From: Sedimentisphaerales bacterium
GTDB taxonomy: Bacteria; Planctomycetota; Phycisphaerae; Sedimentisphaerales; SM23-30
Reading direction: 5' to 3'
DNA length: 64,000 bases
NCBI GenBank assembly: GCA_963663965.2
Contig: CAXXFK010000029.1
Location: forward strand, 64,001-128,000
This document shows positions 1 through 64,000 of this stretch, piece by piece (position 1 is the stretch's first letter; each line of letters opens with the position of its first letter). The notes beneath the pieces are model-generated. The model did not search any database. It saw only the letters and a list, made by a program, of their open reading frames with translations, and was not told the origin of the DNA. Made by a program: the position numbers and the translations under genes.

Positions 1-27
1 TGCCTCCTGATTCATAATCGATCTCTG

Positions 28-53
28 TATGTATATATGTGCATATATACATA
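28..53. promoter_or_regulatory. Perfect 12-bp inverted repeat (TATGTATATATG-tg-CATATATACATA), probable operator over a leftward promoter
   Basis: Palindrome read directly; minus-strand TTGACT at 56-61 and AGGAGG RBS at 3-8 for a gene lying outside the window. Confidence 0.55.
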
Positions 54-125
54 TAAGTCAAGGGAAAACCGAAGTCAGAATAGTTAAATTTCATTAACAC
101 GTTGTTAATAAAACATTTATGATTT

Positions 126-812
126 TTATAGTTTTTGTTTTTTGAGCAATACCGCAGCTTGTGCGACCCTGGTACCCAGGTTTTTTGCCGAGGCGATACC
201 CAATTCATCTTTGGTAATATCATCTCCGGAGTTATTCCAGAGGGTAGCACCTTGATGGGCGCCGGGTTTGCCGCCGACTGCCATCACTTCGTGGCAAAGC
301 ATCGTCATGAGTATCTGATCGATGACAAGTTCCTGGCCGCCATTGCGATAGCCGCCTACTGAAAGCGCGCCTACGGGCAAATCGGCCAGTAGTAGATTGG
401 GTTTACGCAGGACAGCGAGCCGTTCGAGAAATGCTTTACAGAGTGAGCTGAGCGTGCGGAAATAGACGGGGGATCCGATAATAATGCCACCGAGATTAGG
501 ATTCTGGAATTCGGGCAGGACTTTGGCAGTAAAATCGTCAGAGTTAGCCGGGGTCTGGTCTGATGGTCCCGGGTGGCCGGCAATGTTCATTCCGCCCAGA
601 TCGATCAGTCTGGTCTGGACGTTGTCATTGACGATGCGGGCGGCATCCAGGGCGAGCTGAACGGAAGTCGCGGTGGTTTTGCCCGGGCGGGGGCTGGCGC
701 TGATGCCCAGGATCATGATGGGCTTGGCCGGGGGGGTTTGAGCCGGGGAGTTGGAGGCTAACGCGGTGATACCGGCTGCCGCGCCGGCGGTGATGAAGTG
801 TCTTCTGTCCAT
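126..812 (-). CDS. Tat-exported flavodoxin-fold / NADPH-dependent FMN reductase family protein
   Basis: Twin-arginine signal MDRRHFIT; SASPR..GKTT, GSPVYF and GGYRNGGQE flavodoxin-family motifs. Confidence 0.85.
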   Translation of the reverse strand: MDRRHFITAGAAAGITALASNSPAQTPPAKPIMILGISASPRPGKTTATSVQLALDAARIVNDNVQTRLIDLGGMNIAGHPGPSDQTPANSDDFTAKVLPEFQNPNLGGIIIGSPVYFRTLSSLCKAFLERLAVLRKPNLLLADLPVGALSVGGYRNGGQELVIDQILMTMLCHEVMAVGGKPGAHQGATLWNNSGDDITKDELGIASAKNLGTRVAQAAVLLKKQKL

Positions 813-1027
813 AGCGGGTTTCCTTAATTAAAAGTTATAACAGCCGAGTTGACTACGGAAAAACTCGGAAAAAAGGCATAGCGGGGTGGATTGCTGGGTG
901 GATGGTGATGAGCGATGAATATCAATGGGGTATTCGTTGTGCTTGTGGATTTTCAGATCAGTCCACCACGGCGGATCCAGGACGTGGGCAAATTTGAAAT
1001 TTGCCCATCTACATTGGCCGGTGAAAT

Positions 1028-2242
1028 TTATGGTATATTTTTTGCGAACATATCAATGGCGGTTTGTTGGAAGGCATTTTGGGCTTGTTCTCCTTTACCT
1101 GGAAAGCCATCATGTTGCACGAGCCAGATGAAAATCAGGCCATTTTGCGTATTGGCGTAGCTGTTGGTAGAATAAGCGCCGCGGTGGCCGAAGGTGGTTT
1201 CGCTGACCGAGAAGCCCAGGCCATAGTTCTGGGGTATTTCCGGCGGGGTCTGCCGACGGATTAACTGTTTCACCGCGGCCTTCGATAAATAGCGCTTTCC
1301 GGCCAGTTCGCCTCCATTGAGGAGCATCTGATAGAAAAGGGTAATGTCATGAGCGGTCGAAAAGAGTCCGCCGGCCGGCATGGGAAATCGCGTTGAGCGA
1401 TCGGATAAGGGATAATACAACTGGCTGATCGTTGTTTCCTCCAAACCCTGCCTTTTCGGACCCGGCCGGTACGATCTGGCGATACGCGGCAACTGCTCTT
1501 CGCCGGGCCAAAAAGTGGTATCCTTCATGCCCAATGGCTGAAACAGCCGTTCGTCCAGGAACCGTTCATAGGGTATCGCCGTTACGACTTCAATAATCCG
1601 TGCGGCCGTGTTTATGCCCGCGTTGCTGTACAGGTACTTGCTGTCCGGTTCAAATTCCAGCGGGGTCATGGCATAGCTGCGCACGCGTGCGGCCAGCGGA
1701 TCACGGTCCAACGTCGGGACTTCCAAGGCCGATTGGAAAGGCAAACCACTGGTGTGCGAGAGGATGTTCTTTACCGTGATCGGATGGCCCGGACGACGGA
1801 GCAGAACGTGTTCGGCATCCTTTTCCGCTATGACCATCTGGCCGTGAAACTCAGGCAGGTATTTCTCTACGGGGTCCTCCAGATTCACCTTGCCTTCGTC
1901 CACCAGTATCATCAGCGCCGTGGCCGCGACAGGCTTGGACTGCGAGGCGATCCAGAATATCGAGTTTGTCTGCATCGGCTTGCGGGCCGCAATGTCCGCC
2001 CAGCCGACAGCCTCGATTGCCAGCACCTTGTCCTGGTTGGCGACCAGCATCACCGCACCGGCCAGTTCATGGGAATCCACGAACGGCTGTACAGCAGTCG
2101 TCAGTCGTTCATCCGGCTGGAGGCAGAAACTGACGGGAGCAAGCATCAGTACGCACAAGACAAAAGCCGCGGCAATGGTTTTCGGTTTTCTTATCTGGAA
2201 CATAGAGGCTGTTTTCCAAAAATGGTGGTTTTGTCTGATCAA
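1028..2242 (-). CDS. Secreted serine hydrolase, beta-lactamase/class C-like family (start may be ATG at 2203)
   Basis: SxxK (ASQSKP), LSHTSGL, YSN, PLGMKDT, AGGLFST and GHRG motifs; signal peptide. Confidence 0.9.
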   Translation of the reverse strand: MIRQNHHFWKTASMFQIRKPKTIAAAFVLCVLMLAPVSFCLQPDERLTTAVQPFVDSHELAGAVMLVANQDKVLAIEAVGWADIAARKPMQTNSIFWIASQSKPVAATALMILVDEGKVNLEDPVEKYLPEFHGQMVIAEKDAEHVLLRRPGHPITVKNILSHTSGLPFQSALEVPTLDRDPLAARVRSYAMTPLEFEPDSKYLYSNAGINTAARIIEVVTAIPYERFLDERLFQPLGMKDTTFWPGEEQLPRIARSYRPGPKRQGLEETTISQLYYPLSDRSTRFPMPAGGLFSTAHDITLFYQMLLNGGELAGKRYLSKAAVKQLIRRQTPPEIPQNYGLGFSVSETTFGHRGAYSTNSYANTQNGLIFIWLVQHDGFPGKGEQAQNAFQQTAIDMFAKNIP

Positions 2243-2755
2243 CGTATTAAAGTGCTACTCCATAGATATTTATCTCCCGACGTAACGGGAAAATTCAATT
2301 GGTAAGGGAAAAATACGGTAAAAATTCACAATGAAATCTGTAGAGCAAACAGCGATTTTACAAAGTCGCATTCACATCGTCAAGACAACTTGCCGTGCTC
2401 GATTCTCCTCAAATTCTGTATGTGGTTTTCATGTCTCTGAAGAGCCGCCGGCCTCGATTAAAATGCTCATGTGGCCCAAACTAGTTGCGTTTGAGCCCAG
2501 GAATCTGTCCGAGTGGTTACTATCGAGTTTCTCGCTGCCGGTTGAGTTGGTGAATCCGAACGCGTCTGAGGCAAAAGGGCCGCCCTGAAAAGGCGTTCCG
2601 GATTGCAGGCGGTCTGGATTTCGTTTAGAAGCTGGCTACTGTTATAGTAATGGGGCTTGTTAAAACCGGATATTCTGCTAGAATGGCCGAATTCTCGTTT
2701 TCTGTTGGCATTTTCAGAAAACTGACCAGAAAAAGATATCACGAAAAGGATTTTT

Positions 2756-4084
2756 ATGGCTATGGTTCAAGATTTGTTGAGAGGGTATTTCCGGATTTCG
2801 CTGGTGGCGCGGATTCTGGTTTGTCTGGTGGCGGGGGCGAGCGTGGGGATTGTCTTATGGCTGGTATCGGAGCGTACGGGGATGGATTTTGGCGGGGCGA
2901 TTCGGGTGATCGCGCCGTTCGGTAATGTGTTTGTCTATATGCTCAAGATGATCGTGGTGCCGGTAATTTTCTTTTCACTGGTACTGGGCGCCGGGAGTTT
3001 GCCGCTGAAGAAATTTGGCATGGTCGGGGCAAAAACGGTGGGGTGGTATTTTCTGACCTCGGTGTTCGCGGCGGTCCTGGGGGCCGGACTGGCGCTGGCG
3101 GTGAATCCGGGATCGGGGAGCGGGCTTTCGGATTGGAATGTGATGGCGTCCGGATTGTCGGCACAGGCACAGGAGATCGGTTCGGCCCAACAGGGAGAGG
3201 GGAGCTTTACGGCCTTGCTGTACAGCATGTTCCAGAATCCGTTTCAAGCGCTGGCGGAGGGGAATTTTCTGCCGATTATCGTATTTGCCATTCTGTTCGG
3301 GCTGGCGATGCGGGTTTGTATGGAATCGGATGAAAACGCCCCGCGCGTGGCGCATTTGCAGCAGTTGATGCATTTGCTGGAGGCCTGCCGGGACGCGATC
3401 TTCAAGATTGTGGACTGGGTGCTGGAATATTCGCCGGTTGGGGTGCTGGCGTTGACGATCGTGAATTTCGCGCTGTACGGTCCCAAGATTGTGGGCCCTT
3501 ACGTGAGTATTACCCTGGGGGTGATCGGCGGGATTGCCGGTATGGTTCTGGTGGTCTATCCGGTGTTGATGTGGGTGGTGACGCGCCATAATCCGTTTGT
3601 TGTACTGAAGAAGATTCAGGAGGCGATGATCATGGCCTTTATGACGCGCAGCAGCGCGGCGACGCTGCCGGTATCGATGAAAGTTGCCAGCGATGATCTG
3701 CGGATTCAGGATGAGTTGTCGAGTTTTTCGTTGCCGCTGGGGGCGACGATTAATATGGATGGGGTTTGTGTGCATCTGCCGATGTTCGCGGTGCTGGCGG
3801 CGAATATGTTCGGGATCGAACTGACGGCTTATCGTCTTTTTGTGCTGGTGATGACGACGGTGCTGGCCTCGGTGGGTGCGGGCGGGGTGCCGGGCGGCAG
3901 TTTGATGCTGCTATTCATTGTTTTGCGGACGATGGGACTGGAAACCGGGCAGGTTTCGGTCATTATCGCGCTGGCATTGGGGATCAATCCGGTGCTGGAT
4001 ATGTTTGAGACGATGAATAATGTGACGGGGGATCTGGTGTGTACCTATACCGTGGCGAGCCGGGAGAAATTGATTGTGGAATAA
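2756..4084 (+). CDS. Dicarboxylate/amino acid:cation symporter (DAACS; SstT/GltP-like)
   Basis: Multi-TM; TRSSAATLP, GATINMDG, GGVPGG and DMFETMNNVTGD motifs. Confidence 0.93.
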   Translation: MAMVQDLLRGYFRISLVARILVCLVAGASVGIVLWLVSERTGMDFGGAIRVIAPFGNVFVYMLKMIVVPVIFFSLVLGAGSLPLKKFGMVGAKTVGWYFLTSVFAAVLGAGLALAVNPGSGSGLSDWNVMASGLSAQAQEIGSAQQGEGSFTALLYSMFQNPFQALAEGNFLPIIVFAILFGLAMRVCMESDENAPRVAHLQQLMHLLEACRDAIFKIVDWVLEYSPVGVLALTIVNFALYGPKIVGPYVSITLGVIGGIAGMVLVVYPVLMWVVTRHNPFVVLKKIQEAMIMAFMTRSSAATLPVSMKVASDDLRIQDELSSFSLPLGATINMDGVCVHLPMFAVLAANMFGIELTAYRLFVLVMTTVLASVGAGGVPGGSLMLLFIVLRTMGLETGQVSVIIALALGINPVLDMFETMNNVTGDLVCTYTVASREKLIVE

Positions 4085-4257
4085 GTGTATTATGTAAGGT
4101 GATCACTCCGTCAATTTCAAGAGAGGGCTTCCGGAACTTTGTTTTTGTGCAGAATGGATAGCAAAAACGCGCAAATTGGAACCTGACTGAGCAAACATCT
4201 TGATTAAAATAGCGATTTTTATTAAAATAGTGGTGTAATTCACTATCCTACTGGAGA

Positions 4258-6426
4258 ATGAGAATAATGAAAAAGCATTTTTCGGACGTTCTGAACGCAT
4301 CGGTTTTATTCCTGTTTATTCCGGCATTGGCCTGGGCGGTTCCGGCTTTTCCGGGCGCGGAAGGGTATGGCGCGACGGCCACTGGCGGCCGGGGCGGGGC
4401 GGTCTATATCGTTACGAATCTGAACGATTCCGGGGCGGGATCGCTACGGGATGCCTTGAATCATAATGTGCCGCGTACGATTGTTTTTCGGGTGTCGGGA
4501 ACGATCCATCTGAACTCGAATCTGGATGTGAGATACCCTAATGTGACGATTGCCGGGCAGACGGCGCCGGGGGATGGCATCTGCATTGCCAATGGCTCTT
4601 TGTCTGCGGGTTATGATAATGTGATTATCCGATATATTCGCTGCCGGTTGGGCGATCAGTGGCCGGATGGTACTGATAACAGCGATACGGACGCCTCGTG
4701 GGGACGGTATGGCAACACGATGATTTTCGATCATGTGACGGCGAGCTGGTCGGTTGATGAGGCGTTTTCGTATTATGCCAACAAAAATTTTACGGCTCAG
4801 TGGTGTCTGATTTCGGAAAGCCTTCGCTACTCGCATCATGAAAAAGGGGCGCACGGCTATGGCGGGATCTGGGGGGGGACCAACAGTTCGTGGCACCATA
4901 ATCTGCTGGCGCATCACAGTTCGCGCAATCCGCGAATTGAAGGGGATGTGGTGAACAATGTGGATATGCGGAATAATGTTATTTACAACTGGGGTTTTAA
5001 CAGCTGTTACGGGGGTGAGAAGGCAACGGTTAATATTGTCAACTGCTACTATAAATATGGCCCGGCGACCAGTTCGGGGGTGCGATATCGGATCGTTAAT
5101 CCCAGTCTGCAAAAGGATACTTCGGGATCAGCGGTGGCGCCGCATGTATATGGACAATGGTTTGTCGATGGCAATTATGTTCATGGGAGTACCGGTGTGA
5201 CCAGTGATAACTGGCTGGGGGTTAATCCTGAAGGGGGGAGCGCCGAGCGGAGTCTGTGCCGCGCCGAAGCGGCATTTCCGGTGGCTACGGTCTATCCAGT
5301 GACCACGCAGTCGGCCCAGGCGGCATATGAACTGGTGCTGGATGAGGCGGGTTGCAGCCTGGTGAGGGATTCGGTGGATCGTCGTATTATTAATGAAGTG
5401 AGAACTGGAACCGCTACTTACGGGGGAGTGACCGGGGCGGGACTGGGGATTATTGATTCGCAGGATACGGTGGGTGGGTGGCCGGAACTGAACGCGCGGC
5501 CGGCCCTGTCGGATCGTGATGATGATGGGATGCCCGATGTATGGGAGACGCCCCGGGGGCTAAATCCTGACAATGCTGCCGACCGGAATGGTGATCGCGA
5601 TGGTGATGGCTATACTAATCTGGAAGAGTATCTCAACTGGTTGTGTACGCCGGCCGCCCGGGCGGATATTAACCGGAACTGTACGGTTGACCTGGGGGAT
5701 TTTGCTGACCTGACGGCTTGCTGGAGAACTGAGCCCGGTGATGAGGACTGGAATCCGTATTGTGATATTGCCCGGCCGGCTGACGCGATCATTGATCTCG
5801 CCGATTTGCTGGCGCTGGTAGAGAACTGGCAACCGCAGCCTAAACAGGAGGAGACCCTTACGACCACGATCCATATTGCCGCCAGCCAAGGGAAGGCTAT
5901 TCAATACAAGAATGATAGCGGCGGGTGGATTTCGGAAACACGGCTCAAGACGCGGTCTTCGGGTAGTTGGAATGATGATCCGGGATTGAATACGCTGGAC
6001 GCCAATAAATCTTACTTGCAGTTCGATCTTTCGGGAGTGGCGGGCACTATTAACCGCGCAACTCTGACAATTTATGCTATTACGGACGCCAAATCGTATA
6101 CTGTCAATGGGTTGAATGATGGTATGGATGAAACCTGGCGGGCCGATACGATCAACTGGTTTACCGCGCCGGGTAATGATACCATGAGCGGTTCCGGGCT
6201 GGATGCGAGCCAGACCATTTTGTTGTATTCTGTCAGCTCGACGGTAGCAGATGGGGCGGCAAGCAGCGACGTGACTTCATTTGTTAAGGCGGATACGGAT
6301 GGTCTGGTAACCTTTATCCTGACTCCGGGTGGGACGACGTATCTGTATAATATTATCGAGGGGAGCTATTATAAATCGGATTATATTCCGGTATTGACGC
6401 TGGAAGGGGAATTTAATTCAAAATAG
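4258..6426 (+). CDS. Secreted PL1 pectate lyase with Ca-binding repeats, dockerin-like module and C-terminal DNRLRE/CBM96-like domain
   Basis: AFPGAEGYG, TIAGQTAPGDG, DHVTASWSVDE, HSSRNPR; DRDDDGMPDVWE and DGDGYTNLEEYLN; ADINRNCTVDLGDF; KSYLQFDLS. Confidence 0.88.
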   Translation: MRIMKKHFSDVLNASVLFLFIPALAWAVPAFPGAEGYGATATGGRGGAVYIVTNLNDSGAGSLRDALNHNVPRTIVFRVSGTIHLNSNLDVRYPNVTIAGQTAPGDGICIANGSLSAGYDNVIIRYIRCRLGDQWPDGTDNSDTDASWGRYGNTMIFDHVTASWSVDEAFSYYANKNFTAQWCLISESLRYSHHEKGAHGYGGIWGGTNSSWHHNLLAHHSSRNPRIEGDVVNNVDMRNNVIYNWGFNSCYGGEKATVNIVNCYYKYGPATSSGVRYRIVNPSLQKDTSGSAVAPHVYGQWFVDGNYVHGSTGVTSDNWLGVNPEGGSAERSLCRAEAAFPVATVYPVTTQSAQAAYELVLDEAGCSLVRDSVDRRIINEVRTGTATYGGVTGAGLGIIDSQDTVGGWPELNARPALSDRDDDGMPDVWETPRGLNPDNAADRNGDRDGDGYTNLEEYLNWLCTPAARADINRNCTVDLGDFADLTACWRTEPGDEDWNPYCDIARPADAIIDLADLLALVENWQPQPKQEETLTTTIHIAASQGKAIQYKNDSGGWISETRLKTRSSGSWNDDPGLNTLDANKSYLQFDLSGVAGTINRATLTIYAITDAKSYTVNGLNDGMDETWRADTINWFTAPGNDTMSGSGLDASQTILLYSVSSTVADGAASSDVTSFVKADTDGLVTFILTPGGTTYLYNIIEGSYYKSDYIPVLTLEGEFNSK

Positions 6427-6469
6427 TCAATTGTAAATACGGTGTTTTGTTACCAGGAACAGGTGATTC

Positions 6470-7658
6470 TCAGGTGGTGGTGCGGGTACCGTACTTCTTA
6501 CGGTAAGCCAGGGGGGTCATGCCTTTAAATTTTCGGAAGTAGCGTGAGATGTGATTGGCCTGGGAAAAGCCGATCGAGGAGGCGATGTCGGTTATGGATA
6601 AATTGGAATTGACCAGCATATCCGCGATTTTATCGATGCAGTTGCGTTTGATTTCCAGGGCGACCGAGCAGCCAACGGTTTTTTTGAATCTCTTTTGCAA
6701 GCTGTTTATGGACAGGCCGACCTGTTCGGCGACATCTGCGACCTGAAGCAGGCCGGTTGAATGATGGCGGATGAAATTCATGGCCCTGGCGATTTCATCG
6801 TCTTCGATGGTAGTAAAATCGGTGGACTGCCGGGCTACCACGGTATTGGGTTCAATGGTGATGATCTGTTCGGCGGGGCGGACCTCGCCATTCATCATTT
6901 TGTCGAGCAGTCTGGCCGCTTCAAAACCCGCCCTGCGGTAACCCAGGGCCACGCTGGAGATCCTGGGGATCTGGGTTTCACAGATGGTCCGGGTGTTATT
7001 GATACCGAGGACGGCGATTTGCTGGGGGACCAGCAGTTTGGCAATGCCACAGGCCCTGAGGATGTTCACTGCCAGGATGTCATCGCCGGCCATAATCGCC
7101 GCCGGTTTGGGAAGCGATTTGAGCCAGTCGGCCAGGGTGTTGATTTCCTGGTTCCATGTCGAGAGGTTTTCCGACCTTGGGTAAACGATGGCGCTGACGG
7201 GAAAGCCGGAATCCTTCAGGCAGCCGGCGAAACTCTGGGCGCGTTCTCGCATGGGTACTACATTTTTGTGAATGTAATACCCGTAAAATTTAAAACCCCG
7301 GGTCATAAAATGGTCGGCGGCCATTTTGCCGATAGCGGGTCCGTTACCGATGATGGCCGGCCAGCCGGGGATTCTTTCTTTCAGGTTTCTGTGGATGATG
7401 ATCGGGACTTTCAGATGGAGAATATTTCTAAGATTTTTTCGTGAGTTGGGGACGATCAGGCCATCGGGTTTGAAACTTTTGAGCCATTTGTAAATTTCGA
7501 TATCATCCGCTTCGAATTGAAGCGAGAGGGGCGAATATAAAAGCCACTGGCGATGCAAGGAGGCGTATTCCACGAACCCATCCCAAAGACCCCGGTCTTC
7601 CCGGGGAGAATAAAGAAATACGACTTTTTTTACAGGACGATGCAGGGGAGTAACTCAC
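6470..7658 (-). CDS. XylR-type regulator (periplasmic-binding-like sensor domain + AraC HTH); true start probably upstream of the 7573 call
   Basis: WL.SLPKP.AI, VPQQIAVLG, RQSTD, C-terminal AraC HTH (SRYFRKFKGMTPLAYR); frame open upstream as LHRPVKKVVFLYS..RGLWDGF; removing one G from 7645-7648 gives an in-frame GTG at 7658. Confidence 0.85.
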
Positions 7659-7859
7659 AAATTAAATAAGATGATACATTAGAAAACCTTGTTTTCTTAT
7701 GAACGAAAACAAACATGCTATCTATGTTAATTTGATATTTGAGAATATGCAATTCAATTTTAATTAACAGACTCGTATCGATTTTTTCTATTAAGAGGCA
7801 GCGTCTTCAAATGTCAGGAGGCAGAAAATGGTGGAATTATCGTTACAATTTGGTGTGTA

Positions 7860-7887
7860 TTGACGAGAATAATTATTATAATATGAT
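7860..7887 (+). promoter_or_regulatory. Candidate sigma70 promoter TTGACG-N16-TATGAT for the aldolase operon
   Basis: Hexamers read directly, ~100 nt upstream of ATG 7987. Confidence 0.4.
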
Positions 7888-7986
7888 AAAACAGATGGCG
7901 TTTGGCAGTGATAGCTACTTGCATAGCCAGTACGATTTTGTTATGCCCATCTAAATGAAAGTCACCAGAAAGAAAACGATATCAAT

Positions 7987-8934
7987 ATGGCTTATGATCC
8001 GGAAAACCTGTTAAAAGGAATCATTCCTCCTGTGATTACGCCGCTGAGCGGTCAGGATGACATTGACCGGGAGGGGTTGGAGCGGCTGATTGAGCATATC
8101 CTGGCAGGGGGTGTGCACGGATTGTTTATCCTGGGGACGACCGGCGAAGCTCAGGCCTTGAGTTATCGGGTACGCTATGACCTGGTCAAACAGGTCTGCG
8201 GGCTGGTTAATCACAGGGTACCGGTTTTAGTCGGGATTACGGATACGGCTTTTTCCGAATCCGTGGCGCTGGCTCAATTTGCCAGTGAGCAGGGGGCCGA
8301 TGGTGTGGTGGTGGCGCCGCCGTATTACCTGCCCATCGGACAGTTGGAACTGGTTGAGTATGTTGAACATCTGGTACAGAAATTGCCTTTGCCGGCGGTA
8401 TTGTATAATATGCCGAGTTGTACCAAAATGATGATTGAACCGGAAACCGTCGCCCGGCTGGGGGGGATTCCGGGTATCATTGGTCTGAAGGACAGCTCGG
8501 GGGATATGTTGTATTTTCAGAAACTCAAATGTTTATTTGACGACAAGCCGGAATTCAGGATTCTGATCGGTCCAGAGGAATTGCTGGCGGAGGCGTTGCT
8601 GTTCGGGGCGGACGGCGGTGTGAATGGTGGGGCTAATATTTTTCCTCGACTCTACGTTGATTTATATGAAGCGGCGGTTGGCGGTAATATCGCAAAGGTC
8701 AAGGCACTGCAGCGAATCGTGATGAAACTGAGGTCAACGATTTACAGTACGGGGCAGTATAGTTCGGCAATCATCAAGGGGATCAAATGCGCGCTGAGTC
8801 TGTTGGGGATTTGTGACGATTTTGTCGCCGAGCCGTGCCATCGATTTCGAGAGCCCCAGCGTGAGATGATCCGCCAGCACCTGGATAGTTTTCGCGAGTT
8901 GTATCATCATGAGGGTGGCAAATGGGGGAGTTAG
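7987..8934 (+). CDS. DHDPS/NanA-family class I aldolase (probable 2-keto-3-deoxy sugar acid aldolase, not DapA)
   Basis: GTTGE, YNMP, GLKDS Schiff-base Lys; lacks the DapA PGR Arg; a canonical dapA is at 39801. Confidence 0.85.
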   Translation: MAYDPENLLKGIIPPVITPLSGQDDIDREGLERLIEHILAGGVHGLFILGTTGEAQALSYRVRYDLVKQVCGLVNHRVPVLVGITDTAFSESVALAQFASEQGADGVVVAPPYYLPIGQLELVEYVEHLVQKLPLPAVLYNMPSCTKMMIEPETVARLGGIPGIIGLKDSSGDMLYFQKLKCLFDDKPEFRILIGPEELLAEALLFGADGGVNGGANIFPRLYVDLYEAAVGGNIAKVKALQRIVMKLRSTIYSTGQYSSAIIKGIKCALSLLGICDDFVAEPCHRFREPQREMIRQHLDSFRELYHHEGGKWGS

Positions 8935-10403
8935 CCGCGATTGATTTATTGGTTCTGGCGGGTTATTTTGCCGGGACTCTGGCCATTGGGATTTATTTTT
9001 ATCGCAAAAGTAAAACCAGTGAAGGATTTACTTCGGGTGATCGTTCATTGCCCGGCTGGCTATGCGGTATGTCCATTTTCGCAACTTATCTCAGCAGTAT
9101 CAGTTTTATCGGGATTCCCGGCAAGGCCTATGCCGACAACTGGAGTTTTTTTACGTTCAGTCTTTCGCTGCCGATCGCGGTTCTGATCGCCTATAAGTAT
9201 TTTGTGCCCTATTATCGCAAGGCAACCTCCATATCCGCTTATGAGGAATTGGAGAAACGATTCGGGTACTGGGCCCGGTTGTACGCCGATCTCTGTTTTT
9301 TGTCGACCCAGGTGGCGCGGATGGGGGCGGTGATGTATCTGACGGCCGTTCCGATGGCGCTGTTGCTGGGATGGAATATCAAGGTGATTATTTTGATTAT
9401 CGGTATTTCCGTTACTCTTTATACATTTATCGGAGGGATTACGGCGGTTATCTGGAGTGACGCCATTCAGAGTTTTGTGCTGATCGGGGGGGCGTTGATT
9501 TGTATCGCGGTGATGCTTTTTTCGGTACCGGCGGGTCCGGGGCAGATCCTGTCGACGGCCATGGTTGAGGGCAAATTCAGTCTGGGCAGTTTTGGCCTGT
9601 CATTACAGGATGAGACATTCTGGATTGTGTTGTTTTTTGGGATTGTGATTAACCTGCAGAACTTCGGGATCGATCAGAATTATATTCAACGCTATAAATC
9701 CTCTAAAAACGATCGTGAAGCCGGTAAGAGTCTGTTATTGGGTGGTCTGCTGTATATTCCGGTATCGGGGCTGTTTTTCTTTATCGGAGCGATTTTGTTT
9801 GCCTATTATAAGATCAATGGAGCGGACATTCCCGCGGAAGTGGCTGAAAAGGCCGATTATATCTTTCCGTATTATATCGTTCAGACTTTGCCCACCGGCC
9901 TGAGGGGACTTTTGATTGCCGCGATTTTTGCGGCAGCGATGAGTACGGTTTCCACCAGTTTAAATTCAGCCGCGACCCTGATCATGTCGGATTTTTACCG
10001 GCGATTTAAAACAGATGCGGGCGACAAACAGTGTCTGAAGGTTCTGCATGTCGCTACGGTATTCTTTGGTCTGGCCGGTATCGGGGCGGCATTTATTATG
10101 AGCCAGTTCGGGAAGGGATTTGAATTATGGCAGATGCTGGCCGGGATCCTCAGCGGAGGGATGCTGGGTTTGTTTGTGCTTGGGATAGTATCACAAAAAG
10201 CGGGGAATATCATTGGTGTCATTGGCACCTTGTCAGGCATACTTGTGATTGTCTGGATGACTGTGTCTAAAACATTTCCCGGTTGTCTGGGCCGGTATTC
10301 TTTTAACTGGAATGGTTATTTGATTCCGGTTATTGGCACGCTGACGATTCTTTTTGTCGGACTGGTATTGAGTGGGCTCAAAGGATTAAAAAGAGGGCCA
10401 TAA
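8922..10403 (+). CDS. Sodium:solute symporter (SSS family, SiaT-like)
   Basis: SAYEELEKRFG, GGITAVIWSD, DQNYIQRY, AAAMSTVSTSLNS; overlaps the aldolase stop. Confidence 0.92.
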   Translation: MGELAAIDLLVLAGYFAGTLAIGIYFYRKSKTSEGFTSGDRSLPGWLCGMSIFATYLSSISFIGIPGKAYADNWSFFTFSLSLPIAVLIAYKYFVPYYRKATSISAYEELEKRFGYWARLYADLCFLSTQVARMGAVMYLTAVPMALLLGWNIKVIILIIGISVTLYTFIGGITAVIWSDAIQSFVLIGGALICIAVMLFSVPAGPGQILSTAMVEGKFSLGSFGLSLQDETFWIVLFFGIVINLQNFGIDQNYIQRYKSSKNDREAGKSLLLGGLLYIPVSGLFFFIGAILFAYYKINGADIPAEVAEKADYIFPYYIVQTLPTGLRGLLIAAIFAAAMSTVSTSLNSAATLIMSDFYRRFKTDAGDKQCLKVLHVATVFFGLAGIGAAFIMSQFGKGFELWQMLAGILSGGMLGLFVLGIVSQKAGNIIGVIGTLSGILVIVWMTVSKTFPGCLGRYSFNWNGYLIPVIGTLTILFVGLVLSGLKGLKRGP

Positions 10404-10422
10404 GGCAAATTGAGTCATCAAT

Positions 10423-23195: not shown

Positions 23196-23595
23196 GGTGC
23201 GGTAAACAAATTAAAGTAAGTAAATTTAAATTGAAGTTATATATACTTTTATCGGGGTAATGCAATAGAAAAGGTGGTAAAATCCGATAAAATGGGCCAG
23301 GCAGAAGGAGGCGTATTGGACGGTGATGGAGCGGAGTTGTTTAAGTGTTTACAGAAAAAGGGGTTATGTTGTTTAATTTTGCCGGTTAAAAATTTGTTAT
23401 TTTCAGTTGATTAAATATCACGGAGTCGTTATAGTATTCGTTTCCTTGACGCAAGGGGGAAAGGCGCTCCGCGCGATGGGCCGAAAGTTTACGCGGCATA
23501 TTCGGCTCAGTCCTCCGTCTGGGAACTCCCGGCTGATAAGCCTCCGCGTCCGATTTAATCTGGCAGAGAATCCAGGTCGTGATGCGAAATAAGAT

Positions 23596-23624
23596 TTGAC
23601 TCAGCAAGTGTAACCAGTTATGTT
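23596..23624 (+). promoter_or_regulatory. Candidate sigma70 promoter TTGACT-N17-TATGTT for tRNA-Gln/prs
   Basis: Hexamers read directly, ~35 nt before the tRNA. Confidence 0.55.
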
Positions 23625-23658
23625 ATAAAACGATGAAACGCGTTATGCGTTTCAGGTT

Positions 23659-23730
23659 TACCCGATGGTGTAATTGGCAACACAAGAGTTTTTGGTACTC
23701 TCGTTCCAGGTTCGAGTCCTGGTCGGGTAG
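23659..23730 (+). tRNA. tRNA-Gln(TTG)
   Basis: TACCCGA/TCGGGTA acceptor stem; AGAGT-TTTTGGT-ACTCT anticodon arm; GGTTCGAGTCC; usual position before prs. Confidence 0.96.
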
Positions 23731-23857
23731 TTAGCTTGCTGGTCGGTTCTTTCATTTGTGGCTGGGATTTTGTTAGCAGATGACAGTCATCCAAGTTCAG
23801 TATTGCGAATATGAAGCTGGATGGGAATAAGATCCTATTGAACCTTGATTGAAGCGT

Positions 23858-24856
23858 ATGCCTGATCAACGACTAAAAGAGTTAAGAATATTCAGCGGCA
23901 CGGCCAATCCGCCGCTGGCAGAAAGCATTTGTGCCAGCCTGGGAGTGCCGGTGGGCCGCGCCCGGGTACAGCCATTTGCCGACACGGAAACCCATGTCCG
24001 GGTAGAAGATGATGTTCGGGGACTCGATTGTTTTGTCGTGCAGCCAACCTGTCATCCGGTCAACCAGAACCTGATGGAGCTATTGATTTTTATCGATTGT
24101 CTGCACCGGGCCTCCGCGCGTCGAATCACGGCGGTATTGCCTTATTTTGGCTATGCCCGCCAGGACCGTAAGAGTGAAGGGCGGACTCCAATCAGCGCCA
24201 AACTGGTGGCCAACCTGATAACGACTGCCCGGGCAGACCGCATTCTGGCGATCGATTTGCATGCTCAGCAGGTGCAGGGTTTTTTCGATATCCCTGTGGA
24301 TCATCTGACGGCAGAGCCGGTATTTACCAATTATTTTCGAAGTCAACCTCTGGGTGATATGGTGATGGTGTCGCCGGATGTCGGCAATATGAAAATGGCC
24401 AATGTCTACGCCCAGAAACTGGGCGGTAATCTGGCCGTGATTGACAAGCGGCGCCAGAGCGGCAGTGAAGTGGTCATGTCTCGTATAATCGGAGATGTCA
24501 AGCACAAGGATGTGCTGATGTTCGACGATATGATCAGCACCGCCGGAACGATTTGTTCGGCATCAGCGCTAGTCAAGGATCATGGCGCCCGATCCGTACG
24601 TGTGGCGGCGACCCATGGTGTGTTCGCGGGGGACGCTCTGGAAAAAATTCAGGCAGCCCCCATTGATGAAGTGGTGGTAACAGACACCATTCCCCTGTCC
24701 AATGAGGCCAGAGAAGTCGGCAAGATCAAAGTGCTGAGCGTGGCCAATTTGCTGGGCGAAGCGATGGAACGAATTCATTTGAATCGTTCGGTGAGCGAGA
24801 TATTTTCACGCGACCGACTCGAATCGGCAAGTGATTCGGACGGCGAAAAAGCGTAA
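23858..24856 (+). CDS. prs: Ribose-phosphate pyrophosphokinase
   Basis: PYFGYARQDRK, DLHAQQVQGFF, DDMISTAGT. Confidence 0.97.
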   Translation: MPDQRLKELRIFSGTANPPLAESICASLGVPVGRARVQPFADTETHVRVEDDVRGLDCFVVQPTCHPVNQNLMELLIFIDCLHRASARRITAVLPYFGYARQDRKSEGRTPISAKLVANLITTARADRILAIDLHAQQVQGFFDIPVDHLTAEPVFTNYFRSQPLGDMVMVSPDVGNMKMANVYAQKLGGNLAVIDKRRQSGSEVVMSRIIGDVKHKDVLMFDDMISTAGTICSASALVKDHGARSVRVAATHGVFAGDALEKIQAAPIDEVVVTDTIPLSNEAREVGKIKVLSVANLLGEAMERIHLNRSVSEIFSRDRLESASDSDGEKA

Positions 24857-24921
24857 ATGAAATATAAATTAACAGGCGTATCCGCAAGACGGATGAGTAA
24901 CCCTTAAACAGGTGAATCGAA

Positions 24922-25563
24922 ATGACAGACACAATTGTTTTAAAAGCTGAGAAACGGACAAAACTAGGTACCCGGGTATCGCGCAAGACGCGTGAGCAGG
25001 GGCGGATTCCGGCGATTATTTATGGTCACAAACAGACTCCGGAAGCGGTGACCCTGGATTACCATGACCTGATGCTCGAATTGCATCATCATCATCGACT
25101 GTTGACCGTCGATTTATATGGAAGTCAGGCGCAGTATCTGGTGAAAGACGTCCAGTATAATTATCTGGGTGACCATATTATCCATGTGGATCTGACGCGC
25201 GTGGACAAAGACGAGCGAGTGACGGTGGAAGTCGAAGTTGTCCTGAAGGGTGAGCCCAAGGGCGTTCATGCCGGCGGTCATCTGGACCAGTTGCTGGCGG
25301 ATATAGCGCTCGAATGTCCTGCGGTCGAGATTCCAGAATCGTTACGCGTCAGTGTGGTTGACCTGGGGGCCGGGGAGACCCTGACTGCCGGGCAGATCGA
25401 ACTGCCGGCGGGCGTTAAACTGATCACTCCTTCAGACACGCCGGTGGCCATTGTTCGAATTGTCACCGAGGTAGAAGAGGCTGTCGTCGAAACCGGTCTT
25501 GAAGAAGGCGTTGCCGAACCCGAAGTGATCAAACGCGAGAAATCGGATGATGCTGAAGAGTAA
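24922..25563 (+). CDS. rplY: 50S ribosomal protein bL25/Ctc
   Basis: IPAIIYG, HVDL, Ctc-type C-terminal domain; prs-rplY-pth synteny. Confidence 0.95.
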   Translation: MTDTIVLKAEKRTKLGTRVSRKTREQGRIPAIIYGHKQTPEAVTLDYHDLMLELHHHHRLLTVDLYGSQAQYLVKDVQYNYLGDHIIHVDLTRVDKDERVTVEVEVVLKGEPKGVHAGGHLDQLLADIALECPAVEIPESLRVSVVDLGAGETLTAGQIELPAGVKLITPSDTPVAIVRIVTEVEEAVVETGLEEGVAEPEVIKREKSDDAEE

Positions 25564-25598
25564 CGCTGGCCAAACCCCGAGCGTTAAGAGTCAGGCCC

Positions 25599-26171
25599 AT
25601 GAAATTGATCGCAGGCTTAGGCAATCCCGGCAGTGAATATAAAAACAGCCGACACAACGCCGGATTTATGGTGGCTGATGAGCTGTCCCGGCGCTGGGGA
25701 GTGGAGCTGGATCGCAAGAAATTTCAGGCCCGGATTGGCTGTGGCCAGATAGCCGGAGAGCCGGTGATCCTGCTGGAGCCGCAGACTTATATGAATCGCA
25801 GCGGATCCAGTCTGGTTCAGGCCATGCAGTTTTATAAACTGGACATGGAGGATCTGATGGTGATTGTTGACGATATGGAACTGGAACCCGGCCGCTTGCG
25901 ATTGCGTGAAGGCGGCTCATCCGGAGGCCATAACGGGCTGAAAGATATTGTCGCCAGTTTCGGCACCGATCAGTTTAACCGCTTGCGGCTGGGGATTGGA
26001 CGTCCCGGCCGCCAGAGTGTGACCGGATATGTTCTGGAGCGATTCAGCGCTGAAGAGACGGCCCAGTTGCCAGAGGTTCTCTCTCGCGCGGCTGATTGCG
26101 TTGAATGCTGGATCCGAGAAGGCATGAAAGCCGCCATGACCCGATATAATCAGATATCCAAAGAGCTATAA
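25599..26171 (+). CDS. pth: Peptidyl-tRNA hydrolase
   Basis: GLGNPG, RHNAGF, PQTYMNRSG, GGHNGLK. Confidence 0.97.
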   Translation: MKLIAGLGNPGSEYKNSRHNAGFMVADELSRRWGVELDRKKFQARIGCGQIAGEPVILLEPQTYMNRSGSSLVQAMQFYKLDMEDLMVIVDDMELEPGRLRLREGGSSGGHNGLKDIVASFGTDQFNRLRLGIGRPGRQSVTGYVLERFSAEETAQLPEVLSRAADCVECWIREGMKAAMTRYNQISKEL

Positions 26172-26283
26172 AGACCGCCCGGCCTGTGACGGCCGGACGA
26201 TTTTCAGGCTGGCTTCAGCCAGCGATATTGTAAATTGGAACCTTAAATAACAAAATGCACTGCCAAGTGCAGGAGGTGTTGCG

Positions 26284-26730
26284 TTGGCCAACCGTGTCAT
26301 GCGTAAATACGAAGTTATGTTCCTGGTTGATTCCGCCAGTGCGGCTTCCAACTGGGATGCGACAGTCAAGACGATCGAAACGATCATGGATCGCGCTGGC
26401 GCCCAGTCAGTAAACCTGAAAAAATGGGATGACCGCAGATTATGTTATCCCATCAAGGGGCACAATCGCGGGACCTATATCCTGGCTTATTTTGAAGCCG
26501 ATCCGACCAGCATTACGGGTATGGAACGCGATGTCCAGATCAGTGAAGAGATCTTGCGAGCGCTGATCTTGAACGCGGAAAATATCCCGGATGACATCAT
26601 CAATATGCCAACCCCGGATCAGCTGGCAGACAAGAAACAAGAAGAACCGTCAGATGAGTCTGACCCCGTGGATCGTGAAGGCGATGCGGAAGAAGACGAA
26701 GAACCGGACATCGAAGACATAACGGAATAA
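26284..26730 (+). CDS. rpsF: 30S ribosomal protein bS6
   Basis: RKYEVMF, RRLCYPIK; GGAGGTG RBS; acidic tail. Confidence 0.95.
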   Translation: MANRVMRKYEVMFLVDSASAASNWDATVKTIETIMDRAGAQSVNLKKWDDRRLCYPIKGHNRGTYILAYFEADPTSITGMERDVQISEEILRALILNAENIPDDIINMPTPDQLADKKQEEPSDESDPVDREGDAEEDEEPDIEDITE

Positions 26731-26817
26731 AAAACCGAACAGCATGCGTGTCGGCTCCGTCACCGGCTTGTCGATGGTTTTCGCATTATCTGAATAAACC
26801 ACAGCAGGAGATTGGCT

Positions 26818-27264
26818 ATGTCTTACAATAAGGTGATCATGCTGGGTAATATGACTCGTGACCCGGAGTTGAGTTACCTGCCCAGCCAGACAGCCGTCGT
26901 TGAGTTTGGTCTGGCGACCACTCGCAAGTATCGCGGCACCGATGGCGAGATGAAGGAAGATACTTGTTTTGTCGATTGCCGGCTGTATGGCAAACGCGCC
27001 GAGGTTGTCAGCAAATATTTCAAAAAAGGCAGTCCGATTATGATCGAAGGGCGTCTGGCCCTGGATCGCTGGGAAGCGCCAGACGGATCCAAACGATCGA
27101 AACACCGGATTTTTGTCGAAAATTTCGAATTCGTAGGCGGACCTGGCGGCGGCAGTTCCAATCAGGGAGGGGGAATCCGTTCGAGCATGGATGAGCAGGG
27201 AATGTCTGCCGACGGCGGAGGTTTTGACGAACGGGATATTCCCGCTGACGATATTCCATTTTAA
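26818..27264 (+). CDS. ssb: Single-stranded DNA-binding protein
   Basis: YNKVIMLGNMTRDPEL; C-terminal DDIPF; AGGAG RBS 7 nt before ATG 26818. Confidence 0.97.
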   Translation: MSYNKVIMLGNMTRDPELSYLPSQTAVVEFGLATTRKYRGTDGEMKEDTCFVDCRLYGKRAEVVSKYFKKGSPIMIEGRLALDRWEAPDGSKRSKHRIFVENFEFVGGPGGGSSNQGGGIRSSMDEQGMSADGGGFDERDIPADDIPF

Positions 27265-27389
27265 CCCGATTTTGGCGATCACCCTCAATGCGAGTCAAGG
27301 TAGAATGCCGATGATCGCGAAAGTGACACTGAATTAACCATAGATAGCAAACAACCCCTAACGATACCTTATCAATTGGAGGTTTCCGC

Positions 27390-27618
27390 GTGAAACGTAA
27401 AGTAAATGTAAGCAGAGAACGCTCTGAATGCCGGGTTTTGCCGGGAAAAGATATCCTATATCGATTACAAGGATATTGATGGATTGCAGAAGCTGTTGAC
27501 CCAGCGCGGGAAGATCTATTCCCGCAAGCGAAGCGGCAATTGTGCCGCGTGTCAGCGAAAAGTACAGCTGGCAATCAAGCGCGCCCGTCATATGGGCTTG
27601 TTGCCTTATGTCAATTAA
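27390..27618 (+). CDS. rpsR: 30S ribosomal protein bS18 (Zn-binding type), missing from the ORF track; frameshifted by one extra G at 27433-27435
   Basis: GGAGG RBS + GTG; corrected reading MKRKVNVSRERSECRFCREKISYIDYKDIDGLQKLLTQRGKIYSRKRSGNCAACQRKVQLAIKRARHMGLLPYVN; rpsF-ssb-rpsR-rplI synteny. Confidence 0.95.
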
Positions 27619-27808
27619 CAAGGGTTCCGTTTGAATTCCGGCGAATGGAATCAGACACACCCCGGTTGTGATCCTGTCATCCTTCCCGAGAGGGGGGGCG
27701 GGGTTCATGAAGAACATAGCTGGTATTCGATGACAGGTCTGTCAGGCAGACCGATTCGAAAAAGTAATTGAAAAACCAAACATATAATTTCTCATTGGAG
27801 AGTTAGAC

Positions 27809-28306
27809 ATGAAAGTTTTGTTGCATGCAGATGTGCCGAAGCTGGGTTATTTTGGCGATATTGTAGAGGTAAAAGTCGGTTACGCCCGCAATTACCTGAT
27901 CCCGCAGGGAATCGCCGTCATGCCAACGAAAGCCAACATCAAGGCGATCGAAGAAGAACGCGCCCGCAAGGTGGAAGTCCGCCGGTTGCAGCGCGAGGCC
28001 CTGGTAAAAGCGGCCGATCGAGTCGCCGGCGCGGAAGTAACCATCGAAGCGAACGCCAATGAGCAGGGACATCTTTACGGATCGATCACCGAGTCGATGA
28101 TCGCGGAAGCCTTGCAGCGTGCCGGGTATGAAGTGAAAAGTTCGCAGGTTAAGATGGCAGAGCACTTTACCATGCTGGGCAGTTTTACGGTACCGTTGCG
28201 TTTTGCAGAAGACCTGACCACCGAGGTCAAAGTTTGGGTCGTACGAGAGGGCCAGGCCGTTGACTCAGAGCAAGCGCCAGCCGAATCGACCGAAACCGCC
28301 GAGTGA
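27809..28306 (+). CDS. rplI: 50S ribosomal protein bL9
   Basis: GYARNYLIPQG, GHLYGSIT. Confidence 0.97.
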   Translation: MKVLLHADVPKLGYFGDIVEVKVGYARNYLIPQGIAVMPTKANIKAIEEERARKVEVRRLQREALVKAADRVAGAEVTIEANANEQGHLYGSITESMIAEALQRAGYEVKSSQVKMAEHFTMLGSFTVPLRFAEDLTTEVKVWVVREGQAVDSEQAPAESTETAE

Positions 28307-29720
28307 GGCGGCTTCGAACCAGGCACCAGACCCCACCGGGACTCAGCGGATACCCCCGCAGGACCTGAGCGCGGAAGTCAGCGTGCTTGGTTCGGCAATC
28401 ATAGACCGGGATTGTATCGGAGAATTCGTACAATTGCTGGAACCTGATTGTTTTTATCTCTATGATCACCAATTGATCTTCAAGGCGATTCACTCGTTAT
28501 TTGAGAGCAACAAGCCGGTAGATTTAGTTACCGTCCGGGATGAATTGTCGAAGCGCGACCAGTTGGAGCAGGTCGGCGGGGTGGATTATCTGGTGCGACT
28601 GGCCGAAGCGGTGCCTTCCGCAGCGAACGCGGCGTATTACGCCAATATTGTGTTGGAGAAGGCGCTGTTGAGGAATCTGATACGAGTTACCAACGAAATC
28701 AATACTTCGGCCTATGATGGCGTGGGTGATACGTCAGAATTGCTCGAAGATGCCGAAAAGAAGATTTTCGAGGTTACCGAGAAGAAAATCGTTCGCCAGG
28801 CATTCGATATGCGAACGATCATCGGTCAGGTCTATTCATCCCTGGAAAATCGAACCGGACATTATGTGACCGGGTTGCCGACGGGATATCAGGAACTGGA
28901 TGAAATGACCTGCGGTCTGCAACCGGGCGAAATGGTGATCATCGCCGCCCGTCCCAGTATGGGAAAAACCGCACTGGGCTTGAATATTGCCGAGCATATT
29001 GCCGCGGACAACGGTGTTCCGGTAGCGATCTTTTCGCTGGAAATGTCCGCACAGATGCTGGCGGAACGTATGCTGGCCGGTCGCAGTCATATCGATTCAC
29101 AAAAATTGCGGCGCGGCATGCTGAACGACCAGGAATACGAAATGCTGGGGCGTACGGCGGGTGAATTGTCCGAGCGCCCCCTCTATGTCGATGACAGTTC
29201 AGGTCTTACCCCGCTGGAGTTGCGGGCCAAGGCTCGCCGGTTGAAAATGCAGTACGATATTCAGTTGATTGTGATCGATTATATGCAGTTAATGCATGCC
29301 CCGGGAATGGAATCGCGGGCTCAGGAAGTTGGTTTCATTTCACGACAGATCAAAGCCGTCGCCCGTGAGTTGAATATCCCGGTGATTGCGATGGCGCAGT
29401 TAAACCGTGGGCCGGAGGGACGCGAAGGGCACCGGCCCCGCATGAGCGATTTGCGTGAAAGCGGCAATATTGAGCAGGATGCCGATGTGGTCATGTTGCT
29501 GCATCGCGAAGGTTATTACCGCAAGAAGAAAGTCATGGGACAGGACGATGAGGGGCCGATGGACAGTTTTGACAATGGAGGCAATGAACCGGACGATAAT
29601 ATTGCCGAAGTCATCATCGAAAAACAACGAAACGGTCCAACCGGAACCGTAGAATTGGTATGGATTCCCCAGTGGACTCGATTCGAAAATAAATCGAATG
29701 CCCCTGATTTCGGGATTTGA
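28260..29720 (+). CDS. dnaB: Replicative DNA helicase (start uncertain; overlaps the end of rplI)
   Basis: AARPSMGKT, FSLEM, IDYMQL, SDLRESGNIEQDAD, KQRNGPTG. Confidence 0.96.
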   Translation: MTQSKRQPNRPKPPSEAASNQAPDPTGTQRIPPQDLSAEVSVLGSAIIDRDCIGEFVQLLEPDCFYLYDHQLIFKAIHSLFESNKPVDLVTVRDELSKRDQLEQVGGVDYLVRLAEAVPSAANAAYYANIVLEKALLRNLIRVTNEINTSAYDGVGDTSELLEDAEKKIFEVTEKKIVRQAFDMRTIIGQVYSSLENRTGHYVTGLPTGYQELDEMTCGLQPGEMVIIAARPSMGKTALGLNIAEHIAADNGVPVAIFSLEMSAQMLAERMLAGRSHIDSQKLRRGMLNDQEYEMLGRTAGELSERPLYVDDSSGLTPLELRAKARRLKMQYDIQLIVIDYMQLMHAPGMESRAQEVGFISRQIKAVARELNIPVIAMAQLNRGPEGREGHRPRMSDLRESGNIEQDADVVMLLHREGYYRKKKVMGQDDEGPMDSFDNGGNEPDDNIAEVIIEKQRNGPTGTVELVWIPQWTRFENKSNAPDFGI

Positions 29721-29832
29721 CGAGGTAGGGAAAAACGCTACAATACCATTTAGATTAAATAGTAACCCAACACTGGCGGCTCGTGGGCCTGCCAGTTTTA
29801 AATCGGACATCCGCAACCAGAAGGATCCGGCC

Positions 29833-32253
29833 ATGGCGAACAGGGCAGAAATATTCGCGAGCCGCCCGCTTGCGTTAAAATTATATTCAAAAAAGGCTAA
29901 TATTACCCGAGGGATTGTTTTAGCCCTGGCATGGCTATTGGTCGGGGTTACTCTGGTATTCAGTCAGAATGATCCCAACGAAGAAAAAATAATCCGGGAA
30001 GTCCGTATTGAGGGTCAACGTCAGGTTGCCACCGGCGCCATATTGAAAAATGTTCGCAGCCGTGCGGGCGCGAAATTCGACAAGGAAATGATCAGTGAAG
30101 ATGCCCGGCAGATTATGAACATGCCTCAGATCGCCACGGTGTTATGGCGAGTCGAACCGGTGAATGACCGTGAAGTTGACCTGTTGTTTCTGGTCACTGA
30201 GACCCGACAGATTTCCAATCTGACCATCACGGGCAATAAAAATATCAAGCAAGACAAGTTACTGAAAGAATTGTCATTCGGTGTCCACGATTTTCTGGAT
30301 CTCTATCAGATCCGGCAGGGCGCCCAGGTTCTGGAAGACTATTATCGCAACAAAGGATACTATTTCGTTTCGGTGACTCTCGATGAAGAAGCCCTGAAAG
30401 AGCGTCAGGAAGTGGTTTATACGATCATTGAAGGGGCGAAATCGCGCGTACGAAAGATCCGATTTGAAGGGAACAACGCATTTTCAGCGGGCAAACTGAG
30501 ATGGAAAGTCAAATCCAAGACCTATTTTCCGATTTTCAGCAAGGGGAAAATAGACGATGAACAGATAGAAATGGATTGTCGTCTGCTGGAAGGTTACTAT
30601 CGGGATGAGGGATATCTGGATGCCCGGGTGTTCGCGGAGAAATCTTTCAATCGCGATCAAAGCCGATCCACGATCACCTATACCGTCGAAGAAGGCCGCC
30701 GCTATGAAGTGTCAGACCTGCGATTTGAAGGCAATGAGATTTTCAACGATGATGAATTGTTAGACCGATTCAAATTGCGAGCGGGCGACATTTTCAAGAA
30801 TAAGCATCGCCTGGCGGCATCTAAGGCCGTTCAGGATGCCTATGGCGAAGAGGGATATATTTACAGTTATATCGATCCCCAGGTCGAATATACCGATCAG
30901 GAGGGATTGGCGAATCTGGTCTTTAAAATTCATGAGGGCGATCAATATTATCTCAACGAGTTAATTATCCGGGGTAATTATAAAACCCAGGATAAAGTCG
31001 TTCGGCGCGATTTCGATCGGTATCAGTTTTTTCCGGGAAATTTGTTCGATACCGTGGCCATGGAGCGCGCCCAGCGCCGCCTGGAAGGCAGCGGTCTGTT
31101 TGACGACGTATCGGTGGTGCCCTTTGGAGAAGCGCCTTATGAACGGGACGCGCTGGTTGAAGTCAGTGAAGCCCGCACCGGACTGGTATTGTTTGGCGTT
31201 GGCGTTGATACCAATAGTGGCATTATCGGTCAGTTTTCGATCGAACAACGGAATTTCGATCTAACCAAATTTCCGCAAAGCTGGCGTGAATTCTTTTACG
31301 GAGAATCGTTTGTGGGAGGCGGTCAACGATTGCGGCTGGATATTGAACCTGGAACGCGGGTATCACGCGGCCGTATCAAATTTTATGAGCCATACCTGTT
31401 CGATCAGCCTTATTATCTGGATCTGAACGCCTTTTTGTTCAGGCGCTGGCGAGAATCTTACCTGGAACGCCGCAAGGGCGGATATATGACCGTTGGCCGC
31501 CGTTTCGATAACGATTGGGAAGTCGAAGGAACGGTACGAACGGAAATAGTGACTGTTTCTGATCTGGATGATCGTTTAAACCGGGATGAGGATGGCAACC
31601 TGACCGGGGGGAAATATATCACCGCGCCTCAGGATGTGCAGGATGTGGAAGGCGACAATCTGTTAACCAGCCTGAAAGTGGGCATAGGACGGAATACCAC
31701 GGATCGATTGTACCGGCCCTCGGAGGGATATAAATTCCAGGTGAGCTATGAGCAGGTAGGGGCGCTGGGCGGCGATTTTACCTATGGCGATTTATCGGCC
31801 AGTGCGACCTACTATCAGACCATAAATGTCGATCTGGCCGAACGCCGTACCATCTGGTCTACCCGGTTAAAGGGCAGTCAGATCCTGGGAGACGCGCCGG
31901 TGTTTGAGCGTTATTATGTGGGCGGCATCGGTTCAATGCGCGGTTTTGAGTATCGGGGTATCAGCCCCCGCGCCGGAATCGATCATGATCCGATCGGCAG
32001 CGAATACATGGTCCTGCTGGGCAGTGAAGTCAGCCATCCGCTCTATGAGGAAGTATTATATGGCAAAGTCTTTTGCGACAGCGCTTATATCGAGGAAGGA
32101 CCAGTGCGTGTTACTGCCGGTATCGGCCTGGAGATCGTAATTCCCCAGTTGTTCCAGATGGTGCCGATGCATTTTGATTTCGGAGTGCCAATTGTGGAAG
32201 ATGATGAAGATGAAAATCAGTTATTCAGCTTTAACTTTGGCATGACTTTTTAA
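29833..32253 (+). CDS. bamA: Outer membrane protein assembly factor BamA
   Basis: POTRA repeats, SMRGFE motif, C-terminal Phe; next to skp and lpxD. Confidence 0.93.
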   Translation: MANRAEIFASRPLALKLYSKKANITRGIVLALAWLLVGVTLVFSQNDPNEEKIIREVRIEGQRQVATGAILKNVRSRAGAKFDKEMISEDARQIMNMPQIATVLWRVEPVNDREVDLLFLVTETRQISNLTITGNKNIKQDKLLKELSFGVHDFLDLYQIRQGAQVLEDYYRNKGYYFVSVTLDEEALKERQEVVYTIIEGAKSRVRKIRFEGNNAFSAGKLRWKVKSKTYFPIFSKGKIDDEQIEMDCRLLEGYYRDEGYLDARVFAEKSFNRDQSRSTITYTVEEGRRYEVSDLRFEGNEIFNDDELLDRFKLRAGDIFKNKHRLAASKAVQDAYGEEGYIYSYIDPQVEYTDQEGLANLVFKIHEGDQYYLNELIIRGNYKTQDKVVRRDFDRYQFFPGNLFDTVAMERAQRRLEGSGLFDDVSVVPFGEAPYERDALVEVSEARTGLVLFGVGVDTNSGIIGQFSIEQRNFDLTKFPQSWREFFYGESFVGGGQRLRLDIEPGTRVSRGRIKFYEPYLFDQPYYLDLNAFLFRRWRESYLERRKGGYMTVGRRFDNDWEVEGTVRTEIVTVSDLDDRLNRDEDGNLTGGKYITAPQDVQDVEGDNLLTSLKVGIGRNTTDRLYRPSEGYKFQVSYEQVGALGGDFTYGDLSASATYYQTINVDLAERRTIWSTRLKGSQILGDAPVFERYYVGGIGSMRGFEYRGISPRAGIDHDPIGSEYMVLLGSEVSHPLYEEVLYGKVFCDSAYIEEGPVRVTAGIGLEIVIPQLFQMVPMHFDFGVPIVEDDEDENQLFSFNFGMTF

Positions 32254-32439
32254 TTGGAAGCGGCCTTGGTTTATTGGCGGGCTGTTGCCGATTTGCCTTA
32301 CGAGTGACTGGACAGATGACTTTTGAGCCTGTCCGTGATATGATTACTGAGCTGATCATCATACTGATCGAATCAGGATAGTACAACATAGAATATATAA
32401 CTATGGAGATATAAACACCTTAAAGAAAGGATTGCCATT

Positions 32440-33048
32440 ATGAAACGGACTATGTTGCTGGTGACAGGATTGTGTATTCTATTGGTATTGGCACTGATCA
32501 TGAACAGGACAGATGCCCAGACCCAGGCACCTCAGCGTCCGATCAAGATCGCGGTGTTGAATGTTTCAAAAATTATTGTAGAGTGTCAGGAATATCTGGA
32601 TAAAGACAAGGAAGTCAAGGAAAAACAGCGCGAACTGCAAAGTGAACTTGAAGTGCTCGATAAAGAGACCGCCGCCATCGAACAGGAACTGAAAACGGTC
32701 TTGCAACCCGGTTCGGCAGATTATAAATCCCGCTTGAAGGAATGGTTCGATAAGAGCGCCAAAGTCAAGGCGCTGGGTGAGTATGAAAAAGAGATGATGA
32801 AAGATGAAACCTACTCCTGGACGCAAGAGCTATATGTCAAATTGCAGGATACCACCAAACGGATCGCCCGGCGTGATGGGTATACACTGGTAATGAATAC
32901 CATTGACATGCAGGATAATTTCCGTACTCTGACCGATTTGTACGCGTTTATCCGAAGCCGCCAGATCATATACAATATACCTGAAATCGACATTACCGCC
33001 AAAGTGATTGAAGAAATGGACGCTGATTACGATAAAACCAAAAAATAA
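32440..33048 (+). CDS. skp: Skp/OmpH periplasmic chaperone
   Basis: Signal peptide, KIAVLN, coiled coil, DITAKVI; bamA-skp-lpxD synteny. Confidence 0.85.
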   Translation: MKRTMLLVTGLCILLVLALIMNRTDAQTQAPQRPIKIAVLNVSKIIVECQEYLDKDKEVKEKQRELQSELEVLDKETAAIEQELKTVLQPGSADYKSRLKEWFDKSAKVKALGEYEKEMMKDETYSWTQELYVKLQDTTKRIARRDGYTLVMNTIDMQDNFRTLTDLYAFIRSRQIIYNIPEIDITAKVIEEMDADYDKTKK

Positions 33049-33069
33049 TTTAGGTGTTTTCGATTCTTT

Positions 33070-34146
33070 TTGGAAACAAGCGTTTTTTTTAACAGGCATC
33101 TGCCAATGTTGATCAGTGAGATAGCCAGATTAATTGATGGACAGTTTGAAGACGATAGAGATATATCCGTTACAGGTATCGCTTCGTTAGGTCAGGCGGG
33201 TCCGGAAGAAATCTCGTTTATCTCCGATGAGCAATACGCCGCCCAGTTCAAAGAGACCCTGGCCGGCGCCGTCATCGTGTCTGTGGGATATGCCGGCACA
33301 ATGCCGGATTGTCCCACGATCCGGGTGGCGGATGTGCCGGCTGCCCTGGACAGGATTCTGGAGATGTTTGCTCCTGCACCCGATTATCCAGCCGTTGGGA
33401 TTCATCCGCAGGCTTGGGTCGATCCTGCCGTGGAACTGGGAGAACAGGTGGCCATTGGCGCCCACGTGAGCGTGGGTGCGGGTACAAGAATCGGCGCGAA
33501 TAGTGTTCTTTATCCGGGGTGTCGTATCGGCCGGGATGTCGTGATTGGCTCTAACTGTATTTTATATTCCAATGTTGTTATCAATCGGCGCTGTTGTCTG
33601 GGGGAACGTGTTATTATCCATCCCAACAGTACGATTGGAGCCGATGGTTTTGGGTATCGACTGGTGGATGGCCGGCATCGCAAAATCCCTCATATTGGAA
33701 ATGTGGTGATTGAAGATGATGTTGAAATTGGCGCGAACAGTTGTGTTGACCGGGCAAAATTCGGTCAGACTATTGTGGGACGCAACACAAAAATCGACAA
33801 CCTGGTTCAGGTTGCTCACAATGTGCGAATTGGCGCATCCTGCATTCTGGTGGCCCAGGTCGGACTGGCGGGTAGTTGCGAACTGGGAAATTATGTCGTG
33901 CTGGGTGGCCAGACGGGTGTGGCGGATCATGTCAAAATCAACGATGGCGCCATGATTGCCGGCCATTCGGGTGTCGTAAGAGAAATTGCCCCCGGATCGA
34001 AAGAAATGGGGTTGCCATCCAAAAAGATCAAAGACTTTTTCCGGGAATGTTCCCTGACGAGTAAATTACCTCAACTATTCAAAGAAGTTAAACTTATCAA
34101 CGAACGATTAAACTGCCTTGAGAAATCAGATCACCATAACCAATAG
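33070..34146 (+). CDS. lpxD: UDP-3-O-acylglucosamine N-acyltransferase (start may be ATG 33106)
   Basis: Hexapeptide repeats, IGADGFGY, VEIGANSCVDR, KIDNLVQVAHN. Confidence 0.96.
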   Translation: METSVFFNRHLPMLISEIARLIDGQFEDDRDISVTGIASLGQAGPEEISFISDEQYAAQFKETLAGAVIVSVGYAGTMPDCPTIRVADVPAALDRILEMFAPAPDYPAVGIHPQAWVDPAVELGEQVAIGAHVSVGAGTRIGANSVLYPGCRIGRDVVIGSNCILYSNVVINRRCCLGERVIIHPNSTIGADGFGYRLVDGRHRKIPHIGNVVIEDDVEIGANSCVDRAKFGQTIVGRNTKIDNLVQVAHNVRIGASCILVAQVGLAGSCELGNYVVLGGQTGVADHVKINDGAMIAGHSGVVREIAPGSKEMGLPSKKIKDFFRECSLTSKLPQLFKEVKLINERLNCLEKSDHHNQ

Positions 34147-35428
34147 TATTGAGATAACAGGCAAAGCGTTATTTTCCGGCGAGGATGTGACGCTGATCTT
34201 CAGACCGGCTGAGCCTGATACCGGTATCGTATTTGTCCGTTCTGACTTGAACGAACCGGTCAGGATCCCGCTTCACATCGATTCTGTTGCTCATCGGCCA
34301 CGCCGTACGGCCGTTACCGACGGCTCGGTAGCGATTGAAACCGTGGAGCATTGTCTGGCGGCCGTTCACGCGTTGGGAGTGGACAATCTAATTATTGAAC
34401 TGAATGGCGGTGAACTGCCCAATATCGACGGCAGTTGTGAACCGTTTGCCGCCAAATTGCTGGAGGCAGGTTTTACGGAACTGGACAAGCCCCGCGAGGT
34501 CTTTGTCATTGAAGAACCGGTTACGATCAAGAATGGCGACGCCGTTCTTTACGCGCTTCCGGATAAAAATGATCAGTTGAGCATCATTTACGATTTGCAT
34601 TATCAGCATCCGCTGGTAGGTCGGCAATTATATCAGTTTAATTTAACAGTCGACGCCTTTATGAAGGATATCGCACCGGCCCGAACTTTTGTCCTGGAAA
34701 GTGAGGCGCGTGAGTTTCAGGCTCATGGCATCGGAAAACATTTAACGGGACGGGATGTGCTGGTTTTGGCTGAAGAAGGGCCGATCGATAACGAATTTCG
34801 TTATACGGACGAGTGTGTCCGCCATAAAATCGGCGATTTACTGGGTGATTTAATGTTGCTGGGGCGCCCAGTGTTTGGCCGGATTGTCGCTTATCGCAGT
34901 GGGCATCAGTGCAATCAGGCATTGGTTCGTGAACTCAATACTCAGATCCAAAAGCAACTTCACAAGCGAAAGCTGCGCGCCGCCGAACCGTTGTTGGATA
35001 TTCGCAAGATACAGAAAATTTTGCCGCATCGTTATCCGTTTCTTCTGGTTGACCGCGTGATCGAGATCGAAGGGGATCGCCGCGCGGTTGGTATAAAAAA
35101 CGTCACGATGAACGAATTGTTCTTTCAGGGGCATTTTCCGGGGCAACCGATTATGCCGGGGGTATTGATCTTGGAGGCGCTGGCCCAGATGTCGGGCCTG
35201 TTGTTCGCACAACGATTGGAGCATACCGGGCAATTGGCCGTGTTGTTGAGCATGGATAAATGCAAGATGCGCAAGCCGGTGGTTCCAGGGGACCAATTGA
35301 TATTGGATGTTGAGGCGGTTCGGATCAAAAACCGTACCGGGGATTGCCGGTGCAAGGCGCTGGTTGGCGATACGGTTGTTGCTGAGGCCCAGATCCGGTT
35401 TATCCTGGTTGATGCCGATCCGGTATGA
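34118..35428 (+). CDS. lpxC/fabZ: Bifunctional LpxC deacetylase / FabZ dehydratase
   Basis: TVEHCLA, RHKIGDLLGD, SGH; LPHRYPFLLVD, GHFPGQPIMPGVLILEA. Confidence 0.96.
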   Translation: MRNQITITNSIEITGKALFSGEDVTLIFRPAEPDTGIVFVRSDLNEPVRIPLHIDSVAHRPRRTAVTDGSVAIETVEHCLAAVHALGVDNLIIELNGGELPNIDGSCEPFAAKLLEAGFTELDKPREVFVIEEPVTIKNGDAVLYALPDKNDQLSIIYDLHYQHPLVGRQLYQFNLTVDAFMKDIAPARTFVLESEAREFQAHGIGKHLTGRDVLVLAEEGPIDNEFRYTDECVRHKIGDLLGDLMLLGRPVFGRIVAYRSGHQCNQALVRELNTQIQKQLHKRKLRAAEPLLDIRKIQKILPHRYPFLLVDRVIEIEGDRRAVGIKNVTMNELFFQGHFPGQPIMPGVLILEALAQMSGLLFAQRLEHTGQLAVLLSMDKCKMRKPVVPGDQLILDVEAVRIKNRTGDCRCKALVGDTVVAEAQIRFILVDADPV

Positions 35429-35506
35429 TTACAGTGAATGGCGGTTCGAAAAAATATAACACAATCTTGCTCCGGCGAGTAAGAAAATTTTTCAGTAAGT
35501 GAAATT

Positions 35507-36325
35507 ATGAATGACAGGAATCAGATTGCTCCGACCGCCATGGTTGACCCGACGGCTCAACTGGGGAGCGATATTCAAATCGGTTCGGGTAGTGTGATCG
35601 GCCCGGGGGTAACCATTGGCGATGGATGCCGGATCGGCAGCCATGTCATTATCGTTCGTGGAACGACGCTGGGTCGGAATAACCGGATATTCCATGGGTG
35701 TATTCTTGGTGAGGAACCCCAGATGCTGCATGGCTGCGATCCAGAGACCCGGTTGGAGATCGGCGAGGGGAATGTGATCCGGGAATATGTGACCATCCAT
35801 CGCGGCACTCCCGAAGGCGCCGGAGTGACGCGAATCGGCAATGGAAATTTTTTCATGGTTGGCTCTCACCTGGGCCATGATTGCATCGTGGAGGACCATG
35901 TTGTTCTGACCAACAGTTGTCATATTGGCGGGCATGGTAAACTGGAACGACGAGCCTGGCTGAGCGGCGGCGTCATGACCCATCAGTTTGTCACGATCGG
36001 CTGCTTTGCCTATGTGGCGGGGCAATCGGCAGTCAGCCATGATATACCGCCGTTTGTCCGGGTATCCGGGAGTTATCCCTGTGAAGTACGGGGTATTAAT
36101 TCGGTCGGATTACAGCGGGGAGGATTGACCGAGGCCAGTATCCAGACTTTACTGCGTTTATACCGTCAACTGTATCGCAAGCGCCAAGGACGCTCCATTT
36201 TGACGCTTGTACAAGAATTGCTGAACGATAATCAATGGGATGAGCATGCCCGTTATCTACTGGAATCAATCCAAAGAAGCGGAGAACATCGGATGGGTCG
36301 TTATCGAGAGCAATTCCGACATTAG
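35507..36325 (+). CDS. lpxA: Acyl-ACP:UDP-GlcNAc acyltransferase, copy 1 (divergent)
   Basis: REYVTIHRGT, HLGHDC, HQF, DIPPF; the QDLK loop reads QMLH. Confidence 0.88.
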   Translation: MNDRNQIAPTAMVDPTAQLGSDIQIGSGSVIGPGVTIGDGCRIGSHVIIVRGTTLGRNNRIFHGCILGEEPQMLHGCDPETRLEIGEGNVIREYVTIHRGTPEGAGVTRIGNGNFFMVGSHLGHDCIVEDHVVLTNSCHIGGHGKLERRAWLSGGVMTHQFVTIGCFAYVAGQSAVSHDIPPFVRVSGSYPCEVRGINSVGLQRGGLTEASIQTLLRLYRQLYRKRQGRSILTLVQELLNDNQWDEHARYLLESIQRSGEHRMGRYREQFRH

Positions 36326-36469
36326 CTGGCGCCAACAGGCAGTTGTATGCAATTCATGAACTGTTGGCGATTCGTTTAGTAAAATCGAGATCAGCTTTTT
36401 TAGATTTCGATAGATCTTTTAATTTTAACGAAACGATTGATTGGTCGTTTCATGGAATAGAGAAAGACA

Positions 36470-37342
36470 ATGTCTGAGATTTCCAAATTAGCCGTAATAC
36501 ACCCTTCCGCCAGAATCGGCGAAGAGGTCAAAATTGGACCTTTCTGTGTGATTGACGAAGATACCGAGATTGGCGATGGCTGTATTCTGCACAATAATGT
36601 GACGATCGGAAGTCATACACGAATTGGTAAAAAAAATGTATTTTACCAGAATGTCGTGATTGGTGTCGCACCCCAGGATCTGAAATATCGCGGGGCGCCC
36701 ACCCGAACGGTGGTGGGAGATCACAACGTTTTTCGTGAATGCGTGACGGTGCATCGCGGCACGGAAAATGGCGGGGGGGAAACGGTGATAGGCAACAATG
36801 GATTGTATATGGTAGCATGCCATATCGCCCACGATTGTCATCTGGGTAACCGGATTATCCTGGGCAATCAATCGCAACTGGCCGGTCATGTGTCCATTGA
36901 AGACGGGGTGGTCATTTCCGGGTTGATCGGCATACACCATTTCGTCACCGTCGGCCGTTACAGTTACATCGCCGGCATGACTCCGGTGCGCCGGGATGTG
37001 CCGCCTTATGTCAAATTTGCCGGCGATCCTAATGAAGTTCGCGGCATCAATGATGAAGGCTTGAAACGAAATGATCTGACCAGCGAAGATATTGAATCTT
37101 TATGGCTTGCTTTTCGGCAATTATACCGTGGAGAGAGCCGAAATATCTCACAAATTGTGGATGAGATGCTGGATACTGGCGTCTTAAATCCACATGTTCG
37201 CTATATGTGCGAATTTTTACAACGGAGTTTACAAAATCGTTATGGCCGGTTCAAAGAGCTGGTCCGAACGGATGGGAACGTTCCCAAGGCCGGACGTCAG
37301 GCCTTTGAGGTGCGTGACGATTTCGATGACTTATCTCAATAA
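36470..37342 (+). CDS. lpxA: Acyl-ACP:UDP-GlcNAc acyltransferase, copy 2
   Basis: PQDLKY, HRGT, HIAHDC, AGHV, DVPPY; HQF reads HHF. Confidence 0.92.
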   Translation: MSEISKLAVIHPSARIGEEVKIGPFCVIDEDTEIGDGCILHNNVTIGSHTRIGKKNVFYQNVVIGVAPQDLKYRGAPTRTVVGDHNVFRECVTVHRGTENGGGETVIGNNGLYMVACHIAHDCHLGNRIILGNQSQLAGHVSIEDGVVISGLIGIHHFVTVGRYSYIAGMTPVRRDVPPYVKFAGDPNEVRGINDEGLKRNDLTSEDIESLWLAFRQLYRGESRNISQIVDEMLDTGVLNPHVRYMCEFLQRSLQNRYGRFKELVRTDGNVPKAGRQAFEVRDDFDDLSQ

Positions 37343-37390
37343 TCGTTGATAGATAGAATCTGATGGCGACAGGAATAGAAAGACAGAATT

Positions 37391-38443
37391 ATGAATAAAC
37401 TAAGAACTGCAGTCATAGGTGCCGGTAAAATGGGCCGTTTGCATAGCCGGATATACAGTCAGATGGATGAAGTGAGCCTGGTCGCCATTGTGGATCAGGA
37501 CATTGAAAAATCCCGGGAACTGACCGGGCAGTTTGGCGGCGAGGCACTGACCGATCCGGCAGGGTTGAACGGCAAGGTGGACGCCGTGACGGTTGCCGTG
37601 CCAACCGAGTGCCATGAAGCCATTGCCAGTCCGCTGTTGAAGCAAGGTGTGGCTGTGCTGGTCGAAAAACCGATCGCCGATTCCAGGGAGAAAGGCCAGC
37701 GAATGCTGGAACTGGCCAAAGCGAATAATTGTATTTTGCAGGTGGGGTATTCCGAGCGATTTAACCCAGTGAGTCAGGCGATGAACCGGCTGGGAGTCAA
37801 GCCGCGTTTTATTGAGTCGAACCGAATTTCGCCTTTTACGTTCCGTTCGACCGATGTGGGGGTGGTTCTGGATATGATGATCCACGATATCGATATTATT
37901 TTGTCTCTTGCCAAGAGTCCGGTGATCGATGTCCATGCAGTAGGTGTCAATGTTCTGGGGGCTCATGAAGATATTGCCAATGTCCGTCTGATTTTTGAAA
38001 ACGGTTGTGTCGCCAATATGATGGCCTCCCGTCTGGCATTGAAGACAGAGCGCCGAATCCGGTTATTCAGTGAGGATGCCTATTTGTCACTGGATTTATT
38101 TAAAAAAACCGGGACGATGATCAGCAAATCCGCGAATATCAATATGCTGCAGGAGTTGCGAAAAGTGATAGGGGAAGACGGCCAGTTGAACCTTTTTGGA
38201 ACTGACTGGAGCAAACTGGTTCATGTTGAAGAGCTCAATATTGATGATAAAGAACCCTTGCGTCTGGAGCAGGAGGCATTTATCAAGGCGGTAATGGAGG
38301 GGGGGCGTCCGGAAGTATCGGCTGAAGACGCGATCGCAGCCATGGAACTGGCTGAACGCATTGTTGACTGTATCGGGAAGCATGAATGGGAAGGTTCCAG
38401 CGCCGCTCATATCAGTCAGACGCACTGGCACGGTTCCAAGTGA
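37391..38443 (+). CDS. Gfo/Idh/MocA oxidoreductase, probably GnnA-like UDP-GlcNAc 3-dehydrogenase
   Basis: GAGKMG, VEKP, ERFNP, DVGVVLDMMIHDID; directly after lpxA, as gnnA is in GlcN3N lipid A producers. Confidence 0.75.
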   Translation: MNKLRTAVIGAGKMGRLHSRIYSQMDEVSLVAIVDQDIEKSRELTGQFGGEALTDPAGLNGKVDAVTVAVPTECHEAIASPLLKQGVAVLVEKPIADSREKGQRMLELAKANNCILQVGYSERFNPVSQAMNRLGVKPRFIESNRISPFTFRSTDVGVVLDMMIHDIDIILSLAKSPVIDVHAVGVNVLGAHEDIANVRLIFENGCVANMMASRLALKTERRIRLFSEDAYLSLDLFKKTGTMISKSANINMLQELRKVIGEDGQLNLFGTDWSKLVHVEELNIDDKEPLRLEQEAFIKAVMEGGRPEVSAEDAIAAMELAERIVDCIGKHEWEGSSAAHISQTHWHGSK

Positions 38444-38526
38444 TCCAGTAAGGATTGATGTTACCCTCCGATTGGCGCTCGAAGCTTTTTTATTTGATGG
38501 TTCAGTAGCATGTTGAGGATAGAAAC

Positions 38527-39261
38527 ATGGCACAATTAAATGTAAACATCGATCATGTCGCCACAGTAAGACAGGCGCGGCTTACTAATGAACCTGATCC
38601 GGTCTGGGCCGCGGTAGAATGCGAGCTCGGCGGCGCCAGCGGCATTACCATGCATCTCCGGGAAGATTGCCGGCATATTCAACCCCGGGATGTCGAACTG
38701 GTAAAACAGACCGCGGCGGTTATCCTGAATCTCGAAATGGCGATGACCGAAAAAATGATACGCTATGCCTTGAAACTCAAACCAGATCAGGTGACTCTGG
38801 TGCCGGAACGTCGTGAAGAGTTAACCACAGAAGGCGGCCTGGACTGTGTTAAGTTTCAGCGTAAGCTTTCTCAGAGCGTAAAGCGGCTTCAGGAAGAGGG
38901 TGGGATTGCGGTCTCGAGTTTTATCGTTCCTGATGAAAATCAGATCAAAGCCTGCAGCGCGGCGGGATGCAAAGCGATTGAACTGCATACGGGAATGTAC
39001 GCGAATGCTCACACCGAACATCAGGTAGCCAAACGACTGGTAGAACTGGAACGGGCCCGCGATGTGGGCAAAGACTGTGGTCTGATCATTCATGCCGGTC
39101 ATGGTCTGACGTATCGGAATATCGGCCCGATTGCCAGGATTAACGGCCTGGAAGATTTCAATATTGGCCATAGTATTATTTCCCGATCTATTTTTATCGG
39201 CATCCGTCAGGCAACGCGGGAAATGATTCAGCTGATCGATAAATTTTCCAGCTCGAAATAA
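38527..39261 (+). CDS. pdxJ: Pyridoxine 5'-phosphate synthase
   Basis: VNIDHVATVRQAR, HLREDCRHI, TTEGG, HAGHGL, NIGHS. Confidence 0.97.
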   Translation: MAQLNVNIDHVATVRQARLTNEPDPVWAAVECELGGASGITMHLREDCRHIQPRDVELVKQTAAVILNLEMAMTEKMIRYALKLKPDQVTLVPERREELTTEGGLDCVKFQRKLSQSVKRLQEEGGIAVSSFIVPDENQIKACSAAGCKAIELHTGMYANAHTEHQVAKRLVELERARDVGKDCGLIIHAGHGLTYRNIGPIARINGLEDFNIGHSIISRSIFIGIRQATREMIQLIDKFSSSK

Positions 39262-39515
39262 TTCTTCTCAACGGATCCTGCTTTACCTGACATAATTGTT
39301 ACAAAATTGTATTTCTGAAGAATAACGCAGGAAATTTGTTGGCAATCCGCAATCAGTGTCGTTACATAACTGCTATTAATTAAATAAATTATAAAGTTTT
39401 CAGGCCATTCGAGTAAAAAAACAGAATGAGGATATGAATATTTGGATGTCGGATTATGCTGGCTGTTTTGAGCAGGAATGATAATGGGTAAATCAGCGGA
39501 CGGCTGATTCTTTGC

Positions 39516-39544
39516 TTGAAAATATGCACCCGTCTTCATACAAT
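39516..39544 (+). promoter_or_regulatory. Near-consensus sigma70 promoter TTGAAA-N17-TACAAT upstream of dapA
   Basis: Hexamers and 17-nt spacer read directly; preceded by hairpin AATCAGC/GCTGATT at 39491-39509. Confidence 0.6.
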
Positions 39545-39549
39545 ACCCA

Positions 39550-39702
39550 GCCTGACTTGCTTTTGATACCCGATGGGTATGAAAATTCCCGATCGCTCGC
39601 AAGATAAGTTTTTACTCGTGTAGAACTTATATCACGGCCCAGCGGGTCTTTTCAATTGCAAGCATACCAGTATCGTGTTGAGATGCTCCTCAACCGTCAG
39701 GC
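39550..39702 (+). ncRNA. Candidate structured RNA (end-paired rod) or dapA 5' leader; family not recognised
   Basis: Nested helices found by eye: 39550-56/39696-702, 39556-60/39658-62, 39563-66/39652-55, 39568-77/39638-47 (one mismatch), 39604-12/39622-30, 39677-82/39689-94. Confidence 0.4.
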
Positions 39703-39800
39703 AACACATTGCTGTTTCATGACATATCAAGCAACCGTTTCGGCATCTCTAACTGTGAGCAGGATTATTCCTGGAACCCTTCCATAACAAGGAGACTGAC

Positions 39801-40673
39801 ATGTTTTCCGGAAGTATTGTAGCGATCGTCACCCCCTTCGATGACGGCAATGTAGACTATGAAACCTTGCGAGAGCTGGTGGATATGCATCTGCGCAGCG
39901 GAACAGACGCGATTGTGCCCTGCGGGACCACTGGTGAATCCCCCACCCTTTCCTATGAAGAGCATAAGCAAGTTATCAAGGTTGTGGTGGATGAGGTGAA
40001 AGGCCGGGTACCCGTCATTGCCGGTTGCGGCTCCAATTCCACTGCAGAGGCCATCGAATTAACCACCTTTGCCAAACAGGTGGGCGCCGATGCCACATTA
40101 CAAGTGTCGCCCTATTACAATAAACCATCCCAGGAAGGCATGTACCGTCATTTTGAGGCGATTGCCGCCGCCGTGGATCTGCCGATTGTGTTGTATAATA
40201 TTCCCGGACGGTGTGTAGTCAATATGACTGCCGATACCATAGCCCGTCTGGCAGAAATTGAACAGATTGTCGCGATCAAGGAGGCCTCCGGCAAGCTGGA
40301 TCAAGTTTCTGAAATCGCGAATAAATGCGATCTGACCCTATTGTCCGGTGATGACAGCCTGACACTTCCCATTGCTTCGGTTGGCGGCAAAGGAGTTATC
40401 TCTGTGGTTGCCAATTTAATTCCAACTGATGTTAAAGCGATGACTGACGCGATATTGGAAGGTGATTTTGGTTCAGCAAGGAAATGGCATAAAAAACTGT
40501 TTAGTCTGGCCAGTTCCCTGCTTGGACTCAGCACCAATCCGGTGCCGATTAAGGCAGCCATGGCAATGATGCAGATGTGTTCAGAAGAAGTCAGACTCCC
40601 CATGGTGGCCCTGGAAGAGTCGCAAAAAGTAATTTTGCGACAATTGCTGGTCGATTATGGCTTGTTAAAATAA
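39801..40673 (+). CDS. dapA: 4-hydroxy-tetrahydrodipicolinate synthase
   Basis: GTTGESPTL, PYYNKP, YNIPGR, IKEASG, SGDD, TNPVPIK. Confidence 0.97.
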   Translation: MFSGSIVAIVTPFDDGNVDYETLRELVDMHLRSGTDAIVPCGTTGESPTLSYEEHKQVIKVVVDEVKGRVPVIAGCGSNSTAEAIELTTFAKQVGADATLQVSPYYNKPSQEGMYRHFEAIAAAVDLPIVLYNIPGRCVVNMTADTIARLAEIEQIVAIKEASGKLDQVSEIANKCDLTLLSGDDSLTLPIASVGGKGVISVVANLIPTDVKAMTDAILEGDFGSARKWHKKLFSLASSLLGLSTNPVPIKAAMAMMQMCSEEVRLPMVALEESQKVILRQLLVDYGLLK

Positions 40674-40813
40674 GATGAATGTAATAGTTTTGTAAAAACA
40701 GAACTGAGGTTCCATATTTGACGTTTTAAAATAGATGTTCACTGTATATAATAACGTTAAAGTATCCTGCCACGGTGGGACTGTTTTTTTTGCCCCCAAT
40801 ATTGGAGATTTAT

Positions 40814-41773
40814 ATGAAATCGAGAATAACTACGATAGTTTGCCTGATGATGTTTGCCGTACTGACCAGCCTGGCCAGTGCAGCGGAAAGTGAAAAAAAG
40901 GAGGAAAAAACCATACCCGTCAAAGAAGGGGATAATGCGGTAACCGCCGGGATCGTCAAACCCGCCGCACCAAAGTTTGCTAATGACGATGAAAAAATCA
41001 GTTATATCATTGGTGTACAATTGGGAGAGAGTTTCAAGGCTCAAGATTTGAATATCAGCGCCCAGTTGCTGGCGCGGGGAATAATGGATGTGTTTTCCGG
41101 AAGCGATCTGGCGATCCCCAAGGAAGAGCACCAAGCCATCCTGCAGGCGTATCAGAACAAAATGCGCGAAAAGATGGAAAAAGAGCGTGATGAAATGGAA
41201 GCCAAGATGAAAGAAGAAGGCGAGAAGCAACTTGGCGATAAAGCCTGGAAACTGAATTTAAAAAAGCCTGAGAAGATGACATTCGATGCCAATAAGGATT
41301 ATTTATGGGTTCTGCAAACCAATAAGGGCAAGATCACCATCAAGCTCTGGCCCGATGTGGCTCCGATGCATGTAAGCAGTACGATCTTTCTGACGAAAAA
41401 AGGATTTTACGATGGAATCAAATTTCACCGGGTCATACCAGAATTCATGGCGCAAGGCGGCTGTCCGTTGGGTACGGGCACCGGTGGTCCCGGCTATGAA
41501 TACGATGGCGAATTCAAAGATGATGTCAAACATGACAAGCCTTACCTGTTAAGCATGGCCAATCGGGGGCCCGGTACTGACGGCAGTCAGTTCTTCCTGA
41601 CTTTTAAAGCCACACCCTGGCTGGATGGCAAACATACCATTTTTGGAGAAATTATTGAAGGTAAAGATGTTATGGCCAAGTTTGAGGAGGCTGGAACGCC
41701 ATCCGGCAAACCCAAAGAAGAGTTGTCGATCGAAAAAGCGACAATTGTCGAGAAAGACAAAAACCAGCCATAA
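40814..41773 (+). CDS. Exported PPIase: FkpA/Mip-type N-terminal dimerisation domain fused to a cyclophilin domain
   Basis: Signal peptide; KISYIIGVQLG...RGIMD (FKBP_N-like) + long helix; FHRVIPEFMAQGG, LSMANRG, GSQFF, WLDGKHTIFG. Confidence 0.88.
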   Translation: MKSRITTIVCLMMFAVLTSLASAAESEKKEEKTIPVKEGDNAVTAGIVKPAAPKFANDDEKISYIIGVQLGESFKAQDLNISAQLLARGIMDVFSGSDLAIPKEEHQAILQAYQNKMREKMEKERDEMEAKMKEEGEKQLGDKAWKLNLKKPEKMTFDANKDYLWVLQTNKGKITIKLWPDVAPMHVSSTIFLTKKGFYDGIKFHRVIPEFMAQGGCPLGTGTGGPGYEYDGEFKDDVKHDKPYLLSMANRGPGTDGSQFFLTFKATPWLDGKHTIFGEIIEGKDVMAKFEEAGTPSGKPKEELSIEKATIVEKDKNQP

Positions 41774-41830
41774 GTTTACTATACGGACTTTTTTCAAGCT
41801 GACAGGGTTGATTCAAGTCTGAAATTGTCG

Positions 41831-41877
41831 AAAAAAAAACCGCCGGAATCGGATAAGATTCACCGGCGGTTTTGTTT
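41831..41877. terminator. Bidirectional terminator between the PPIase gene and cheX
   Basis: AAAACCGCCGG/CCGGCGGTTTT stem, A9 on the left, T-rich on the right, convergent genes. Confidence 0.8.
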
Positions 41878-41893
41878 ATCGCAGGAAAACGTA

Positions 41894-42373
41894 TCAGCAG
41901 GGAACGGCGCTAGGTACTTTGGTCTTTTTTAACGCTACGTCAATCGTTAATCGGCCACTGGAGACTTCACAGGGTATCGTAATAATCGGTACCCCACGCG
42001 GATAGGAGACTTCGTGTTTGCCGATAACGACGGTTGGTACTGAGATCGAATTATCCCCGGTGGGAAAATCCTTTTTGGCGCCTCCAGCGATGATATTAGC
42101 TACTTCGCCAATGGCGTCTTTGCAGTCTTCATTCACTTCATGGATTTCTTCACCTAATAAGGCTGAGGCAATTTGCAGGGCGACCGGTTTGGAAAAGCTG
42201 ATTACAACACTGCCAGTGATCGTACCGGAGACACCGATAATACTGCTGATCTCGAATACCGGTAAGGTATCTTGTTTGAGACGAGGTTTGCCCAAACTAA
42301 ATGGAACATTGATCATGGTTTTGAAAAGATCTTGAATAGAAACCAGAAAAGGATTAATATATCTAACATCCAT
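41894..42373 (-). CDS. cheX: CheY-P phosphatase CheX
   Basis: MDVRYINPF, IGVSG, DAIGEVANIIAG, ISVPTVVIG; GAGGAG RBS. Confidence 0.93.
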   Translation of the reverse strand: MDVRYINPFLVSIQDLFKTMINVPFSLGKPRLKQDTLPVFEISSIIGVSGTITGSVVISFSKPVALQIASALLGEEIHEVNEDCKDAIGEVANIIAGGAKKDFPTGDNSISVPTVVIGKHEVSYPRGVPIITIPCEVSSGRLTIDVALKKTKVPSAVPC

Positions 42374-42392
42374 GATAATGAAACTCCTCAGG

Positions 42393-43478
<1,086 letters not shown>

Positions 43479-43871
43479 CTAGAGACTGATTTTTTCGATA
43501 TTGAGTGTGTCAACCAGAATCTTACGTATCGCTTCAGGAGTAAATGGTTTGTGGATATAGCCTTTAATGCCGAGGTGCTGCAGTTCTTCAATGCGAGCGG
43601 CGCTGGCTTCCGTGGATATGACGACCATGGGGATATGTTTAAGTGTCGAGTCGTTAAACAACCGTTCAGCCAGTTCCATGCCATTCATTCTGGGCATATT
43701 CAGATCGGCCATAATCAAATCGGCATTACCGTCTGAAAGCAATTGCAAGGCTTCCTGTCCATTGGACGCCTCGATAATTTCGTCCACCTCCACGCCGGTC
43801 ATCCCAATAGTTTTTTTCAGAACAGCCCGGGTTACGGCAGAATCATCGATGATCAGTATTTGGTATCCCAT
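43479..43871 (-). CDS. cheY: Single-domain response regulator, CheY-like
   Basis: IDDS, DLNMP, ST, KPF; within the che cluster. Confidence 0.85.
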   Translation of the reverse strand: MGYQILIIDDSAVTRAVLKKTIGMTGVEVDEIIEASNGQEALQLLSDGNADLIMADLNMPRMNGMELAERLFNDSTLKHIPMVVISTEASAARIEELQHLGIKGYIHKPFTPEAIRKILVDTLNIEKISL

Positions 43872-43899
43872 TGTCTATCCTTTATACGATTAAAGCGGC

Positions 43900-44745
43900 T
43901 TATCCATTTTTCATGTAAGTTGCCGGTTGAATATACTTATAGGGATGATTAATCCCGGTTAACGATTCGGAATGTCCGATAAATAGAACTCCCATTTTGT
44001 CCAGGCAATGGTAGAAACGATTAACCAGTTTTTCCTGAGTTGATTTATCAAAATAGATCATGACATTTCTGCAAAAAATTCCATCAAACGGTCCTTTGAA
44101 TGGCCAGGGTTCCATAAGATTCAAATATCTGAAACGGATCATTTTTTTTAAATCGGGCCGCACCTGGTGAACTTTCCGCCCGGTTAGAGAACTGGTTGAG
44201 AAAAAACGATGGCGCTGTTGCTGAGTAAGGGGTTGAATGCGAGCATCGTCGAACTCGCCCGCGGCAGCCTGCTCGAGCATGCGGGTTGACACATCCGTGG
44301 CCAGAATCAGGATGTCCCAGCCGGTCAAATCCTGGAAAAATTCACGAAGTACAATGGCCAGGGTGTAGGGTTCTTCACCTGAAGAGCAACCTGCCGACCA
44401 GAACCGGATTTTATGAGATCCCGCTTTTTTCTTGCGTTCGATCAAGGACGGTAAATATTCCCGGGAAAGATAATCAAAATGGCTGTTTTCTCGAAAAAAA
44501 CTGGTCAGATTCGTACTGATGGAATCAACCAGCTTGAAAAATTCAGCTTCATCGTGTAGCGCAAAATCCAGGTAAGTATCCACCTGATTGATACGAACAT
44601 CCCGCATGCGTTTCGCCAGCCTGGCACGAACCAGCGCACGTTTCCCGTTATGCAGGTTGATACCGCAATGGTTATAAATAATATCACTGATTCGTCGGAA
44701 ATCGGCTTCTTTCAGTTCGACTTTTTCTTCCAGTAATTCATTCAT
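43900..44745 (-). CDS. cheR: Chemotaxis methyltransferase
   Basis: TNLTSFFRE, WSAGCSSGEEPYT, FCRNVMIYF, GHSESL. Confidence 0.96.
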   Translation of the reverse strand: MNELLEEKVELKEADFRRISDIIYNHCGINLHNGKRALVRARLAKRMRDVRINQVDTYLDFALHDEAEFFKLVDSISTNLTSFFRENSHFDYLSREYLPSLIERKKKAGSHKIRFWSAGCSSGEEPYTLAIVLREFFQDLTGWDILILATDVSTRMLEQAAAGEFDDARIQPLTQQQRHRFFSTSSLTGRKVHQVRPDLKKMIRFRYLNLMEPWPFKGPFDGIFCRNVMIYFDKSTQEKLVNRFYHCLDKMGVLFIGHSESLTGINHPYKYIQPATYMKNG

Positions 44746-47432
44746 GCGGCTTCCACCTCTGTGCTTCGGCTACATTTATGAGACAACTGGATCAATCCTG
44801 GAACATCCAGAATCAAACTCACATTTCCGTTCCCCATGATCGCTCCGCCGGAAATTCCCTGAATTGAACCCAGATAGGTTCCAAGGCTTTTAATGACCAC
44901 TTGCTGCTGGCCGAGTAATGAATCCACTTGAACGCCACAACGCTGCTCGCCATCGGAAACAATGACGACCAGTGATTCACAGGGATCGGTATGTTCCGGC
45001 GTCACGTTGAAGATCCGATGCAAGCGGATGAGCGGCAGAAGTTCACCACGAACCATAATCATTTCACCACGTCCCCCCTGAGCCGTTGATAACTGAGTTT
45101 GCGCCGGTCGAAAATTCTGCTCAATCGATATAATCGGTATAATATAATGTTCCTTCCCGACAGTGACTTCCTGTCCATCAATGACGGCCAGAGTCAAAGG
45201 AAGATAGATCGTAAAAGTCGTCCCTTCTCCCAGTTTGGAATCGATATCAATCCGTCCCCGCAACGATTCGATGTTCTTACGGACAACATCCATGCCAACA
45301 CCACGGCCGGATATGCTGGTAACCTGCTCGGCTGTAGAAAGACCGGCATGGAAAATCAACCGATAGATATCCTGGTCTGATAAGTCGGCGCCTTCCTTGA
45401 TAATGCCTGATGCGAGCGCTTTTTTCAGAATTTTTTCCTTATTCAATCCGCGTCCGTCATCGGTGATCTGAATAACGATATTTCCGCCTTTATGGCAGGC
45501 TTTTAGAGAAATTCGGCCCGTTCCGGGCTTGCCATTCTGGATGCGATCTCCAGGCAATTCAATGCCATGATCAACGGAATTGCGGATCATGTGAACCAGG
45601 GGGTCTGCAATGGCTTCAACCACATTACGATCCAGTTCAGTTTCAGCCCCGATAATCTGGAAATCAATTTCTTTTTCCGCTTTCCGAGACAAATCCCGCA
45701 CCAAACGAGCCATTTTCTGGAAAACGCCCTGGACAGGAACCATTCGCATGGACATGGAAAGTTCCTGCAAATCCCTCGTAATTTTTTCGAGATGCCGGGT
45801 ATTCCGTTCCAAACGTTGATTGGATTTAACCATGTCTCCCAGATCCTGGCTAACCATGGATTGTGCGATCACCAATTCTCCAACCATATTGATCATGGCA
45901 TCTAATCGTTCGGTCGTGACTTTGACCGTACTTTCTGTACCCGTTTTCTGGGGAGACCGGGCGCCATTACCAGCCGCATTAGATTTTACGGCAGCCTGCT
46001 GATCGACTTTCATTTGGTTCTGAATGATCACCGCCTGATCGATCTGCTCCCTGGTTGCTATTCCAGATTCTACCAGCACATCGCCGAGTTTAGAAGGTTG
46101 TTCGCTTTCCCGTTGGAATTTTAAAGCATTTCGAACACTGTCTGCATTAATATTATTTTGTTCGATCAGAACTTCGCCCAACCGTTTCACGGGAGCTTCG
46201 CCCGCAGCACAAGATTTGATGCGAGAAATCAGTTCATTGAGCAGGGGATACGGTTTGATGACGCTATTTTGTTCTACCCCAGTACGCAATCCGCCCATCA
46301 TGCGTTTCATGACATCGATGGATTCAAATACTACATCAATATTCGTACCGGAAAGCACCAAATTTCCCTTGCGGGCCAGATCGAGCAGGTTTTCCGTGGC
46401 ATGAGCCAAAGCGCCGATCTGTTTCAGATTTAAAAAGCCTGCGACGCCTTTGATGGTGTGGAAGGCTCGAAAGATAGCATTGATTCTTTCGGGATCTTCG
46501 GGCGCTTCCTCGATATCGAGTAAATCCGCTTCCGCATGTTCGAGATGTTCATATGATTCACTGACAAAATCCATGACCAATGGCACATCGCTTTCCGCGA
46601 TTAGCATGTCTTCGTGGACTTCCGTACCGGCAGTCCCATCAGAAACCTCGTTAAGGGCCGGTGGCTGGACCGCTTCGGAACTTTTTTGATGTTTTTTGTT
46701 TTCACTATCGACAGTCTGTTGAGAGCCAATCAGCCGATTGACGGCATTTTGCATCCAGTCTTTGTGTTCCAGCAGTTTTTCCCCGGGGAAAGTGTTGGGT
46801 GTTTCGATGATTAATGATTCCGCTTCATGGCAGACCGCGGCGAATTCATTTAATCCCATCAGGGCTGACTCGCCTTTCATATTATGCAAAAGCCCTTTGA
46901 TGGTATTGGCATTTTCGACGGATGGATTTTTTTCGCCGGCCAGAATTGCCGATTCAAGACTATCGATTTCATGTGGAATATTAGCAAGAAATTCGCGAAA
47001 AATGTCTTCATCCACATTGTCGGGCAATTGAATACAGAGATTGTTGGAGGATGTTTCCGAAAGAGACTCGTTTAGCGTAATGGCTAATTTGTCCGGAAAA
47101 CGGATATGAGAGACACTACGATTTTGGCTGAGACAATCGACCAGTTGCTGGATTGTCTTTGTGGTTTCTTCTATCAAACAGATCGCAGGTTTGATTTCAT
47201 CCACTTCATCTAAAATGATTTTTTCAATCAAGTCGGCAATGCGATCTGCGGCCTGCTTTACACATTTCATACCGTCAGTATCGCCACATGATGTTTCCGA
47301 TGCAAATGAGGCGATGGTTTGATAATGGGTATGCAACGATGCCAGGCCTATCAGATCATCATTGTCAATCATGATTACCTTCAGAGCGGCGGCTTCAATT
47401 TCATCGATCAGAGGTTTCATACTATGGCTCAA
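44742..47432 (-). CDS. cheA: CheA histidine kinase with two Hpt domains and an MshEN-like insert
   Basis: LLHNMKGES and AFHTIKGVA Hpt motifs; RLGEVLI/KLGDVLV repeats; HMIRNSVDHG, DDGRG, SGRGVGMD; C-terminal CheW-like domain. Confidence 0.95.
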   Translation of the reverse strand: MSHSMKPLIDEIEAAALKVIMIDNDDLIGLASLHTHYQTIASFASETSCGDTDGMKCVKQAADRIADLIEKIILDEVDEIKPAICLIEETTKTIQQLVDCLSQNRSVSHIRFPDKLAITLNESLSETSSNNLCIQLPDNVDEDIFREFLANIPHEIDSLESAILAGEKNPSVENANTIKGLLHNMKGESALMGLNEFAAVCHEAESLIIETPNTFPGEKLLEHKDWMQNAVNRLIGSQQTVDSENKKHQKSSEAVQPPALNEVSDGTAGTEVHEDMLIAESDVPLVMDFVSESYEHLEHAEADLLDIEEAPEDPERINAIFRAFHTIKGVAGFLNLKQIGALAHATENLLDLARKGNLVLSGTNIDVVFESIDVMKRMMGGLRTGVEQNSVIKPYPLLNELISRIKSCAAGEAPVKRLGEVLIEQNNINADSVRNALKFQRESEQPSKLGDVLVESGIATREQIDQAVIIQNQMKVDQQAAVKSNAAGNGARSPQKTGTESTVKVTTERLDAMINMVGELVIAQSMVSQDLGDMVKSNQRLERNTRHLEKITRDLQELSMSMRMVPVQGVFQKMARLVRDLSRKAEKEIDFQIIGAETELDRNVVEAIADPLVHMIRNSVDHGIELPGDRIQNGKPGTGRISLKACHKGGNIVIQITDDGRGLNKEKILKKALASGIIKEGADLSDQDIYRLIFHAGLSTAEQVTSISGRGVGMDVVRKNIESLRGRIDIDSKLGEGTTFTIYLPLTLAVIDGQEVTVGKEHYIIPIISIEQNFRPAQTQLSTAQGGRGEMIMVRGELLPLIRLHRIFNVTPEHTDPCESLVVIVSDGEQRCGVQVDSLLGQQQVVIKSLGTYLGSIQGISGGAIMGNGNVSLILDVPGLIQLSHKCSRSTEVEAA

Positions 47433-47790
47433 TCTCCCCGGTTCCTCTTAAGGTCCGGTAACATATTGTCACTCTCAATCAGTAAATGAATTAGTACAAA
47501 TGCTTAATCGGGTTACAATAGAAGTGGCTTTAAATGGTTGGACTAAAAGAACTGAGATTCTTTTTAAAGGAACGCTAAATCAGTTAAAACGCGTTTACGA
47601 CCGGGATGGAATAAGGGATTTCCGAGATTTGTTAAACGTTACGGTATCGTTTATTAGGCACTAAAATTCAAATCAGTCCCTGAGTGGAACGTGTCTTGAA
47701 TATCAAGAAAAGAATAAGCGTTTATCAAGGATTATAAACCCAAAGATTTGTTTCTATCTAGTTATCGGTCAGAGTGTTCCGGGTAGGGGA

Positions 47791-48519
47791 TTATCCTGGG
47801 AAGCGGCGGAGTATGCCAACTACAATTCCCTGGATATTAATATTTTTAATCCTGATGGGTGGGTAATCGGGATTTGAGGCTTGCAGACGGATAAAGCCCT
47901 TTTCTTTGAAAAACCGTTTTAATGTTGCTTCATTATTACTGAGAATCGCGACAACAATATCGCCATTTCTTGCTTCGTGACTGGGTTTAACCAGAACGAT
48001 ATCCCCATCACAGATATGATCATCGATCATACTATCGCCTTTAACAGACAGGGCGAAAGTTCCTTCACGCGTTTCAAAAAGTTTGCGAAGATCAATCCAA
48101 TCCGGGTTTTCAATGGCTTCGATCGGTTTGCCGGCGGCGATAGAACCGGCCAATCGATATTGGCCAGGTTCAACAGCGGGGGATTTTTTCGGGGATAATG
48201 CCGTGATGGTTTGTCGGTCAGGAACAGATTTAGTCCCTGACAGCCGCACCGACTCTGAGATGATCAAAGAGCGAGCTTTGTTGGCTTCGCGTCGAAGAAT
48301 GCCTTTTTTTACGAGAGCTTCGACATGCTCGAACACGGTGACTTTGCTTAGTTTGAGATTTTCGGCCAATTCCTGCAGGGTCGGGGAACAACCATGGTCG
48401 TTCCGGTAATCCTGGATCATACGTAATATCTGGACCTGGCGAGGGGTGAGTATTGCCGGATGCCGGAGGGTTGCGTTTAGCGATTCCCTGGACCGTCCGG
48501 TTTTTAATTTGGGTGGCAT
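47791..48519 (-). CDS. lexA: SOS repressor LexA
   Basis: LTPRQ..SPTLQEL HTH, IAAG cleavage site, GDSM Ser, ATLKR Lys; GGAGAG RBS. Confidence 0.95.
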   Translation of the reverse strand: MPPKLKTGRSRESLNATLRHPAILTPRQVQILRMIQDYRNDHGCSPTLQELAENLKLSKVTVFEHVEALVKKGILRREANKARSLIISESVRLSGTKSVPDRQTITALSPKKSPAVEPGQYRLAGSIAAGKPIEAIENPDWIDLRKLFETREGTFALSVKGDSMIDDHICDGDIVLVKPSHEARNGDIVVAILSNNEATLKRFFKEKGFIRLQASNPDYPPIRIKNINIQGIVVGILRRFPG

Positions 48520-48829
48520 TGTTATCTCTCCACGTAGTGTTAGTTTTTGCTGGTGAAGGCTGGCTGATCGTTTCGCAATCGATCAAATAGATTTTTTCGA
48601 CGGCAGGTTGATGAGATTCCTGTTCAATTTGATAACAGTCTAAACCCAGTAAAACCCGAATATTAGCCATCAAACTGGTTAAAACACGTCCGGATTGGGA
48701 ACTCATTTCCTGAAGTTTGCGGGTTTTTTCGTAACTTTCAGGCCAGTGGGTGACATAATCGCCACCTGGTCCAAATTGACAGACAGGAATTTTTTTGTCA
48801 GAGGGATTTGGTTTATTCTGCGAAAACAT
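48230..48829 (-). CDS. Hypothetical protein upstream of lexA, overlapping it out of frame by 290 nt
   Basis: ATG with AGGAG RBS 6 nt upstream; 199-codon frame; QQSSLFD near the C-terminus. Confidence 0.55.
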   Translation of the reverse strand: MFSQNKPNPSDKKIPVCQFGPGGDYVTHWPESYEKTRKLQEMSSQSGRVLTSLMANIRVLLGLDCYQIEQESHQPAVEKIYLIDCETISQPSPAKTNTTWRDNNATQIKNRTVQGIAKRNPPASGNTHPSPGPDITYDPGLPERPWLFPDPAGIGRKSQTKQSHRVRACRSSRKKRHSSTRSQQSSLFDHLRVGAAVRD

Positions 48830-48849
48830 GATAGGCTCCTGAGCAGGAT

Positions 48850-48976
48850 TTACCTGTCCCTAACTTCCAGGTATTGTTCAAACGCCAAAAACCGGCAGGA
48901 ACATCCTATAATAACCGGCATAAAACCAGTGTTACTGGTTAGGTGTTTGTTAGGGTATTATAGTATCGACCCGAAC
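48850..48976. promoter_or_regulatory. lexA-operon promoter region with candidate operator half-sites
   Basis: Minus-strand TATAAT at 48957-48962; GTTAGG at 48938 and 48949 (GTTA-N7-GTTA); TTAC-N7-TAAC at 48850-48864; CCGAAC at 48971. Confidence 0.5.
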
Positions 48977-49143
48977 AGATTTCTGCCATGATTTTTTTTA
49001 GTTTTTTTGTTTAAATTTTTCTATAGAACGAGTAGATTCATAACTGATTTTAATTTAACAGGTTACGTTTGAAATTGATTTGACGTGTATTTAAGTTGCT
49101 GTAATATAATGAGATACAATTTTAATGCCTTTATTTCAATCAT

Positions 49144-50281
49144 ATGTTGACTAAAGTGAAAGAAGTAATCGAATTTAAATCTGACTCTGAGGGTCAATTA
49201 GATCTGTATGTCCATGGCCGGCTAGACTATCATTATGTTGCCCGGCAATGGTTGCAAATTCAAAAGCAAATTGAAAGACATTCATGTCGCAATCTGATTA
49301 TCCATGGTGAAGGCATGGATTACTGTGATGCCTCGGGAGTTTGTCTTCTGAGAGTGATCTATGACAAGCACCAGGCAGCAGGGGGGGCGTGCCGACTGGA
49401 CGGTTTCAAATCTCATGTCCTTTATCAATTTAATCTTGCCGAGCCAATTAAAAAACCTTCTGATGGATTTCAGGGATTAAAATGTTTATGCGATTGGATT
49501 GAACTTTACGGGAATAAGGCCGTTCAGTTTGCTCTGGACATTCGTCAACAAATCGAATTCATTGGTCATACCGGATCTGCGCTAGTAACGGTGATTTTGA
49601 AACCATCACGATTACGCTGGCTGGATACTTTTTGGACCATCCAGGCGGCGGGTGTCCAGGCGTTTGGGATTATTGCGCTGGTCAGCCTTTTGCTGGGTTT
49701 AATTCTGGCGTTTCAATCGGCAATCCCCTTAAGACAATTTGGCGCCCAGATATTCGTTGCGGATTTGGTGGCCATTTCTGTAGCTCGTGAACTGGGACCT
49801 TTATTGACGGCGATCATTCTTGCGGGCAGGACCGGGAGCGCCTTCGCGGCAGAGTTGGGCACTATGAAAGTTAATGAAGAATTAAATGCGCTGCACACGA
49901 TGGGGGCTCGATCCCGTAAGGTTCCTGGTAGCGCCACGAGTATTGGCGGCCTTGTTCGTCACGCCATTACTTTCGGTTTTTTCAATCGCCTTTGCATTGA
50001 TTGGCGCCGCGATCGTAATGCAGACCCTTGGTTTTACTATGGTCGCGTACATCAATCAAATTCAGAATGCTGTTTCATTAAAAGATATCTGGGGAGGACT
50101 GTTTAAGGCCTTATTTTTTGGATTGCTGGTGGCGTCGATTGGCTGTCAACGTGGTTTGCAGACCGGATCGGGCGCTCGTGCCGTCGGGGTCTCGGCAACT
50201 CGCGCTGTTGTCAGTGGTATTTTTCTGATATTAATTGCAGATGGCTTGTTTGCCGTGGTATTTTACATACTAGGGATATGA
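49144..50281 (+). CDS. mlaE: STAS + MlaE-family ABC permease, frameshifted by an extra G at 49902-49906
   Basis: YCDASG STAS motif; RELGPLLTAIILAGRTGSAFAAELGTMKVNEE; joins as MGLDPVRFLVAPR if one G is removed. Confidence 0.88.
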
Positions 50282-51072
50282 CACAAGAAAATAATCCAAA
50301 TATTATTCAAGTTAAAAATCTGACAACGGCTTACGGTTCAACCGTAATTCATGAAGATATTTCATTTGAAGTCAGCCGTGGCCAGATATTTGTTATTCTG
50401 GGGGGATCGGGATGTGGAAAAAGCACGTTAATGAAGCACATGATTGGCTTGTATCGGCCGGTAAAAGGCCAGATCCTGATTGACAATATCGATATTGTGC
50501 AGGCCAATGCCCATGTTATGAGAGAATTGTATCGCAAGTTTGGGGTGATGTATCAGGGTGGGGCATTGTTCGGTTCGATGACCGTACTGCAGAATGTCCG
50601 GCTGGTACTGGAAGAATTTACCCGATTGCCGACGGCAGCCATGAATGCTTTGGCTGCCATGAAACTGGCCATGGTCGGGTTGGCGGATGCCGCGAACAAA
50701 CTGCCCTCGGAACTCAGCGGAGGGATGCAAAAGCGAGCGGCCATATCCCGGGCCATGGCGTTGGATCCGGATATAATTTTTCTGGATGAGCCTTCCGCCG
50801 GCCTTGATCCCATCACCTCGGCAGATCTGGATCAGTTGATACGGTCACTTTCGCGCGAATTAGGCATTACGTTTGTGATTGTCAGTCATGAATTAGCCAG
50901 CATTTATTCCATCGCGGATCATGTCATTATGCTGGATAAGATGACGCGAAAAATTATCGCATCCGGCGATCCCAAGACTTTACGAGAAACAGCCAGTGAA
51001 CCATGGGTTCGAGCCTTTTTCAACCGACAAACCAGCGCCACTATTTCCGACAATCAAGAGGAAACGACATGA
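50278..51072 (+). CDS. mlaF: MlaF-family ABC ATPase
   Basis: GGSGCGKS, LSGGMQKR, LDEPSAGLDP, VSHEL. Confidence 0.92.
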   Translation: MTQENNPNIIQVKNLTTAYGSTVIHEDISFEVSRGQIFVILGGSGCGKSTLMKHMIGLYRPVKGQILIDNIDIVQANAHVMRELYRKFGVMYQGGALFGSMTVLQNVRLVLEEFTRLPTAAMNALAAMKLAMVGLADAANKLPSELSGGMQKRAAISRAMALDPDIIFLDEPSAGLDPITSADLDQLIRSLSRELGITFVIVSHELASIYSIADHVIMLDKMTRKIIASGDPKTLRETASEPWVRAFFNRQTSATISDNQEETT

Positions 51073-52181
51073 AATTAAAAATCAACTATTTTGGTATCGG
51101 TTTGTTTATCATAGGAGCGTTCGCTTTGGTATTGGCCGGCGTGATTTTCTGGGGAGCCGATAGTTTCAGTCGAAATAAATATTTTATAGAAACTTACTTT
51201 GACGAAACAGTGCAGGGATTGAATATCGGATCGCCAGTCTATTACCGCGGGGTTAAAATCGGGGAGGTGCACGATATTGCGTTTGCCGTGATGAACTATC
51301 CAGAAATATCCCAGGCCAGCAAATTCAGCAAATATATCCAGGTAACCATCTCCATGACACAGGAACGGTCCGGGGCGCGCAAGCATCCTCCGATTACGAT
51401 TTTACGGCGCCTGATTGAAGAAGGGTTGCGATTACGATTGGTCACCCAGCCATTGACCGGCATTGCTTACGTTGAAGCCGATTATGTTGATCCGGAACTT
51501 TATCCCGAACTAGAGATCGCCTGGGAACCGGCTTCGACTTATATTCCCAGCGCCCCCAGTCTGTTAAGCAAGCTGACCCAAACCGCGGAAAACGCGTTTA
51601 AACGCCTGTCAGAGATGGATATTAACGCCCTGCTGAATAAAGCGGATCAATTGTTAACGAATTTAAATCAAGTGGTTGTGGATGCTCAAATCAAAACAGT
51701 CAGTGATGAGGTGATTAAAACAGTCAAGGATTTTGGTTTGCTCAGCAGTCAGACACGGCAATATCTGTCCCCTGACGACAGTTCACAACCCAAGACAACT
51801 CTGGATGATGTTCTTGGCGCACTTACGGACCTGATTGGAACACTGGAGTCGGAAGTTCAGAAGATTCAGTTTGAAAAAGTGAGTGAAGAGCTTATAGTCC
51901 TGTTAAAAGAGTTGCAGCAAACCAACGATAAAATTCAGGCGTTGGCGATGAGTTCGCCTGACAAGCCACAAGCAACCGTTGAAGATGTTCTGACTTCGAT
52001 CGAATCTACCTCAGATAATGTCGGTCATATGGCACAGCGGATGGAGCCTGAAATTGTCAATTTAATAAACAGTCTTGTCCGCACTACTAATGAGCTGAAA
52101 ACTTTAATAAACGATTTGCAGGAACATCCCAGCCGTACGATTTTCAGTGGACCTCCTGCTCCGACGGAGATTGAACCATGA
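51069..52181 (+). CDS. mlaD: MlaD/MCE-domain protein
   Basis: N-terminal TM; VQGLNIGSPVYYRGVKIGEV MCE motif; long helical tail. Confidence 0.9.
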   Translation: MKLKINYFGIGLFIIGAFALVLAGVIFWGADSFSRNKYFIETYFDETVQGLNIGSPVYYRGVKIGEVHDIAFAVMNYPEISQASKFSKYIQVTISMTQERSGARKHPPITILRRLIEEGLRLRLVTQPLTGIAYVEADYVDPELYPELEIAWEPASTYIPSAPSLLSKLTQTAENAFKRLSEMDINALLNKADQLLTNLNQVVVDAQIKTVSDEVIKTVKDFGLLSSQTRQYLSPDDSSQPKTTLDDVLGALTDLIGTLESEVQKIQFEKVSEELIVLLKELQQTNDKIQALAMSSPDKPQATVEDVLTSIESTSDNVGHMAQRMEPEIVNLINSLVRTTNELKTLINDLQEHPSRTIFSGPPAPTEIEP

Positions 52182-52816
52182 TACCCTTTCGTATAATTAT
52201 TGTATATGTATTACTGGCCGGTCTGATCGGTTGTCAATCGGGTAAGATGGCTATGGAACGACAATATTATGTGCTGGATTGTGAGCCTGTTCAACAGGAA
52301 ATGGCGTTAGATGCGTCCAAGCCTGATTTGATGGTCCGCCCCATAGCGATCGCGTCAGTTTATGAACGGGATAATTTCCTGATACGCCGCGATGTCGCCG
52401 CGTATTCAGCGGATTATTATCATATGTTTTTAACCGATCCCCAAGATCAGATCACCGATCTGACCCGGCGCTGGCTGGCTGCCAGTGGAATATTTTCGTC
52501 TGTATCCCGACCGTCTCAAAATCCAGTCAGCGCCTATGAATTAAATGGTACGATCGAAAAACTGGAAATAGATCTACAAAATAAGGAACAGCCTCGATGT
52601 GTATTTGCGATACGTTTCTTTTTGACTACTACCCAGGGGCAAGTTCGACAAGTTGTTTTCAATCGATATTATTCATCCGAGAAAATTCCAGAATCCATTC
52701 ATGCCAACCCTATCGTCAATGGATGGAATGAATGTATTAAGGAGATTTTGGGCCGGTTGGAAAATGACTTGGGAGAGGTTGTGAGGTTATACAGCGTGGA
52801 TAATGAGTCACATTGA
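52178..52816 (+). CDS. ABC-transport auxiliary lipoprotein (PqiC/DUF330-like)
   Basis: LIGC lipobox, QYYVL; last gene of the MCE operon. Confidence 0.8.
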   Translation: MIPFRIIIVYVLLAGLIGCQSGKMAMERQYYVLDCEPVQQEMALDASKPDLMVRPIAIASVYERDNFLIRRDVAAYSADYYHMFLTDPQDQITDLTRRWLAASGIFSSVSRPSQNPVSAYELNGTIEKLEIDLQNKEQPRCVFAIRFFLTTTQGQVRQVVFNRYYSSEKIPESIHANPIVNGWNECIKEILGRLENDLGEVVRLYSVDNESH

Positions 52817-53040
52817 TCATTGGGAGTGGGATCTGGAGCGATTGCCGGGCAAGATAAGACAGGCGCAACATGATGTGAAATAATGAGCTACGGGGATTGT
52901 TGTTGAATTTAGCTTATTTGGGATCTGCATTAGCGGATTTAGAAAAATGAAGTATATTTAATCATAAGTCCGGTTAGTACGATATATCTTGTAATACGGC
53001 ATTTTAGCCGAAATTATCGAATAATCTGTGAGGGTTAGAA

Positions 53041-54690
53041 ATGTCAAAGTCACATTTACAACCGGAAGAAATGGCGTTAACGGAGGATTCCCGCCGACAG
53101 ATGGCGGTCATTAATCGTTATAGTCATCAGGTGATCAGCAGTTTATCGATCCATGATGTGATACAAAGCGGACTGGAGGGTATCATTGAAGTTATTCATC
53201 CGGATCTGGCCCTGTTTTTTATGCGCGACGGGGACAAGTTAAAACTGGAGGGATTTCTTGCGGATACTAAGAGTTGTCAAATTGAGTCGATTCCTGTCCA
53301 TCAGGTGGGAGAATGCCTGTGTGGATTGGCGGTTGTGCAGGGTACGCCCATATATTCCAGCGATATCACGATAGATCCACGATGTACCATGCATGAGTGT
53401 AAGCAAGCAGGATTAAAAACTTTTGCCGCCTTACCCTTGATATTTTCCGGTCAGGTACTTGGTGTTTTGGGTCTGGCCAACTGTCATCGCGAAGGGGGCG
53501 ACTTCAAGCCTCAATCAGAATTTCTGGAAATCCTAGCCAATTATATGGCAATTGCCATCAAAAACGCTTTATTTATCGAAGAGTTAAAATCATCTGTTGC
53601 CGAAATAAAGCGGGCCAAAGATGAATGGGAGGGGATTTTTCAGGCAATCGGTGATCCGATTACGGTGATTGACGCCGAGAATCACATATTGAATGCCAAT
53701 CGCGCCGCCTTGTCACTGATTAAAAAAGATCTGGCTGAGATCCGCGGCCGATATTGTTATGAAGTATTTCATGGCACCCATGAACCGCCCCTTGATTGTC
53801 CCCATCTAACCCTTTTGAAAACGCATCGACCCCAAGGTCGTATTATGCCGGTAGAAGTGCTGGGCAGGGAATTACTGGTATCACTTTCTCCGGTCTGTGA
53901 CGCCGATGGCCAACTGGCCAGTGTGATTCATTATGGCCGGGACGTGACCGATTTACGCCAATTCGAAAAAGAAAGAGAAGCGCTGATCAACGAACTCGAG
54001 CAGAAAAATTCCAATCTGGAACAGTTTGTCTACATGGCGTCGCACGATTTAAAGACCCCCCTGGTTGGCATCAATGGATTTATCGGTTTATTGGAAAAAG
54101 ATCTAAAGGCTGGAGAGTATGATGCCGTTGAACGGGACATGAAATATATTCGTCAATCCGCCATGCACATGTATGATCTTTTAAACGATCTATTGCAATA
54201 TTCCCGTCTGGGCTATATTGAAAGTGTGCCGGAAAACATTGAATTAAAATCACTGGTCCAGGAAGTTCTGGATGTTATCAATCAAGGAGTACAACTGGAA
54301 AACACTGAGATTACCATCGCAGACAACATGCCTGTGTTGCATGGCGACCGGTTACGGTTTGCCCAGTTATTTCAGAATCTGATTTCCAACGCAATCAAGT
54401 TCAGTACGGGATGTTCCCCCATAAAGGTTGAAATCGGCTGGAAGCCGCAAAATGAATCACCGGTATTTTTTGTGCGGGATTACGGGGCAGGAATTGCGGC
54501 TGAGTATACTCATAAAATATTTGAATTGTTTCACCAACTCGATCCGGAAATCGAAGGAACCGGAGTGGGATTGACCATCGCCAAACGAATTGTTGAAATG
54601 AATGGCGGTAATATCTGGGTAGAATCAGCCGGGATCGGGCAGGGCAGTACGTTTTGCTTTAGCCTAGGCAAACAATGTTTCAGGGAATGA
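53041..54690 (+). CDS. Cytoplasmic GAF-PAS histidine kinase (no adjacent response regulator)
   Basis: GECLCGLA GAF; GRYCYEVFHG..DCP PAS; ASHDLKTPL, FQNLISNAIKF, GTGVGL. Confidence 0.9.
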   Translation: MSKSHLQPEEMALTEDSRRQMAVINRYSHQVISSLSIHDVIQSGLEGIIEVIHPDLALFFMRDGDKLKLEGFLADTKSCQIESIPVHQVGECLCGLAVVQGTPIYSSDITIDPRCTMHECKQAGLKTFAALPLIFSGQVLGVLGLANCHREGGDFKPQSEFLEILANYMAIAIKNALFIEELKSSVAEIKRAKDEWEGIFQAIGDPITVIDAENHILNANRAALSLIKKDLAEIRGRYCYEVFHGTHEPPLDCPHLTLLKTHRPQGRIMPVEVLGRELLVSLSPVCDADGQLASVIHYGRDVTDLRQFEKEREALINELEQKNSNLEQFVYMASHDLKTPLVGINGFIGLLEKDLKAGEYDAVERDMKYIRQSAMHMYDLLNDLLQYSRLGYIESVPENIELKSLVQEVLDVINQGVQLENTEITIADNMPVLHGDRLRFAQLFQNLISNAIKFSTGCSPIKVEIGWKPQNESPVFFVRDYGAGIAAEYTHKIFELFHQLDPEIEGTGVGLTIAKRIVEMNGGNIWVESAGIGQGSTFCFSLGKQCFRE

Positions 54691-54816
54691 AGATCCGATA
54701 GACCCATCAGGTTAAAAGGTCTGGTCGCAAACAAGCCAAGCCGGTAAATCAGCGCATATCAGGCCCTTGGGTAACAGGTTATTGAATCGAATATGGAATC
54801 GGGCTCTTGGGGATGG

Positions 54817-56199
54817 TTATAGATGGAGCGATTGCTCATGCTGTTTTCCGTCGTCAGTAATAATCAGAATTTGATACCAGCATCCCGTCGCAAGCGAAAA
54901 ACTCACCGAACGCTCGCCCGATTTTGATGCGATCATCTCACCGGCCCAGGATACCTGAACCGTACCGCCGGCTTCATTCGGGATATCAATTTTGACTTCT
55001 TTACGCTGGGAATAAAAACGTGTCACATTCAATGCCGGAACATAGCGAATCTCCATATCCCAAACCAGAGGAAAATAGGTGTTGGTTCTTCGAAAGCAGG
55101 CCGCGTAGACCGAATGCATCCAATTATCCGGGTCGGTCTGGGATTCGCATCGTTCGTTGACCCAATCATCGTTGCGCGGATCCGATCCGGTGCTGCCGAC
55201 ATTGTACCATTGGCCGTCCCAGATTTCGACCCAGTTATGATTGCCTTCAACTTTAGTCCATAAAGGAACGCCGACGATTCTCGCGGGAATTCCTACGCTG
55301 CGACAACAATCGGCCATAAGAATCGACAAACCCGTACAAGACGCATACCCGGCTTCGATCGATTCATAAGGACTCTGATCAGGTTTAGGGCGTTTCGTCG
55401 CGTGGAAATACACATTGAACCGGTCATTCAATTCATTATTCAGCCAGATAGTCGCCTCGACCGGAGTTTTAAATGTCCAGGCTTGTTTCTTCAACCTTTC
55501 CATAAAATCGAGTCGCCAGTTATCGCGCCGTTCGTTCAGGTGGGCATAGGGAAGGATATATTGCAGGAAAATTTGTTCTGGAATATCCTGGCGCCAGGGG
55601 CATTGCTCCCAGGCAGTATAAGCCAGTTCAATTTGCTCGGTTAAAAACTCCTGTTTCAGACTTAAAAGGTCACGATCCGGCATATTGACAATAAGAAAGA
55701 ACGCCGCTTTGGCATGTTCCGGTTTAACCGATTTTAAAGTTTCAAGCAGTGACTGACGGTTGGGGCCGGCACGAAACAAAGCATCCGTCAATTGATCTTT
55801 CTGGTCCTGGGGAACATTGGAAATGGCCTGTGTCAGCATGTCAATCAGGGTTATCAATGATGCCTGATCTAGTGTCAACAGTTCCTCCACGGGGATCTGA
55901 GATACAATTTGAAAGGCAGTCCGCTGATTATCTGGAGGGGTTGCCAGAATTGCTCCGGCTACGTTTTCGCGATTAGTACTGGCTCGATTCAATATCCAGG
56001 AGACAAAATTCCTTCTTCCTTCCGGGAATTGTTTCATTAGAATAGTTACATTGGAGTCATTTTCCTGTTGAGTTTGGGGATTGATCTTTTCTGGATTAGA
56101 CCTGACAGACTTTTCTGGCGGAAGAGAGGTTTGACCCATCACAGTATCGAACAAGCTTGATACGAGCAATAACGTTATTAAGATTCTGGTGTTTTTCAT
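54817..56199 (-). CDS. Secreted transglutaminase-like (Cys-His-Asp) domain protein
   Basis: Signal peptide MKNTRIL; YILPY, ASCTGLSI, GIPARIVG, GNHNWVEIWD. Confidence 0.82.
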   Translation of the reverse strand: MKNTRILITLLLVSSLFDTVMGQTSLPPEKSVRSNPEKINPQTQQENDSNVTILMKQFPEGRRNFVSWILNRASTNRENVAGAILATPPDNQRTAFQIVSQIPVEELLTLDQASLITLIDMLTQAISNVPQDQKDQLTDALFRAGPNRQSLLETLKSVKPEHAKAAFFLIVNMPDRDLLSLKQEFLTEQIELAYTAWEQCPWRQDIPEQIFLQYILPYAHLNERRDNWRLDFMERLKKQAWTFKTPVEATIWLNNELNDRFNVYFHATKRPKPDQSPYESIEAGYASCTGLSILMADCCRSVGIPARIVGVPLWTKVEGNHNWVEIWDGQWYNVGSTGSDPRNDDWVNERCESQTDPDNWMHSVYAACFRRTNTYFPLVWDMEIRYVPALNVTRFYSQRKEVKIDIPNEAGGTVQVSWAGEMIASKSGERSVSFSLATGCWYQILIITDDGKQHEQSLHL

Positions 56200-56289
56200 T
56201 CTTAATCCTTCTGATGATTTAACGATTATACTAATAAGAATAATCTCCACAAAATCTGGCAGGTATTATGGCGATTGACAGGCAGAAGA

Positions 56290-58158
56290 TCATTCAGACG
56301 CCATACCCTGGTTCTGTGGAGGGAATTGGAGGTAGAATGTTGTGCCATGACCTATGCCTTCAGACTCCAGCCAGATATTGCCGCGGTGTGCGTCTACGAT
56401 ACGCCGCACCAGGGTCAGCCCAAATCCGGAGCCTTCGCTTGAGCGATCAAGCTTTTGAAAAAGGCCAAATATTTTTTCACGCGATTCCGGATCGACGCCA
56501 ATACCGTTATCTCGAATATAGATCAAATTAGAACCATCTCGCATTTCTGTGCCGATTGCAATTAGCGGATCCGATTGATCGTACATGAATTTGATGGCAT
56601 TATCAATCAGATTATGAAAAACTTGCAGCAGACGTGAAGAATCCCCTGTGATCATAGGAAGAAACCCAATAACAATTTTGGCTCCAATACGTTTAATCCC
56701 GGCATCGTTCAATTCCAGCGCTTCGCCAACCACTTTATTCAGATCGACAATGTCTTTGCATTCGGCTATTTGTCCCAACCGGGATAAGGTCAGGAGGTTT
56801 TCAATCAGCTGTTTCAATCGTTTGGCGGAGTTTTCGAGTCGGAAAATGGCGTTCTCGATACCTTCCCGATCATTATTATCCAGGGCTTTTTTGAGTAAAT
56901 AAGTGAAGCCTTCGATCGTTATCAACGGCGTTTTCAGATCGTGTGATATACTATAGGCATATTGCTCGAGTTCCTGATTTCTGGCCGTCAGGTTTTTAAG
57001 TAAATTGTCGCGCTCTTTACGCACCTGAACCTGGTCAGTAATTTCAATAATATTTCCCAGAAGATGACGCTGGTTGATATCGTCGATAAAAAGCCGTGAA
57101 TTGAGTGAGAAAGTTTTGTAATGGCCGCCGTCGACCAAGAAGCGGTATACAAAAATACCGGTGGCGCTCTCTCCATCTAGAACCATTTGTACTGTATTTT
57201 GCACATCGATGCGATCCTGGGGATGTATATAAACGAGCATCTGCTCGAACGAAGGGTGCCCCTGGCCGAATTGGGGATTTCCCAGAAGCGCCGCCGCTTC
57301 CGGTGAAATCGTAAATGTCATGGTATCCAGATGCAACGTCCAGGTGCCCAGGTGGGTCAACTCACTGGCCAGATCCATTTCCAGGCGGCTTTGACGCAAT
57401 TGCAAAATGCTTTTTTTGACTTTGGTATCCAGCCGGATATTGATTAACATTAAAGCGGCAATGACAACGACAGCGGCCATCGAACACCATAAAACCAGGT
57501 TGGATAACCGAAAATCGTTTTCAATCGGAGTCATAACGGCCAGAATCCCAATGACCTGATCAGGTTGATTAATGATGGTTTCGTCGCGATAGCTTTCTGA
57601 GAGGGGCAGGCCGGGATCGTCTGTCAGAATCGGATCATCGACAAGAATTCCGGGGAGTTGGTACTGGGCTAATGGAACCGCATAATACAGGATGCGTTGG
57701 TCACGCATCAGTCTGATTTCTCTATAAGCGCTTGGCAGCGCCCCGGATCTGAAGCGGTTGATTAAATCCATTTCAAAAGGATCGGCGATCAACTCCGGAT
57801 TATTTGCTTTAATACGGGCTATACGAAAATGTATTCCAGGCAGATTGTGGCCAGCCAGTTCTTCATTATAGTATCTGACCATATGCTGAAGGGCAAATTC
57901 TGAAGACAGGATTTCCGGATTGCTCAATCCGGGCGGGATCATGTTATTGCCGACTAATTCGTTGTGTTTGGCATGAATCACTTCATGAAAATAGCGTTGA
58001 ACCGCAGTGATTTCCATGATCAAGAGTTTTGCGCGTTTTTCCGCTTGCTTTATGACGTGACTTTCCGTGGCGATATAGCCTGATATGACCGCTAAAGCCA
58101 ATAAGGCAATGACGATTATTTCATACAGCCGGTTTTTTTCCCTGGTCAATGGCGACAT
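56290..58158 (-). CDS. Membrane histidine kinase: DUF3365/Tll0287-like sensor + PAS + HisKA/HATPase
   Basis: Two TMs; PEILSS, NNPELIADPFE; ISHDLKTPL, HNLIDNAIKF, DNGIG, GSGFGL. Confidence 0.85.
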   Translation of the reverse strand: MSPLTREKNRLYEIIVIALLALAVISGYIATESHVIKQAEKRAKLLIMEITAVQRYFHEVIHAKHNELVGNNMIPPGLSNPEILSSEFALQHMVRYYNEELAGHNLPGIHFRIARIKANNPELIADPFEMDLINRFRSGALPSAYREIRLMRDQRILYYAVPLAQYQLPGILVDDPILTDDPGLPLSESYRDETIINQPDQVIGILAVMTPIENDFRLSNLVLWCSMAAVVVIAALMLINIRLDTKVKKSILQLRQSRLEMDLASELTHLGTWTLHLDTMTFTISPEAAALLGNPQFGQGHPSFEQMLVYIHPQDRIDVQNTVQMVLDGESATGIFVYRFLVDGGHYKTFSLNSRLFIDDINQRHLLGNIIEITDQVQVRKERDNLLKNLTARNQELEQYAYSISHDLKTPLITIEGFTYLLKKALDNNDREGIENAIFRLENSAKRLKQLIENLLTLSRLGQIAECKDIVDLNKVVGEALELNDAGIKRIGAKIVIGFLPMITGDSSRLLQVFHNLIDNAIKFMYDQSDPLIAIGTEMRDGSNLIYIRDNGIGVDPESREKIFGLFQKLDRSSEGSGFGLTLVRRIVDAHRGNIWLESEGIGHGTTFYLQFPPQNQGMASE

Positions 58159-58269
58159 AAAATTACGAGTCAAATAATTCGGATTAGGGAGAATAGCGCA
58201 ATGAATTTGATAAACACAACATAGTGAATTCAAGCTTTGATTTCAAACAAATAATTAAAGATAAATCAT

Positions 58270-59683
58270 CACTCTTGTCCAAAATAAATTTTGACAATTA
58301 AATAGAGATATCTCCAGGATGAGTTATATTAAAGTTGCAAAAAAATAAAAAACTCAGCTGGAGATATAAACCCATGATAAAGTCAGGCAGTCTGTTTACG
58401 CAAGTACTTTCTCTGGTAGATCGTAATGAATTTGCCCGATCTGTAGATCGATTTGGGGCGGAAAAGCATTGCAAGGGCTTCCGTTGCTGGGATCAGTTTG
58501 TGTCAATGATGTTTTGCCAGTTGGCCGGTGCGAACTCCCTGCGTGAGATCTGTGGTGGATTATCCACGGCCCTGGGCAAATTGACCCATCTGGGCATGAA
58601 AGAGGCGCCCTCCCGTTCCACCCTGAGCTACGCGAATACTCAGCGGCCATGGCAGTTGTATGAAGCGACCTTCTATCAGCTTTATCAGTATGGCGCTGAG
58701 ATCGCCGGTAAGCAGAAGCGGCGCTTCCGATTCAAGAACCCGTTATTCAGCATAGATGCCAGCACCATTGACTTGTGCCTTAAGGTGTTTGACTGGGCCA
58801 GATTTCGGCAGCGTAAAGGAGCGGTGAAACTCCACATGATGCTTGATCACCAGGGCTGTTTGCCCAGTTGGGCCTGGATCACCGACGGCAAGGTTCATGA
58901 TGTCAAAGCGGCTAGAATGCTTGATTTAGAGCCGGGAACGATCGTAGCGATGGATCGAGGGTATGTCGATTACGAATTATTTGACCACTGGACTGAAACC
59001 GGTGTCTGGTTTGTCACCAAAGCCAAAAGTAATATGAACTACCGCGTGGTCGAATCTCGGGAGGTTCCTGAGAGAGGCAATATTCTGTCCGATGAGTTGA
59101 TCGAATTTACCGGTTATCAAGCCCAAAAAAGATGCCCTCGTGTGATGCGGCGGATTGTGGTATGGGATGCGGAAAATGAGCGTGAGATTACCTTGCTGAC
59201 CAATCATCTGACATTTGCCGCCAGCACGATCAGTTCGATCTACAAAGATCGCTGGCAGATTGAGTTGTTTTTCAAGGCGCTCAAGCAGAATTTAAAAGTA
59301 AAGACCTTTGTGGGTACCAGCGAAAATGCCGTCAAGACACAGATTTGGACAGCATTGATATGTAGCTTAATACTGAAGATCATGCAGATGCGTTCCCGTT
59401 TTGGCTGGAGCCTGTCTAACCTGGCCGCCCTGTTAAGGCTTAACTTGATGACTTATCGTGAGTTGTGGACATGGCTGGATAATCCGTATCAAACGGCGGC
59501 ATTAGGGCCGCCTGTCAACCAGCCCTTATTGTTTGAACTGTAACTTGGACAGCATGAAATATAACCGTATAAAAAAACAGGGTAACCTGAACTCAGAAAA
59601 TGGAAAAATCTGTCTGAAACAACCCTTTCAGGCCGGTTTAGAGACAACATGTTAGAGATTTCAATTTATTTTGGACAGCAGTG
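58270..59683 (+). mobile_element. Complete IS4-family insertion sequence, 1414 bp, with 21-bp terminal IRs and a 9-bp target duplication
   Basis: IRL CACTCTTGTCCAAAATAAATT; IRR (rc) CACTGCTGTCCAAAATAAATT, 19/21 identical; ATAAATCAT at 58261-58269 and 59684-59692. Confidence 0.95.
58374..59543 (+). CDS. IS4-family DDE transposase (DUF4372-like N-terminus)
   Basis: RSTLSYAN, IDASTIDL, MDRGY, YKDRWQIELFFK (YREK-type signature). Confidence 0.95.
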   Translation: MIKSGSLFTQVLSLVDRNEFARSVDRFGAEKHCKGFRCWDQFVSMMFCQLAGANSLREICGGLSTALGKLTHLGMKEAPSRSTLSYANTQRPWQLYEATFYQLYQYGAEIAGKQKRRFRFKNPLFSIDASTIDLCLKVFDWARFRQRKGAVKLHMMLDHQGCLPSWAWITDGKVHDVKAARMLDLEPGTIVAMDRGYVDYELFDHWTETGVWFVTKAKSNMNYRVVESREVPERGNILSDELIEFTGYQAQKRCPRVMRRIVVWDAENEREITLLTNHLTFAASTISSIYKDRWQIELFFKALKQNLKVKTFVGTSENAVKTQIWTALICSLILKIMQMRSRFGWSLSNLAALLRLNLMTYRELWTWLDNPYQTAALGPPVNQPLLFEL

Positions 59684-60006
59684 ATAAATCATATAAGATG
59701 TTAAAGTGTAAAATTATTGTTATGAATTACTTTCAGCCATTTGATACTATCAAAGAATTGATTGGCAGTTTATTGCGAGGCGTATAATGGCGATGCATAT
59801 GGCCAGATAAAAAAACAGGATTGAAACGTAATTGACCGGTTGGCAGAAGAAGATATGAGAAGCCATTCCGGAGGCAAGACTCCAGTCAGCTATCAAACTG
59901 GCTGGAATGTCTCGCCTTATTCCAGGAATGTGCGTTTGGAGGAGGTTATGAAAAATGGTGTGTGTTATTTTGGGAGGGATCGCCAAGGCGATTCGTTATG
60001 TATGAC

Positions 60007-60090
60007 TGCGGATGAGAGGATTCGAACCTCCACGAGCTAATGCCCACAGGCACCTGAAGCCTGCGCGTCTGCCAGTTCCGCCACATCCGC
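60007..60090 (-). tRNA. tRNA-Leu(CAG)
   Basis: GCGGATG/CATCCGC acceptor stem; CAGGC-TTCAGGT-GCCTG anticodon arm; long variable arm; upstream TTGACT-N16-TAAAAT at 60111-60138. Confidence 0.97.
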
Positions 60091-60199
60091 GGCGTGTGGG
60101 TAGATCAACTATTTTAATAGAGGGCGGTTAAAAGTCAAGAGGGTATTTGAAAAACTTTTTTATTGATTATCGCGTATTAACTGATTTATTTGTAATTGG

Positions 60200-61960
60200 T
60201 TACATTTTTTCGAGGGTTTCAATGCCCAGCAGGTTCAGGCCGGCTTGGATGACTGAGGCGGTTGCCCGGCACAGAAACAGGCGGCTGGTTCGCAAAGGTT
60301 CTTCCGATTTGAGTACCGGACAGGCATTATAGAAGGTGTTGAAGTTTTGCGACAGGTCGAAAAGATAAGTTGTCAGAAGATGGGGGCGCAAGTCATGCCC
60401 AACGGTTTCAATGATTTCATTAAAACGAAGCAGGGTGCGGATCAGAGTCCGTTCGGCGGGATCCGTAATGGAAATGTTATCGGGTGTGATAGAGGAGTGA
60501 TCCTGTTCAATATCGCCTTTGCGGAATATGCTTTGAATCCGCGCGTAGGAATATTGCATATAAGGGGCGGTATTGCCTTCCATCGCCAGCATCCGGTCCC
60601 AACTGAAGATGTAATCGTTGACGAGATTACTGGACAGGTCGGCGTATTTGACTGCCCCGATACCAACGGCATGGGCAATTTGCGCTTTTTCATTTTCAGG
60701 CAGGTCAGGGTTTTTGTCTTCAACGATCGACTGAGCCCGTTCGACCGCTTCATTAAGCAGGGCTTTCAGTTTAATGCTTTCGCCACTGCGTGCTTTGAAA
60801 GGTTTGCCGTCTTCACCCTGTACGGAACCAAAAGGGACATGTTCCAGTGATACCGCAGGGGGAACCCAGCCGGCCTGGCGGGCGCAGGTGAAGACCATGT
60901 CAAAATGCTGGATCTGGCGGGCGTCGGTAACGTAAATGATCCGGGTGGCTTTTAGTTGATCGATCCGATAGCGGATAGCGGCCAGGTCGGTGGTGGCGTA
61001 CAGAAAAGCGCCATCGCTTTTCTGTACGATGAGCGGCTGGATTTCGCCATCGCGGTTTTTGAATTTGTCCATGAAAACGCATTGGGCGCCATTGGATTCT
61101 TTGAGCATACCGGCTTTGTCCAGATCGCTGACGACATTGGCCAGCAGTTCGCCATAGGCGCTTTCGCCCCGGGTGTGTTCTGGGCCAAGGGTGACACCTA
61201 ATTTGTCATAAACCTGCTGACAATGGTGCATGGATTCATTTAGAAAGGCGCGCCAGATTTTCAAGGATGGATCATGATGACGATGCAGATTAACCGTTTC
61301 CTGATAGGCTTGTTTTCGGAACGCTTCATCGTTGTCGAATGCCAGTTTGGCCTGTTGATAGAAGACGCCCAGATCGGCAATTTCAAAGGATTCGGGTTGG
61401 TCGAGCACTTCGGGATGGGTTTGTTTGAGATAGGCGACCAGCATGCCAAACTGGGTGCCCCAGTCGCCGACGTGGTTCTGGCGGATGATGGATTCGGGTT
61501 TGCCGGTCAGGAATTCGAGAATCCGTGCGATGACATCACCAATGATGGTACTACGGATATGGCCGACGTGCATTTCTTTAGCGAGGTTGGGGCTGGAGAA
61601 ATCCACAACGGTGACGGGCGCTTCGGGGTGGGTGTCAACACCTAAACGGTCAGGATCGTTGAGCAGGGCGGTCAGGCTGGCGGTGAGGTATTCCGTTTTG
61701 ACTCGCAAGTTGATGAAACCCGGTCCGGCGATTTCTGGCGTTTCGCAGATATCGCTTAAGTCCAGTTTTTCGACTACCCGGGTGGCCAGTTCACGGGGGT
61801 TGGTTTTGAGCTTTTTGGCCTGTCCCATGACGCCATTGGCTTGATAATCGCCAAATTTAGGATCCTGGGTGGGTTTGACTACTGCGGCGGCGGGTTCGCC
61901 GATGAGTTCGGTCAGGACTGATGATATGCGTTCTTCTAACTGTGTGATGATTGGTTTCAT
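60200..61960 (-). CDS. argS: Arginine--tRNA ligase
   Basis: FSSPNLAKEMHVGHIRS, GDWGTQFG, YATTDLAA, GNTAPYMQY. Confidence 0.97.
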   Translation of the reverse strand: MKPIITQLEERISSVLTELIGEPAAAVVKPTQDPKFGDYQANGVMGQAKKLKTNPRELATRVVEKLDLSDICETPEIAGPGFINLRVKTEYLTASLTALLNDPDRLGVDTHPEAPVTVVDFSSPNLAKEMHVGHIRSTIIGDVIARILEFLTGKPESIIRQNHVGDWGTQFGMLVAYLKQTHPEVLDQPESFEIADLGVFYQQAKLAFDNDEAFRKQAYQETVNLHRHHDPSLKIWRAFLNESMHHCQQVYDKLGVTLGPEHTRGESAYGELLANVVSDLDKAGMLKESNGAQCVFMDKFKNRDGEIQPLIVQKSDGAFLYATTDLAAIRYRIDQLKATRIIYVTDARQIQHFDMVFTCARQAGWVPPAVSLEHVPFGSVQGEDGKPFKARSGESIKLKALLNEAVERAQSIVEDKNPDLPENEKAQIAHAVGIGAVKYADLSSNLVNDYIFSWDRMLAMEGNTAPYMQYSYARIQSIFRKGDIEQDHSSITPDNISITDPAERTLIRTLLRFNEIIETVGHDLRPHLLTTYLFDLSQNFNTFYNACPVLKSEEPLRTSRLFLCRATASVIQAGLNLLGIETLEKM

Positions 61961-62008
61961 ATGGAAGTTATCCAGCCTGATTTTCAGGTGTAATAATTTA
62001 GTCGGGCT

Positions 62009-62401
62009 TTAAGATTCTTTGCGGCTGGCGAACGGTACACGGGGGGCATCCCCCCAGAGCAGTTCGAGATCGTAAAAGGCCCGAAATTCATCATCGAAAA
62101 TGTGCATGATGACATCAACGAAATCGATGACAGCCCATTTGCCTTCCTGGAATCCGGCGTGGCCGTAGACCTTGAAGCCGTGATCTTCGCCGAGGTTTTC
62201 CGCCTCGCGAGCCAGGTTACGAATCTGGGTGGCGCTGGTACCGGTGCAAATAACGAAATGGCGGGCGATCGGACTGCGGCCTTCGAGGTCCAAGATCAGT
62301 ATATTCCTGCAGTTACGATCTTCGGCCAGGATGGCCAGGTTTTGGGCAAGTGTTTTGCTTTCCTCATGATTTTTTGAGGAGACTTTCGGCGCGTTTTCCA
62401 T
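62009..62401 (-). CDS. rsfS: Ribosome silencing factor
   Basis: FVICTG, WAVIDFVDVIMHIF, FYDLELLWGD. Confidence 0.93.
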   Translation of the reverse strand: MENAPKVSSKNHEESKTLAQNLAILAEDRNCRNILILDLEGRSPIARHFVICTGTSATQIRNLAREAENLGEDHGFKVYGHAGFQEGKWAVIDFVDVIMHIFDDEFRAFYDLELLWGDAPRVPFASRKES

Positions 62402-62817
62402 ATCTTATTGTAATCCAAACTCTTATTAATATTTAGGTTTCAAGTTAAATAACACATTATACCAGAAAATGACTTAGTCTCAAGATGTAATTGAATCAAG
62501 TAGCTTTGAGTTGGAGGATTGAAAAAGTGAAACTTGAACCATTGCCTAATTGGATAAATTACAATTTGTTAAGTATTGAAATGTGACTAATGGGTTCGTT
62601 TCCACTGATCCGTAATTGGTCGAGGTTATTGAAGAGCTATTTTGCTATTTATCAGTATTTAAATAAGCTGTTAATGTTATGGTTTCTAAATTAGCCCAGA
62701 TCTGATTATTGAAAATGACGAGACGTTGTCCAGTTCGCGGGATGGATCAAGGTGGGCATACCAGCAATTCAAGAGCTGATACAAACATTGAAGTGACATA
62801 ACATCAGTAAATAAAAT

Positions 62818-62842
62818 AATCTCGACTATATTACTTGAGATT
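62818..62842. promoter_or_regulatory. Imperfect palindrome resembling an Rrf2-family (IscR/CymR-type) operator upstream of metY
   Basis: AATCTCGA-CTATATTAC-TTGAGATT, ~100 nt before ATG 62939. Confidence 0.5.
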
Positions 62843-62938
62843 TCTGCACTTTCTATTTGTCTTTTGACAAATCAGGTCATATTATTTGGCAACTGAGCTG
62901 GAATCAAACATGGACTCTCTATATAGAAGGAGATCAAA

Positions 62939-64000
62939 ATGACCGATACATCATTTAAAAAGGAAACACTGGCCATCCACGCCGGTCAGCGGCCAGATCC
63001 GACTACCAATTCACGGGCCGTACCTATCTATCTAACAACAAGTTATGTATTTAATAGCGCTGAACATGCCGGTAATCTCTTTGATCTTAAAGAACTCGGC
63101 AACATCTATACCCGTCTGCACAATCCCACCACCGATGTCTGGGAACAGCGAATGGCCGCTCTCGAAGGAGGTACCGCCGCACTGGGATTTTCCAGCGGTA
63201 TGGCCGCAATTTTTACTTCCATTCATAATCTGGCCAAAGTAGGCGACCATATTGTCAGTTCACCCCGGTTGTACGGCGGGACCGATACCCTGTTTCGCTA
63301 TACTCTCCCGCAGATTGGTATTCAAGTGTCCTTTAGCGAAGATCAATCTTCCGATAGCTTTGCCAAGGCCATAAGACCAAACACCAAGGCAATTTATATC
63401 GAAACCATCGGTAACCCGCGTTGTGATGTCGCCGATATCAAAGCGGTTGCCCAGGTAGCTCATGATAATGGGATTCCCCTGATAGTGGATAATACTTTTG
63501 CTCCCACCCTCTGTAAACCGATCGAATATGGCGCCGATATTTCAGTTCTGTCCTGTACCAAATGGGTAGGGGGTCACGGTACCAGTATCGGGGGTATCAT
63601 TGTTGACGGCGGCAGCTTCGATTGGGGCAGTGGTAAATTTCCGATGTTTACCGAACCGGATCCAAGCTATCACGGCCTGGTTATCTGGGACGCCTTCAAA
63701 GATTTTGCCGGCATGGGTAATGTCGCTTTCGTTTTGAAAGCCCGCATCCAGGCTATGCGCAATATCGGACCCTGTCCCAGTCCTTTCAATGCCTTCCAGT
63801 TCCTTCAGGGTATAGAAACCCTACCCCTGAGGATGGCACGCCATTGCGAAAACGCGCTGGCGCTGGCAAAGTTCCTGGAATCGCACAATAAGGTTGATTG
63901 GGTCAGCTATCCCGGCTTGCCCAGCCATCCCGATCACGCCAACGCAAAGAAATATCTTACTGGTGGCTTCGGCTCCGTTTTAGGTTTCGGTATTAAAGCC
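62939..64000 (+). CDS. metY: O-acetylhomoserine sulfhydrylase, truncated by the window end (absent from the ORF track)
   Basis: AAGGAG RBS; translated by hand: ETLAIHAGQ..RAVPIYLTTSY..GNIYTRLHNPT..DNTFA..SCTKWVGGHGTSIGG. Confidence 0.93.
   Translation, partial: MTDTSFKKETLAIHAGQRPDPTTNSRAVPIYLTTSYVFNSAEHAGNLFDLKELGNIYTRLHNPTTDVWEQRMAALEGGTAALGFSSGMAAIFTSIHNLAKVGDHIVSSPRLYGGTDTLFRYTLPQIGIQVSFSEDQSSDSFAKAIRPNTKAIYIETIGNPRCDVADIKAVAQVAHDNGIPLIVDNTFAPTLCKPIEYGADISVLSCTKWVGGHGTSIGGIIVDGGSFDWGSGKFPMFTEPDPSYHGLVIWDAFKDFAGMGNVAFVLKARIQAMRNIGPCPSPFNAFQFLQGIETLPLRMARHCENALALAKFLESHNKVDWVSYPGLPSHPDHANAKKYLTGGFGSVLGFGIKA

Follow-up and report, generated by a model that had tools for sequence, protein, structure and literature searches.

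What does an open reading frame (ORF) encode when it opens the lexA operon and then runs on into lexA itself in another frame? The window analysed here, meaning the whole stretch of 64,000 nucleotides, holds such an ORF (Table 1), and the original prediction was that it encodes a damage-inducible modulator that binds the β sliding clamp. The descriptive parts of that prediction agree with the sequence: the ORF has an ATG and an AGGAG, runs for 199 codons and continues 290 nt into lexA, lexA has a ribosome-binding site and an ATG of its own, QSSLF is found near the end of the ORF, and the tail is basic, with 18 K/R against 6 D/E over residues 104–199. The disorder proposed for that tail fits an AlphaFold model in which it is coil. 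Motif 1 and the direct repeat are additional to what had been noted before.

Table 1 Positions of the ORF, lexA and associated features in the window
Feature	Position	Strand	Details
Overprinted ORF, first of the lexA operon	48230..48829	minus	199 aa, frame −1 relative to lexA
lexA, 242 aa	47791..48519	minus	own GGAG at 48528-48531; Pfam domains
Shine-Dalgarno AGGAG of the ORF	48836..48840	minus	6-nt spacer to ATG at 48829
Candidate −10 TATAAT of the ORF-lexA operon	48957..48962	minus	from sequence
Direct repeat GTT[ACT]GG-N5-GTT[ACT]GG, candidate LexA operator	48938..48954	.	just downstream of the −10
N-terminal motif P[LVI]CxFGPGG[DE][FY]xxxWP, residues 14-30	48740..48790	minus	conserved; predicted hairpin
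Amphipathic helix, residues about 46-62	48644..48694	minus	from structure model
Motif 1, RPWLF in window	48386..48400	minus	read from lexA G-C/Y-S-P codons
Motif 2, QSSLF in window (consensus QG[ST]LF)	48266..48280	minus	read from lexA N-K-A-R-S-L codons

The start of lexA lies 310 nt after that of the ORF, and the lexA frame is open for 21 codons upstream of its ATG, to about 48582. Pfam places PF01726 at LexA residues 24–83 and PF00717 at residues 125–234, and the DNA-binding domain (about 48271–48450) falls entirely within the ORF. Among homologues of the ORF, 123/128 have an in-frame ATG no more than 30 codons from the N-terminal motif, and 82 of these carry a Shine-Dalgarno-like word. A consensus scan did not return a full sigma-70 site at the candidate −10, because the −35 is poor. 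In one set of contigs (run X1) there is an extra C at 48857, upstream of the ORF's Shine-Dalgarno sequence, which is absent in run X2.

To assess dual coding, 30 lexA loci at family and order level, the window's genome included, were picked by LexA similarity alone. In 28 of them no stop interrupts the −1 frame over the DNA-binding domain, where synonymous redraws of the codons give an expectation of 0.87, and 27 have QxxLF at the end of the ORF, against 0.09 expected. Among 58 lexA loci from other classes QxxLF was found in none, and the −1 frame was open in 23 against 11 expected. Judged by these outside-class controls, the null is too strict about openness by a factor of about two, which leaves the result unchanged; three fetched outside-class controls and one scan locus were excluded for gaps at anchor columns. 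For the window's own LexA, redrawn 100,000 times with the codon usage of the genome, the frame was open in 0.13% of cases and QxxLF appeared in 0.35%, and all three scored features occurred jointly in none.

The codons of lexA point the same way. We compared 131 distinct overlapped lexA genes; some come from ORF-picked loci, and the two loci L018 and L021 are not among them. In this set Ser84 is TCT in 126/127 genes (in the peptidase half, 65/721 are TCT), Leu85 is TTR in 129/129 and Arg83 is CGC in 126/130. Position 81 is K or R, and in all 45 genes with Arg it is encoded by AGR, a choice made in 22% of cases elsewhere; the change from K to R at this position is therefore silent in the ORF, where CAA and CAG both give Gln. 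Synonymous entropy of lexA is 0.68 at 38 sites in the overlap and 0.87 at 70 sites in the peptidase half, a difference whose significance value is overstated because the genomes compared are kin. The codons of the N-terminal motif vary freely at synonymous positions. Both the entropy comparison and the null test thus indicate purifying selection in both frames, as expected of a functional overlapping gene, and motif 2 is kept by a selection of its own. The proposals that the overlapping frame stays open in homologues, that QxxLF is kept there and that synonymous sites of lexA are constrained were all borne out, and dual coding is strongly backed. On this comparative evidence, the ORF is a conserved, real gene under protein-level selection on its frame and on both motif regions.

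Natural variety in the arrangement of the locus provides a series of controls. In the family that we label f13, LexA is near-identical, and 28 of 30 lexA-picked loci encode [KR]ARSL. Twelve of the 30 have TCT-TTG with QG[ST]LF or QSTLF, all with an open frame; of the other 18, 11 have stops in the frame. The original prediction had allowed that the motif could be a by-product of the NKARSL codons of lexA, which does not hold, as LexAs with the same KARSL residues and no ORF use other codons. It had also allowed that homologues might stop before lexA. This is seen in one genus only (L018 and L021), where the ORF stops just before lexA and retains both motifs, as Q[KS]WLF and QELLF, while the freed −1 frame of lexA has decayed and is full of stops. 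In three further genomes (G030, G036 and G049, which are 97, 96 and 94% complete), a full lexA was not found with the query used and lexA has a truncated or broken frame at the locus itself, and the ORF with both motifs persists (L037, L038 and L041, the last of which runs to the contig end). Three copies among these five un-overlapped or lexA-broken loci encode motif 2 with codons that are never used in the overlap; in L038 the Phe codon is now TTC, which is impossible within the overlap. These controls lead us to reject three explanations of the ORF, namely a by-product, an element in the DNA and an artefact of a frameshift. In a quick LexA tree with many open forks, the un-overlapped pair is nested inside the window's family, which is only consistent with the un-overlapped state being derived. 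Two genomes (G007 and G035, 99% complete) gave no match to the ORF or to full lexA with these queries, possibly through loss of the whole locus.

The gene ranges across most of the class, here taken as Phycisphaerae, with range counted by genome kinship labels. The class was read from the titles of related loci, which mostly name Phycisphaerae, Sedimentisphaerales or Planctomycetota, although depositors entered many as uncultured Pirellulales or Planctomycetaceae. From 341 stretches matched in the search for related loci, 80 were taken. A profile of the full ORF found stop-free matches in 18 of 19 genomes from other orders of the class, and outside the class gave only three weak matches, all containing stops, among 401 genomes. 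The N-terminal profile matched in 205/301 class genomes. Twenty loci from families outside the order, taken from these 205 N-terminal-motif matches, all overlap lexA, and 17/20 end in QxxLF. Our best explanation is that the ORF was born by overprinting the DNA-binding domain of lexA at an early stage of the class. The N-terminal profile had no match in 50 genomes of f13, and in 9 of the 12 ORFs retained there the N-terminal module is a different one; because the f13 ORFs differ at the N-terminus, the two-motif tail is the constant part of the protein. Part of the class can do without the gene, to judge from its absence at 18/30 f13 loci, and its presence in f13 is patchy. Gene callers predict the protein sometimes: we found 89 homologues, annotated as 'hypothetical' where they are named at all.

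In ten f13 loci (L388, L390–L393, L400, L402, L403, L407 and L408), the overlapped tail follows a conserved N-terminal module of unrelated sequence that ends in a helix like LD..EI.ALL, which may resemble the start of FliM, where CheY binds. Pfam gave no match to this module in the nine examples tested, and homology to the GPGG module was not detected (0.1%).

What, then, would the protein do? The AlphaFold model of the ORF product is mostly coil (mean pLDDT 61, pTM 0.22), with the N-terminal motif modelled as a hairpin at a pLDDT of about 80 and followed by the helix, and homologues differ widely in how long the middle of the protein is and in its sequence. Neither Pfam, NCBIfam nor PHROG gave a match to the protein, the ESM Atlas gave no usable hit, and a PDB sequence search returned nothing significant, the best hits (a xylanase at E 0.73 and a crystallin at E 0.38) being at chance level. 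The IMS polymerase and little-finger domains that define Y-family polymerases and ImuB are absent by Pfam and NCBIfam. A mostly disordered product with no enzyme domain is the best explanation of the model and these searches. The helix was also compared with the RecA-NT motif and set aside, at an hhalign probability of 1–6% against 84% for a control pairing a DinB tail with RecA.

The two motifs are spaced 40 residues apart in 45/50 scored members, and the basic linker between them persists after lexA loss. Clamp-binding proteins characteristically have a QxxLF-type pentapeptide in a region that is flexible and often terminal, and so does the ORF product; the textbook form QL[S/D]LF, with Leu at position 2, is not the form used, and QG[ST]LF dominates. 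QxxLF is described as the clamp-motif consensus, with QSSLF of PolA2 modelled in the clamp pocket, in an excerpt of PMC12926913, and PMC6511837 presents QL(D/S)LF as a tolerant motif and reports that the Gln can be dispensable in E. coli MutL. Such motifs have been suggested to be able to arise de novo (PMC3971601, in excerpt). Motif 1 is the less uniform of the two: it reads as QxxLF in 35/51 members, in 0/18 loci from other orders and in 17/64 scan loci, and its Q is absent in the window. Its variants in relatives include QQWLF, found in the window's own family, QPMLF, EPMLF and xxRLF, and its LF pair is partly expected from the LexA residues alone (7/30).

Comparison with the polymerases of the clade is informative. 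All three Pol IV of this genome carry QQWLF or QQLLF after the little-finger domain, and clade Pol IV in general have GQ[QKML][WLM]LF at that place, with QxxLF in 12/14 loci. Pol V-like proteins of the clade have QxxLF or QxxMF in 14/16 loci, the script having picked the wrong ORF in two of the 16, and their words include QG[SNH]LF (6/16), QLNLF and QRSLF. Motif 1 of the ORF, as QQWLF in the window's family, thus matches the clade's Pol IV word and motif 2 its Pol V word, and the genome encodes a canonical DnaN. From this identity with the motifs of the clade's Y-family polymerases, we infer that the ORF product may bind the clamp. QxxLF is short and common, with 355 occurrences in the ORFs of this genome, and there is no excess near their C-termini (17 seen against 18.6 expected); a C-terminal QxxLF scan, considered as a way of defining clamp partners, was dropped for this lack of enrichment. 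A predicted complex of DnaN with ORF residues 140–199 scored 0.07 against a mark of 0.32, in a run in which controls were not folded, and so speaks neither for nor against binding. A Y-family polymerase (PF11799) was not found in five genomes (G028, G030, G036, G039 and G040) in which the ORF persists, and for this reason such polymerases are not the sole reason for the ORF. Overall, we consider it probable that the ORF encodes an SOS-controlled, disordered and enzyme-free clamp-binding modulator, born by overprinting of lexA.

The genome has three close Pol IV paralogues (C42, C11 and C17; L228–L230) and one Pol V-like gene, and in the tails of the Pol IV paralogues the clamp motif is followed by a segment that resembles RecA-NT (hhalign 84% to RecA). 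QPLLF, the motif 1 word of some relatives, also ends a DDE transposase (PF01609, DUF4372) at 58374–59543 on the plus strand, of which the genome has several copies.

Of the competing explanations, the one that survives best is that the motifs are real and that xxxLF docks another protein, such as a protease, a helicase or another part of the replisome. Hydrophobic LF pairs bind a variety of pockets when they lie in disordered tails, motif 1 often lacks its Q, and 31/52 aligned members of the ORF family end in alanine, a possible degradation signal that is partly set by the lexA codons. Against this stand the selection of the motif 2 Q even when LexA changes, and the match of both words to those of the clade's own Pol IV and Pol V, which sit after the little finger, where such motifs usually are, so that we regard a different target as unlikely. 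The ORF might instead act mainly in cis, with ribosomes crossing the lexA start and tuning LexA output while the protein itself matters little. The lexA start does lie inside the ORF in nearly all loci, and a middle region so variable in length and sequence would be easily accommodated, but the amino-acid motifs are conserved despite free synonymous change and are kept after un-overlapping or lexA loss. A main role in cis is therefore improbable; a side role of this kind is still conceivable.

We give very little credence to the idea that the fixed lexA codons are a DNA or RNA element, or a by-product, with the −1 reading incidental to them. The nine bases under R-S-L are indeed nearly invariant, and the chance openness of the frame outside the class, noted above, would favour it. 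However, CAA and CAG replace one another freely, freed copies have different bases but the same residues, LexAs with the same residues and no ORF choose other codons, and further upstream conservation is at the protein level and in the frame of the motifs. Finally, that a sequencing or assembly indel, or a programmed frameshift, conceals a long LexA with an N-terminal extension is hardly credible: the open lexA frame does reach back beyond the ATG, a database protein (P0096) fuses ORF-frame sequence to the LexA peptidase half and a neighbouring mlaE-like gene is split by a frameshift, but the frame offset is identical throughout the class, lexA has its own Shine-Dalgarno sequence and ATG, the ORF tail is under selection beyond where such a shift would leave it, and the extra base at 48520–48582 on which the original prediction would have foundered is absent from the contigs of two runs (of one sample, probably the source, and so not independent of it).

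Returning to a clamp-binding product, we turn to its regulation. The direct repeat of Table 1 is present in 97/136 upstream regions of ORF-lexA loci, facing one way in the window's family and the opposite way in the rest of the order, and has an 11-bp period. This genome has seven matches to it, one of them at the ORF, one 42 nt before recA and another beside an integrase-like ORF. It lies upstream of recA in 5/41 genomes, in 4/16 Pol V-like (umuC) loci, and near umuD-like genes in some relatives. The repeat was missing at the three lexA-broken loci, at five other loci of the order among the 52 listed and at 17/18 loci from other orders; it was not found at the Pol IV and Pol V-like genes of this genome in the stretch checked, and genome-wide it is not commoner than a reversed control pattern. 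We read it tentatively as a LexA box serving a small regulon, through which the ORF may be induced by damage. Matches outside the window include G000:C25:250988 and G000:C15:259074.

The alphaproteobacterial LexA box is GTTC-N7-GTTC. Direct-repeat boxes at lexA promoters, as in Balneolaeota and Alphaproteobacteria, are a likeness to the arrangement seen here; unlike them, the present candidate has the consensus GTT[ACT]GG-N5-GTT[ACT]GG and a small apparent regulon. Such boxes arose independently, according to an excerpt of PMC7739468.

A possible mechanism can be outlined. The ORF and lexA would be co-transcribed from a LexA-repressed promoter, and LexA cleavage after damage would derepress the operon, so that the ORF product rises together with LexA. 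The product might then dock on the pockets of the β-clamp (DnaN) dimer via one or both motifs, possibly simultaneously, while the basic linker perhaps contacts DNA. Clamp occupancy could control the access of error-prone polymerases, as a brake or an ordering device, or the product could tether to the clamp a protein that its N-terminal motif recruits. The partner of this motif is probably not LexA, because the motif survives lexA loss.

Disorder and damage induction are properties of p21 and p15(PAF). The analogy to these proteins would be of a disordered, damage-controlled product with a clamp-pocket motif and no enzyme, the likeness being one of function only, as the motif class and domain of life are different. 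Binding of p21 to PCNA through its PIP motif is described in PMC9690074. The full reading in these terms is that the ORF product is a bacterial counterpart of p21, that is, a disordered protein that is induced by damage and arose through overprinting of lexA, which mimics the Pol IV and Pol V clamp motifs, spans both clamp pockets and couples the clamp to a second host protein via a portable hairpin that phages of the class have copied onto small proteins of theirs. We offer it tentatively, as somewhat doubtful.

The product shares its QxxLF in a flexible region, and its apparent SOS context, with β-clamp-motif proteins (Pol IV/DinB, Pol V/UmuC, PolA2, MutL, Hda and IS transposases), and its motif 2 QSSLF is the very word of PolA2 (PMC12926913, in excerpt). 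Unlike these proteins, it has two motifs at a fixed 40-residue spacing and no catalytic or folded domain, and it is encoded inside lexA. Non-polymerase proteins that act on DnaN are known in SocB of Caulobacter, which binds the clamp's hydrophobic cleft (PMC9690074, in excerpt), and RipA of Streptococcus pneumoniae, a DnaN-targeting toxin (PMC12795458). In contrast to SocAB and RipAB, no antitoxin gene was seen in the ORF operon, and the gene is chromosomal, class-wide and lexA-linked, with no family match. As an alternative-frame gene under purifying selection and probably born by overprinting, the ORF resembles olg1 and olg2 of Pseudomonas aeruginosa, which are antisense, genus-restricted and shown to be translated (PMC8850804, in excerpt). 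The present gene differs in being on the same strand, in spanning most of a class, in lying on a core regulator and in having un-overlapped copies, and its translation is predicted.

The databases searched gave no family or structure match to the product. A literature search of open-licence PMC and bioRxiv gave no match to this gene, and mention elsewhere is possible. Its ingredients, overlapping genes and clamp motifs, are each known separately. What sets the locus apart is a rare, old, same-strand dual coding in a core bacterial regulator, for which gene loss, lexA loss and a resolved overlap are natural controls, so that its birth by overprinting can be tested directly. The ORF is mostly hidden by annotation programs because of its overlap with lexA. 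If the clamp reading is true, there would be an enzyme-free SOS layer that gates polymerase access to the clamp. The locus also supplies a candidate LexA box for the order and a portable protein motif, new and also present in phages.

That motif, the conserved N-terminal one, is doubled in some members of the ORF family and also occurs apart from lexA. It ends small ORFs of 87–114 aa at four genomic loci, where phage-type primase, Sak4-like, nuclease or exonuclease genes are present, and three of these small-ORF carriers are weakly RMF-like, below the Pfam cut-off. A DNA pattern scan found the motif in six viral contigs that lack lexA, and in four of these it lies at an ORF end or close to one. 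Carriers of both kinds are L313–L316 and L350–L355. A tblastn search of annotated phages with the non-overlapping part of the ORF gave no match. The motif would appear to be a portable short docking motif, and its distribution suggests that phage ORFs mimic the host version. Near the operon, the mlaE-like permease gene at 49144–50281 on the plus strand is in two frames, split at a five-G run near 49901–49905, by either a homopolymer error or a real frameshift.
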